The notes beneath the pieces are model-generated. The model searched no databases, was not told the origin of the DNA, and saw only the letters and a list, made by a program, of their open reading frames with translations. From Anolis carolinensis (Eukaryota), in NCBI RefSeq assembly GCF_035594765.1, contig NC_085842.1, positions 40,834,782-40,898,781 on the forward strand: 64,000 nucleotides of DNA, given 5' to 3'. Position numbers and translations under genes: made by a program. Below are positions 1 to 64,000 of this stretch, piece after piece (within the stretch, counting starts at the first letter, position 1; each line of letters starts with the position of its first letter).

Positions 1-392
1 CAAAACATTCAAGTATAGGATTTATTTTAAAAACTATTAAACAATTTAAAAAGTTAAAATATTAAACATGAATATTCATCAAAATTCATGAAAAGACTGT
101 ACATAGACCTTAAAAACCAGCACCACACAGTCAGTTTGTGAAAGTCCACTCCAGTTAATTTCGGAAAGCCTGATGGCACAAAAATATTTTAACGTACTCA
201 TAAAAGGATTGCAAGGATGGGGCCAATCTGGCATCTTTAGGTAGGGAGTTCCAATGTTTGGGAGTAGCCACCAACTATATTATCTCCTTGAACCCACCAA
301 ATGAGCCTGAGAAGATGTTAGAGCAGATAGGAAGGCATCCATGATGAACTCTTGAATAAACATAGCAGAGGATTTCAAAGTAATAATTTGGT

Positions 393-575
393 ATTTATTT
401 ATCATGTCAGGAGTCAACCGAGGGTACAGTTGTAATGTATTTGAAAACACAAACAAAGGTAAAAACTTGGCGTTATACTAAATGTCCTTTGACCAGTAGC
501 TGGCCACTTGGAGTGCCTGTGATGTTGCTATTAGAAGTCCCCCCATTGTGCATGTGGCAGGGTTCAGGCTGCATG
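393..575 (-). mobile_element. Vingi LINE 3' end joined to an oppositely oriented SINE body fragment (573-680)
   Basis: 393-575 is homologous to 49241-49415; 573-680 is homologous to the reverse complement of 51548-51655. Confidence 0.7.
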
Positions 576-1857
576 AGACATGAGAAAAGCCTCCTTGCAG
601 GATCATGACATATCCAGGTGTTCCCTGGGCAACGTCTTTGTAGATGGCAGATTCTCTCACAACCAGAAGTGACTTGCAGCAATAGTTTTGTTCAGATCAC
701 TCTTTAAACCAGAAAAGGGGAAATTTTGATTTTTTTTTTTAGCTTCATTACTCTCAAAGATAGTAGGATAAAGAACCTTGGGCCCGCCGTGCGTGTGTGC
801 ATGATATCCTGCCATTCTCCCCTAAGTGATATAAAATGTGTCTGAAATCTAAATGAACGAAATGCTAGACAAAATGTGCAAACAAAATTCAGATTTCCAG
901 TTAAAAACAGCAATCTGATCTTGATCTTGACTACTTTCCATAAAGCTGCTGCATAATTTGTCACTTCAAGAATCCAGACCATTTGGTGATGTTAGTAGTT
1001 GATGCTGGCATCAGAGCAGTCAAATCTGGCAAAACAATGTTTTAAAAGTGAAAAATTTCAGTGGAAGTATACCTCATCCCTTTCCCTATATGTATTAGAG
1101 CAATAAACTATTTCAAACAGACGGCAAAACACTAACTCCTCCCTAGCCATATCTAATCAGTTTTCTGATTTCAGGCCTATCCCCACAAACAAATCTTGAT
1201 AATAATTGTGTTCCCTCTATCCTGGCCACCTGTTCAACGGGAAGAAGGAAAGCAGAGTCCCCAAGGAAACACCCAGCTTGCTAGTTTTGTCATCAACTAT
1301 CTGTCATAAAGCAGCAGAATGAATGAAGGAAAGAAAGAAGTGTGCCTTGATCTTGTGCTTAGCTCCCTGGGGATTATCAAAAGAATTAAGCTCATTGTGG
1401 TCTTAACAATGAAGAAGACTGTTCTCATCTGAAGGGTCCCAAAGCTTACGCATCACAGGTCAGAGCAGCTGCCAGTGAAATTAACACACATCACTGACAC
1501 CATGTTTAGCCTGGAGGAATTAACACAATGTTAACTTTGCATTAAAAACATGGGAAGTTGGCTTCAGACTATCTATCCTTTCATGGCCCTTGCAGCAAAA
1601 CCTTTTCTTAATCAGCAGGGTATGTACTATATTTTATTTGTCTGATGCCCTCCAGATGGGTTGGAAAACAATTCCCATCATCCCCGGGCAGCATGCTTCT
1701 GCATCAACTGTAGAAGTTGTGGAAACTGCTGAAGGATAGGAAAAATATTTAATCTCCCCTCCTCTCAACAGCGCTAAAGATGGCTAGAATGGGAGGTGAG
1801 GCTATATATTTCTTCCATCCCAATGCAGCAACACTGAGTTTCACCTTCTCCCTCGTC

Positions 1858-2145
1858 CAGGCATGTAGCCGGGCGGGGGGCTTGAGGGGCTTCACCCCCT
1901 CCCCCGAAATTCTCAGGGTGGTCCGCGAGAAGGCCTTACATTTATTGTTTAAACTGTTATGCTTATTCATATCATGATCTGATCACCATGTTCAATATAT
2001 CCCATATGCATGGGGGGATTGGGATAATGATACAAAAGGTTTGCTAGGGTAGATCCTCTCTCACTCAGACTCAGCTCCCCCCCGAATCAAAATCCCATCC
2101 TCCCCCCCCCCCCCCCGCCGAATCAAAATCCTGGCTACGAGCTTG
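1858..2145. mobile_element. hAT MITE
   Basis: Imperfect TIRs CAGGCATGTAGCC / GGCTACGAGCTTG; 8-bp TSD CCCTCGTC. Confidence 0.85.
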
Positions 2146-2406
2146 CCCTCGTCAGTATATTTGTGGCCTCCAGCCCCACCACTAATATTGAATTTTGGCC
2201 TAGCTATAGCTGAAATGCTGTTGGGGGGATTTTGTAAGTTGTAATCTCGAAAGTAACTTTTCTGAACTCTGGTTCCAAGGCATATATATGTTGGCCAGCG
2301 AATTCTGTGGGCAGCAATCCATAACATAAACTCTCCAAAAGCTGTGGTTCACCCATATCTTTGTTCGTATCTGAACACTATTCCAAATACTGATTACTAT
2401 ATCAGC

Positions 2407-3236
2407 CAGAGGCGGTCCAACCATAAGGCGAACTAGGCATTTGCCTGTGGCGCCATCGACCCGGGGGCACCATCGTCCTGGGAGGAGGGCGCCACTCTCC
2501 GCCTCCTTCTCCTTCAGGTCTCCTGGCGGCCGCGCTGGGCCTCCCACTGCCCACGCTGGGCCTTCCGGCCAGCGCGGGCCCGCCTTCACACCACGTGAGC
2601 CCACCTTTGGGACCTTCAGAGATTGTGAGGTCTGTGGGAACTTGGAAGCTAGGTATGTGGGGTTTATATATCTGTAGAAAGTCCAGGGTGGGAGAAAGAA
2701 GTCTTCTTTGAAGCAGGTGTGAATGTTGTAATTAATCACCTTGATTAGCATTTAATGGCCCTGTGGCTTCAAGGCCTGGCTTCTTCTTGCCTGGAAGAAT
2801 TTTTTTTTGGGAGGTGTTAGCTGTCCCTGATTGTTTACTGTCTGGATTTCTTCTGTTTTCAGAGTGTTGTTGTTTATTTATTGTCCTGATTTTAGAGATT
2901 TTTTTAAATACTGAGGGCTATCTGGGTTATCTAAGTCCACACTGCTCTATATCCCTGTTCAATGTTTAGTGCTAAATTCGCAAATATAGTCATTCCTACA
3001 TAACATTACCATGTATTGAACTGCTTTTTCTATTGATTTGTTGTAAAACATGATGTTTTGGTGCTTAATTTGTAAAATCATAATGTAATTTGATGTTTAA
3101 TAGGCTTTTCCTTAATCCTTCCTTATTATCCAACATTTTCATTTATCCAACGCTTTTATTTTTCAGTGATTGGTTTGGGGGGGGGGCGCCAAAATTCTGT
3201 TCGCCTACACTTGAAAAATACCTAGGGCCGGCTCTG
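2407..3236. mobile_element. Composite non-autonomous hAT element
   Basis: Imperfect TIRs CAGAGGCGGTCC / GGGCCGGCTCTG; 8-bp TSD ATATCAGC; internal Penelope-like and Tigger-like pieces. Confidence 0.82.
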
Positions 3237-5359
3237 ATATCAGCACAGTGCCTCCTGAGATTTGGTGCACACATCCCCATTGCACACAAATGGCTGATAT
3301 CCTACATGTTTACATAGCTTCATATGAGCAGTTCTGCATGTTCTCGCCATTTGGCAGAGTGAATCTGTAGTGGTGTTCCTTATCAGTGAAAAGGAAGGGA
3401 ATGGGAAGGCAATTCAAAATGTAGGGAAGCAGCCAGTCTCAGCTTCCAGGGAAGGAAGAACAGTAAGTGACCTCTAAAGGAATGCACCTGTCTTTTCTTT
3501 CCCCCGAGAGCTCAGAGCAGCTGGATCTTCATTATCTGAAGCATCTTTCTTTTCTTCCTTTAGATAGAAAAAGAATAGCAGTAGCCTCTCCCAAGACTGA
3601 AGAACTGCTGGTTGGTGGGAGGTTTTTGGATGGAGAGCAGTGAGTAGTCTGAATCCCAAGCAAGAGACTTACATGTGTGCAAATCACTAACTGGATGTCA
3701 GCCGTAAAAGTGTTTGTATACAGTCTGTAAGAGATCTAGATGGGTTTCAGTGGGTGTTCCTCCCCCATCCCTCAACAGATGCACTTTCTATACTCTTGTA
3801 TCTAGTTGTTTCCTAATGTTGTGCCTATTTTGTTAGAGATTTCAGAGAACAAACTTTTAAGCAAAGGAAGAAAAAAGTTAAATCTGCACACAGTGTGCTA
3901 CAGCTGCTCTTCTTAACTTTTCAGCGCCTTCCTCTAAGTCTCTTGAAGTTTAAACTCTGTGTGGAAAACAGATGCAGTTTGACTTAACGGCACACTTAAG
4001 AACTCTAAAGCACCGGTTCATAGGCTGCAGCTGGAAAAGCTCGTTTTGAACTGATAAGTGTGATCATATATTATAGGACAATTACATTTTTATAGATTTT
4101 AATAACTTTCTGGCTTTTAAATCATATCACCAGGCCTGAACTGTGGTGCTGTTAAGTGGCTACCTTAAGTTATTTGTCTTAAATGCATAGCTTATCACCC
4201 CACTATTCATCTGTCTCCCTATCAGTACACTATGGAGCAGAATCTTCTTAGTGACTTGTGCCAGTGTAATGCTTCATATGGTATTTAATGAAATGATATT
4301 GAATGACTTTGAAATGTATGTGTAAAGACATATAATTAAAGAATCATCAAGGTTACAGTTGTGATGCTGTTCAATGTTATTGGTATGACCGTCTCAGAAA
4401 AATGAAGTTGAAAAGCTTTTGTAACAGCTAGAGGTTCCAGGGCACAGATGTGTGGGATCATATCTTTTAGTAGCCAGTTACCTTATGCCATCATGTCTCT
4501 TTAGTTGGTTCCCTAGCCAACTAGGGAACTCTGGCAAGAAAATAGGATAGGTTGACAAGTTGGAATTGCATTCCAAACAGAAGGTGGGACAGATGCAACC
4601 ACCACAGGAAAAAGATGCAGAGATGATGAGGGATCTTGAATCTCCTTCTCTAATTGTCAAATTAAGGACTAAAGTATTTGAGGAAACATTCCTGTAAATG
4701 CCAAAGCTTAGAATCATAGAGTTGGCAGAAGCCACAAAGGCCAACTACTCCAATCTCCTACCATGTAGGAATACACAATCAAAGTATTCCTTAACAGATT
4801 GCTATAAAGCTTCTGTTTAAAAACATCCAGGAAAGGACATGCCACCACACTCCAGGGCTGTGTATTTAATTGCCAAACAGCTCTTACAAATTCTTTGTAA
4901 TGTTTAGGTAGTACCCCTTTTTCTTTTGTTTGAATGTATTTCTTTGTCTCCTAGTTTATGGAACAGCAGAAAACAAACTGCTCCCTTCTCAATGTGACAT
5001 CTTTTCAAATATTTAAATCTGACTACCTTTACTACCCAGCTTCTTACATTGCTCCTCAAAGGGCCTTCCAAATCTTTAATCATTTTGGATGCCCTCAGGA
5101 GTGACTTCAAGTAGGAGAGGTAGGTTACAGCAATTCAGGTGGCTGTGAGACCTAGAAGTCCTTTAAATCCTAGAACACAGTATATTGAGAGAAATAACAG
5201 AACTTGATTTAGAGTAAGACCTCTGTCCAGTGGCAATAAACCTTTCCCACATGTGAAGTTAAGAAGGCCTCCTGTGAAATATATCCATTTCATCAATTCC
5301 AAAATAGATTTCTTTGTATTCACCTGAAGACCAAGGATGTGTAGAAATGATAGGGTGCA

Positions 5360-5780
5360 ATGAATCATAGAATTATAGAGTTGGACGGGACCACAAGAGC
5401 CACCCAGTCTAACTCCCTGCCATGTAGGAATAGCACAAAGCACCCCGACAGATGGCCATCCAGCCTCTGGAGACTCCAAAATGTTCTGAAGCAGCAGCAT
5501 ATTCACTGTCCAACAACTCTTGCCATCAGGAAGTTTTTTCTAATGTTTAGATGGAATCTTTTTTCCCTGCTATTTGAATCCATTGCTTTGTGCCCCAGTC
5601 TCCAGAGCAGCAGAAAACAAGCTTGCTCCCTCCTCAATGTGGCATCCTTTCAAACACTTAAACATGGATATCATGTCTCCTCTCAGCTTTCTTTTCTCCA
5701 AGCTAAACACATCCAGCACCCTAAGTAGCTTCTCATAGGACTTGGTTTCCAAATTCTTTATCATTTTGGCTGCCCATCTT
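5360..5780 (-). mobile_element. CR1 LINE 3' fragment (others near 4708-5030, 18510-18860, 58030-58640)
   Basis: Peptide FSLEKRKLRGDMISMFKCLKG and GAATCATAGAAT tail on the plus strand. Confidence 0.85.
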
Positions 5781-6864
5781 ATCTCTGGAAGCTGCTATCC
5801 ACAGCCAATAAGAAAAGCTGAACTCCTCAAGTTCTGAGGAAGGAGACTGCCACCACTATTCATTTTGTGAAAACTGTCAGTGCCATAGCGAGGCTGAAAA
5901 GAACAGTTGTGCTGATGGAAAACCTAAGAAATATTTGATGTTGAGGATGGATCACCTGTTCAATGTCTTGCAGGGACAATGTTGGAAGATGTTGAAGTTG
6001 TTGGTATCTACAATTTGGGCTTTGGCCATATTGTGCTGAGCTGAGAACTATCAGATTTTTAATGCTCAATATTGCTAATGCAATAGACACTATTGAAAAA
6101 GGTCCATGTAAGCAGCAGAGGGTTCAAACTAAGGTAACTGAGGGATGATGCAGAGGGGATAATTAGATGAACTGAATTATATTATACTTTTGAAGTCAAG
6201 GAGATGAAACAGAAAGAAGATGATACTGTAGTGGATGGGACCACAGGATGATCTTGAATGTATTTGACTTCTGGGTGGACTATTTCAAAATGAATTTACA
6301 CAGTGGCTGATGCAGAGTAAAAGGCTTTCTTCAAAGCTTTGCAGTCTATGACTTCATGATTCCCAACATTGGAGCTAAAACTGTAAAGCTCTGCTGAGAG
6401 GGCTTGAGAGTAAATCCTCTACGAATGAAGCACTGTTGAGCAGTAGTCCTCTCTAAAGCAGAAAGAACACCATCCAATAAAGATAATTTCTGTCTGTAAG
6501 AGACAGATTTGAAAAGAGACCTTAAAAAGAGATGGAGTAGGAGGGACTGAAGCCCTGAAGTAAAGAGCATTTTTAAAAATAGCATGGCTAGAAAATAGAT
6601 GAAGAAAGAGGACTAACGGAAAACTAGGAAGCAGATTGAAAAGAGAAAGAATGTAAAACAAGGCAAAGAGGAAGATAATTGGCAGAAGAGAAATTGAAGT
6701 GAGAGCAGTTTTGGCAGGTGGGTGCATATGCAGGGAGAGGAGACTGTGTGGTTTCCTATCAAAGACTATTTAGCTCTTAAACTTTCCAAATGGAGTCTCA
6801 ACGCAGGCACAAATCCAGGTGCATGATGCACAGAGACCACAATGAAGAAACTGTGATTTTCATG

Positions 6865-7070
6865 TACAGTCAGCCCTCTATATCCATAGATTCTCCATGC
6901 AAGGATTCAACCATCCATGGCTTTAAAAACTTCCCCAAAAATCCAAAAGGCAATTTATATAGGCAAAAGTTAAGTCACTGTATATCATCGGATTGAGCAT
7001 CCAAGGCTTTTGGTATCCACATGTGTGTCTCTCCTAGAACCAAACTCAATTGGATACCAAGGGTTCACTA
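6865..7070. mobile_element. Old Tigger/MER2-like MITE
   Basis: TA-CAGTCAGCCCTCTATATCC ... GGATACCAAGGGTTCACTATA imperfect TIRs. Confidence 0.55.
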
Positions 7071-7829
7071 TATATCACCATAAATGATGCCACAAGCTTT
7101 ATGGTAGGAGGGGGGAAACTATACACACTGAAAACACTGTCAGGAATATGAATGTTAGCTTGAGTGCAATGCAGTTCATGGATGCTTGAATTTCCTGGGA
7201 ACTGGGAAGATGAAATTCAAAATGAGTTACTTCCACAAATGTAATAATAATAATCTCAAATTAAACAGATGGAATGGATTCGAAAATGGTTCAAGACCCC
7301 CCCCCCCCATTTAAACATTAACCAAGGGTACCTGCTTAATTTGGGTTAAGGGTATGATTTTCCTGCAGATAGGAGCAGGTTCAGGAACAAGAGCTTCTAT
7401 TATACCAGAACTGCAAGTATTTTAGAGAAAGAGCATTAGTTATAACTTAAATCCCCATGCATTTTTCTTTTTGCCATGGAGTTCAGGAAAGGATATAGTG
7501 GAGGAGGAAAATGCCGTTACCGTAGTAACAGGTACATGCAGCAAAGTATGCTAAGCTTAAGAGCATCTTTATAGAACATAACGTTTCTGGATCGCATATG
7601 TGCATCTAACCAAAAAAGAAACCTTCCTCCAAACAGAATTTAACAAGGAGGTGCAGTACCTAGTAGGTTTGTGCACGGATTGTGGTTGGTCTGTTCCCTT
7701 TGGCCAATTTGTCTTGTTGGACAGCCGTGATGACTAGGGCTCAGCTGCCATGTTTTTATCGCCCGAAACAGCCCACGTGGCTGCCAGACTCAGCTTCCTC
7801 CCTTGTATTCAGGAGTATGCAGTGCATGC

Positions 7830-8012
7830 TCCCTTAACCCCAGGCTCCCTAAAAGGCAAGAAAAGAAAGGGTCCCAGGAAGACTGTTTCCTTAACCCCAT
7901 TGCTCAAACTCAGACTCCCCTGAAGGCAAGAAAAGAAAGGGTTTCAGGAAGGATGCTTCCTTAACACCGTTGCTGAAACCCAGATTCCCTTGAAGGAAAG
8001 GGTTCCAGGAAA
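7830..8012. repeat. Degenerate tandem repeat, about 70-bp unit, about 2.5 copies
   Basis: AAGGCAAGAAAAGAAAGGG recurs at 7853 and 7923, with a partial third copy. Confidence 0.7.
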
Positions 8013-8274
8013 TGTGCCTTATAAGTTACCCACTACCGCCAATTAGCTGGGTCTTCCCAGATCTTTTGGCTGCCTAGTTGAAAACAGATATTTGCAATTT
8101 TTGGGAGGCTCCCGAAAACGGATCTGGGTGCTCAATGAAATTTGGATACCTCCAGCCGAATAGCACTAGCCTAGTGCTCAGTGTACATTTTCTGCAGAAG
8201 GGACACAGTGTCTTTGAGACTGAAACTTGGGAGTTGGAAACTTGGTTTTAAATGTGAAGTTGGCCTTAAATTCA

Positions 8275-8500
8275 GGGTATATCTGCACTGTAGAATGAAT
8301 GCAGTTTGCTACCACTTTAACTTCCATGACTCAATGTTATGGAATCATGGAAGATGTAATTCTGGAAGGTCTTTAGCTTTTTCTATGAAATAGAGCTGAT
8401 GCCTCATCAAACAACAAATCCCAAACTTTCATATCATTGAGTCGTGGCACTTAATATGGTATGAAACAAACTACATTCATTCTACAGCATTGCTACACCC
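8275..8500. mobile_element. Palindromic Harbinger-like MITE (related copies near 20917-21114, 31450-31636, 39443-39644, 53775-53977, 60423-60635)
   Basis: Termini resembling GGGTGCATCTACACTGTAGAAT; 3-bp TSD TCA in this copy. Confidence 0.7.
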
Positions 8501-8689
8501 TCAGTGAGCCTCAGTGATAACTTCATTTGTCCTAACAGTGTTGTTCTTGTGAGAACTCATTTCTACCTAAGGGCCAAGTTCAGTTTTGGAGATCTTCACA
8601 AGGGCCACATTCTAGTGATGAGGAGGACTAAAAGTTTAAGTTTTAAAGTTTCTTTTCTGCCAGTTCCTATGTCATAGGTCTAAATATCC

Positions 8690-8900
8690 TAAAGGCACCA
8701 GACCCTACCTGATCTTGGAAGCTAAGCAAGGTTAGCCTGGTTAGTATTTTTATGAAAGATCACCAACAAAAAAACTCGGTATTGTAAGCTATATATCAGA
8801 AGAATGAACTGGCACAACCATCTCTGAGTATTCCTAGCCTTTAATATGCATGCGAAATTAATGGGGTTGCTGTAGGTCAACAGAAGACTTGGAGGCAGAG
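8690..8900 (+). mobile_element. 5S rRNA-derived SINE (degenerate)
   Basis: CTGATCTTGGAAGCTAAGCAAGGTTAGCCTGGTTAGTA resembles the 5S internal promoter; followed by a non-5S, LINE-like tail. Confidence 0.6.
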
Positions 8901-9903
8901 AGAGACACACACCTAAAAATACAAAGGCTGGGAAATGATTAAATGTTTTTGTCATGGGGATGGAATATGGTCATCTGGGGAACCCAAGAAAAGTCACATT
9001 CAAATCTGAGATTCCTCATCCTTGCCACAAAATTTTATCCAGCCACCAAGATCCTCTTCACAAGCCCTTCTTTTTTAAGTGCCCCCCTTTTCCAAGGGGT
9101 GATAAATGCCAATTAGGGAGAAGCATTTTTGTGTAGAAGCCCCAGTGATCAACGACCCTCCACGAGCAGGACAGCTTTATTATGTTCAAGATAAAGACCA
9201 TTTAAATAATGATAAAAATGTTCTCCTTTACCTGACCTTTAAAAAAGAAATAATTTGATTTTTATCTGCTGGGTTCTGTTTGTTTTTGCTGGAGTATTTC
9301 ATTATTTTTCCGCTACTGCTGTTTTGCTTTGAAATGTTCAGATTTTTTTATGCTTAACCAAATGTTCTTGCATACACCATTTTGGAAGTCAAAGTTAAAA
9401 ATAGAAAGGTACAGAAAGGGTCTGTGCTGGGACTCCACAGTAGTGCTGATTCCTATAAAATCTGTTGTTGCTATGCGCAAGAGCCTGAGCTCAGTGTGTT
9501 ATAAAACAAATCCCCAACAATCACCTGTGCATAAATATCTGCTCCATTTAACTGAAACACTAATTAGAGATGTTAATTCAGCGACCAAAATCGTTAACTA
9601 TTTCAGTTAATGAAGCAGATGAAGACCGAAAGAGAGCCAATCTGCCAAACATACTGTAGTATTAAAAGAGCTGTCAAGAGTATAGAAATTTACTGTATAT
9701 GCAAGTGTATAAAGCCACCTTATATATTAGTTGAGGACAAGTTTTTGAGACTAAAATTATGGATTTTGATATGATTCATAGATAAGTTGAGTATCATTCA
9801 GAAAAAAGGGAAAAGCACCAGCCACTCCTGGCTGCTGCCCCACCATTTTCCCACTCAAGCATTCAAAAAGGCCCTTTGTCACTCTACTGAGAGAAAGGGA
9901 TGG

Positions 9904-9904
9904 T

Positions 9905-9960
<56 letters not shown>
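9904..9960. repeat. (TTTC)n microsatellite
   Basis: Direct reading. Confidence 0.95.
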
Positions 9961-10258
9961 TTTACAAAAGTTAGGTACAGTATTAACTCTTATTTTAAAA
10001 ATAGAGAAATCCAAAGAGAACTTAAAAGAAACACTGTCCCCTTCTTTATTCTGTTGGTGCTCCTTTGAAGGGAAGTGCTGAAGAACTGCCTCTGCTGCTA
10101 TTTTCCTGCCCAGGCATTGAAAAATTCAGAAGTGACACCATGGCAAAGAGAGTACGGAAGTTCATTACTTTTTTTAGGTTCCGTTTTTTGATAACAGTTA
10201 AGTTACAGTACTTATCATCCATATACAGTACTATAAGTACTGTACATGTACCATAAGG

Positions 10259-10393
10259 CAGTGGTTCTCAACCTGTGGGTCCCCAGGTGTTTTGGCCTTC
10301 AACTCCCAGAAATGCTAACAGATGGTAAACTGACTAGGATTTCTGGGTGTTGTAGACCAAATCATCCAGGGACCCACAGGTTGAGAACCACTG
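10259..10393. mobile_element. About 135-bp palindromic hAT (Buster/Charlie-type) MITE
   Basis: TIR CAGTGGTTCTCAAC; TSD CCATAAGG. Confidence 0.9.
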
Positions 10394-10401
10394 CCATAAG
10401 G

Positions 10402-11298
10402 TATCCCACTGGAGCATTGCAGCATACCACAATACCTGGGTATCACTCTGGACCATGCCCTGACTTACAAGAGGCACTGCTTGGCTATCAAAAGTGGGTG
10501 CTAGAAATAATACCATACGAAAGCTGACTGGCACAACCTGAAGATCACAATCAGATACAGTGAAAACAACTGCCATTGCGCTTTACTACTCTGCAGCTGA
10601 ATACACATGCCCAGTATGGAATACATCTCATCATGTTAAAACAGTGGATGTGGCTCTTAATGGGACATGCTGCATAATCATAGGATGTCTATACACCACT
10701 GGAAAATTATATTTCTTAGCCAGTATTGCCCTACCTAACATTCATCGGGAAGTAGCAGCCTGTAATGAAAGGACCAAGGCATTGACATCTCCGGACCATC
10801 CTCTGTTTGGATACCAGCCAGCAAGCCAACATCTTAATCAAAGAACAGCTTCCTATGAACTCGCTCGTAGAAACACCTCAGCGAGTGAGAGTCCAAAAAC
10901 AGCAAGTTAAAGCCCAGAACTTCAATCCATGGTTGATACCGGATGAGAAACTCCCTCCTGGGCAAACAGAAGACTGGGCAATTGGAAGGCATTGAACAGA
11001 CTGCTCTGGCACCATGAGATGCAGAGCCAATCTTAGGAAATGGGGCTACAAAGTGGATCCCATGACATGTGAGTGTGGAGAAGAGCAAATCACAGAGCAC
11101 TTACTACAATGCAGCCTGAGCCCTGCCACATGAACAATGGAGGACCTTCTCACAGTGACACCAGAGGCACTTGAAGTGGCCAGCTTCTTGTCAAAGAAAA
11201 TCTAGTATAATGTCAAGTTTTTAACTTTGTTTGTGTGTTATTTAAATACATTATAACTGTATTTATATCAATTCACTTCTGACACAATAAATAAATAA
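10402..11298 (+). mobile_element. 5'-truncated Vingi (Ingi-clade) LINE
   Basis: Broken RT C-terminal peptides (YLGITLD, AAEYTCPVWNTSHHVKTVDVALN, CECGEEQ...HLLQC) and (AATA)n tail. Confidence 0.75.
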
Positions 11299-14074
11299 AC
11301 CACAAGGTACATGGATAACTGAACCAAAGTTTTTTGGCTTGATGTTTTAACTACAGCATTTCAAATTATACATGAGTATATGTACTACACTTCACTGCTT
11401 ACAATAACACTTAAAAGTCATAATGGCCTAGTTATACACAAAAAATCCAATCACAGACATCCTAATTCCAGAAGAAAGAGTACACACAGAAAAATGTTTT
11501 ATACAATCTTTCTCTACCCTGCATAATATTCCATAGGCATAAGCCGGGGGGGGGGGGGAATCAAGCACTTTTAATCCTCTATTAGCTTAGTAAGAAAGTT
11601 AAGTAGATGAATAGAATTTCAATTTGATCAATGAATTATGGGGAAAAAGAGAGAAAAAAAAGAGTTCAATTGCTTCAGTTAATTAAAATTGACCAAAAAG
11701 TTAATAAATAAATGAACAGCATTTATCCAGAAGTTAAATTAAAGGGAGGGGGGTTTAAAGTAATAAAGCATAATGTATAGGAAGGTATGGAGGACTGTGA
11801 ATTCCTGTTCTTTATAAGATAAGACCACTAGTCTCCCAAAGTTCTCAAATGAAAATGATTTTTATTACTGATTAAAATTCAAGTCTTTTGGGATCAAAAA
11901 GCATTTGAGAGACAGTCTTTTACAACTAGAACACAATTCAAAGAAACCAAAAATTAAAAAGAGAAACATTTCTAATGGAGATATTATACTTGACTTTTCG
12001 TCCTATTTTACAATATCATATTGAGCACTACACCGTATGGATAGGAAGATGGAGCTTCCTATTTAAGTGCCTTTTTAAAAGATACAGTGTAGATTTATAT
12101 TCCCGAGAAAGCAGATTTTATTTTTAGACTAGCATAGGGATAGTGATGTTCCAAAGTGACCCAATTTTGTGATGTTTGTAGGTCATTTTAATTATTCATT
12201 AACATAGATACACACATATGCATAATGTTGCGGCAAGGAAATATCCACATTTGGAGGCAGCCTCATCAAAGAGCAATAATTGGGTGCAAGAGATATGAAA
12301 AAGAATGGACAAAAATTAATGTGAGTAAACAGGAAAACACTGAGAACTAGTTTTCCTACAAACTGGTGTCCTCCAGATGTCCTATCTAGAATTCTAGTAT
12401 AGTCTAAACTAGTGTTTCTTAAGACATTTGATGTGGAGATTAGTTTCCCAATACACCAGTGGCCACTATATTTGTGCCTGTTGACTAAAACTGGTTCTTT
12501 CTTTCCTGAAAAATCTTTCTATAGCCTGGACTCAATTCATAACTGCAAAAGAAAATATGATCTCAAGATTTGGCCTACATAACTACAAAATGATATGTAA
12601 GAATTTGGATTCACCTATACTTAAGCCAAATTGACTGTTTGCATGGTAATACTTTATCCTCATTTTGTGCTTTCACCTTGTTTTGCTCCCTATATCTTCA
12701 AAAGCCACCACAGTAATACATATACTCATGTATAAGTCTAAACATACTTTCTCACATTTTAAATGGAACAAAAGACATGCCCTTCAGGTGCTCCAGGTGC
12801 ACTCTAACGGCTCAGAAGACTGAATGACATAATGTCTTTCCTCCTTCCAGGAAGAGATTTCTCTCTTAACCACAGAGAAACCAACTACATACAACCGAGA
12901 AAAACATATTTAAGCACAAGATGATGTAAGCATTAAGCAACTGCACCTTTTCCTATTTATCTTAGAAACTTTAAGGACTTTTCTCAAAACTGATGTAAGG
13001 CTTAAGTTCTGCCTTGCTTTGTATCAGTTTCTTACAGAAATGCGCAACCTGTTTCAGGTTCAGCGTAGATCCCCATTCTCTGAAATTATCTGTCTAGCAG
13101 CATCTATGTGATACAAAAAGTGTACAAGCTGCCCAGATGTTCTTTCTGTTGTCCTATATGAATATACCTTAAGAAAAACTCTATTAATAATCTTAATCTC
13201 TCAATAATGAAGTGGAAGTGCCATAGTTTATTGACAGAGTGTACACTTTGCTTACAGAAGCTGGAATACTGCAAACAGTGTCAGCAGGAGTAAAAATGCT
13301 ACAGTTGCAACAAATTTGAAGGAAGCAAAGTATTACAGCAGGAGTGGTCAACAGGTTGGGGTCATGGAACAATTTATAGTTCCTTTTTTGGCCATGCTAC
13401 TCCCATGGAAGGGGAGTGGTATTTATTCGTATACTGTTTTAATTCTACACTGTAGAATTCTACACTTGAATTTCATATTGGGAGATAACAAATTATAAAA
13501 TTTGGGGTTTTACTGGGGAAGTAGGAAGGTGTTGCCATGCATTTCCACATTGTGGCTTGGCCAGGTATGATTTTAATGTGAAATTTGTCTGAAAGATTGC
13601 ACCTAAAAATAAGGGGCCAGGAGTTGGAGGGAATTCCTGGGAGACTGGCAGTGCATCTCAGGAGCTGCAAAAGTGTGGTCTGGTGTTGCACACAGCATAC
13701 AGGCCACACCTTCTCTACCCTTCTTTTGAGAAACTCAAGATAGTCAAAGGTGGTGGATTTCCTCTATCTTCCTTCACCGTAACTGTAAAATCTTAGAAAA
13801 AGAACAGCGGGCTGCATAGTGTACCAACAAATTGAGGAAATTCTCCGACTGACTCTCTGTCATGTCCAGCTAGGCTACATAAAGTATGTAATACTGAACT
13901 AAATGATGATAATATTCTGTTTTTGTGCCTTAGTTGGTTAAGTTTGTTTGTTTATATCATTTGCACTGCATTTTTATTTTACATTATTTATTTATATTCC
14001 ACATTTCTGTCGGCATGGGACTGAAGGCACTTTCCAATAGCATTGGGATACCTCAACATGAGCAAGGTTTAAGG

Positions 14075-14208
14075 CAGTGGTTCTTGAGCTGTGGGTCTCC
14101 AGGTGTTTGGCCTACAACTCCCAGAAATCCCAGCCAGTTTACCAGCTGTTAGGATTTCTGGGAGCTGAAGGCTAAAACATCTGGGCACTCACAGGTTGAG
14201 AATCATTG
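14075..14208. mobile_element. hAT MITE, same family
   Basis: TSD GTTTAAGG on both sides. Confidence 0.88.
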
Positions 14209-14856
14209 GTTTAAGGCATTTCCTGTTGTCTTCACTTATTTAATAGAAGTTGGATTACTACTATACAACTGTAAAGCACTGACTTAACTTTCAAAGCTTT
14301 CTGAATAAAATATACTGAATTTTAAATGTTTCTACAAACATTGTGAGAAAACTGCTTAATTATAATATTAATAACTTGATCTCCTTAGAAGTGTTGTTTA
14401 CATATGCTTTTTGTATCCTGGAATTCTAGCTGAACACTCCAACCACTATACCACGCTGGCTCTCTTGGTGGGGTTGAACCCTACTTTTCCTTCTTCAACC
14501 AGATGCAACAGGAAGGCTGGCACCGGCGTTATAGATGTTCTTGTTCTCTGCCAGCAGCAATATTGCCATGTAGACTGCTGGCTCAGTTCGACACTTGCAC
14601 CTGCCAAATGGTTACTGGAAGTTTGACAAAAACAGATGCCTGTCATGTACTTTCGAAACAAAACCGTTTCAATTCCTAGCCTGGAGGTGCGCTTCACTTT
14701 AAACAATAATGCAACGGTGTATTGACATGCCACGTTGTGGGTTCTGTTTTAAAAATATAAACCACATCCATAAAATCCACATCAAGGGTTATTGCAGACT
14801 TTCCCACTCCTGTTCCCCATTCCCTTGGCAGCAAAAGGTAGATTTTTATCTCTTAC

Positions 14857-15043
14857 CAATGTGCTGAGCACAGGTATCACAATACTCCGCATATAAGGAT
14901 TCAAAACAGTTGCAGCAATATGGCCGCCCTTCCTTCATGATGTATCGCTGGCCTCCCAGCACCGTTTCACATTCAAAACAGCAAAAGTGCTTCATGTGCC
15001 AGTGCCGTCCCTCAGCCTCTGTGCATTCGTCTGCAAAGATAAT
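14857..15043 (-). CDS. PRICKLE2: PRICKLE2 coding exon (LIM2, start of LIM3); the next exon lies beyond position 1
   Basis: 187 nt, AG..GTAAG boundaries, ends in phase 1; translates [62 protein letters not shown](G). Confidence 0.97.
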
Positions 15044-16801
15044 CTGTTGAAAGAAGAGAGAGGGGGGAAATGTAGGGCTTTGTTCGTTTTTGTTATGACC
15101 TACTGTACAGTCTATTTTCCTATCATGTATTTTTAGCTCATTTTTGACAGCTTGCCTGCCTCATGATCCTTGTGCCTAGGCCTCTTGATACTGGAGACCT
15201 AATTTTCTGTCATACTATAAATAAACTAAAATACTTATTACAGAGATGGGTTGAATCTACTACAAGGATAAAATTTAGTGGGAAATGACACATATTCCCT
15301 TTCCAAGAATTAGCAGTCAGAAAGTAGATTCCTATGCAAAGAGCAAAGACAAGCAAAGAATAGTTGACATCACAAGCAGTGTACAGAAGAAAAAAATATT
15401 GATTGAAACAAACCGCAGTAAAAAGAGCAATATTCACATAGATAATAAAAAAACAGAGGTGACAGATTCAAAGAGAAGAAAGGAGGATAGTCATGTAACA
15501 TTTTTGTTCAGTCTCTCCAAGCTTAATTTATAACCACAAAGACACATTTAGAGCTGAAACTCTTTAGTGGGTGCTAATACAAAGTGAACTGGTCCCCATA
15601 TATTAACATATGATAGTAGCAGCAACAGAAGTAAAAAAAAGAAAAGAAAAAAGGATCAAGTCCCTATTACACTCACTATTACAATACTATTACTCCATTC
15701 TAACTGCCATGGCAACATTTTGTGGCATTCTGCAATTTGCAGTTTTGTGAGGCCCAAGCGATGGATGAGAACTCTAAATATCCCTCCATAGGATTCTATA
15801 TGGCAGTTAAAGTGGAATAATAGCATTATAATAGTGTTGTGTGATAGGGCCCCTAAATGCATCCATCGTTACACCTAGAAATGCCTTGGTGCAAATGTCG
15901 AGCACTAAGTGGAATTCAGCTGTTATCGGATACTTTAGGAAGCAACTATAGGCTCAGGGAGGCATGGGGTAAACACCCAAGCTCTCTAGCCATGACCATT
16001 GGCCAGACATCCACTTCTGTAAATGCATTCATGTATCTAGATCCTACTGAGCCATTTTGTGCTAGGAACCATTTTGTTCTTTCTGTCTCTCTGAGTGGCA
16101 GAAGCTGTGCATTCTCAGGTTATGGTGCTATAGCAACAGTGCATAATGTTTTAATGTTATCAGTGGAGGCAGACACAGATTACTTTGATGATTTCCACTC
16201 ATTCCACTCATGTGTTTGATGGTATGGAAACCTAGAAAAAAATTGCATTTTTTGCACATAAGTGTCTTGAACTTTGTATTATGTTACTTGGGGTCAACTG
16301 ATATGAAACGGTTATTTTCATAAACTAGAAAATAAAAGTCATTTCTATGCTTAAGGAGAATTCTCCACATGCTGCATTTTTTCTCCCTTCACATCCATCT
16401 TCCACCTGTAGACTGGCTACCAGAAAGAAAAGTGGAGATTGAAAATATTCTGTTCAATTACTGTGTTATTCCTTCTGAAAAAAGTTGGGGGGGGGGGGAA
16501 GCTTTATTGATGCGAGGTCAGCAATTGATAGCTCTTCATTTGCCAGTATCATAAGGGCATGCACAGTTAAAAACTAGTAGGGAACTGCCACAGTCATAAG
16601 GATTTGTACCGACTGTTGGAACCACACATGTCACTACAGGGGCTAACATATTGTAGACCAATCTTGAGAAATTTTACATCTTTCCTCACTTGCAAGTCAC
16701 AAGCTGTGGATGCAAAGACAGATGACAAGCTGAATTTGAAATCTGCAATAATTCATCATGCAACACAGGAAAAATAACACATTATAAGAAAGTGAAGAAC
16801 T

Positions 16802-17002
16802 GTGAGAGCTGTTCGACAGTGGAACTCTCTCCCCGGGGCCGTGGTGGAGGCTCCTTCTTTGGAGGCTTTTAAGCAGAGGCTGGATGGCCATCTGTCGGGG
16901 GTGCTTTGAATGCGATTTCCTGCTTCTTAGCAGGGGGTTGGATTGGATGGCCCATGTGGTCTCTTCCAACTCTACTATTCTATGATTCTATGATTCTATG
17001 AT
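16802..17002 (+). mobile_element. CR1 LINE 3' end
   Basis: Typical CR1 3' UTR (GGTCTCTTCCAACTCT) and (ATTCTATG)n tail. Confidence 0.9.
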
Positions 17003-17030
17003 TGAAGGACTCCAGTTCCATCAAAGCTCA

Positions 17031-17258
<228 letters not shown>

Positions 17259-17533
17259 TCAAGAGATGTTAAAGAGGAATATCCTCAGACCACATTTTGA
17301 GAGGAGAAGAATTGAACAGTGGCTCTCCTCATAAGAGCATTTGAAAGAAACTGAGAATTTACTAAATAATAAAGCAGGATTTTTCACTCCTGGTTCTCTG
17401 GAATGATAGTAGTCCATGAAAGAACTAGGGGTTTCACAAAAGATTATAATTGCAACCCCCCCCCCATGTTTAAATCCGTAGATATAATATTTGTTATGTA
17501 GCGGTTCTTTGAGACATAACAGTTCTTCTAAGA

Positions 17534-17666
17534 CAGTGGTTCTCAACCTGTGGGTCCCCAGATGTGGTGGCCTTCAACTCCCAGAAATCCTAACAGCTGT
17601 TAAACTGGCTGGGATTTCTGGGAGTTGTAGGCCAAAAATCTGGGGACCCACAGGTTGAAACCACTG
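17534..17666. mobile_element. hAT MITE, same family
   Basis: TSD TTCTAAGA on both sides. Confidence 0.9.
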
Positions 17667-17699
17667 TTCTAAGATAAAAAGGTTGAGAAAGTCAGAATG

Positions 17700-18155
17700 T
17701 AGATCGGGGAATAGGGATTCGCCCTGTGTTAGATGGGGTTATACTTCTCTCGCAGACATGGGTTCATAGTTTAAGTTTACTCCTGGACCCAGATTTGAAC
17801 CTGGAGGCCCAGGTTTTTGTGTACCTCCCAGGAAAATCTCCTATACGTACTGGGCCCTAGGGAGATACACCTGGAAGCTACAAGGCGTAGAGCCTTTTCG
17901 ACCTATGCTCCAATTCTGTCGAATTCATTGCCTCCATATGTTAGAGGAATGTCGGAGTTGCGACCTTTTGGAAAAGCGCTCAAGACTTGGCTGTTTGGTT
18001 GTGCATTTAAGTAATTCAGATCTAATTTGCCAAATAGTCACTGTTGAATGTTTTTATGTTGAATGTTTTTATATTGTGGAATGATATTTTAAAATGTAAG
18101 TCACTCGGAGCACTCTGGTGGAGAGCGACTAATTAAGAAATAAAGTGAAATGAAG
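17700..18155 (+). mobile_element. L2 LINE 3' fragment
   Basis: Peptide RRAFSTYAPILSNSLP...FGKALKTWLF typical of the L2 ORF2 end, followed by an L2-type 3' UTR. Confidence 0.75.
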
Positions 18156-20219
18156 TGGTGACCAGAAGTATCTTTGCACATTTAAAGCTTGTGCACCAAC
18201 TGCACCTGTTCCTTGAAATACTGGATCTGGTGGTACATGTCTAAATTACACCCTGGCTCTGGTTGAGGCTGCCTTTGAAAAGTGTTTGGAAACTTCAACT
18301 GGTCCAAAGATTGTTAACTGTGGGGCGGGCTTTAAGGGGCGCACAACCTCGTTGCTGCAACAGCTCCACTGGTGGCCAGTTTTGGTGGGCTAAAATTAAA
18401 AGTGCTGTTTATACAACTCAGGTCCAAGCTATTTGGCAAATTGTATCTTCCTGTATGTGCTAGCCCAAGCACTGTCTTTCTCCTTATGGTTATTAATAAA
18501 CATTCTTCCCATAGAAACACAGTTAGAAAGGACTGAAAGGATAATCTGGCCCAGACCCCTTCCACTCAAGAATGCAGTACTAATATATTCTTGAAACATG
18601 GCAATCAGTCCTCTGTTTGAAGATCTCCAAAAAAGAAACAGCACCTTCAAGGCAATCATGTTCAACAAGTTTTACAGTAAAGAATTTATTCTTAATGTTT
18701 TAGATGGAATGTTCTTTTTTGTAATTTGAATCTGCAACAGCAAATTCTCTGCAGCAGCAGAGAACAAGCTCATTTCACCTTCTATATGACATCCCTTCAG
18801 ATATGTAAATATGTCTATTATATCAACTCTCCATTGTCTCTTATCCCAGCTAAACATAGCACCCCAGTTCCATCTCTGATTGTAGCTTATTTTGGAACAC
18901 TAATATCATACTAGAGATTGGTATGTTAACTGCATCATGGGGTAATAGGAGCTGTACGTAAGTGGTACATGATTCATTCTGTGTTATTTGTAAGAATTAC
19001 CTATAGATAAAACTGCAAAACTGTTATCACGTCCACCAGCACTGATGATAGCTTGAACTATTCAGTGATTTAGATAGTCACAGGCACATTGTGGCAGTTG
19101 CTCAGTTCTACTTATTTTTTCAGACTGAGAAACTGGAAACCTTGTTGAAAGCAAGAATTGGTGTGATTCAGTAATAAACATATTGGTAGCTTTTCCAGCA
19201 AAATAAAAAAGGGCAAATCAGATTTGATAGTCAAACCATATGTACCTTTTATAGAAATATGTGTGTTTGTGGTATTTTTATAATGTTTATGTGTTTCAAT
19301 TATTCTGTAACCCACCTTAAGCTATGAGGAGAGGCAGGTAAGAAATAAAATAATAATACTTATTATAATAAATATTATTCTTACCATTACTAAGTGCTGA
19401 AATGTATTATTCAAAAACTTTAGAGAAGCAAAATGTTTAACCCAGATATGTTTCAAGGGTTGTTTTCTAATCACTTTCCATTAACATGCACTAAATGTAT
19501 TTCAGCATATATTATTAAACCCTCTACATGTATTTGATTTTTAGGTTACTTATTTTGGCTTCAGAATTTGGATGAATTCCTGTTGAGATTGGTGCAAGCA
19601 AACAGATGCATCACTTGTTTCTAGCTGTCAGCCAGTTTGATTTATTCATGGCTTGTGGTCTAGACATCTCCCTGAAGATAATGAGATAGAAATTGTTTCC
19701 TGGTTTCTTATCAGCAGCCCCAGATTAACATGCAAATACACACCCTGGCTATCCATGCCCTAAACTCCATAACTCTGCTGGAAATTACATTGATAAAAAT
19801 CATATTCAAGATTCTTCAAAGCATCAAGAGAAAGAACAAATTTTTCTGCTGACATCACAAGATTGAAAATGCCTCTGACTAAAAAAACAAACAAAAAAAC
19901 TCAACAGGCTGGTAAAAAATAAAAAACTTGTCCTACCTTTGGGATGGAAAGAATATTCAAACATATTTGAGAAAACCTATGAGGAGAATCCTCCATGTAC
20001 ACAGATCTCCACAATTTATTATCTGTTCTGCACAAATAGGTTTCTTGCACAGAAAATAGTATTTTCTGTACAGAAAAACAGTCTTGTTAAAAATCTGCAC
20101 AGAAATTAAGTTCCCTGGGCAAAAACAGTTTTTGTCAACTTTTTCATGGCAAGGAAAAAAACTGTAAAACTATCAAATCCTGATTGCCAGAAATACACTT
20201 ATGAAGGTTTATATCCTCA

Positions 20220-20363
<144 letters not shown>

Positions 20364-20485
20364 CTAGACAAAAACATGGCAATTTCTTGGGTTATTACAG
20401 TAATCACCAAAACTTCAATGTGTCAAATATGGATCAACAACTTTTCTCCCAATTAACCTTCTAATTTCAACATTTTCATGATTGT

Positions 20486-20558
20486 GTTGTCGAAGGCTTT
20501 CATGGCCGGATCACAGGGTTGTTGTATGTCTTTCGGGCCACACAGCCCGAAAGACATA
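20486..20558. mobile_element. Tiny inverted Penelope terminal fragment
   Basis: Penelope end sequence in both orientations; 18-bp direct repeat CAACATTTTCATGATTGT at 20468-20485 and 20559-20576. Confidence 0.8.
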
Positions 20559-22556
20559 CAACATTTTCATGATTGTTTTCTGGACTTTGTAGTGTTCATT
20601 ATTTTACTCTGTCTCATGATATTTCACACATAGAAAAAGGAAATTCATTTAAGTGAATGGAGACCATTTTCTCAATAGGTAAGATTTTGACCAGGATCAA
20701 ATATTGCACTTGCAAAAATCTTTTCTCTTTCCTTCTCCTCTTACTGCTTTTGCCTCTCCTGGCCTCTAAATTCTCCCTCTGACTGGCAGCACATGATGAA
20801 TTCCATGCCAGTGAGACAATGAATCAGTGCTGGGTTTTAGTCTAAATGTTACAAGAGCAGTAAAAGTGCTTAATAAATTTCAGCACCTTTGATAGCTCCA
20901 CAGAGGTTCAAACTAAGGGTGCATCTACACTATCTACACCATTTTAACTGCCATTAATGAAAGCTATTGAATTCTTGAGAGTTGTAGTTTGGTGAAGCAC
21001 CAACAAAGAAGGTTAAAGATCTTACAGAACTACAACTCCTGTGATCTAACAGCATGGAGTCATTGCAGTTAAAGTGATGTCAAACTGCATTCATTCTGCA
21101 GTGGAGATGCACTCTCGAACCCACCTAGATTTGACCCTCACCATGGAAACCACCAGCTTTCACTATCTGTGTCTACTGCAATCATGCTTCTTGTTGAAGC
21201 TCCCCACATACTAACACCCACACTGTCCAACTTGGTGGTCCACATATAAATGTGACAGATATTCATGTACCATAGAAACACAATGGCTGTGACTGGGAAG
21301 CTGGGTGAATCTAGCATCAGGGTAAAATGGGGATAGGGCTAGGGATTTTAAAAATTAAAAGAACTCCTTTGACGCATTGCTTTCCAGTCCCCTCCTTCTG
21401 CTCTTGGCACAGATGTTTCCTACTAGAATCCAAAATGGGCTGCATGCTTATAGTTTTTCCTGAGCTTCCTTGGAGGCAACCAAAGTAACACTAATTTATT
21501 TACTGCTTAATTTCAAACTGAGAGGGGATAAATTAGTTTCTGATTCAGTAGACAAGGCTCTTTCAAAGGTACTTCAGTGGCACCCAAAAGAGCTTAATAA
21601 GCTTTTGACTGTAAAACTTATGGCTGGTCTAAAAGTATTTGCCTGTGCACTGCAACAGAGCTCATATGTAAGCCAAGGCCAACAAAGTGTTGTCAAGATG
21701 ATTAAAAGGGCTTGCCTTTACATGATTAAAATATACACTGTAATTTCTCTGCACAAACCCCAAACTATTAAAGGGAGACATATAGACAAATCATTTATTT
21801 CTTGGAACATAACTCAGCTGACTCTAGCTTTTGACACACCAAAGAGGCCATGCATAAAAGATAGTCTGTACACAACCTTGGACTGCTCCCCTTAATTTGG
21901 GTTTTGTATTGAAATTTTAACTAAAGTAGCCCCCCCCCCGTCTCAAACCACATGATGCTTTTGAAAACACCTTCTCCAGTAATTCATTCAAGAGTAAATA
22001 CAGGTGCATGATTCAAGTAAAGACTTCTGGCATGGATAATGTTGGAGCCTGAATAGAAAGTTGAGTGTGATTTATTGCCACATATTCCAACAGCAAACAC
22101 ATTCTCCACATGCAAGTCTCCATATAGGCAAAACAGCACTGTCCAAACACAAGTGGCAAGAATTAACCACCTTGGGAAAACCCCAACATCTCTGAAAGTA
22201 TCAAAATATTTTTTTAAGAAAACAGCCAGCAACATGTACCTCTCCAAAATATGCCCAAAGAAAAAATGAACCCAAATATGGCCAACAGAGTCTTCAAGGA
22301 CCTAGAAAGTTTGTGCTATGTTATTCCATCGTATTTTCAGGCCCTCCTCCTTCTGTTTTAGGTTTGTTATGCCTGGCTTGAAAAAAAAAAGCTGCCTTCC
22401 ATGTGGCAAAAGGGCCAGTTATATCTTAAAGAGTTGTCAAGGGTAAATCTTATCTTTAGTGAAACATTTTTGGTGGAAATTGGGGGTCCGTAGGAAGCTG
22501 TAAACTATACAATACATTATTCAAGTTCATCATCAATGTTCAGCATATATCTAGAT

Positions 22557-22688
22557 CAGTGGTTCTCAACCTGGGGTGCCCAGATGTTTTTGGCTTACAA
22601 CTACCAGAAATTCCAGCCAGTTTATCAGCTGTTAGGATTTCTGGGAGTTGGCCAAAAACATCTGGGAATCCCAGGTTGAGAACCACTG
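22557..22688. mobile_element. hAT MITE, same family
   Basis: TIRs intact; degenerate TSD ATCTAGAT/ACCTAGGT. Confidence 0.85.
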
Positions 22689-23158
22689 ACCTAGGTTATG
22701 CAGAGATCACACCTGATCATACTTTTGTCTAAGGTAACAGCCAATTTCAGTGATAGGTAGACAATGTTGTAGACAATGTTGTAGAGTTTCTTGTAAATAT
22801 GTCCAAGAGCACCTAACAACTGGATGTATTCATGAATTGACCACAATTTGTGCTGAGAGCTTTTAATATGTTTTAGATTTCTGCAGAAAGTATGGATATT
22901 CTCCTAATGTTAACATGAACAGTGATTCTCTTTTTACAGCATATTGGTACTAATGCATCAGAAGTAATTCAAGAACACCAGAAATGTTTGAGGTTTGATT
23001 TAGATTTAACAACTGCTACACATCCATCCAGATCACCACTAAGAAGCCAAAGGGTTGTTGTATGTTTTCTGGGCTGTATGGCCATGTTCCAGAAGTATTC
23101 TCTTATGACGTTTCACCCACATCTATGGCAGGCATCCTCAGAGGTTGTGACCTCACAA

Positions 23159-23199
23159 CCTCTGAGGATGCCTGCCATAGATGTGGGCGAAACGTCAGG
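23159..23199 (+). ncRNA. Minimal type I hammerhead ribozyme motif (Penelope-associated)
   Basis: CCT-CTGAGGA-helix II (GCCTGC..GTGGGC)-GAAA-CG-TC-AGG; predicted cleavage after C23196. Confidence 0.75.
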
Positions 23200-23237
23200 A
23201 GAGAATACTTCTGAAACATGGCCATACAGCCTGGAAA

Positions 23238-24212
23238 TGTGATGACCCATGGGCCTTGTAGTCCTGCTCATGACATTGTGATGCCTGATGAAGAAGAAAA
23301 CTTGGGTTTTTTACCTTCCCAGTCAGAACTGGATTCTTCCCAGACAGATTCTTCCCAGCCAGATCTGGGAACCTTGCACCTGCAAGAGGATTATGTTCCA
23401 GAAGTATGTCAAACAAATACTGAGGCTACATCTCCAGTGTTTTCTCGCCATGAGTTTTGTAAACAACAGAGAGGTTTGGAAGCAGCCTCGCGCAGGAGTG
23501 CGAGAATAATTGCTAAGAATTTGCCAATTAAGCCTGTTTTCCATGAGAATCTTTAAGGAGTCAAACATCTGGTCTCAGAGATTAGCTTTCGTTTCTGGTT
23601 CCCAGAGAACTGCTCTCGGCGGGAAAGTTAGACTCTATATAGGTGTTTTACCCGCGGAGTAACTTTGCGGAGTCAATTCGTCAGCCTCCGGAGCGAGTTG
23701 TGTTTGGACAGCGCGCTCCGTTTCAAGCCTCGTTCCTGCTCAAGCCTTGTCCTTGTTTCCTGCCTTCGCTCCTGCTTCCCAGCCTTTGTTTACCTACGAA
23801 CCTTGCCTTGTTTCCCAGGACTAAACCTTGCCTTGTTCCACGGATTTTACCAAGTTATTCCACGGACCTTGTTCTTGTTCCTCGTTACCTTGTTCCACGA
23901 TTCAAGCCTTGTTTTCAAGTATCAAGTTATCTCCTAGCCTTGCTCAAGTTCATGGACTAAAGGACCTTGTCATCTCCCCTCACTTTGCCTGGCAAAGTGA
24001 GTGTTTCGGTTATTGGATTACAACTTTGGACCTTAATATTTCATATTGGACATTGTTTCTTTGGACTAATTTTGACCTTTCTTGAAAGGTCTGCTTCTGG
24101 ACTAACTTTTACATTTGCTTTTACTAACTTTATATATTTCCTTAATAAAGATATTAGATAGATTCTGGCCTCTGCGTATGGTTATTGGTGCTCTGTAGCC
24201 TGGGTCGTGACA
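23238..24212 (+). repeat. 5' LTR
   Basis: Starts TGTGATGACCC, ends GTCGTGACA; direct repeat of 28693-29667. Confidence 0.98.
23636..23641 (+). promoter_or_regulatory. LTR TATA box (copy at 29091-29096); predicted TSS near 23667
   Basis: TATATA 31 nt upstream of GCGGAGTCAA, the sequence complementary to the PBS. Confidence 0.7.
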
Positions 24213-24214
24213 GT

Positions 24215-24224
24215 TTGACTCCGC
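24215..24224 (+). promoter_or_regulatory. Primer-binding site, self-priming type (not tRNA)
   Basis: TTGACTCCGC, 2 nt after the LTR end, is the exact reverse complement of LTR 23667-23676; no TGG tRNA-CCA complement. Confidence 0.8.
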
Positions 24225-24254
24225 CACCCTAAGCACCAATTAACCTCGGCCAGA

Positions 24255-25247
24255 ATGTCTACCGGAGTCGTACCTGGGCCGAGCGGCCAGCCGATTACCT
24301 ACACCATCGACAAGGATGAGGTGGACCGAATCCGTGATAAGCTCAATGCACAGGATGGAGAAATAAAGGGTTTGAAGGAACGCGGAATCCGTCTTCCGGC
24401 CATGGCGTTGCCAACCAAGTTTACTGGAGAAGCTTCTAAGGTTCATGTTTTCCGTCGCCAATGCCAAGCTTATCTAGAGGCCCGTGATGCCGAGTTTCCC
24501 CAGGAAGACATCAAGGTGGCGTGGATTTACAGTCTCCTAGACGGGCCAGCGGCTAACTGGGCGACGGCTCTGTTCGACCAAGCCTCCCCACATCTAAGGT
24601 CAGCGCAACATTTCTTGGACCACCTTAAGGCGACCTGGGGAATCGAGGACAATTTGGAGGCAGCCGGGCACAAACTCCGCCGCCTCTTCCAAGGAGACAG
24701 ACCCATGTCTCAGTACATAGCCGAGTTCCGAGTGCTGGCCCACAACACCGGCTGGAACGATGTTGCCCTCAGAGGACAATTTCGGGAGGGTCTCAACATT
24801 GAAATGCTGGAGGAAATCTCCAAGGTGGATCCTCCCCAAACGCTGGAAGCACTCATCGATCAATGTTTACGGGCTGAAGTCATGATTGCCAACAGGAAGC
24901 AGTGGGTACGAGGCCAGAGCGGTAGAGCTGGGGCAAAACCCCCCGCTCCCGCCAGCGTTCAGCCGCGTCCAGTGTGGAGACCCCCACCACCATCCCCATA
25001 CCCCAGAGGGAGCGAGGAGGTGCCGATGCAGTTGGGCAATGTGCGTCCCAGATTAGATGCCGCCGAGAAGGCCCGCCGCCAACGCCTAAATCTCTGTTGG
25101 TATTGCGGGAATGGGGGCCACTTCGCCAGAGAGTGCCCAGCCAAAGGGAAGCCCGCCGCCCGTCTTGCGGCGGCGTCCTCCACGGAGACGAAGACGTCTG
25201 AGGCGGCTGGCACACAGCCGGCGGGGGAAGCCAACGACCGGGCGTAG
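24255..25247 (+). CDS. gag: Gag (330 aa; capsid plus CCHC zinc knuckle)
   Basis: PTKFTGE capsid-start motif, QGDRPMSQYIAEF MHR-like motif, EVPMQLG motif and CWYCGNGGHFAREC knuckle. Confidence 0.95.
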   Translation: MSTGVVPGPSGQPITYTIDKDEVDRIRDKLNAQDGEIKGLKERGIRLPAMALPTKFTGEASKVHVFRRQCQAYLEARDAEFPQEDIKVAWIYSLLDGPAANWATALFDQASPHLRSAQHFLDHLKATWGIEDNLEAAGHKLRRLFQGDRPMSQYIAEFRVLAHNTGWNDVALRGQFREGLNIEMLEEISKVDPPQTLEALIDQCLRAEVMIANRKQWVRGQSGRAGAKPPAPASVQPRPVWRPPPPSPYPRGSEEVPMQLGNVRPRLDAAEKARRQRLNLCWYCGNGGHFARECPAKGKPAARLAAASSTETKTSEAAGTQPAGEANDRA

Positions 25248-28200
25248 AGAGGCTCGCCAACCCGGTCAAGAAACCCATTCAAGAGCCGCCAACCGGGGTC
25301 CTGTTCCTTCTAGTGGTCACCTTATGGTCAGCAAAAAAGGGACCCGTCATGATCCACGCCATGATAGACTCAGGAGCTACCAACAATTTCATTGATAGAG
25401 AGTATGCCGACTCTCTGGGATTACAATATCATGACTTCAAGAATGCCCGTGTGGTGCAAGCCATCGATGGCCGCCCTCTCAAGACGGGCCCCGTAAGCCA
25501 GTGGTCGGAACCCACCAGGATGTGGATAAGGGAACATATGGAAGAGATTTCCTTCTTTGTTACTGAGGTTCCCCATTTCCCTGTGATTTTGGGGATTCCA
25601 TGGCTGACACTTCACGACCCAAGCATCTCCTGGTCCAACAGAGAACTGCAGTTTGCTTCAAAGTACTGCCAAAACCATTGCCTCGTAGCCAAGGTCTGCC
25701 ATGCCACAGACACCGAGCCCATTATCACCTTGCCAAAGAAGTACTCCGAGTATTGGGATGTATTCAATGAAAAAGAAGCCGAAAAATTACCCCCACATAG
25801 ACCTTATGACTGTGCCATTGACTTGGTGGAGGGGGCCCCGATCCCGCGAGGGCATCTCTACTCCCTGACTGAACCAGAGCAAGAAGCTCTCAGGGAATTC
25901 ATAGAGACAAACCTTCGCAAGGGATTCATCAGACCCTCTCAATCCCCAGCCGCCTCCCCAGTAATGTTTGTGAAGAAGAAGTCAGGGGAATTACGCTTGG
26001 TGGTGGACTACAGAGCATTGAATAATATCACCAAGCGGAACAGCTATCCCCTGCCCTTAATCTCGGATCTACTAGACCGACTTCGAGGAGCCAAGGTTTA
26101 CACCAAGCTGGATCTTCGGGGAGCTTACAACTTAGTTCGCATCAGAGAAGGGGACGAGTGGAAGACCGCCTTCCAGACTAAATTCGGATTATTCGAGTCC
26201 CGAGTTATGAATTATGGATTATGCGGAGCTCCCGCAACGTTCCAGCATTTTGTCAATGACATTTTCCAGGACTATCTAGATAGGTTCTTGATAATCTACC
26301 TGGACGATTTTTTGGTGTTTTCTAGATCACAATCAGAACATGAGAACCACGTCAAAATGGTGTTGCAACGATTGCGGGATCATGGACTTTATGCCAAGCT
26401 AGAAAAATGCGCTTTTGATCTACAAGAGGTAGATTTCCTTGGATACCGTATCTCGCCTCTAGGGCTCTCCATGGATCCAGCCAAGGTTTCAGCAGTATTG
26501 GAATGGCGGGCGCCAACTAACAAGAAGGAGGTGCAGCGATTCTTGGGGTTCGCGAACTATTACCGTAAGTTCATTCCAGATTTTGCCCGCTGGTCTGACC
26601 CAATCACTAGCTGCATCCGTGGAAAACAGCCCTTCCGCTGGACTGATCAAGCAGAGAAAGGGTTCCAGCAACTAAAGAAATTATTCACATCCCAGCCAAT
26701 CCTTCAGCATCCAGATCCTGAAACCCTTTTTGTGGTGCAAGCGGACGCCTCTGATGTGGCAATTGGGGCTGTGCTCCTACAACCGGTGGGAGATCACCTT
26801 CATCCTTGTGCCTATTATTCTCGTCAACTAACCGCACCAGAGAGGAACTATACCATTTGGGAAAAAGAACTATTAGCCATAAAGGCAGCTTTTGAAACTT
26901 GGAGACATTGGCTAGAAGGGGCCAAATTTCCCATTGAAGTCCACACTGATCATCGGAATCTAGAACATCTAAGAACTGCCCGCAAGCTAAATCAGAGGCA
27001 GCAACGTTGGGCTTTATTCTTTGAACGTTTCAACTTCCAGATTCATTATGTGACCCCAGCCCAAACCAAGCAAGCAGATGCCCTGTCACGTAAACCGGAA
27101 TACGCTGCAGGACGCAAGGAGACCTTTGAATCCCAACTATTACAACCCGAGAACTTTGCCACGCTCACAGTGGGGAACACCAAATCCACTCCCATTGATT
27201 CAACTCCCTCTACTCCAGGGCCCATCTGTGCTCAAGAAATCAGGGCTAGTCAACAAGCAGATGCCTGGGCGCAGGACCAACTTCGTCAAGGCCTGCATTT
27301 TCCCTTTTCGCTTAAAGATGGACTGCTTTGCTATAGAAATCATGTTTATATCCCACCCGGACCGGGCAGGGAAAAAGCACTTCGTCTGTGTCATGACTGC
27401 AAACCAGCAGGGCATTTCGGACTATTTAAAACCATGCATTTGATCCTAAGAGATTTCTGGTGGCCCAAGATCCGCAAGGATGTGGAAAAATATGTTAACA
27501 CCTGCCCAGTATGCCAGCGCTCCAAGATAAGAAGGGAGAAGCCCTCAGGGCTTCTACACCCCCTTCCTAACCCATCTCGCCCATGGGAAATAATTTCTGC
27601 GGATTTTATCACTGACTTACCACCTTCCTGTGGATTCACCACGATCCTAGTGGTGGTGGACCTTTTCACCAAGTTAGCCCATTTCATTCCCTGTGAAGGT
27701 CTTCCCACGGCCCAAGAGACTGCAGATTTATTCCTCCAACATGTTTTCAGACTACATGGATTGCCCAAGAGTTTGGTCACAGACCGTGGATCCCAATTCA
27801 CCTCTCGTTTCTGGAAGGCACTACAAAAACTATTGGGCATAGACTCTCGTTTATCTTCAGCTCATCATCCCCAAACGGATGGGCAAACGGAGCGCACCAA
27901 TGCCACTTTGGAACAGTACCTTCGCTGTTATGTAAACTACCAACAGGACAATTGGGCTTCTCTGTTACCACTGTCGGAATTTGCCTACAACAATGGAGTC
28001 CAGGCTTCTACAAAAGAAACGCCGTTCTTTGCAAACTACGGCTTCCATCCACGTTTCTTTCCCCCTGTCATTGAAACTTCAGAAGTTCCCGCAGCAGAAG
28101 ATTGGCTGCAGGAACTCACAGCGGTGCAACAACTTTTGCTCCAGCAACTGGAACAAGCCAAGGAGGACTATAAACGTCACGCGGACAAACATCGCCAGCC

Positions 28201-29011
28201 GGGCCCCGAAATCAAGGTAGGAGATCGGGTTTTTCTGTCCACTCGCTTTTTGCCCTCCCATCGCCCTTGCCGGAAGTTAGATGCCCGTTTCATTGGCCCC
28301 TATCCAGTGGTGGCGCAACTTAACCCCGTGACTTTCAAACTCCAACTTCCGCGCTCAATGCGCATTCACCCAGTGTTTCACCGCTCCCTGCTCCTTCCGG
28401 CGGATGGTGTGCGGCCAGATGTAGACCGGCCGGCCCCCGTCCCTATTTTGGTGGATGGGGAGGACGAGTTCGAGGTTCAGGACATTTTGGATTCTCGCTT
28501 TCACCGCCGCCGCCTGCAATATCTCATTGACTGGGTGGGTTTTGGCCCTGAGGAACGCTCTTGGGAAGACGCTTCCACAGTTCACGCTCCTGATCTAACC
28601 CGTCGCTTCCATCAGACCTATCCCGCCAAGCCACGACCTCGCGCCTCGGGGAGAGAGTCCCAGTTTGGGAGGGGGCTTGAGGAGGGGGATAGTGTGATGA
28701 CCCATGGGCCTTGTAGTCCTGCTCATGACATTGTGATGCCTGATGAAGAAGAAAACTTGGGTTTTTTACCTTCCCAGTCAGAACTGGATTCTTCCCAGAC
28801 AGATTCTTCCCAGCCAGATCTGGGAACCTTGCACCTGCAAGAGGATTATGTTCCAGAAGTATGTCAAACAAATACTGAGGCTACATCTCCAGTGTTTTCT
28901 CGCCATGAGTTTTGTAAACAACAGAGAGGTTTGGAAGCAGCCTCGCGCAGGAGTGCGAGAATAATTGCTAAGAATTTGCCAATTAAGCCTGTTTTCCATG
29001 AGAATCTTTAA
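25202..29011 (+). CDS. pol: Pol (protease, RT, RNase H, integrase, GPY/F, chromodomain, U3-encoded tail), in the -1 frame relative to gag
   Basis: Frame open from 25202 (after TGA 25199-25201) to TAA 29009-29011. DSG at 25367, YLDD at 26297, DASD RNase H motif, HHCC plus D-D-E integrase, RFIGPY, and chromodomain FEVQDIL..DWVGFG..SWE at about 28469-28624. Confidence 0.95.
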   Translation, partial: GGWHTAGGGSQRPGVERLANPVKKPIQEPPTGVLFLLVVTLWSAKKGPVMIHAMIDSGATNNFIDREYADSLGLQYHDFKNARVVQAIDGRPLKTGPVSQWSEPTRMWIREHMEEISFFVTEVPHFPVILGIPWLTLHDPSISWSNRELQFASKYCQNHCLVAKVCHATDTEPIITLPKKYSEYWDVFNEKEAEKLPPHRPYDCAIDLVEGAPIPRGHLYSLTEPEQEALREFIETNLRKGFIRPSQSPAASPVMFVKKKSGELRLVVDYRALNNITKRNSYPLPLISDLLDRLRGAKVYTKLDLRGAYNLVRIREGDEWKTAFQTKFGLFESRVMNYGLCGAPATFQHFVNDIFQDYLDRFLIIYLDDFLVFSRSQSEHENHVKMVLQRLRDHGLYAKLEKCAFDLQEVDFLGYRISPLGLSMDPAKVSAVLEWRAPTNKKEVQRFLGFANYYRKFIPDFARWSDPITSCIRGKQPFRWTDQAEKGFQQLKKLFTSQPILQHPDPETLFVVQADASDVAIGAVLLQPVGDHLHPCAYYSRQLTAPERNYTIWEKELLAIKAAFETWRHWLEGAKFPIEVHTDHRNLEHLRTARKLNQRQQRWALFFERFNFQIHYVTPAQTKQADALSRKPEYAAGRKETFESQLLQPENFATLTVGNTKSTPIDSTPSTPGPICAQEIRASQQADAWAQDQLRQGLHFPFSLKDGLLCYRNHVYIPPGPGREKALRLCHDCKPAGHFGLFKTMHLILRDFWWPKIRKDVEKYVNTCPVCQRSKIRREKPSGLLHPLPNPSRPWEIISADFITDLPPSCGFTTILVVVDLFTKLAHFIPCEGLPTAQETADLFLQHVFRLHGLPKSLVTDRGSQFTSRFWKALQKLLGIDSRLSSAHHPQTDGQTERTNATLEQYLRCYVNYQQDNWASLLPLSEFAYNNGVQASTKETPFFANYGFHPRFFPPVIETSEVPAAEDWLQELTAVQQLLLQQLEQAKEDYKRHADKHRQPGPEIKVGDRVFLSTRFLPSHRPCRKLDARFIGPYPVVAQLNPVTFKLQLPRSMRIHPVFHRSLLLPADGVRPDVDRPAPVPILVDGEDEFEVQDILDSRFHRRRLQYLIDWVGFGPEERSWEDASTVHAPDLTRRFHQTYPAKPRPRASGRESQFGRGLEEGDSVMTHGPCSPAHDIVMPDEEENLGFLPSQSELDSSQTDSSQPDLGTLHLQEDYVPEVCQTNTEATSPVFSRHEFCKQQRGLEAASRRSARIIAKNLPIKPVFHENL
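28679..28692 (+). promoter_or_regulatory. Polypurine tract
   Basis: GAGGAGGGGGATAG directly before the 3' LTR TG. Confidence 0.9.
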
Positions 29012-29667
29012 GGAGTCAAACATCTGGTCTCAGAGATTAGCTTTCGTTTCTGGTTCCCAGAGAACTGCTCTCGGCGGGAAAGTTAGACTCTATATAGGTG
29101 TTTTACCCGCGGAGTAACTTTGCGGAGTCAATTCGTCAGCCTCCGGAGCGAGTTGTGTTTGGACAGCGCGCTCCGTTTCAAGCCTCGTTCCTGCTCAAGC
29201 CTTGTCCTTGTTTCCTGCCTTCGCTCCTGCTTCCCAGCCTTTGTTTACCTACGAACCTTGCCTTGTTTCCCAGGACTAAACCTTGCCTTGTTCCACGGAT
29301 TTTACCAAGTTATTCCACGGACCTTGTTCTTGTTCCTCGTTACCTTGTTCCACGATTCAAGCCTTGTTTTCAAGTATCAAGTTATTTCCTAGCCTTGCTC
29401 AAGTTCATGGACTAAAGGACCTTGTCATCTCCCCTCACTTTGCCTGGCAAAGTGAGTGTTTCGGTTATTGGATTACAACTTTGGACCTTAATATTTCATA
29501 TTGGACATTGTTTCTTTGGACTAATTTTGACCTTTCTTGAAAGGTCTGCTTCTGGACTAACTTTTACATTTGCTTTTACTAACTTTATATATTTCCTTAA
29601 TAAAGATATTAGATAGATTCTGGCCTCTGCGTATGGTTATTGGTGCTCTGTAGCCTGGGTCGTGACA
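28693..29667 (+). repeat. 3' LTR
   Basis: Same sequence as the 5' LTR except C23931/T29386 (the only difference I found by eye). Confidence 0.98.
29599..29604 (+). terminator. LTR polyadenylation signal (copy at 24144-24149)
   Basis: AATAAA about 65 nt before the LTR end, followed by a GT-rich stretch. Confidence 0.65.
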
Positions 29668-32600
29668 GGAAAACATACAACAACCCTGTGATCCCGGCCA
29701 TGAAAGCCTTTGACAACACAAAGAAGCCAAAGTTTGGGCTAAAGAAACACTAGTCTGAAAGGCATCTGTTTCAATGAACCCCATCTAGGAATACATCCAA
29801 ACTTAGGAATGCATCCAAACTTCAATGTCATTGGATCCTGTTCTACGCTTGACGCTGCTAGAGGTCTTACACTCTAAAGAGTTAAACATCCACTATCCAT
29901 TATTCACGAAGCCAGATCCTATTGGTTAAATTACTCATGGATGTACTTATAGATGTCACCTTCCAAAAATGTATTTTTGGAAGTATGTTCAGTTTATATT
30001 TATGCACATGCCTAGCCTTGCTTCATATTCAATGTGTTCCCTTCCTACTTTTTCTCATCCCTTTCTCCCCTGCCTTCTTTTAATAATAAAAAGGAATGCA
30101 TTCAAATATCTGTCTGGAATCTTGGAATGAGCTGTATGTGATAAAGTAGGCTGCAGTACTCCACAGCCAATATCCAAATAAAACACACTGGTCTTTAAAT
30201 GCCATAGTACTCTTCGTTAGGGAAATATTTATTGTGCTCCACAAGGATTTTATCTTATTTCTGACTTTGGGATTCATCACCCAGCAGGTTGGGGAAATGG
30301 ATGACTGTTTTGCCTCAATCTGTAGGCTTCTGTCAAATTCCAGATTTAACTGATAATAATATTTACAATAAAAATATATGCATTTCCCAGCTAGGTATTT
30401 TTGTGTTGGTTGTATACCTCCAAGTCATTTCTGACTTATGGCAGCCCTAAGACAACAAAAGTTATATTTCAAAAACAAGTGTGACATAGAACATTCCACA
30501 AAAATACAGATTTACTCCATGTTCAAAAGTACTGGCATGGCCTTGCATTAGTAGAAGTGCTCATAACCAAACAACTACAGTCTTTGGGGGAAAAAAAAAA
30601 TTAAAATAGAAAAACATGTCATATTCTAAACTGAGAGGGCAATGCAGAGCACACTGTGCTTTAAAAGGCTCTTTGTTATAAGATTAAAGATAGATGAGAT
30701 CTCACTGCATGTTTATTTGCTCTTCTATTTTCTAGTTGATTAAATTGATAGACCTTTTCCATTTTTTTTCTCCCAGGTGAGATCATAATAGTTTTAAAAT
30801 AAGTGCTAAAACCACAATGAGTCCATAATGAGGACAGATATTTGTCATTTATTTATCTATTTAAATTTGATTCTGGGTTTTGACTTGGAATAGGACCCAA
30901 AGTGGTTCATAAAAGGAAGCAATTGAAATCAAAGGAGAACACTGTCAAAAATGGAAATCATCCTACTGAAACATACACACATGAATGAAACAACACATTC
31001 CTCTTACTTATGCATGTCTATTCAGAAATAAGCCTCACTAAATTCAATGAGCCTTACTCTAATATGAGTGGACACAGGATTGCTGCCAATGCTCAGGAAG
31101 AATAGTAAAAATCAAAACTATTTGCATAGGCTGGTGTCAACTCATTCGGAGTTCTAATTTGTAAGCAATATAGAACATTCCTATTTTTACAGCAGGAGAC
31201 TAATTGGATAGTTTGGAGTTCTGGCACAGAAGATATGCATGTAGTCAAGCTTTGCAAAATTTAGATCTTGAGAAAACTCATCTCCACTCCTCAAGCTCTT
31301 TGGAGCCTCCACAGAGTCAAAAAATAACTCCTAAAAGAAAAATGTGAAGAATAGGCACTATATAAACTTGCTAGTTGCTACGTTGTGCAGCCTACTTTAA
31401 AAGCACACCTTTCAGTTTTTTTTCTTATGTCCTGAACAAGACTGAATGTCTCATCTACACTGTAAAAAGTATGCTGATTGACACCATTTTAACTGCCGAG
31501 GCTCAATGCTATATAGTTGGGAGAGGCACTAGCACTCTTTGACAGAGAAGGTTAAATACCTTGTGAAACCATGACTCTCAGGATTGGCAATTAAAGTAGT
31601 GTCAAATTGCATTCATTCTGCAGTATAAATGCACCCTCACTCTACATATCCCCAAAACAGTGTCTCAGGAAAGGCTGGGCCATGTGCCTCTGTGCCAGTG
31701 TTTCTAACTGAAGCTTTGACAGGAAAGTGGAAATCTGTAGCACTTTATGCATGATGCTATATGGCTATGACTCAAAATCAGGTAGGTGAGCCCTGTTTTC
31801 ATCTTCTCTGCCAATTCATATTTCCCTCCCATCAGAGAGAAGTCAGGGGAATAAAACTTCAAATATATTTCTCTTTGGCAGGCTCATGCCATGCGATCAG
31901 ACAGTTCATCTGCACAAAGCCCCAAAGCTATTAATGCTAAATGTTCCACTCCAGGAAGATCAGAATAGCAGAGACAGTTGGTCTTGGAAGTCCTTTCTCC
32001 TCTTTCACAGATTTTGCCAGCTTCAACGTCTCAACCACACGAAGAAAAACATGTGGAGCTAATTTGGATTTTGCAATTTCAAAATTTAAATTTCTTGTAA
32101 GTCTCTTCCATATTACACTATAATAAGTGTTTTGATGCTACTTTAACTACCATGGAATCCTAGGATTCTGCTATGGCTCAGTGCTATGGGAATCACAGGA
32201 GTTGTAGTGTTACAAATGTCTTTAGCCTTCTCTGCCAAAGAGTGCTGTTGCCTCACCAAACAATAAAGCCCAGAATTGTAGGCGATGTCACCATGGTAGT
32301 TGAAGAGGTATCAAAGGACTGCAGTTGCAGAGTATGAATGAGAATAGTTTAATATTAAATAACCTGAAGAAATAGAATAGGAACGCTACTCTTAATCTCT
32401 GAATACAACTATTAAACATTGTTTACAAGACACAGTGGATTTGTTTAGATTTTCCCATGTAGATGGAGACACATTTAAACCTCTATCAAATATTATTTGC
32501 TGTCTATCTACCCAGCACTGGCATATCATATTAGAAAAATATTTTGCTCTGATCTCTTCAGAGTAGTTCATGAGCAAAATAAAACTGAATCAAGCAAGAT

Positions 32601-34325
32601 GGAGCAACATCCCCACAATATCCCCACACTTAATCTCATAAACTGTCTTGGCTATTGGGTAAACATTTTTCACCCTTTTTGGGGAATATTTTAATAGCAC
32701 TTTTCCTTGTTTATTGGAATTATTGATTTGGACCAATTCACATTTTCACTCCACTAATTTTCATTATCAGATGAGATGTAGGAGCACTTATAACTAAACT
32801 GAACATGACATTTAATGGCTCTGAATATTCTGTATAGATTTTTCTTTTTTTCCTTTTGAAATATAATTGGCATCTTGATGGGAGTTATAATTAATAGAAC
32901 TAAAAGCATTAATGAAGGAGATGGTAACCCATTATTTCCCAATTGTGTCCCATGAGGAAATCCATTATCTGTTGCTGGCATTTCTACTGGGAAGGACTTT
33001 TAAAAATGGCTGTTGTGTCTACTCCAGTAAACAACCCTAAGGGGAAACTATCAGGGGTTTTCCTGGCAAGGTTTGTTCACAGGGAATTTGCCCTTGCCTT
33101 CTTCTGAAACTGAGATAATGTGACTTGCCCAAAGTCAGACACTGGGATTACATGGCCAAATGAGAATTTAAACCCTGATCTTCATAGCTGTTGTCCCACA
33201 TTCAGACTACCTATACCATGCTGGCTCTTTTTATTAGATCTAATGAAAAGATGAGACAGTGTGCTGTAGTGGTTTGAGCACTGGAATATGACACTGGACA
33301 CTAGGGCTTGACATTGCAGCCTGTAAACACCAACAACCTGTGTAACACTTATTTCAATATGTCCTGAGGCTGAAAACAAAGGTATACTTTAGAAAATATG
33401 TTTTTTTGCTATTTTATATATCATTTGCTTTCATGCCATCATTTTGGCTAGGATCTGTTGTGGTCTGTTGTGGTGTATTGTTGTGGTTGTTGTTGCTCTT
33501 GTTGTATGCCTTCAGATCATGGTGACTCTGAGGTGAACCTATCATCGGGTTTTGCTCAGAAGGGATTTGCCTTTGCCTTCCAGCAACTCTAAGAAAGTGT
33601 TGCAACATAATGCTCAGACCGCTACACTGTACTGGTTCTCCTAGGATTATGCATATTGCATATTATTCAGTTGTCATTAAAAGCAGGAAAAATGTTTTTT
33701 CCCCCAAAGTAACCACAATTGAAATATGTACTCAGTATAATTTTGGTACAAACCAGAATTGGGTCTGTATATTAAATCAACATTGTACTTGTCAGTACAC
33801 AGCACATTCATAGATACAATTTCAGGCTATGCCATTTACATTATGAAAAACGTAAGTATGTGCCATTTACATTTGGAGAACTAGGTCAGTTTATCTGTTA
33901 GTTTGAACTTTACTTAAGTAATGTTCCATGTTCTCCAGGCAAATGTTGAATGGTTAAGGGTTAAGAGACTTCACTGAGAACTAGTGATGGAGAAATGAAC
34001 AGGAATTCAAAAACTGAAACAGGTGTTTCTGAAAGTGCATCTTCTAATCAAAAGTGAGGATTTTTCCTCCAATTTCTAGCCAGTTGAATATAAGTACAGA
34101 GAAAAATGGTATTGGCCATCTGATTCTTTGAACAGATTGCGAAGAAAGTGAGACCAAAAAAAAAACCCCACAGTGGTGTCTCCAAAAAGTCCTTTAACTA
34201 ACCCTTTGCCAAAGACTCAGTTAACTGGCTAATTGATACACATAGCATCGAGATCAGAGAGACGTTTCTGTCCCCTGCTATGTGCACTAAGCCAATGTTT
34301 CCCCAATTATTTCTAAATGACTCAC

Positions 34326-34439
34326 CTCATTGTCGTGTGGTGGCAGCTGGTGAAGAAGCTGTTTGATACGGGCTTTCTCTCCAGGGCTGTTCACGTAGGG
34401 CACTTTGTCTTCCGGTAGGCAGCTGTAGTACTGATGAAC
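34326..34439 (-). CDS. PRICKLE2: PRICKLE2 coding exon (PET domain)
   Basis: 114 nt, phase 0/0, AG..GTGAG boundaries; translates [38 protein letters not shown]. Confidence 0.97.
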
Positions 34440-37400
34440 CTAGATATTAGAAAAGGGGGACTGCAGTACAATGCCTTGGCTTTTGCTTCTGACATATTTG
34501 CTTGTACCAAGAGACATGCACAATCAATCCCTTTGAGCGGCAACACTCAGAGAGTCCTAAGATACAAACTTAGCACGAGTTTTCCTCAGGACAAAGGCCA
34601 ATGCTTTTAATTTAACAGATACGGAAATTGGTTTGAGAAAGAGACAAAGCAAGAAAAAAGAACAGGCTGTTTTCAGTGTTAAAGCTAACCCGACGAGGTT
34701 ATTCTTTACCGTTTTCTCAGTTAGTCTCCAGAATGTGAACATGTTTCCCTTGGCTAGGTGGATCTGTCAGCACCTGCCTTTGTAAGCATAGGTTAAGGTG
34801 CTACTGCTTGGCATCCTGTCTATGACTGGGTAACTGAGCCTCCACCCTCACTCAAGCCCCAAAGGCCTCTTCTGTAATAATTTGTGAAAATAATCAGCAG
34901 ATAAAATCTGTCGGAAGACTGCATTCTTGCTTTAAGTCTCCGAGTATGTAATTAAAAACAAACATGAAAAGTGCAGCACATTGTTCAGCACAACAAGGCC
35001 GGGTCCCCGGAGATCCCATTTGTAATATCCATGTTTATGATGTGTACACATCTCCTGCTCAGCATATCCTGTTGCAGTAGCTGGGGGCCCTACCTAAATA
35101 ATCTATCTCAAACATTACATTCTGTGATGTCCTGGGATGATTCTTGTGAAGTGGAGACAGCTAGTAATAGGGAACATGGGAGTGTTAACAACCCCTCTTC
35201 TTGATCCCAGAATACATTTTACAGAACATCAGAGGTGGGAAATAGTCAACACCTTTAGTCCTAAGTTCTCCATACTCAACAGATAGTTAAATCACTTTCC
35301 AAGATAGGTTCTGTCATTCAATATGTGAATTTGCCTGCAGGAAAACATTCAGTATGGACCTATATCTTCTAAAATGTAAGAGTGCAATAAGAATGCAGCA
35401 CTATCTACATAAAATAAAGTGTATTATCTTGGAGGTATCTCCTTTTCTTCTAAGAAAAACAAGTACCTCCTTTCTGTTGATGACATTTGAAGAATAGCAA
35501 GCTTTAGACAACATTTGAAGAATAGCAAGCTTGGACAATGTGTAGCTAGCTCTCTGGATGCTTTAGAAATGCATTCTTTGCCATTGGCAATGGTTGCTAG
35601 GGCTGCTGAGAGGTGATATTGAAGAGGTGGAACGATTTCCACCTCTCCTTTAGACAACCTCTTAAATTGTGCACAGTCTGTAATGACTTGGCAACCTATA
35701 TTATCAGCAGTTGCCAAATCACATACACCCTGAAAATTACATCTGACACAGAGATACGCTTGAGGTCATAGCAGATCTGGCAGCAGAGGAGGAAAGACAT
35801 TTATACAATAAAAGATATTTCAAGGAATGCCACACATGTTATATCTACCACAATGATAACACCAAAAACAGACTTGACACATATCAAATGACTGCATCCC
35901 TGATTCTTTTATTTAGAACATAGAAAGCTGTCTGATAACAAGACAAGTTAAGGTATTCATCCATCTACCCAAGGACCACTTGCTGTTATCATCAACAGCT
36001 CTTTAGACCATCAGGAAAATATTTCTGATATCATTTGCTCCTTGATCCTTTACCTGTTTTCTTTTTGAACTGAAGATAATACAGAATTATTCTTTTACAG
36101 ACATTCTGCATGTCCTACTGTTAAATATGGTCCATCCTAGCATCATTTCCTCACTGAGAGCCCACATGAGAACCAATTTTAGCTTGGTCCCACATATATC
36201 TTCTATAAGAGTTTCTATTTCATATGCAGCCCTACATGAAGTGTCAGCAGAAGATATAGCTCCTAACACAGTGGTGCCACCCTCAAAATACAAGTCCTTC
36301 TCTCAACGATTTGAGAGATCTATTTGGTACTAGGCATTCATAGTATTCCAGCAAGCTTTTGTAATGATAATTTTTGTTTCAGACTTAAGTGACACTATTG
36401 CAAAATGCTGGTAATCTGAATTCATTAATATTACTAATCCTTTAAAAACTCAAATCTGGTTTTATTATATTATGTTGATTATTTGTTATTAATCGCTGCT
36501 GTCCTTTCTTTGAGGCATATGATTGAATGCAGACCAATGAAGTAATTTAAAAAACCTTACCAGCATGTGCAGGTTGTTAAATGGTATTTATGATAATAAA
36601 CAGTTCTCAACAGCATAGATTGAAGGCATTTTAGTCAAATTTAGAGTAATTTACATTCATCATGATGAGCGTAATTGTACTTCTTTAGTTAATATGACTT
36701 AAATTAGTCATGATTTCAATGGATCCAGTCTAAATCCAGCCTCATGTCCAGAGATGCTATAATGATGCGATATTTACTAGCCATACATCCTTGACTTCAT
36801 GGTGAATGCATCCAGATCATTGAAAAATTACTTTTTGGAATGTAATTCCCAGGACTGTTCTGGCCATGCTGGTTGGCAACAATAGCTCAACCAGTAACTT
36901 TTCTAAGCTTTGCTTCTCACAGTCATCATTTCAACACAGTAAGAGGAACAAGAGTCCTTGTACTAAAGGGTGACACTCACCACGTGTGTCTTTAACAGCT
37001 ACAGAATATGCTCACGATACTGTTTTTCCCATTTCCCCCATGGAGCAGTTGCATGGATCACTGTAACATATACTTTAAATGAAGAACTGCAAAGGCAAAG
37101 TGTCCAATGATCTATGTTTAGCACCCTCCCCATGCACCACTATGTTATTGCTCTTCACCAGCAGTCAATCTGTTCAATCAAGAATGCTTCTTGTTAGAAA
37201 CAATGAAATGACAGGGTTACCAATAAAATCTCAGTGCCACTTACTTTGCATTTATAGTGCATCCTTCAACTGATCTCTGAACAGAGTAGCCAACAGAGTT
37301 GAACATGAAGGAGGAGATGCAACCAATTTAATGATGATTTAACCAACGTGAAGCTTGCCCATGTAGCATGCAGTTAGCTGTGTGAAATCTGAAGCCAAAT

Positions 37401-38096
37401 CTTCCAGTTATTCCTCTTTTTTGGATCATAGTTCTCAGGTAGCTTCTGAATGGTTATGCTCCAAGTCAAATGCTCCCTGTCAATGTCTAACTGCATCCTT
37501 GCTTGGCAGATCCTGCAACACTCAAGATTTCCTACTACTAAGCAAGCATTTGTACCCAACGTGCCCTTCGAGCAGTACGATCCCAGAAATAATTTATCTT
37601 CCCTGGCTGCCAAATTATGTCACAGCAGTCCCTCAGGTAATAAGCCATAAAGACAATGATCGCAGACAGGAAGAGACAAAAAGTCTGACTATCAGATCAT
37701 CAGGTTATCATGTGAGTAAAATAGTTGTTTCCTGGCCATTGGACAAAAAAAAAAAATCTGTGCAAAAGCTTTCAAGTATTTCTTCTGGGAAGTTTTAATT
37801 TCATGTTGCAAGACCTACTGGAGTTTTCTCCCATCAGATTAAGGGGAGGGGAAAAAGTTCTGCATGGGATAAGTAAATGAATTTGGAAAATTAACCCAAC
37901 CAGAAAAAAAGAAAGGTAAGTGCTGACTTGTACCTCATCTCCTAGAATGAACTACAGATAGTTAAAGCAAGTTGGATCTGCTTTATTTTATTTTTATTTA
38001 TTTACTTTATTTATATCTTGCCTTTTTCATGATATAGGGATTCAAGATGGCTGAAAATATCTATAAATATAATGCATGCTCATAAAAGCAAATATA

Positions 38097-38098
<2 letters not shown>

Positions 38099-38138
<40 letters not shown>
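38099..38138. repeat. (AT)n microsatellite
   Basis: Direct reading. Confidence 0.95.
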
Positions 38139-38140
<2 letters not shown>

Positions 38141-38316
38141 GATAGTAAAACCATTAGTATTGAAGAAATCAATTTTTTTAGAACTTTATCACCACCTTAA
38201 AATTGCAATCATACTATGATTAAATGCAAGTTGGGACAAGGTCATCCTGGCCTTGATAGGAAGGGAGTTTCATAATCTGGAAGCAGCCACTGAGAAGGCC
38301 TTCTTATGTTCCAGAC

Positions 38317-38455
38317 CAGGGGTCCCCAAACTAAGGCCCGGGGGCCGGATGCGGCCCATCGAAGCCATTTATCCGGCCCCCACGGCACAAGGGCAAAAGA
38401 AGGTTGGGCTAAATGATCCAAGGGGTCTCTTCCAACCCTCTTATTATTATTATTA

Positions 38456-38499
<44 letters not shown>

Positions 38500-38853
38500 T
38501 TATTATGACACAGCAAACAAGATAGATATGCTGGATTTCATATCACAAAATCACAAGTCGAACACTTCCCAAGTGTCTAGGACTGTGTGATGTATTTTCG
38601 GATGATGCGCGCAGATCCCAGTAGGGTGGCCTTTTGCAGCTGGCAGATCGTGATTTTGTCAATGTCTATTGTTTCCAAATGCCGGCTGAGATCTTTTGGC
38701 ACGGCACCCAGTGTGCCCATCACCACCGGGACCACCTGCACTGGTTTCTGCCAGAGTCTTTGAAGTTCAATCTTGAGGTTCTGATAGCGGCTGAATTTTT
38801 CCTGTTGTTTTTTGTCAATGCGACTGTCACCTGGGATGGCGACATCAATAATC

Positions 38854-38908
<55 letters not shown>

Positions 38909-39014
38909 ATTGAAGCTGGGTGGCCATTTGTCAGGGATGCTTTGCTTGTGCTTTCGGTACACAAAGGCAGAAGGGGATTAGACTCAATGGTCCAAACGGT
39001 CTCTTCCAACCCTC

Positions 39015-39072
<58 letters not shown>

Positions 39073-39158
39073 TGCTCAGTGGCCAACTATAGTTCGGCCC
39101 TCCAACAGTCTGAAGTATCGTGAACTGGCCCCCTGCTTAAAAAGTTTGGGGACCCCTG
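38317..39158. mobile_element. Non-autonomous hAT (Charlie-like) element carrying CR1-like tails, microsatellites and the R4 fragment
   Basis: TIRs CAGGGGTCCCCAAAC / GTTTGGGGACCCCTG; 8-bp TSD TTCCAGAC. Confidence 0.88.
38500..38853 (-). mobile_element. R4/Dong-clade LINE 3' fragment (restriction-like endonuclease end) in a (TAA)n array
   Basis: Reads IIDVAIPGDSRIDKKQQEKFSRYQNLKIELQRLWQKPVQVVPVVMGTLGAVP...LQKATLLGSARIIRKYITQS*; (TAT)n on both sides. Confidence 0.8.
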
Positions 39159-40180
39159 TTCCAGACAATGCTCCATTGAAGTAAAACCCACAAAAGCCAT
39201 CCTGTCACATGTGTTCTCACCCTTTCACAAATAGTCATCCATCTTCCCTAGATACCTCCCTTGCTATACAGTAAATCCTAGAGGTCATCACCAAGTGATG
39301 CATTCATAAGCCCTTGGAATCAACTCATGTTCCTCCAGATTGCTTGTGAAGTTGATCAATTAGGACTTATAATTTTACAATATGTGCTCTCACACTTCCC
39401 AGCTTACTATCATATCCAATATCATCACGTCAATACGTTTTAGGGTGCATCTATGAATTCATGCACTTTGACATCACTTTAAATGCCCTGCCTCCATACT
39501 ATGGAATCATGGGAGTTGTAGCTTTGTGAGGCCCAGCACTCTTTGGTAGAGAAAGCTAAGGGCTTTGTAAAACTACAGCTCCCATGACTCCATAGCAGTT
39601 ACAGTAGTATCAAATTGCGTTAATTCTACAGTGTAGCTGCACTTTGGGGTTCACATACTGCCACAATACATCCTGAATGATCCTTAAAGACCGAGATATC
39701 TACTAACTATTTTCATGTGCTTTTTTGTCCCCAGTATATCCCTACAAACACCTGTCTTACTCAACACAAACTGAAAGAACCTTCTACAGACTGAAGGCTC
39801 AGGTTGGGTAATAATGAATTTTAAGAAAGGCAGGTACAGAACAGCATTTCAAAGTAAACATATACTGGCAATACCAGCAAGAATCCAAGGGGATGTCTGG
39901 TTAATTTAATTTTACCTTGTTTATTTTTTAAGTGAAAATGTCTTGCCCACTTTTCAGGAGAATCAAAAAGTGGCATTTAGTAAAAAAAAAAAATCAAACA
40001 GTAACAAAGTAGAGAAGCAACAACAACACAAATGATATTACAAAAAATAACAAGGAGCAACGAATTATAGTGACAGAAGCAACAAGAGAAAGCAGAATAA
40101 AAAAAGGAGCCAAACAAGACACTAGTCAAAATTATCACTTTGGAGAAACAAAAGGTAAGTCTGAAAACCACTTTCTCTTA

Positions 40181-40307
40181 GGCCCCTTCCACACAGCTGT
40201 ATAAAATCCCACATTATCTGTTTTAAACTCAGATAACCTAGTTCAAAGCAGATATTGTGGATTATCTACCTTAATATTCTGGGTTATATGTCTGTGTGGA
40301 AGGGCCC
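40181..40307. mobile_element. Harbinger-like MITE
   Basis: TIRs GGCCCCTTCCACACAG / CTGTGTGGAAGGGCCC; TTA/TAA flanks. Confidence 0.75.
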
Positions 40308-40398
40308 TAAGAGAGGTGTAGAAGTTCAGAATATAATAAGAAGAGGGAAAAAAATATGTTCTGAGGTTGCTAAGATCTATGGAAAGAACGAATCTTCC

Positions 40399-41050
40399 TC
40401 TGCAGGAGTCTACCGGATACCATGCAGCTGTGGACAAGTCTACATAGGAACCACCAAACGTAGCACCCAAACACGAGTCAAAGAACATGAAAGGCACTGC
40501 AGACTAATTCAACCAGAGAAATCAGCCATAGCAGAGCACTTGATGAACCAACCTGGACACAGTATATTATTTGAGAACACAGAAATGTTTGACCACTCCA
40601 ACAACTATCATGTCAGACTACACAGAGAAGCCATTGAAATCCACAAGCATGTGGACAACTTCAACAGAAAGGAGGAAACCATGAAAATGAACAAAATCTG
40701 ACTACCAGTATTAAAAAACTCAAAATCAGAACAGTAGATGGGAAGCAACACTCTGAAGGCAGAGGAGCCCCAAGGATGGCTAATGACTCTGAACAAAGGA
40801 TACCCCCCAGGCAAGATACAAACCTTTCCAATGCTAATTAGGGTGATTAACTGAAACATTAACACTGGCTTCCAACTGACAAAAGACTCTTGTCACACCC
40901 TGGACTCTCCACAGATATATATTTACCTTCCTTGCCTAGTTTATCCATGCCTCACAACCTCTGAAGATGCCTGCCATAGATGTGGGCGAAACGTCAGGAG
41001 AGAATATTTCTAGAACATGGCCACACAGCCCGAAAGACATACAACAACCC
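40399..41050 (+). mobile_element. 5'-truncated Penelope-like element (GIY-YIG endonuclease region plus pLTR)
   Basis: SAGVYRIPCSCGQVYIGTTKR...EHERH...REAIEI GIY-YIG motifs; probable W-to-stop at 40699-40701; near-perfect 12-bp TSD AAC(G/A)AATCTTCC at 40387-40398 and 41051-41062. Confidence 0.9.
40958..40999 (+). ncRNA. Minimal hammerhead ribozyme motif in Penelope 3' end
   Basis: CCT-CTGAAGA-TGCCTGCCATAGATGTGGGC-GAAA-CGTC-AGG. Confidence 0.75.
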
Positions 41051-42812
41051 AACAAATCTTCCATCTGTGAAATTAAGAAGACTTTGTTTTGCTACAATAA
41101 CTGTATGGATAGTAGGAGGCATTGTTCAAAAGTGATTGTTTATCTGTGGATAGATATAGATAGACAGGAAGGCAGATTAATTTTTTAAAATTAAAAATAT
41201 TAATCATTGCGCAGGGAAGAATATCAGATCATAGTCTGAGGTTGTTCCAAGATATTAGCCATCATTTCTGGTTAATGAGAAACTATTGTTCATGTAAGAC
41301 TTCTTAGTTTATCTGCAAGATTTCGTATAAGGGCTACATGCAGAGGGAAACGATTAGTTCATTCCTTGGCTAGTTAAAACAAGATTCAATATACACAACC
41401 TCCAATGGTCTCAGTTATCTTTTCAGAATACAGGTAACTGCCCTTCAAGAAATCTATCTCATCAGACTGATTGTTCTGTAATCTGACCAGCAGAAGATCT
41501 CTAGATTTCAGGTTGATCTTCCACATCATCTGCAACATGGTTCTTTCAACTATTGATGGCAGACATTGCACTTGAACCCACCTATGCCTATGAAACTATG
41601 ACCACAGTCTGGTAAAATACCTCTGTATATTTAAATAGCTTTAACAATATTCATATAATTTAATCCAAATTGAAGGCCACAGGACACAAGATCTTAGATT
41701 AGATGTAGCCAAAGACATGGTGCAAAGGTTTTATCAGGCAGAGGTTTACAATTTTGGCAGAAGTAAAGATTATTATTAGAGCAGGTCTCATCTTGCATCA
41801 AATAGTCTCTGGGATGATCTTTTAGTAACAGCAAATTTCATCAACCAGTCAAAGCAAAGCAAGACTAAATAAATATTGATCTATTGTTCTTCTTTCAAAA
41901 ATACTATTTTCCCATTTTTCTATAGAGAGGGGCTGTTCAGACAACATGTAGTTAAAGGGAGACATCAGCAGCAAGAACGTAATAAGCATGTTGGAAATTA
42001 ACAATTCCTTCAAGCACTAAAGGAAAGAAATGGAGTGGTGGTGGGGGGAAGACTTGTAAAATGAAACAAGGAGAAGATTCCTTTCAAGCTGAGCCAAATT
42101 TATTCAAAGGAATTTAGGAAAATAATTACGTTTGCCCCATAATACATGTACGTTGCTTCATCAGCCTTATTTAGTATTCCTCTGTTGTTTTTCTCCTCCC
42201 CTCAAATTTCAAAGTTCTTGGGTTTTAAAAGCCATATCTACATGTTTCTTAAGGATGACTACACTCTTAGAGGAATTCTTTAAAGACTGTGGGCAGTTCT
42301 TGGGGACCCAACCCCTTATATTTATTATTTATATTGTTGGAACAAAAGACATCCGCCTGCAGAGAACATGGAATAATAAATTGACACTGCAGTGCCTTGA
42401 ACCATTATATCAGAAGAGTTCATAGCTCTTTTTCTCACCCCAAGGCTAAATGTCTTGTCTGCAAAAATGGCAATAGCCTACGCTTTTGAAGGAGAAACCC
42501 AAGCTTAAGTGCTTTGAACATATTTCTTCTCAGGTGAGGCTGCTTGCTTATGCTAACTTCTGTCTTCAGTTCCAAGGATTCAAATATGCGGATACTCAAG
42601 ATCTGATTAAGAGTCAGAAACCATGCTCATATACTTAGGATCCTAGGGAATCTGGCCTGAGTGGCATAATTCAAAATCTCTTTACTTTCAGATGAATCCA
42701 ACTGGAATTACTCCTATGCCTAATTCTCCCTTCACAATCATAGTGTAGGCTGACTACTATACATTCAGAAAAAGCAAGGAGGAATGACCCATTAGGACTG
42801 GGTTATTCTATA

Positions 42813-43203
42813 TAGTGTTCCTTCGCTACTTCACGGTTCACTTTTTGCTCCCTCGCTGTTTCATGAGTTTTCAATTAATATTAATGTACACATTTATCGC
42901 TGTATTTTCACTGGTTTTTGCGGTGTGCAAAGGGTTTTGGAGGGGGGAAAGGAAGAAATAAAGGGAGGGTGAGGGTAGGGAAGGGTTGGAAATAAAAAAG
43001 GGGTATTTAGCTTCCATTCTTTTTCTCTGCCAGTGTACTGTATATTGTAACTGCTAAAATAAAGTACAGACTGCATTACAGTGAGTGGTCTTTGGTTTGC
43101 TCTCCTCCACACATAGAATAAATATAGTGTCCCTACTTTGTGGATTTTCACTTATTGCGGGTGGTCCTGGAATGTAACCACTGCAATAAGTGAGGGAACA
43201 CTG
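42813..43203 (-). mobile_element. Tc1/mariner (Tigger-like) non-autonomous element, copy 1
   Basis: TIR CAGTGTTCCCTC with TA flanks; reverse-complement homologue of 44600-45004. Confidence 0.8.
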
Positions 43204-43297
43204 TAGTGCAAATAGGTGATGGACTTATGGCTGAATATTCTATACTGTCAAAAACCCTGGATATCCAGAAAAATAAGAGTTCTGCCTGCTAGCTGGC

Positions 43298-44553
43298 ATT
43301 TGCTCAGCCACTTTTGACTCTTCGTGACCTCATGGACCAGCCCACACCAGAGCTCCCTGTCCGCCGTGACCACCCCCAGCTCCTTCAAGGTCAAGCCAGT
43401 CACTTCAAGGATACCGTCCATCTTGCCCTTGGTCAACCCCTCTTCCTTTTCCCATCCATTTTCCCCAGCATCATCATCTTCTCCGAGCTTTCCTATCTTT
43501 TCATTATGTGGCCAAAATACTTAATCTTTGCTTCTAATATCCTTTCCTCCAGTGAGCAGTTCAGTGTTATTTCCTGGAGTATGAACTGGTTGGATCTTCT
43601 CGTGGTCCAAGGCACTCTCAGAATTTTCCTCCAACACTACAGTTCAAAAGCATCAATCTTCCTTTGCTCAGCCTTTCTTATAGTCCAGCTCTCGCATCCA
43701 TAGGTTACTACAGAAAATACCATTGCTTTCACTAAATGGACTCTTGTTGACAGTGTGATGTCTGTACTCTTCACTATTCTATTGAGGTTGGTCATTGCTC
43801 TCCTCCCAAGAAGTAAACATATTCTGATTTCCTGGCTGCAGTCTGCATCTGCAGTAATCTTTGTGCCTAGAAATATAAAGTCTGTCACTGCCTCCATGCT
43901 TTCTTCCTCTATTTGTCAGTTATCAATCAGTCTGATTAACATAATCATGGTTTTCTTGATGTTTAACTGCAGCCCAGCTTTTGCACTTTCTTCTTTCACC
44001 TTGGTGATAAGGCTCCTCAGCTCCTCCTCGCTTTCAGCCATCGAAGTGGCATCATCTGCATTTCTAAGGTTGTTAATGTTTCTTCCAGCAATTTTAACCT
44101 CAGCCTTGGATTTATCAAGCCCCGCACATTGTATGATGTATTTTGCATACAAATTGAACAGGTAGAGTGAGAGTATACAGCCCTTCCTCCATTAGCCAGT
44201 ATATATTGGCAATTTGGTCTCTCGTTCCTCTGCCTTTTCTAAACCCAGCATGTACATCTGGCAACTCTTGCTCCATATATTTCTAGAGTCTACCTCACAA
44301 GATCTTGAGCATTACCTTACTGGAATGTGAAATAAGTGCCATTGTACAAAAGTTTGAGAATTCTTTAGCATTTCCCTTTTTTGATATAGGGATATAAACT
44401 GATTTTTTCCAATCTGATGGCCATTCTTGTGTTTTCCATATTTGCTGACATATGGCATGCATCCCCTTGTCAGCATCCTCTTTCAAGGTTTTAAACAGTT
44501 CAACTGGCATCCTGCCATCTCCCACTGCCTTGTTATTAGCAATGCTTCTTAAG
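43298..44553 (-). mobile_element. RTE Bov-B LINE fragment (RT C-terminus and 3' end), degenerate, with an internal deletion near 44185
   Basis: Peptides AGRNINNLRNADD, FIFLGTKITADADCSQEIR, KAMVFSVVTYGCESWTIRKAE, IWKTQEWPSDWKKSVYIPI. Confidence 0.92.
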
Positions 44554-44599
44554 AAGCTAACTGGCATAGGACTCTGGTATAACTATGAAAATTGTTTTA

Positions 44600-45004
44600 C
44601 AGTGTTCCCTTACTTATTGCGGGGGTCACGTTCCAGGACCACCCGCAATATGTGAAAATCCGCGAAGTAGGGACACTATATTTATTCTATGTATGGAGGA
44701 GAGCAAACCACAGACCACTTACTACAGTGCAGTTTGTACTTTATTTTAGCAGTTACAATATACAGTACACTGGCAGAAAAGATGAATGGAAGCTAAATAC
44801 CCCTTTATTTCCAACCCTTCCCTACTCCCCCCTCCCTTTATTTCTCCCTTATTTCTCCCTTTCCCCCTTCCAAAACCTTTGCACACCGCAATAACCCATG
44901 AAAGAGTGAAAATACCATGATAAATGGTTACATTAATATTAATTGAAATCCCGCAAAACAGTGAGGGAGCGAAAAGTGAAACGCAAAGGAGCGAGGGAAC
45001 ACTG
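44600..45004 (+). mobile_element. Tc1/mariner (Tigger-like) non-autonomous element, copy 2
   Basis: TA-CAGTGTTCCCT ... GAGGGAACACTG-TA. Confidence 0.8.
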
Positions 45005-45965
45005 TATATTTATTGTTAGCCACCTTGACTCCCTAGGAGAAAAGTGGGATTAAAACAAAGTAAATAAATAAAATAATATAATTATAAGTCAGAATTCTGT
45101 TGCAAGCAATTTTGAGTAATTCCTTTGTTTAAAAATGGTACATGTCTTTATTTAAAATCCAAAGAAGAAATTTGTGATGTGTGAAAGTGCCCCAAGACAA
45201 AAATTGTCAAAACCAGTCCTAACTGGGAGCCATAAAGTAATAAGAGTTTCATCTTCCAGGGAAAAGGAGAAATTGTGATCTCCTTTTGTGTCTCTGTCAT
45301 TAAAAAACAAATATTGGTTCTTCCAAATTACTACATTCAGTACTGAGTAGTAACCATTTCCCCACGTGCTAGGAGGCATGCTGATAGAGCTGAGCCCTCC
45401 CACTGACAAGTTTGTAGGGCAAGCTCTAGACCCAATGAACTGACCCAATGAACTGTGTTTGCATTGGTTTTCTGACAATTAAAGTAGTATTTTTTTTTCT
45501 GCTAGTCCAAGTTACTAGAGGGTCAGCCTTTTCCTGGCCTGGGTGATGAACGTGGAATTTCTATCTATGCAGCCAGGCACAACATTTAGTTTAAGCCATG
45601 CCAACAGGCTACTGAAGGCAGAATAAAGGAATGTAAATGACATAATTATGTCAATAGATATGGAAATGTCTGACTCCTCTGCCATGTTCCTCCAAACTAA
45701 GGGAAAACTAGATTTCGCTGGAAGCTGGAACCTAGGGCAGAATCTAATGAACCTGAAACTAGCTCCCATACTGAGAAAAGAAAAGACACCAACAAGGCTT
45801 CCAATTACAGCAATAAAATCATTGCTCTTTACCGACACATCTAGAAGGCCCAGTAATTGACACACATTATCCAAATCTAGGCAGGACACAAGTCCAATTA
45901 TGTGTAATTGCACTCATGCATAGTTATGTAGTTGACACTATATGCCACTCTTCCATTTATTACTA

Positions 45966-45967
<2 letters not shown>

Positions 45968-46002
<35 letters not shown>
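45968..46002. repeat. (GT)n microsatellite
   Basis: Direct reading. Confidence 0.95.
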
Positions 46003-46003
<1 letters not shown>

Positions 46004-47051
46004 CAGAACTCATGACAACTCCTAAGCTTTGCTGTCTCAGCCATCATTACCACCCAAAAGCATGAACATTAAAAAAATCTGTATGACAAGAAACTGAAGG
46101 ATTGATTTGTTTAGTAGCATGGATAGGACATTTGGCTGATATAATGACTGACACCACATGGTTGCCTTGATTACCAGAGCAACTATCGTTATAAACAAGA
46201 ATAATGATTTGCATTTAATCCCTAAGTATGCATGAAGAAGATAGGAACTGCATACCCCATGGAATCTGTTTTGGGAAAAGAAAGTGCAGTGGTTAAAGAA
46301 ATACCATATCTACATGTGTATAATTTGATGCCATCTATAAATTAAAGGCCAGTTTTGGGGCCAAAATTGGGGATTTTGATATAACCTGTGGATAGGTCAA
46401 TTGCTATCCACAAAAGAGGACCAGCATTTGACTGCCCAGGAATTCAGAAAGGCCTTTTGCCAGTCTGTTCAAAAAAGAGAATGGCTCCTTTTCTGATAAA
46501 CACAAAACCTCATTATTAACTCTTCTTTTAAATAAAGAAACCATCCCATTCTTTGAGTAGAATGATAAAAGGCAAGATAGTTTGTGCTGGGAAAAACTAA
46601 AAGAAGCACCAACTCCCTCAACTTTTTCTGCCAGACCTTTTGAATACTTGGGGAGGATAGCAGTAGCGGATCTATGGTGCTTCCCCAAAAAGGAACATCG
46701 AAGAGTAGAGGAAGTCTTGTTTCTCCAAGGATGGTCTAAGGTCTCACCTTTTTTCACAAAAGTACTCACACTCATCTGTGAGTAGGTCAACCCACACTTT
46801 GGGGGGTTTCACTAAAATTGCTAGACTTATGCCTGAGTACATACAGTAAAAATAATCCACATATTTATTCTATCAGGAGCTGGTGCTTTCCACGCCATCT
46901 GCATGATGAACTTTTCCCATGATTTAATGCATGATGGAAAGCAATAGGTAAAGAGGACAACCACATTGCAAGTGGACAGATTGAATCAAGAAAGTCATGG
47001 TCCTGATTCTGTAAAACTTGAACAGAGTGATGATAACAAAATGATTTAGGA

Positions 47052-47185
47052 CCGTGCTTCTCAACCTATGAGTCCCCAGGTGTTTTGGCCTACAACTCCC
47101 AGAAATCCCAGCCAGTTAACCAGCTGTTAGTATTTCTGGGCATTGAAGGCTAAAACATCTGGGTACCACAGGTTGAGAATCACTG
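47052..47185. mobile_element. hAT MITE, same family
   Basis: TSD ATTTAGGA/ACTTAGGA. Confidence 0.85.
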
Positions 47186-48359
47186 ACTTAGGAGTTCTCT
47201 CATCCATAGAATAACTGTTAAGCTGTCAACCTGATCGCAAGTAACAACAACACAGAGCCCCATTAAACATAGCTGAATATAGAAGTTAATACAGAATTGC
47301 CTGGGATGGGTTCTTGGGTAGGTGGTCTAAGTTGTTCCTTATAAATGTCAAAGAGCCTTTATCATTTTAATCATTTTTCCAAAGGTCTAAAAAGGACAAC
47401 ATCCTTCAAGTCTCTCCCACCAGAATGGCTGAAAATGTGCAAAATTATGAGAACGTCACCTTTCATTTAAACTGAAAATCTATGAGAGAGAAATATAGGG
47501 AAAGTATGAAATTGCGAAGCACTGCATATTAATTGTATGCCATATAATTTGATTAGCAATGCCATTTTAAAATCCCAGATACAAAACAGCTCCAGAGAAA
47601 GGTGTTATTTTTGTTTTATTGGTACTAAAGCTTGCCCAAGTATCATCCTTTCTGGATCACCTTCTACAGCTTTATATTCCTGACAGATAACACTCATGGG
47701 AAGATAATGTGGAAACTATAGTGTCTGTAAAGCCTCCTTAAGATGGTGCCTATAAGAAACAACTTCAAGATATCAACTTGCAATATGATCACAGGTTGCC
47801 AGTGCAAACACTTATAAACAAGCTCTATCTTCAGAAGATGACTGCTCTCACTGAGTTCTGAGATAAAGGAATGAAATGTAGAAGTGACATTTATGAGGAA
47901 CAACTTAAGCCACCTACCCGAGATCAAATTGCAGGCAACCATTGGCTCATGAAACTGTGTGTTGTAAGGGATTATAACAGATTAATTTCATAATAATAAA
48001 GAGACACAGATACATGCACCCACCCAAATACATGGAATCCCACACTAAGTACCTGGAGAAGAAAAGTTTGGAGAATCAGTGAAGGACAGATGAAGATCTT
48101 CACCAACATGCATACTTTAATGCTGTCTATGATTTCTGAGCTCTACATTACTGTTGTTGTGTGCCTTCAAAAGTCACTTCTGATTTAAGGCAACTGTACA
48201 GTAGAACTGTTACCAGCGTTTCTTAGCAAGATTTGTTCAGAAGAGGCATTGCATTGCTGGAAACTCAGTCTCTATCCAAGACTATGACTTGCCCAAGATC
48301 ACCCAGTGGGGTTCATGGTTGAAGACGGACCGGAAAATACAATTGGTGCAAAGGCTGGC

Positions 48360-48939
48360 AGCCAGCTCCACTGGCTGCCGATAAGTTTCCAGGCTCAATT
48401 CAAAGTGCAGGTCATGACCTACAAAGCCCTAAACAGTTCAGGTCCTGCTTACCTTCATGATTCATATCCCTATGAAACAGTGCAGGCTCTAAGATCTGCC
48501 GGGGAGGCCCTTCTCTCGGTCCTGCTACCGTCTTGTGTGGTTGGTGGGGATAAGGGAGAGGGCCTGGAACTCTCTCCAGATCAGATTAGGACCCTCCATG
48601 ACCACATTCCGTAAATACTTGAAAACATGGATGTTTCAATGTGCTTTCAATTAAATCAGCTTGCACTACTACTAATTTGTTCTTGTTTGGTTCTCAGCAC
48701 TTTATCCTGCTTCTTTGTGCAACATTATCCACGTTGCACAAGTTTGCCCTTCCCATACAACTTGAATAGTCCCACTTTTGCCCTGTAGTGATGATATTAA
48801 GATGCTTTAATATTTTGTTCTGTTATGCATTTTAATTTTGTATTTTGTATTCTGTTTTAATTTTATGTTGAACTTGGGCTTTGTCCCCATGTAAGCTGTT
48901 CTGAGTCCCTTCGGGGAGATGGAGGCAGGTTATAAGAAA

Positions 48940-48999
<60 letters not shown>
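48360..48999 (+). mobile_element. L2 LINE 3' fragment with (TAT)n tail
   Basis: Peptide QLHWLPISFQAQFKVQVMTYKALN; GAGTCCCTTCGGGGAGATGGAGGCAGG 3' motif. Confidence 0.8.
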
Positions 49000-49000
<1 letters not shown>

Positions 49001-49240
49001 GGCAGGGATTGAACCTTGAGGCCTAGAGTCCTAGTCCAATGCATGAACCCCACTGGGTGACCTTGGGTAAGTCATGGTCCCTTGGACAGAGACTGAGTTT
49101 CCTACAATGCAATGGCAAGCCTCTTCTGAACAAATCTTGCTAAGAAAAGCTAGTAACAGTTCTGCTGTACAGAATCTTAAAAACCTTCGGACCTTGACCT
49201 GAATGAGCAGTTTATTCATTAGCAGCCCACCAGTCTTTCA

Positions 49241-49846
49241 TTTTATTTATTGTATCAGAAGCGAAACTGAGGGTACAGTTGTAATGTATTTAGAAACACA
49301 AAGTTAAAAACTTGGCATTATACTAAATGTCCTTTGACCAGAATCTGAACACTTGGAGTGCCACTGGTGTCGATGCGAGAAGGTCCTCCATTGTGCACGT
49401 GGCAGGGTTCAGACCACATTGTAGTAAGTGGTCTGTGGTTTGCTCTTTTCCACACTCACATATTGCAGACTCCACTTTGTAGCCCCATTTCTGAAGACTG
49501 GCTCTGTATCCCATGGTGCCAGAGCGCAGTCTGTTCAGTGCCTTCCATGTCGCCCAGTCTTCTGTGTGCCCAGGAGGGAGTCTCTCATCTGGTCTCAGCC
49601 ATGGATTGAGGTTTTGGGTTTTAGCTTGCCACTTTTGGACTCTCACTTGTTGAGGTGTTCCTGCAAGTATCTCTGTAGATCTTAGAAAGCTATTTCTTGA
49701 TTTAAGGCATTGGTGTGCTGCTGATATCCAAACAGGGGATGGGCTGGAGATGTCAATGCCTTGGTCCTTTCATTGTTGGCTGCTACTTCCCGGTGGATGT
49801 CAGGTGGTGCAATACCGGCTAAACAGTATAATTTCTCCAGTGGTGT
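49241..49846 (-). mobile_element. Vingi LINE 3' fragment
   Basis: Homologous to 10700-11298; peptides PLEKLYCLAGIAPPDIHREVAA and WATWKALNRLRSG...CECG. Confidence 0.75.
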
Positions 49847-50454
49847 GAGTTGGGTAGACATCTTCCTGATCACAAGCTTTGTCAGTTATCTGTATAACTT
49901 TTAATTATATTATTTTTAATCATCCTACTATAGACAGGGAAAGACTACTAGAGGCTGGAGAGAGACACCATGGATCTCATGGCTTTCCAAACAATACCAC
50001 CATTCTTAGACACATGCACATCATTCTTTCCTTTTCTTTTAACAAAGATATGTATCTGTATATATAAGTAAAAATAACAAGAGTCTTGTGGTCTTAAAGA
50101 TTAACAAGTTTTGTTTGGCACAAGCTTTTGTGGACTCCTGCCCGCTTTTTGAGATGCTGTATGCTTAAGTATAAATACTGAAGAAAAGAATATATACTTA
50201 CATAAGTTCCTGTTTAAGAGAGAATTTATACAGGCAAAGATCCAAATACTTTCATTTTCTGTAACAAAGATTAGGTTTTCTAAGATTCCATTATAAGATT
50301 TGTTTCTGTTATTCTGATAATCAAGTTCAGGATCTTGCTTGCTATTTGACTAGCTAGTCACTCCTTTTGAAAATCTTCAAAATACACTGCAAATATTGGA
50401 ATCTCTTAGAAAAATATTAGAGAAAATGCTAACAATAACACTAAAGAACTCATA

Positions 50455-50786
50455 GGTAAAGGTAAAGGTTTTCAGTGATGTTAAGTCCAGTCGTGACCTA
50501 CTCTGGGGGTTGGTGCTCATCTCCATTTCTAAGCCAAAGAGCCGACGTTGTCCATAGACACCTCCAAGGTCATGTGGCCGGCATGACTGCATGGAGCACC
50601 GTTACCTTCCTGCCGGAGTGGTACCTATTGATCTATTCACATTGGCATATTTTCGAACTGCTAGGTTGGCAGGAGCTGGGGCTAACAGCGGGCGCTCATT
50701 CTGCTCCCGAGATTTGAACCTGGGACCTTTTGGTCCACAAGTTCAGCAGCTCAGCGCTTTAATGCACTGTGCCACCAGGGGCCCCC
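50455..50786 (-). mobile_element. Sauria SINE, full length
   Basis: tRNA-like head with A and B boxes, (ACCTTT)n tail, 12-bp TSD AAAGAACTCATA at 50443-50454 and 50787-50798. Confidence 0.9.
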
Positions 50787-51519
50787 AAAGAACTCATAAA
50801 ATGGTTTTATTTGTTCTGGCTTTAGCAAAATCTATCTGAATAGAGTAAATTATTTGATCCAGGCAACACAGTGGAAAATGTGATAAAGCAGACATTCTTT
50901 GGTCTGGTCAAATAGGAGCATTCAGTGTTGCTGATGTCCTTGGTAGATATTTCTGATTCAAAATGGCATATAGAGTTTAGCTGCTATTCCAATGGAGAAA
51001 TAAAGGAACTAATTAGAAAATGTGTATGTGGGACAGGGAAGGTTTTTCAGTACGTGTTGCTCGTATCACTTAAAATCCACAAAGAAGAAAGAAAAAGAAA
51101 ACCAGGCATCTTGCCCACCATCTAGAAACCATAATTTACTTTTCGTTCTAGAAAAAATAATAATATAGGTGACTGATCACAAACAGCCAGAGAGGTTAAA
51201 CAAGATTTCCAAGAAAGTGACTGACAGATCCAAAGCAAATTTAGTAAGCCTGTCTATCAGGATAACCATCACCTAACAAGGACCTTTGACTCTGTGTTGC
51301 TGTTCAAATCCCACATTAAAGTGTATTCTAATTGAGCAAGTAGAAGGTGCGTGTGTAATCTTTTGCCTCCAGTGCTGAAAACCATTCTCTCATTTAATTT
51401 AAAATCCCAAATTACAAAACAGGTACAAGACATACTGTGGCTAAAAATCATAACTAATTAGAAGAGATTCTGAACGCAACTAGCAATTTGAATCTGCAAA
51501 CTGGAACACTTTGGATACT

Positions 51520-51773
51520 TTTTTTTTGTCAGGAGCAACTTGAGAAACTGCAAGCTGCTTCTAGTGTGAGAGAATTGGCTGACTGCAAGGATATTGCCCA
51601 GGGGACATCCAGATGTTTTACCATCTTGTGGGAGGCTTCTCTCATGTCCCTGCATGGGAACCTGGAGCTGACAGATGGGAGCTCATCCCACTTCCAGGAT
51701 TTGAACTGCCAACCTTTTGGTCAGCAGTCTTGCCAGCACAAAGGTTTAACCCATTGTGCCACCGGGGGCTCCT
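51520..51773 (-). mobile_element. tRNA-derived SINE (Anolis SINE2-like) with poly(A) tail
   Basis: A box GGTGGCACAATGGG, B box GTTCAAATCC, TSD ACTTTGGATACT at 51508-51519 and 51774-51785. Confidence 0.8.
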
Positions 51774-53639
51774 ACTTTGGATACTGTGATCCTATACATA
51801 TTATTGAGAAGAACAACTGGAATTGATGCTGCCTAATTCTAGGTAACAGAATTAAAGCAGGAGCTTGAACATGTTACATATTTTTAAAATCCTTCTTTAT
51901 ACTATTCACAGATGACAAGCTAAACATTAAGAGGAATTTCCTGGTGGTAAGAGTGGTTCAATAGTTTGATATATTGCACAGGATTAATGCCATTCTCTTT
52001 TATTTATTATTTCACCATGTATAAAAAGAACTGAAATTTCATAGCAATGCAAGCGAAGGAAGAATGGGTAAGATTTGCACATTTCCATGATTGGGAAGGA
52101 ATGCATAATTGATCAAAAAATGGGAAAAATTAGTATAGAAAAATGTAAATGTCGGGAAAATGAATAAAACCATGTTTGTGACTATGGGAAAATGTGTACA
52201 AAATTCATATGTTTGAAAAGTGAGCACAGAAAAGCATGTAGTTTGACAATGCACATGGAAATATGAACAAAATTTGCAATTCAATTGTATCCTACTTAGA
52301 ATGAAACTGATCCTAATGAAATGAAAACTTGAAATATTTGTACATCTGTAACTGCAGGTAATGAATGTATTCTAACTAGATAGCAGAAAAAGCAATTTTT
52401 CCATAATTTGATATTCCTCAGCAAGTTCTAAAAAACCCTACAGTAATTCTGAGAGCACTGTATAAAATGAAACTTACAGCATATCATGAATAATGGTCCA
52501 CATGCTTTCCGGATCAATCAGAAAAAACAATGGTCAACTCAACACTAAAGCATAAATCCAATAACCGCTGTCTTGATTCAATGGGTGGACTCTAGTTGAG
52601 GCAAGCAATTGAACTTAGGCCTAGAATGTGCCATTCATGCATTTATGTGGTTGCAGCCCCAAGTTATTCACAGCTTGGAAGTTTAACCACATAAATGCTT
52701 TCTTCTGGGGAAAAACATGTAAGATCTTGAAAGAGCATCAGCTGAGATTGGTCCACAATACCATAATGAGAACAGAGTGTTAAGAGATGGATAGTGTATC
52801 CAGTTAGGATCAAAAATTGAGTCTTTGATTACATTCTACAGGTTGCAGCCACAAAAGTACCCAAAATATCTACGAAGAGATTGTATTTTAGAAGCAATGC
52901 TTCACGGTATTTATTACATTTCTATTCAGTTCTATGTCCACAAAGGGGAGTAGATTCTTCACCATCTGGAATATCATCTAAGTGAAACATTATGCTCTAA
53001 TGCTTAATACAGAAAAGCCTAAGTCATAACATTTCATCCTAAATTCTTGGTGGAAGATGCAAAAGTATCTTGAGAACCAATTCTGTGCAATTTCAAGTAT
53101 CATATATATTCATGTATACGTTGAGAACAGGTCTTGGAACCAAAAATCATGGATTTTGATATGACGCATGATAAGTCAAGGGTCATTTCATAGATCAGAG
53201 AAAGCACCAATTGTTACCACCATTATTATTTTCCTGCCCGGACATTCAAACAGGTCAGAAGCAGTGATGTGGCAGAGAAAATGGAAAGTCAGTGCTTCTT
53301 TTAGGTTCTCCTGGGATGGACTAATATTTTGCCTATCACACTCTACTCAGAGAAGGGAATCGTTCCTTCCTTTTGTTTTTTCCTGAAATGTCTAGACTTA
53401 TACATGAATATATAGGGTGTATTCAAAATGTTCAAGCTTAATAGGTTTAATAACTGAAAATATCTCCTACTTTTGTCATATGAAAAGTTTAGGACTGCAT
53501 ACTCTGAGAACTAAGATGCTTTCACTGACAAAACTGCAAAAAACCTTGGAAAGAAAGAGATCCACATCAATTTTATTCAGCTCTCTGATACTAAGGAAGC
53601 AACTAATATTATCATTATCATCATCATCTGCCAGTAGAA

Positions 53640-53774
53640 CACTGGTTCTCAACCTGGGGCCTCCAGATGTTTTTGGCCTTCAACTCCCAGAAATCCTAAG
53701 AGCTGGTAAACTGGCTGGGATTTATGGGAGTTGCAGGCCAAAAACATCTGGGGATCCCAGGTTGAGAACCACTG
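53640..53774. mobile_element. hAT MITE, same family, in the left end of a Harbinger-like MITE
   Basis: TSD CAGTAGAA/CTGTAGAA. Confidence 0.85.
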
Positions 53775-53977
53775 CTGTAGAATGAATGCAGTGTGATACC
53801 ACTTTAACTGTTATGGCTCGAGGCTATGGAATCCTGGGAGTAGTAGTTTGGAGAGGCACCAGAATTCTTTGTCAGAGAAGGCTAATGGCCTTGCACAACT
53901 TTAACGTTCATGATTCCATAGTCTTGAGCCATGGCAGTCAAAGCAGTTTCACACTGCATTCAATCTACAGTGTAGAT

Positions 53978-54106
53978 CAGTAGTTCTGTGGGTCCTCAGA
54001 TGCTTTGGCCTCCAACTCCCAAAAATCCTAACAGCTGGTAAAGTGGCTGGGATTTCTGGGAGTTCTAGGCCAAAACACCTGGGGACACACAGGTTGAGAA
54101 CCACTG
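53978..54106. mobile_element. hAT MITE, same family, in the right end of the same Harbinger-like MITE
   Basis: TSD GTGTAGAT on both sides. Confidence 0.85.
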
Positions 54107-57069
54107 GTGTAGATGCACCTCAAATCAGACAACTGTTTGTGAAATGCTCCCCCCAGGAAACCAGTCACATGGAAAATGGATTCTTTTGCAGCATTTTTCC
54201 TGATATTTTGTGTTTCTATAATCAGGGAATTGCACAATATAGAAAAACATTCACAGCAATCTCACATTGAATGAATCAATAGAACTAAAAAACAGGTTTA
54301 TGCGCCTCATTTCCTGATTCAAAATGAAATTTGGAGTGACAGTTTTTATAGCTGGCATGGAAAAACCTCTGCTCTCCAGAAGCCCCAAATACCAAATGGT
54401 TAATTGCAAAAAATTATGGGGGTTTTAGTCCGAATCATTTGGAGGCCAAAGGTTCCACCATGTCTGATATATAAACTGTACAATATTTCATTAAAGAGAT
54501 AAATATGTGAATTCTCACTACATTCTATTTGATTCGTATCATCACCCAAATGGCAGGCTTCAAATAGCAAGTAAGTAGTATAGTAAAATCTATGGCAAAT
54601 AGGGTTGCTGGAGTGAAACATGGAGAGCACTTCTGTACCTTTAATGGTTAAGAAGAAGAAGGAGTTTTTGCAGATATTTCTTGTTGCTTCTAGATTGATT
54701 TCTATCCTCCTGAATACAACCTTATACTGACCTGGCTTCTATGAGCATTTTAACACAAACCATCAGTGATGGTGGATCAATATTATATAATATGCCTTTC
54801 TTTTTGTTACAAGAAAGGGAGAAAGACTATAAGTCGGATAATTGGGGTTTCTTTTGCTTAGATAATAGAGATTCCACTATGTACATCGATCCTCCCACGC
54901 CTCTCTCTTTACAGTGGAACAGGAGAGCAACAAAGAGATCCATAGTGCCTGGTTATAAATTATGAACCAGATGTTCAGCTGGCATAAATCAATGTTGCTC
55001 CAAAGAAGCCTCAGACTTGGCTTATTTACATCAGCTGGAGATCTGGTTCTGTTCACACAATTTCCTCCAGGAGGAAATCAAAATTCTGCCTTATCTCTTA
55101 CGTCTTTATAACCTGTGAAGTCATTCTCCTTGTCTATTTCTGCAGCTAAAATTAAACAAGGATGATCATGTGCACGAGATACTCATGAGCCATCTATAGT
55201 AGGCAGACAATATTGACAAAAGTACAGATTTTTGAAGTGAATAGGATAGACAGGCAAAACATTTCACTGGGTATTGGAAATGTTGGGCAGCTTGAAAGAA
55301 AGAGGGTCACTATGGTTATATTAGATGGGGGAAAACAAATCCCAAGGATAGGGAAACAGGTATGAGGAACTTATGAAAGAAGGTAGAGAAAAAGAGATAG
55401 AGAGCAGACTGGAAAAGCAGGGAATAATGTATGATGGAGAAAGGCAATAAAAGAGAAGGGAAGGACTGGGGGAGGAATGGAAAGAATACTGAAGGAGTAA
55501 GCTATGCATTGGTAGCAGAGATTGGCAAGGGAGTCTTGAACCAGAGAATACAGACATGAGGCCAGTGTTCAAATTCACACAGTGCTTTGAAATCATGGCT
55601 AACGTCAGCGGTTAGCATTCCCTCATACCTCCAAAGGACAGGATAGGTGCAATGGGTCCACAGCTCTCCCCATGAATCCCAGAAGTCTTTTTAAGATTAG
55701 AGGAGGAGGGGTTCAACATTGGCAGGAAGGTTGTTAATTGATTTTGCTTACTTACTCATGCTTGCAGAGAGTGGCACAATGTCTTATGTATGTTCACTGC
55801 AACTTGCTCCCAAATCAGTCTGCATAGGACAAACTGCAAGAGGGATTTGTTATTCCTGGGAGGGCTGAATAACAACATCTGTCTCAATATTGTTCAGCAG
55901 CCAAATATTTAGTACAATTCTGATTGAGAATTCCTGAAGAGGCTCAGCTATGGAGGAATCTTGGTGATTCAATTTTGCCAGAAGGATACTCCAGACACTC
56001 TGGAGTAAACTGTGGACCCACTTGTCCAGATTAACAACTGGAAGCAGTGCTTCTCCTGTGAAATTTGTCTTGTGTCTTGTAGATTGATCACAGCTTGCAA
56101 CATGAGTCTATTTTATTTACTCACTACACTTGCTTTCAGGCATATATAAGAATTGACATGACTAGCAAACAGGATGGGGAAACACACTCTTTTTTCTGTA
56201 TGGTTTAGGTTTTGAGACATCCTAAATGATGTGCCTTTGTACATCACTTGCAAGAGCGTTTCCAGATCATGAAGTCAAACGTTATGGTGGGCCGATCATT
56301 GCTAGCCTACAGTGCCTAATTCCTATGCAAGCGCCTAACCAAATAAAACACATCAGCATGTAGGAATCTAGTGCCTTCAGCCTAGGAATGAAAGATCACC
56401 TGTTGCTAAGCACCTACGGCCAAGAGAATATGTTGCTAAGCTGCTGGTAATGGAGTTTCATTTGTGGTTCTCATGACCTCCAATTGACAGACTAAGCAGA
56501 AGTCCAGGGTCTTCAAATTACTAAGATACAACAAAGGTAGAATCACTGCCATTCCATTTGTGCTTTCTCTTTTCATTTGTCCTGTTTAAGAAATGCTGTA
56601 ATGCCATCTCCTAAAGCTGAAGTTTTAACTCAGGAGTTTAAAGAGGACTGGCAGAGTGAAAACTGGAGACAGCTCCCGTATCTTTAGTGTAGAAGCCTCA
56701 GTTTCAGCAGGTTTAACTTGTTACCTGGTTGCATGACAAGAAACATCTGATGATGTTTCCTCTTCTACCAACTGTTAAAGGCACAGGAGCACAAGTCAAT
56801 TTTCAAGCTATTTTGAAGGCTGTTGGCAAGCAGGGGCAAGAACATGCACAAGAGGAGAGGAAATTGTTACTATTGTGTTCCCTCAAGTTATTTCCTACTA
56901 ATGATTACACAAAGGTGAACCTATCATTGTTTTAAAATAATTAAGAGCACATGCCTTGCCCAATGTCACCCAGTGGGCTTCCATGGCTAAGCAAGGACTC
57001 AGACTCTATTCTCCAGGGTCATAATCCAATGCACAAAGCACTGTGTCATGCTGGAGAAAACACCTAGGG

Positions 57070-57204
57070 CAGTGGTTCTCAACCTGTGTGTTCCCAGGTG
57101 TTTTGGTTTACAACTCCCAGAAATCCCAACCAGTTTACGAGCTGTTAAGATTTCTGGGAGTTGAAGGCCAAAAAATCTGAAAACCCACAGGTTGAGAACC
57201 ACTG
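57070..57204. mobile_element. hAT MITE, same family
   Basis: TSD ACCTAGGG on both sides. Confidence 0.9.
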
Positions 57205-58881
57205 ACCTAGGGGAAAATCCCTTTAAATTGTAGCCCATTTTTCAGTCGTTCAATAGACACAAATGAAACATCTATAGGTTGTCCAGATTGCAAAGTGTGA
57301 TGTTACCTTTGAATTTGCAAGCTTCAGCTTGGCATAATCATAATGTAAGGAGCCAAATTCTCAACAGTTCATTACTACATATCATACACAAGAAGTCAGA
57401 ATTAGAAGGAAGTCGGTTTGCTTTAATCAATAGAATGTTAAAATATTCCAGGAATGGAAAGTTACTTTCTCAATCAAAACAAAGGAAAAGCACCCAATTA
57501 ATTAAATTCAAAGAAATGTGGTACTAATGAGAAGAAAGGCATCTGGTCTCCTGAAATTATTTGACTCTAGGACTGGCATTGCAATTATCCAAAATGGCCA
57601 GATTGTACTTGTTCTTGGTAAGCTCAGCTTTGAGTCCCAAAGTAAAATCATGATAAGAAAGGATAAATGAATAATAAAAAGAAGAAATAATAGCGTAATA
57701 TTTTGACTGAGAAAAATCCATCATATTACATGTCCTGATTGTAAAAAGGCAGTGACAATATAATGGGGTATTTCTCCAGTAAATCTTAGAAAAGCACAAA
57801 AAGGAAGAAAACTAACAGAAAATTTTGTCCAATAAACCTTGAATTTCAAAGATTCTGGAGGATATATTTTGACTTTCTCCTATAGTAATGTCATTTCCTT
57901 GCTTCTTTGAAATGACATGTAATGTAGAGTTAACCAACTTTTGACACTACCAGTATCTACTGTTGCTAAAGAGTGCAGTGAGGTTCACATTCCTTCACAA
58001 AGGCTTAAAAACTAGCCCAGCTTCACAATCCCAAAATCACAGAGTGGGAAGTGACCTCAAGGGCCATTTAGTCTTTCAGTTAAGAATGCACAACTAAAAC
58101 ACTCTGTGAGGTGGCCCACTAAGCTTTATTAAAAAGCTCTAAAGAAGGGGGATACACTACCCTCTGAGGAAGTCCCTTCCGCTCTTGAACAGCCCTCAAG
58201 AGTAACTGGAATACACTGGAGTCTTGTAATTGGAATTCAATGGTTTAGGTTTTGGACTTTTAGGTCTTGTCACCTCTCAATATTCTCTTCCGCAAACGAA
58301 ACACATCTTGATCCCCAAGTCATTCCGCTCAAGGCTTGCTTTCCAGACCTTTGACATTCTTGATCACCTTTCTCTGAACACACCCCAGCTTGTGAATATC
58401 CTTCTTGATTTGTGGTGCCCATAACTGGTCACTGTATTCCAGGCAGGGGTTAACCAGTACAGAAAAGAGGGATACTATTACTTTTGCTTATCTGGACCAT
58501 GTATTTCTGTTGATGCATGTAGAATTGTATTGGAAGCTTTTAGCCATTGCATCACACTGTTGACTCATATTTACCTTGTCATGTATTAAGACCCCTAAAT
58601 CCTTTTCACTTGTACTGTTATAAAACCAGGCATCTTATACTTGTGCAATTGTGTGCTCTATTGAAAAAGATCCCTTTTTTCCCCATAATCCTGTCTGATG
58701 GGATGGATGCCTTTGGCTATCAAACAGATACAACTATGGCCTGGGCCCTTATCAGAAGGTCAAGGAGAGCTTAACTTGCACCAGGGGCTGCTAAACCTCA
58801 CTTCTTTGAACCTTTCAGACCATATATGCTGCCAGACCACAGATCCACATTCTGCCACATTATCTGTTTTGAACTCAATCA

Positions 58882-59390
58882 CAGTAGAGTCTCACTTATC
58901 CAACATAAACGGGCTGGCAGAATGTTGGATAAGCGAATATGTTTGATAATAAGGAGGGATTAAGAAAAAGCCTATTAAACATCAAATTAGGTTCTCTTTT
59001 TTCTTCTCTTTTCATTATTCTCTTTTTTCTTCTCTTTTCATTATTTTTCTATATTTCCTACTTTCCTATCTACTTAGATTGTTCCCCCACTTTTATGTAA
59101 AAGAAATCTATCTCTTCTTTAATAAAAATTATTTTAAAAACCCCATCAAATTAGGTTATGATTTTACAAATTAAGCACCAAAATATCATGTTATACAACA
59201 AATTTGACAGAAAAAGTAGTTCAATACACAGTAATGCTATGTAGTAATTACTGTATTTACGAATTTAGCACCAAAATATCACGATGTATTGAAAGCACTA
59301 AGTACAAAAACATTGACTACTAAAAGCCAGACTGAGTTGGATAATCCAGAATATTGGATAAGTGAATGTTGGATAAGTGAGACTCTACTA
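58882..59390. mobile_element. Tigger-like MITE containing a short retroposed insert (58994-59143)
   Basis: TIR CAGTAGAGTCTCACTTATCCAAC; insert bounded by direct repeat ATCAAATTAGGTT (58981-58993, 59145-59157) and ending AATAAA plus an A-rich tail. Confidence 0.8.
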
Positions 59391-61592
59391 TATATGAATC
59401 TGCACTGCCATATGCCGTAATCCAGTTCAAAGCAGATAATCTGGATTTTATATGGTAGTGTGGAAGGGGCCTAAATAGGCACTCCTACTAGTTGGCAGAA
59501 CAAATGGGAACAGTCAGGCAACACACACCAGTATGTTCACTTGTGAACTAAAAACCAAGACTGCTGCGTTTTGCATGGTTTAACCTCATTTCACTCGTTT
59601 CTTCTCTGCTGAGAAAACCAAATGAGAACCACAAGTAACATGCAGTTCCCATACACCTTTGTACATGCCACATATCCCTTTTAAATTCTTCTGGCAACTG
59701 TTGTGGCAGTGATCTAGTGAATCTACTCTGGGCTTTACTTTGAACATTAAATAAACTATCCAAATAATTGAGCTTATTTTGAGATAGGTTTCAGCACCTT
59801 GGATAGGTTAAAACCCAGAGTGGATCCATTCCTCCACTAACACCAACAGCACTTCTGCCCAAATCAGTATGATTTTCCTTCCTTCTTTTTCCTTTTGGGA
59901 AACTAAACAGTTTTTCCAGAGGTCTTCCAGGACGGTATGATGCAGAAAGAGACTCTAGCAATCTATAGTACAGCTACAATTACTGGAAATACTGTCGGAC
60001 TTTAGCGGAAACCACAGCATCATATTCAGCCACCAACTACCAAACTTTAGAAGGGGTTGCAGTGGTGAGATAGGTAGTTTCCAGTGAATTCCACAGAGCC
60101 CAATGTACAAAAAAGCCACCCATTCATAAGCTAAATGAGAACTATTTTGACTGAAAGGAGGAAGAGTGCCATAGTTGTACAAAAACACAGTGTAAAAATG
60201 GACGAAATTGGTCATAGGATTTGTAGAGAGTAAGTCAGGTGGCCAAGCTTTCTTACCCTTGAGCCAGAAAGACAAGTGAAACAGCCATGTCAGTATGGAC
60301 AAATACACTAAGGGATCTTGCAGGACATCTGAACCTGAGAGAAAGAAATTAGTAGCATATGGTTTTGTGGGCTGAAGTCTACTTCATCAGGTGAATCAAT
60401 TCCATTCAAGAAAGTAGACTTTGGGTGCATCTCTACACTGCAGAATTAATGCAGCTTGACATAGCTTTAACTGCCATGGCTCAATGCTCTGGAATCATGA
60501 GAGTTGTAGAGAAGGTCTTTAGCCGTCTTTGCCAAAAAGTTCTGCTCCCTCACCAAACTGCAACTCCCATGATTCCTTAGCATTTAGTTCTAGCTGTTAG
60601 TGGTATCAAATTGTATTCTGCAGTGTAGATGAACCATATGTCTAAGAAAGATTATATTATCAACTTTGTTCTCTCAATTAGAGGCTTCAAATGTGCTGCA
60701 AGATCCCCTTGTCATCAGATAAAGAAGACTTAAGCCTAAGAAAGCTTATGTTACTGGCTTTTTGCTCTGTTAGACTCAAAGGTGCTACAAACGCAGTTAT
60801 TCTCTTGGGCCTGTTAAAACATTTGTTTGAATAAGCAGGGTTTCCAAAATGAAAGGGATGGGGATATTCAGGTAAGCCCTGTCCTCTAAGCCCTGCACAA
60901 ATAGGAGGCCCTCTGTATATTTTTGTGTGTTCAGTATGGCCTGAAGAGTTTCTAAATGTGCTCTTATTGTCTTCCCAATCATGAAGAAGTTGCTTAAGGC
61001 ATTCAGTCGAGCACACTTATAAACCTTTTTCAGATGGTGTGCTTTCTAAAGACGTGCCCCCTCCCTTTAAGAATGTGAGACATTCCTCAGCTCCTCCAAC
61101 TTCCAATGCCTGAAGGCTTAAATTACAGCTTCCACCAGTAAAGAATGATGAGTGCCCATCTCAATACCCTCTTCTTACAATGCTCTTGCATGCACTGAAC
61201 ATGTGTAAACTAAGCCACAAACTTATCCTGGCACTTGTCTCTTAAGTGGAACATGTGAAAGGCTGAATATAGACTTGTAGGCAAATGCAAATATTTCTCC
61301 AAAGGAATCAGAGCTTGCTCAGAATTGGAACACCTATAATCACAGGTACTCACTGGTGTGATTCATCATTGTAGGCAGCAGCAGGAACAGTTTGATGGTG
61401 GAGATAGGAACAAGGAGATATGATAGTGATGAACTTCTCTGTGCATTAAATATCCTGGATAAGCAATAGTACTTCCATCTGAATATGATGCCACAACTAT
61501 GAAGACTCTGCATATATGGAATAGTCTTCGCATAAGAAATGCGAAACTAGGAAACTAGAGAGGAGGTCTTTGTTTTACTGATCCCTTATCCA

Positions 61593-61595
<3 letters not shown>

Positions 61596-61643
<48 letters not shown>
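61596..61643. repeat. (AT)n microsatellite
   Basis: Direct reading. Confidence 0.95.
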
Positions 61644-61646
<3 letters not shown>

Positions 61647-62603
61647 CATTAGCATTTTCCTTTTCCAAGGAACTTAAGGTGGCATATGCATCCATTCTCA
61701 TAGTTACCCAGTAAATCTTTTGGCTAAATGTGGATTTGAACCTGTATTTCTGAGGTTGATGTCCAACACTGGAACCACTACACTACATTGGTTCATTTGC
61801 TATGCTGCTGATTGAAACCTTTTTGTCATTATATTAGTTATATATTTTAGGATGATCTTATAGTTAACTTATAGTTAACTTTTTGTCAGGCTTAATGACA
61901 ATGTATGGATTTTAAAAATAAATACATTAATCGATAAATACAGCACCCTTCATTCCTCCTTCCAAGTCATCAGTGGCCTTGAAATCAGCTCAGTCTAAAC
62001 TATGTTGCTTCATGAATGACCTGGAACAAACTTGGTTCAATGACAATAAATAGAGTATGACTAAGAAACGTATTTTGCAAAACTTTGTTGAAATGACTAC
62101 CACATGCTCAATATATCAGGAGCTAAAGGGCAGCCCAAAAACTCTGGACAGTTTCTCCTTGGCTGCAAGTACTTAAGAAGCTACTTAGATGATATGCAAA
62201 ATGTAATGTCCCTTAGAAATATATGTATCACCAAATTTCTGATGATCAAGGAATTCTCATACATTAACCAGTAGATGGATGGATTATATCAAATTATAGG
62301 GATGCTTTCATTATTAAGATAATGCTTCCAGATTTCAGTGGATCACAAAGTGATGAATTACAAGTCCATGCAGATGGGCCAAATTATTAGAGAATTTTAG
62401 GCAAGACAGGTTGAAGCCACCATCAGATAGGATGGCAATGCTTTGACACCCAAGGACCATGACATCTGTGCATGTCCAGAGAATTAAAAGAACTGTAATA
62501 ATTTCAAGGGACTTTTCTGAGAGTCCTTAATCCCATCTCTTCTCAGACAGCTGAAACAAAGTCATCACTTGGTGGCGTATCCTAGAATGTGCATGCATTA
62601 TTA

Positions 62604-62855
<252 letters not shown>

Positions 62856-63855
62856 TTACATTCTGATGTTTCTGTTATGAGCAGGATTTTGCTTGTTAAC
62901 AGTAGCTGCATGATACTGTGATGTACCCATTGTGCCTAATGCAAGGCAGTGGCAATGAGGGAAAATATTAGCAGGTCTTTCAACAGCTTCTGGGCCTAGG
63001 TTTGGTGGAACTGTGTCTGCATCTTCTTCTCCCCTTCCCAGACCAAGCAATGACAATTGGAATAGAAGGAAAGCCAGGGAACAGTCAAATTAACCATCTG
63101 AAAGAAGCTGAGCCTCTTTGTGCCCAAGAGTGGAGTATATTCTAAATCAGACCCTCTAGGTGTTTTGGACTTCAGTTCCCAGAATTCCTAACCACCACTG
63201 GATAAGCCGGCTAGAGTTTTGGGGGGTTGAAGTCCCAAATACCCAGAGGGCCACAGGTTGTGCAGGCCTGACCTAAATGGACAAATACAGCGCATTGGTT
63301 CTGTGATTTGAGTTGAACACCTGGAGGCCCAAAGGTTGAGAACTACAACTATAGTGGGAAACTGGTGCCAGTTTTGGAATCAGCAGGTCAAATATACCCA
63401 GAAACTGGTCTAACATTTGACACTGTAAGTTCTTCTCTCCCTCTGAGGCCAGGGCCAAAATGTGTGTTGGCCAGTGTTATCCATGATTATTATTATACTA
63501 TTACTATATTTACTTATACCCTGCTTTATCTCCCCAAAGGGAACTCAGAGTGGATAATGATCTCCATGATAAGTTCAGAAATGTACCCCCCCCCCCAAGA
63601 ATACAGAGATCATACTATATATGAGCAGTACACTTGCTTGCTACTATTTATGGCAAATTGCTACTGTTTGTGGTAATGTGATAATGTGAGGAGATGAGGT
63701 TTGTTGTTGGGTCATGAAGAGTGGTGGTCTTGGAAAAACAGCTGTCTGCACTAAGTATGAATGGGATCAGTACAGTACAGTGTCTAAATGTAAATAGCGA
63801 TCTGTGCTTCATAAACTGCCAGAGGACTCCAAAGCAGTTTTGTAAACACATATTG

Positions 63856-63858
<3 letters not shown>

Positions 63859-63935
<77 letters not shown>
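63859..63935. repeat. Compound (GT)n(GA)n microsatellite
   Basis: Direct reading. Confidence 0.95.
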
Positions 63936-63938
<3 letters not shown>

Positions 63939-64000
63939 GACTAGACCACCCATGCTGAGCTAACAAGTGGCAGGAGATGCTAAAGGTCGGATGCATTTGA

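Follow-up and report, generated by a model that had tools for sequence, protein, structure and literature searches.

The question raised by this locus is which RNA primes minus-strand DNA synthesis of an LTR retrotransposon whose primer-binding site (PBS) has its complement in its own LTR. The window, a stretch of 64,000 nucleotides from Anolis carolinensis (NC_085842.1, positions 40,834,782 to 40,898,781), carries an intact Ty3/Gypsy chromovirus at 23238–29667 on the forward strand. Sequence comparisons indicate that this recently amplified element very probably uses its own RNA's first 10 bases as primer in place of a tRNA, as Tf1 does. Self-priming is the favoured reading because the LTR complement of the PBS lies 31 nt behind a TATA box, no tRNA fits the PBS, the pairing covaries over ten PBS versions, and a helix flanking the PBS covaries as well.

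Anatomy of the element and its family

The features of the locus, all on the forward (+) strand, are the following.

23233–23237, +: left target-site duplication GGAAA; the same 5 nt stand at 29668–29672
23238–24212, +: 5′ LTR, 975 nt, TG...CA, from LTR comparison
23557–23566, +: second 10-nt complement to the PBS region, in U3; youngest subfamily only, likely incidental
23636–23641, +: TATA-like box TATATA; an A/T-rich box at 28–31 nt is present in all 64 matching elements
23667–23676, +: predicted self-primer, equal to the predicted first 10 nt of the RNA (R start), with a pyrimidine-purine step at its start, from a deduced start site
24144–24149, +: AATAAA, a polyadenylation signal 69 nt ahead of the LTR end; implied R of about 500 nt
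24163–24192 (24163–24170 and 24180–24192), +: U5 arms of the PBS-flanking helix, from folding and covariation
24215–24224, +: PBS without TGG, 2 nt past the LTR end, from sequence and tRNA comparison
24232–24255 (24232–24245 and 24248–24255), +: arms of the PBS-flanking helix in the leader, which stop at the gag start codon
24255–25247, +: gag, 330 aa, capsid and CCHC zinc knuckle, from domain search
25202–29011, +: pol in the −1 frame, with protease, reverse transcriptase (RT), RNase H, integrase, SH3, chromodomain and a tail coded by the 3′ LTR
28679–28689, +: polypurine tract
28693–29667, +: 3′ LTR, 975 nt, of which the first 319 nt double as coding sequence for the integrase tail
29668–29672, +: right target-site duplication GGAAA, copy of the left 5 nt

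The domain order between the LTRs is protease, RT, RNase H and integrase, as in Ty3/Gypsy, and the catalytic motifs of pol (YLDD of RT, the RNase H motifs and the integrase motifs) are all present. The integrase C-terminus carries a chromodomain (PF00385, E value of 1.4e-8, above the cut-off). As read from the sequence frames alone, gag and pol overlap in a −1 relation. No canonical slippery heptamer is seen by eye in the overlap (25202–25266), where a G-rich run precedes a 7-bp stem, and the hairpin 3′ of the overlap folds no better than shuffles (z of −0.66).

Across the region searched, identity is 100% to a UniRef protein labelled Anolis carolinensis, and the homologues among the matches listed belong to squamate, amphibian, fish, fungal and algal elements. 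A genome search with the RT finds at least 150 places, and all 150 scored ones are 100% identical; by eye, 136 of the 150 listed RT matches lie within open frames of at least 1256 aa. The LTR pair in the window has 1 difference in 975 nt (23931/29386), and LTR identity within the 20 own-family copies examined is 98.0–100%, with 7 pairs identical. The family is very young. Of the suggestion in the initial annotation that the element is possibly active, the part on recent activity is backed by copy identity; mobility today is likely. One own-family copy (L066) has an identical RT and a deletion spanning the 5′ LTR end, the PBS and the gag start.

The PBS, its LTR complement and covariation

The PBS, TTGACTCCGC (24215–24224), is the exact reverse complement of GCGGAGTCAA (23667–23676), which starts 31 nt after the start of TATATA at 23636. 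The 5′ LTR closes with CA at 24212; next come the 2-nt spacer GT and the PBS, so that the 3′ end of the primer would lie 2 nt from the LTR end. These three relations, from which the initial annotation had proposed self-priming, are borne out by direct sequence comparison. The pairing between the PBS and the LTR is limited to 10 nt. A complement of at least 10 nt arises anywhere in a 975-nt LTR in 83 of 20000 second-order Markov simulations, and 9 of 3000 random internal windows substituted for the PBS have an LTR complement of this length, which together put the chance of an exact 10-nt complement at about 0.3–0.4%. Contigs from four sequencing runs presumed to be RNA gave no called start or end site. 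An assembled contig starting exactly at 23667 was discarded as start-site evidence, since the preceding base is T or C among copies, which is enough to break a contig; depth steps were likewise set aside.

The hallmark of tRNA-primed Ty3/Gypsy elements, such as Ty3 and plant chromoviruses, is a PBS that starts with TGG and pairs with a tRNA 3′ end, and it is absent here: TGG occurs in the first 8 nt of the PBS in 0 of 10 versions. The tRNA set was built from 40 loci around Rfam tRNA matches, in which ARAGORN predicts 86 genes, 70 of them distinct, covering 32 anticodons and 18 amino acids, with Glu, Tyr and Sec missing. Against these 70 distinct anole tRNAs, 3′-end matches of the PBS reach at most 2 nt, and internal matches reach 6 nt for the PBS of the window and at most 8 nt for any version. 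Since no tRNA-primed Gypsy family turned up among the loci retrieved as a natural negative control, cross-family matches and internal windows served in its place.

Relatives were collected as 80 loci retrieved with protein queries of varying distance, which makes 81 with the window, and in 67 of them the 5′ LTR end can be resolved. The other 14 were left out: L041 and L043, in which the RT was not found, L042, which is cut off, L066, in which the deletion covers the LTR end and the PBS, and L001, L007, L011, L018, L029, L030, L031, L035, L044 and L046, in which the 5′ LTR is missing or unresolved. LTR ends were set by hand at 9 loci, and LTR starts are approximate at 6. Linker protein queries from lizards and snakes led to places of a clade-B family or to one uniform family with the same ORF length, none of which is in the sample.

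A PBS complement of 10–13 nt is present in the element's own LTR, 28–31 nt behind a TATA-like box defined by a permissive pattern picked after data inspection, in 64 of the 67 elements, and in these the PBS begins 1–3 nt past the LTR end. RT identity of the 67 ranges from 45 to 100%. The PBS exists in 10 distinct versions, spread across the two main branches into which an RT tree of 31 anole copies divides, and these versions are kin by descent and stand for fewer than ten independent events. The match to the own LTR is 10–12 nt in 10 of 10 representatives, and none of the 90 cross-family matches exceeds 8 nt. PBS changes involve one or two bases within clades and give wholly different sequences between clades. 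Two-sided changes within clades, namely the pair TTGACTCCGC/TTGTCTCCGC, the pair TTGCCACACGC/TTGCCCAACGC and the trio AAGTCGAGAAT/AAGTCAAGAAT/AAGTCAGGAAT, are each mirrored in the LTR. The paired segment starts at a pyrimidine-purine step in 62 of the 64 (background of 0.22), in agreement with the expectation for a Pol II start, and in the two exceptions the pairing extends 1–2 nt further upstream.

In the three remaining elements (L003, L004 and L063), a G-to-A change in the PBS goes unmatched in the LTR and shortens the complement to 8 nt; the changed base belongs to a CpG, which would be consistent with post-insertion decay. L007 carries yet another PBS variant; neither a complement to it nor an LTR pair was found there. 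In three clade-F elements (L051, L053 and L054), a single ORF of 1539–1646 codons spans gag and pol; they keep the self-priming layout, and no chromodomain match was obtained for them.

Comparison of the PBS with Anolis tRNAs and a search for covariation between the R start and the PBS had both been put forward in the initial annotation as checks. Both have now been run: no 3′ end or fragment of the 70 tRNAs fits the PBS, and the covariation holds in 64 of 67 elements and over 10 versions, lending support to the self-priming reading. The title of a Tf1 paper reportedly suggests that the cDNA retains its primer, which is then copied when the plus strand is made. If so, a change at the RNA start could be templated into the PBS, making covariation easy while still implying self-priming.

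Predicted priming mechanism and its alternatives

Transcription would start at G23667, and the first 10 nt of the RNA would fold back across a 546-nt R–U5 loop onto the PBS. By analogy with Tf1, from which this step is borrowed, a cut behind base 10 by the element's own RNase H would leave a free 3′ OH, from which RT would then copy the 2-nt spacer and U5–R. The loop between the primer and the PBS, 546 nt here, is 450–1025 nt in clades A–C and about 100 nt in clades D–G.

U5 (24163–24192) pairs with the leader behind the PBS (24232–24255) in clade A. This flanking helix has a dG of −28 to −36 kcal/mol, and 0 of 100 shuffles are as stable in each of the five clade-A representatives (5/5). Its local fold has a z of −4.2, and in 30 distinct segments 588 of 630 cells are paired and 4 of 21 pairs show a two-sided change. 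Together with the primer duplex, the U5–leader helix is predicted to form a pseudoknot. The 5′-flank duplex of the Tf1 pretzel is no better than shuffles in clade A (31–80 of 100). The pretzel structure is partly supported, in that sequence data argue for its central and 3′-flank duplexes in clade A. In clades B and D–G, 16–84 of 100 shuffles are as good for the 3′-flank duplex; the figure is 2 of 100 in clade C, but there the partner lies far from U5. Clade B has a small hairpin adjoining the PBS, with a variable loop. An unconstrained fold of the 594-nt leader, by a program that draws no pseudoknots, has a z of −0.4 and places the primer and the PBS in separate local hairpins, and an Rfam search of 23200–25400 found nothing.

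The same pairing might be used in trans, with the 5′ end of a second packaged RNA or a short R fragment annealing to the PBS. The length of the loop to be closed in cis (546 nt here and 450–1025 nt in clades A–C) and the separation of the two ends in the lowest-energy fold would be in keeping with a trans primer. However, clades D–G combine short loops with the same layout, and Tf1 is described, in published work, as folding its own 5′ UTR into a three-duplex structure, and we consider priming in trans very unlikely. The complementarity could otherwise be a structural element for packaging, dimerisation or translation control, with priming by other means such as a tRNA fragment. The leader is structured, the flanking helix runs up to the gag start codon, and priming here is predicted from sequence alone, all of which would suit such a role. 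Against it, the duplex always begins at the predicted +1 and always ends 1–3 nt from the CA of the LTR, where minus-strand synthesis must start, and ten PBS versions would need ten host primers, none of the versions fitting a tRNA beyond 8 nt; a purely structural role is highly improbable.

A different primer would be provided by a second 10-nt complement, GGAGTCAAAC (23557–23566), absent from the initial annotation, which lies in U3 and pairs with 24213–24222. It would have to be supplied through an upstream start site or the 3′ region of the RNA. This complement is also 10 nt long, is flush with the LTR end and occurs in 17 of 20 own-family copies, but none of the 16 older clade-A copies and none of the 31 copies from other clades has it, three young copies whose RT is identical carry a broken version, and no TATA-like box stands at the required distance. 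Since it is confined to the youngest subfamily and lacks a properly spaced TATA-like box, it is no rival as a conserved primer; from its distribution it is likely a recent coincidence and not a conserved partner, and priming from it is scarcely conceivable.

Ten covarying primer versions in one genome constitute a strong comparative test of vertebrate self-priming, and an exact start site is predicted for ten element types. With at least 150 copies having identical RT, start sites and primer-linked cDNA should be readable from ordinary anole tissue. Defences by tRNA fragments aim at the PBS of mammalian endogenous retroviruses, and such defences would not apply to self-priming anole elements.

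Known systems, the integrase tail in U3 and the genomic setting

Self-priming is described in the literature as widely shared within the Tf1/sushi group, which has it in fungi, vertebrates and non-seed plants (bioRxiv 10.1101/2022.12.06.519325), and as common to the group from yeast to vertebrates (PMC6317226, PMC4600332). There, Tf1 is said to require three duplexes, with its own 5′ UTR folded (bioRxiv 10.1101/2022.12.06.519325), and in Tf1/Tf2 an RNase H cut releases the primer (PMC5341516). As far as the compared parts of these papers go, self-priming is experimentally shown in yeast and the vertebrate case is proposed from prediction. The anole case is a known mechanism and is less surprising than the initial annotation held, since self-priming is already described group-wide. 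The literature search, which lay outside subscription journals, Repbase and GyDB, where a prior notice is possible, turned up no account of self-priming from Anolis or any other amniote. The anole is listed among genomes with still-active metaviruses in one paper (PMC11011659).

Like Tf1/Tf2 of Schizosaccharomyces pombe, Tj1, Tosmo1–3 and Tcry1, as described in the portions compared, the anole element has a chromodomain integrase, a 5-bp target duplication, a PBS complementary to the predicted RNA 5′ end and a U5 duplex flanking the PBS (bioRxiv 10.1101/2022.12.06.519325, PMC4600332, PMC5341516). Unlike the Tf1 group as described there, it combines a CCHC Gag with a −1-frame pol, where those elements have one ORF or an in-frame stop; a CCHC Gag and a −1 gag–pol junction are reported as usual outside fission yeasts (bioRxiv 10.1101/2022.12.06.519325). 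The anole element further differs from Tf1 in that its R–U5 is 546 nt, a 5′-flank duplex is not evident and the integrase runs on into U3. The anole primer is 10 nt, whereas that of Tf1 is 11 nt.

A chromovirus organization, a CCHC Gag, a −1 gag–pol overlap and predicted self-priming are shared with vertebrate sushi elements (sushi-ichi) as these are described in the parts compared, and the best match of the anole Gag among solved structures is the sushi-derived PEG10. Butler et al. (2001) is reportedly the source for predicted self-priming of vertebrate Tf1/sushi elements such as sushi-ichi. Unlike the earlier vertebrate sushi cases, the host here is a squamate, and covariation over ten versions in one genome has been computed. 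Judged by its sequence, the anole element would work like Tf1 and has every sequence-testable feature of the Tf1/sushi group, a grouping made by features, the RT tree being one of anole copies only.

The pol frame crosses the polypurine tract into U3 of the 3′ LTR for about 105 codons (28693–29011). A U3-coded tail of 92–105 codons is present in 20 of 20 own-family copies. The frame could be located in 13 older clade-A copies, and 9 of these have a tail of 87–91 codons. In clades B and C, 10 of 12 copies encode an acidic tail of 138–143 codons in U3, and in clades D–F pol stops before the LTR in 9 of 9. In nine older clade-A copies, the pN/pS of the tail, from pairwise and hence non-independent counts, is 0.35 in the coding frame and 1.55 and 1.21 in the other two, with 0.11 for RT. 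By these ratios, the U3-coded integrase tail appears to be under purifying selection. No chromodomain was detected in the representatives of clades B, C and F, and the match is weak in clade E. RRSxRI is the closing motif of the clade-A tail; in a Podarcis protein, a similar tail terminates in RRSARL. A motif of this type resembles a nucleosome-binding motif.

In plant CRM group A, too, part of the integrase is coded in the 3′ LTR (PMC3059260). Unlike anole clade A, CRM elements are tRNA-Met primed according to that paper, and their LTR-coded CR motif replaces the chromodomain, whereas anole clade A keeps the chromodomain and adds the tail, a comparison made by description (PMC3059260). A broader scenario, unlikely as a whole, would be that these elements form a currently mobile amniote lineage near the source of PEG10/RTL1, self-priming by a reduced two-duplex structure that closes a 500–1000 nt loop, and that part of integration targeting has moved into the LTR. 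The U3-coded tail with its conserved RRSARI-type motif, also present in a wall-lizard relative, would then dock on nucleosomes and might replace the chromodomain in sister families, in parallel to plant centromeric retrotransposons.

The host site of the element (23040–23237, 29668–29720) is itself another repeat, presumably a Penelope/Neptune pLTR, with a near-perfect inverted repeat at 23094–23209, a hammerhead-like core seen by eye and a related copy at about 40950. An Rfam search with the inverted repeat gave only sub-threshold miRNA-like matches. Elsewhere in the genome, RT or linker matches are regularly spaced by about 5450 or 5200 nt (G000:C1:114248765-114260151, C1:342385808-342391742 and C4:80506532-80522456), and the spacing suggests tandem element arrays with common LTRs. 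Clade-A LTR sequence occurs in or adjoining the 5′ part of elements from clades B and D (L035:1798 and L046:2430, in element orientation), suggesting nested insertion.
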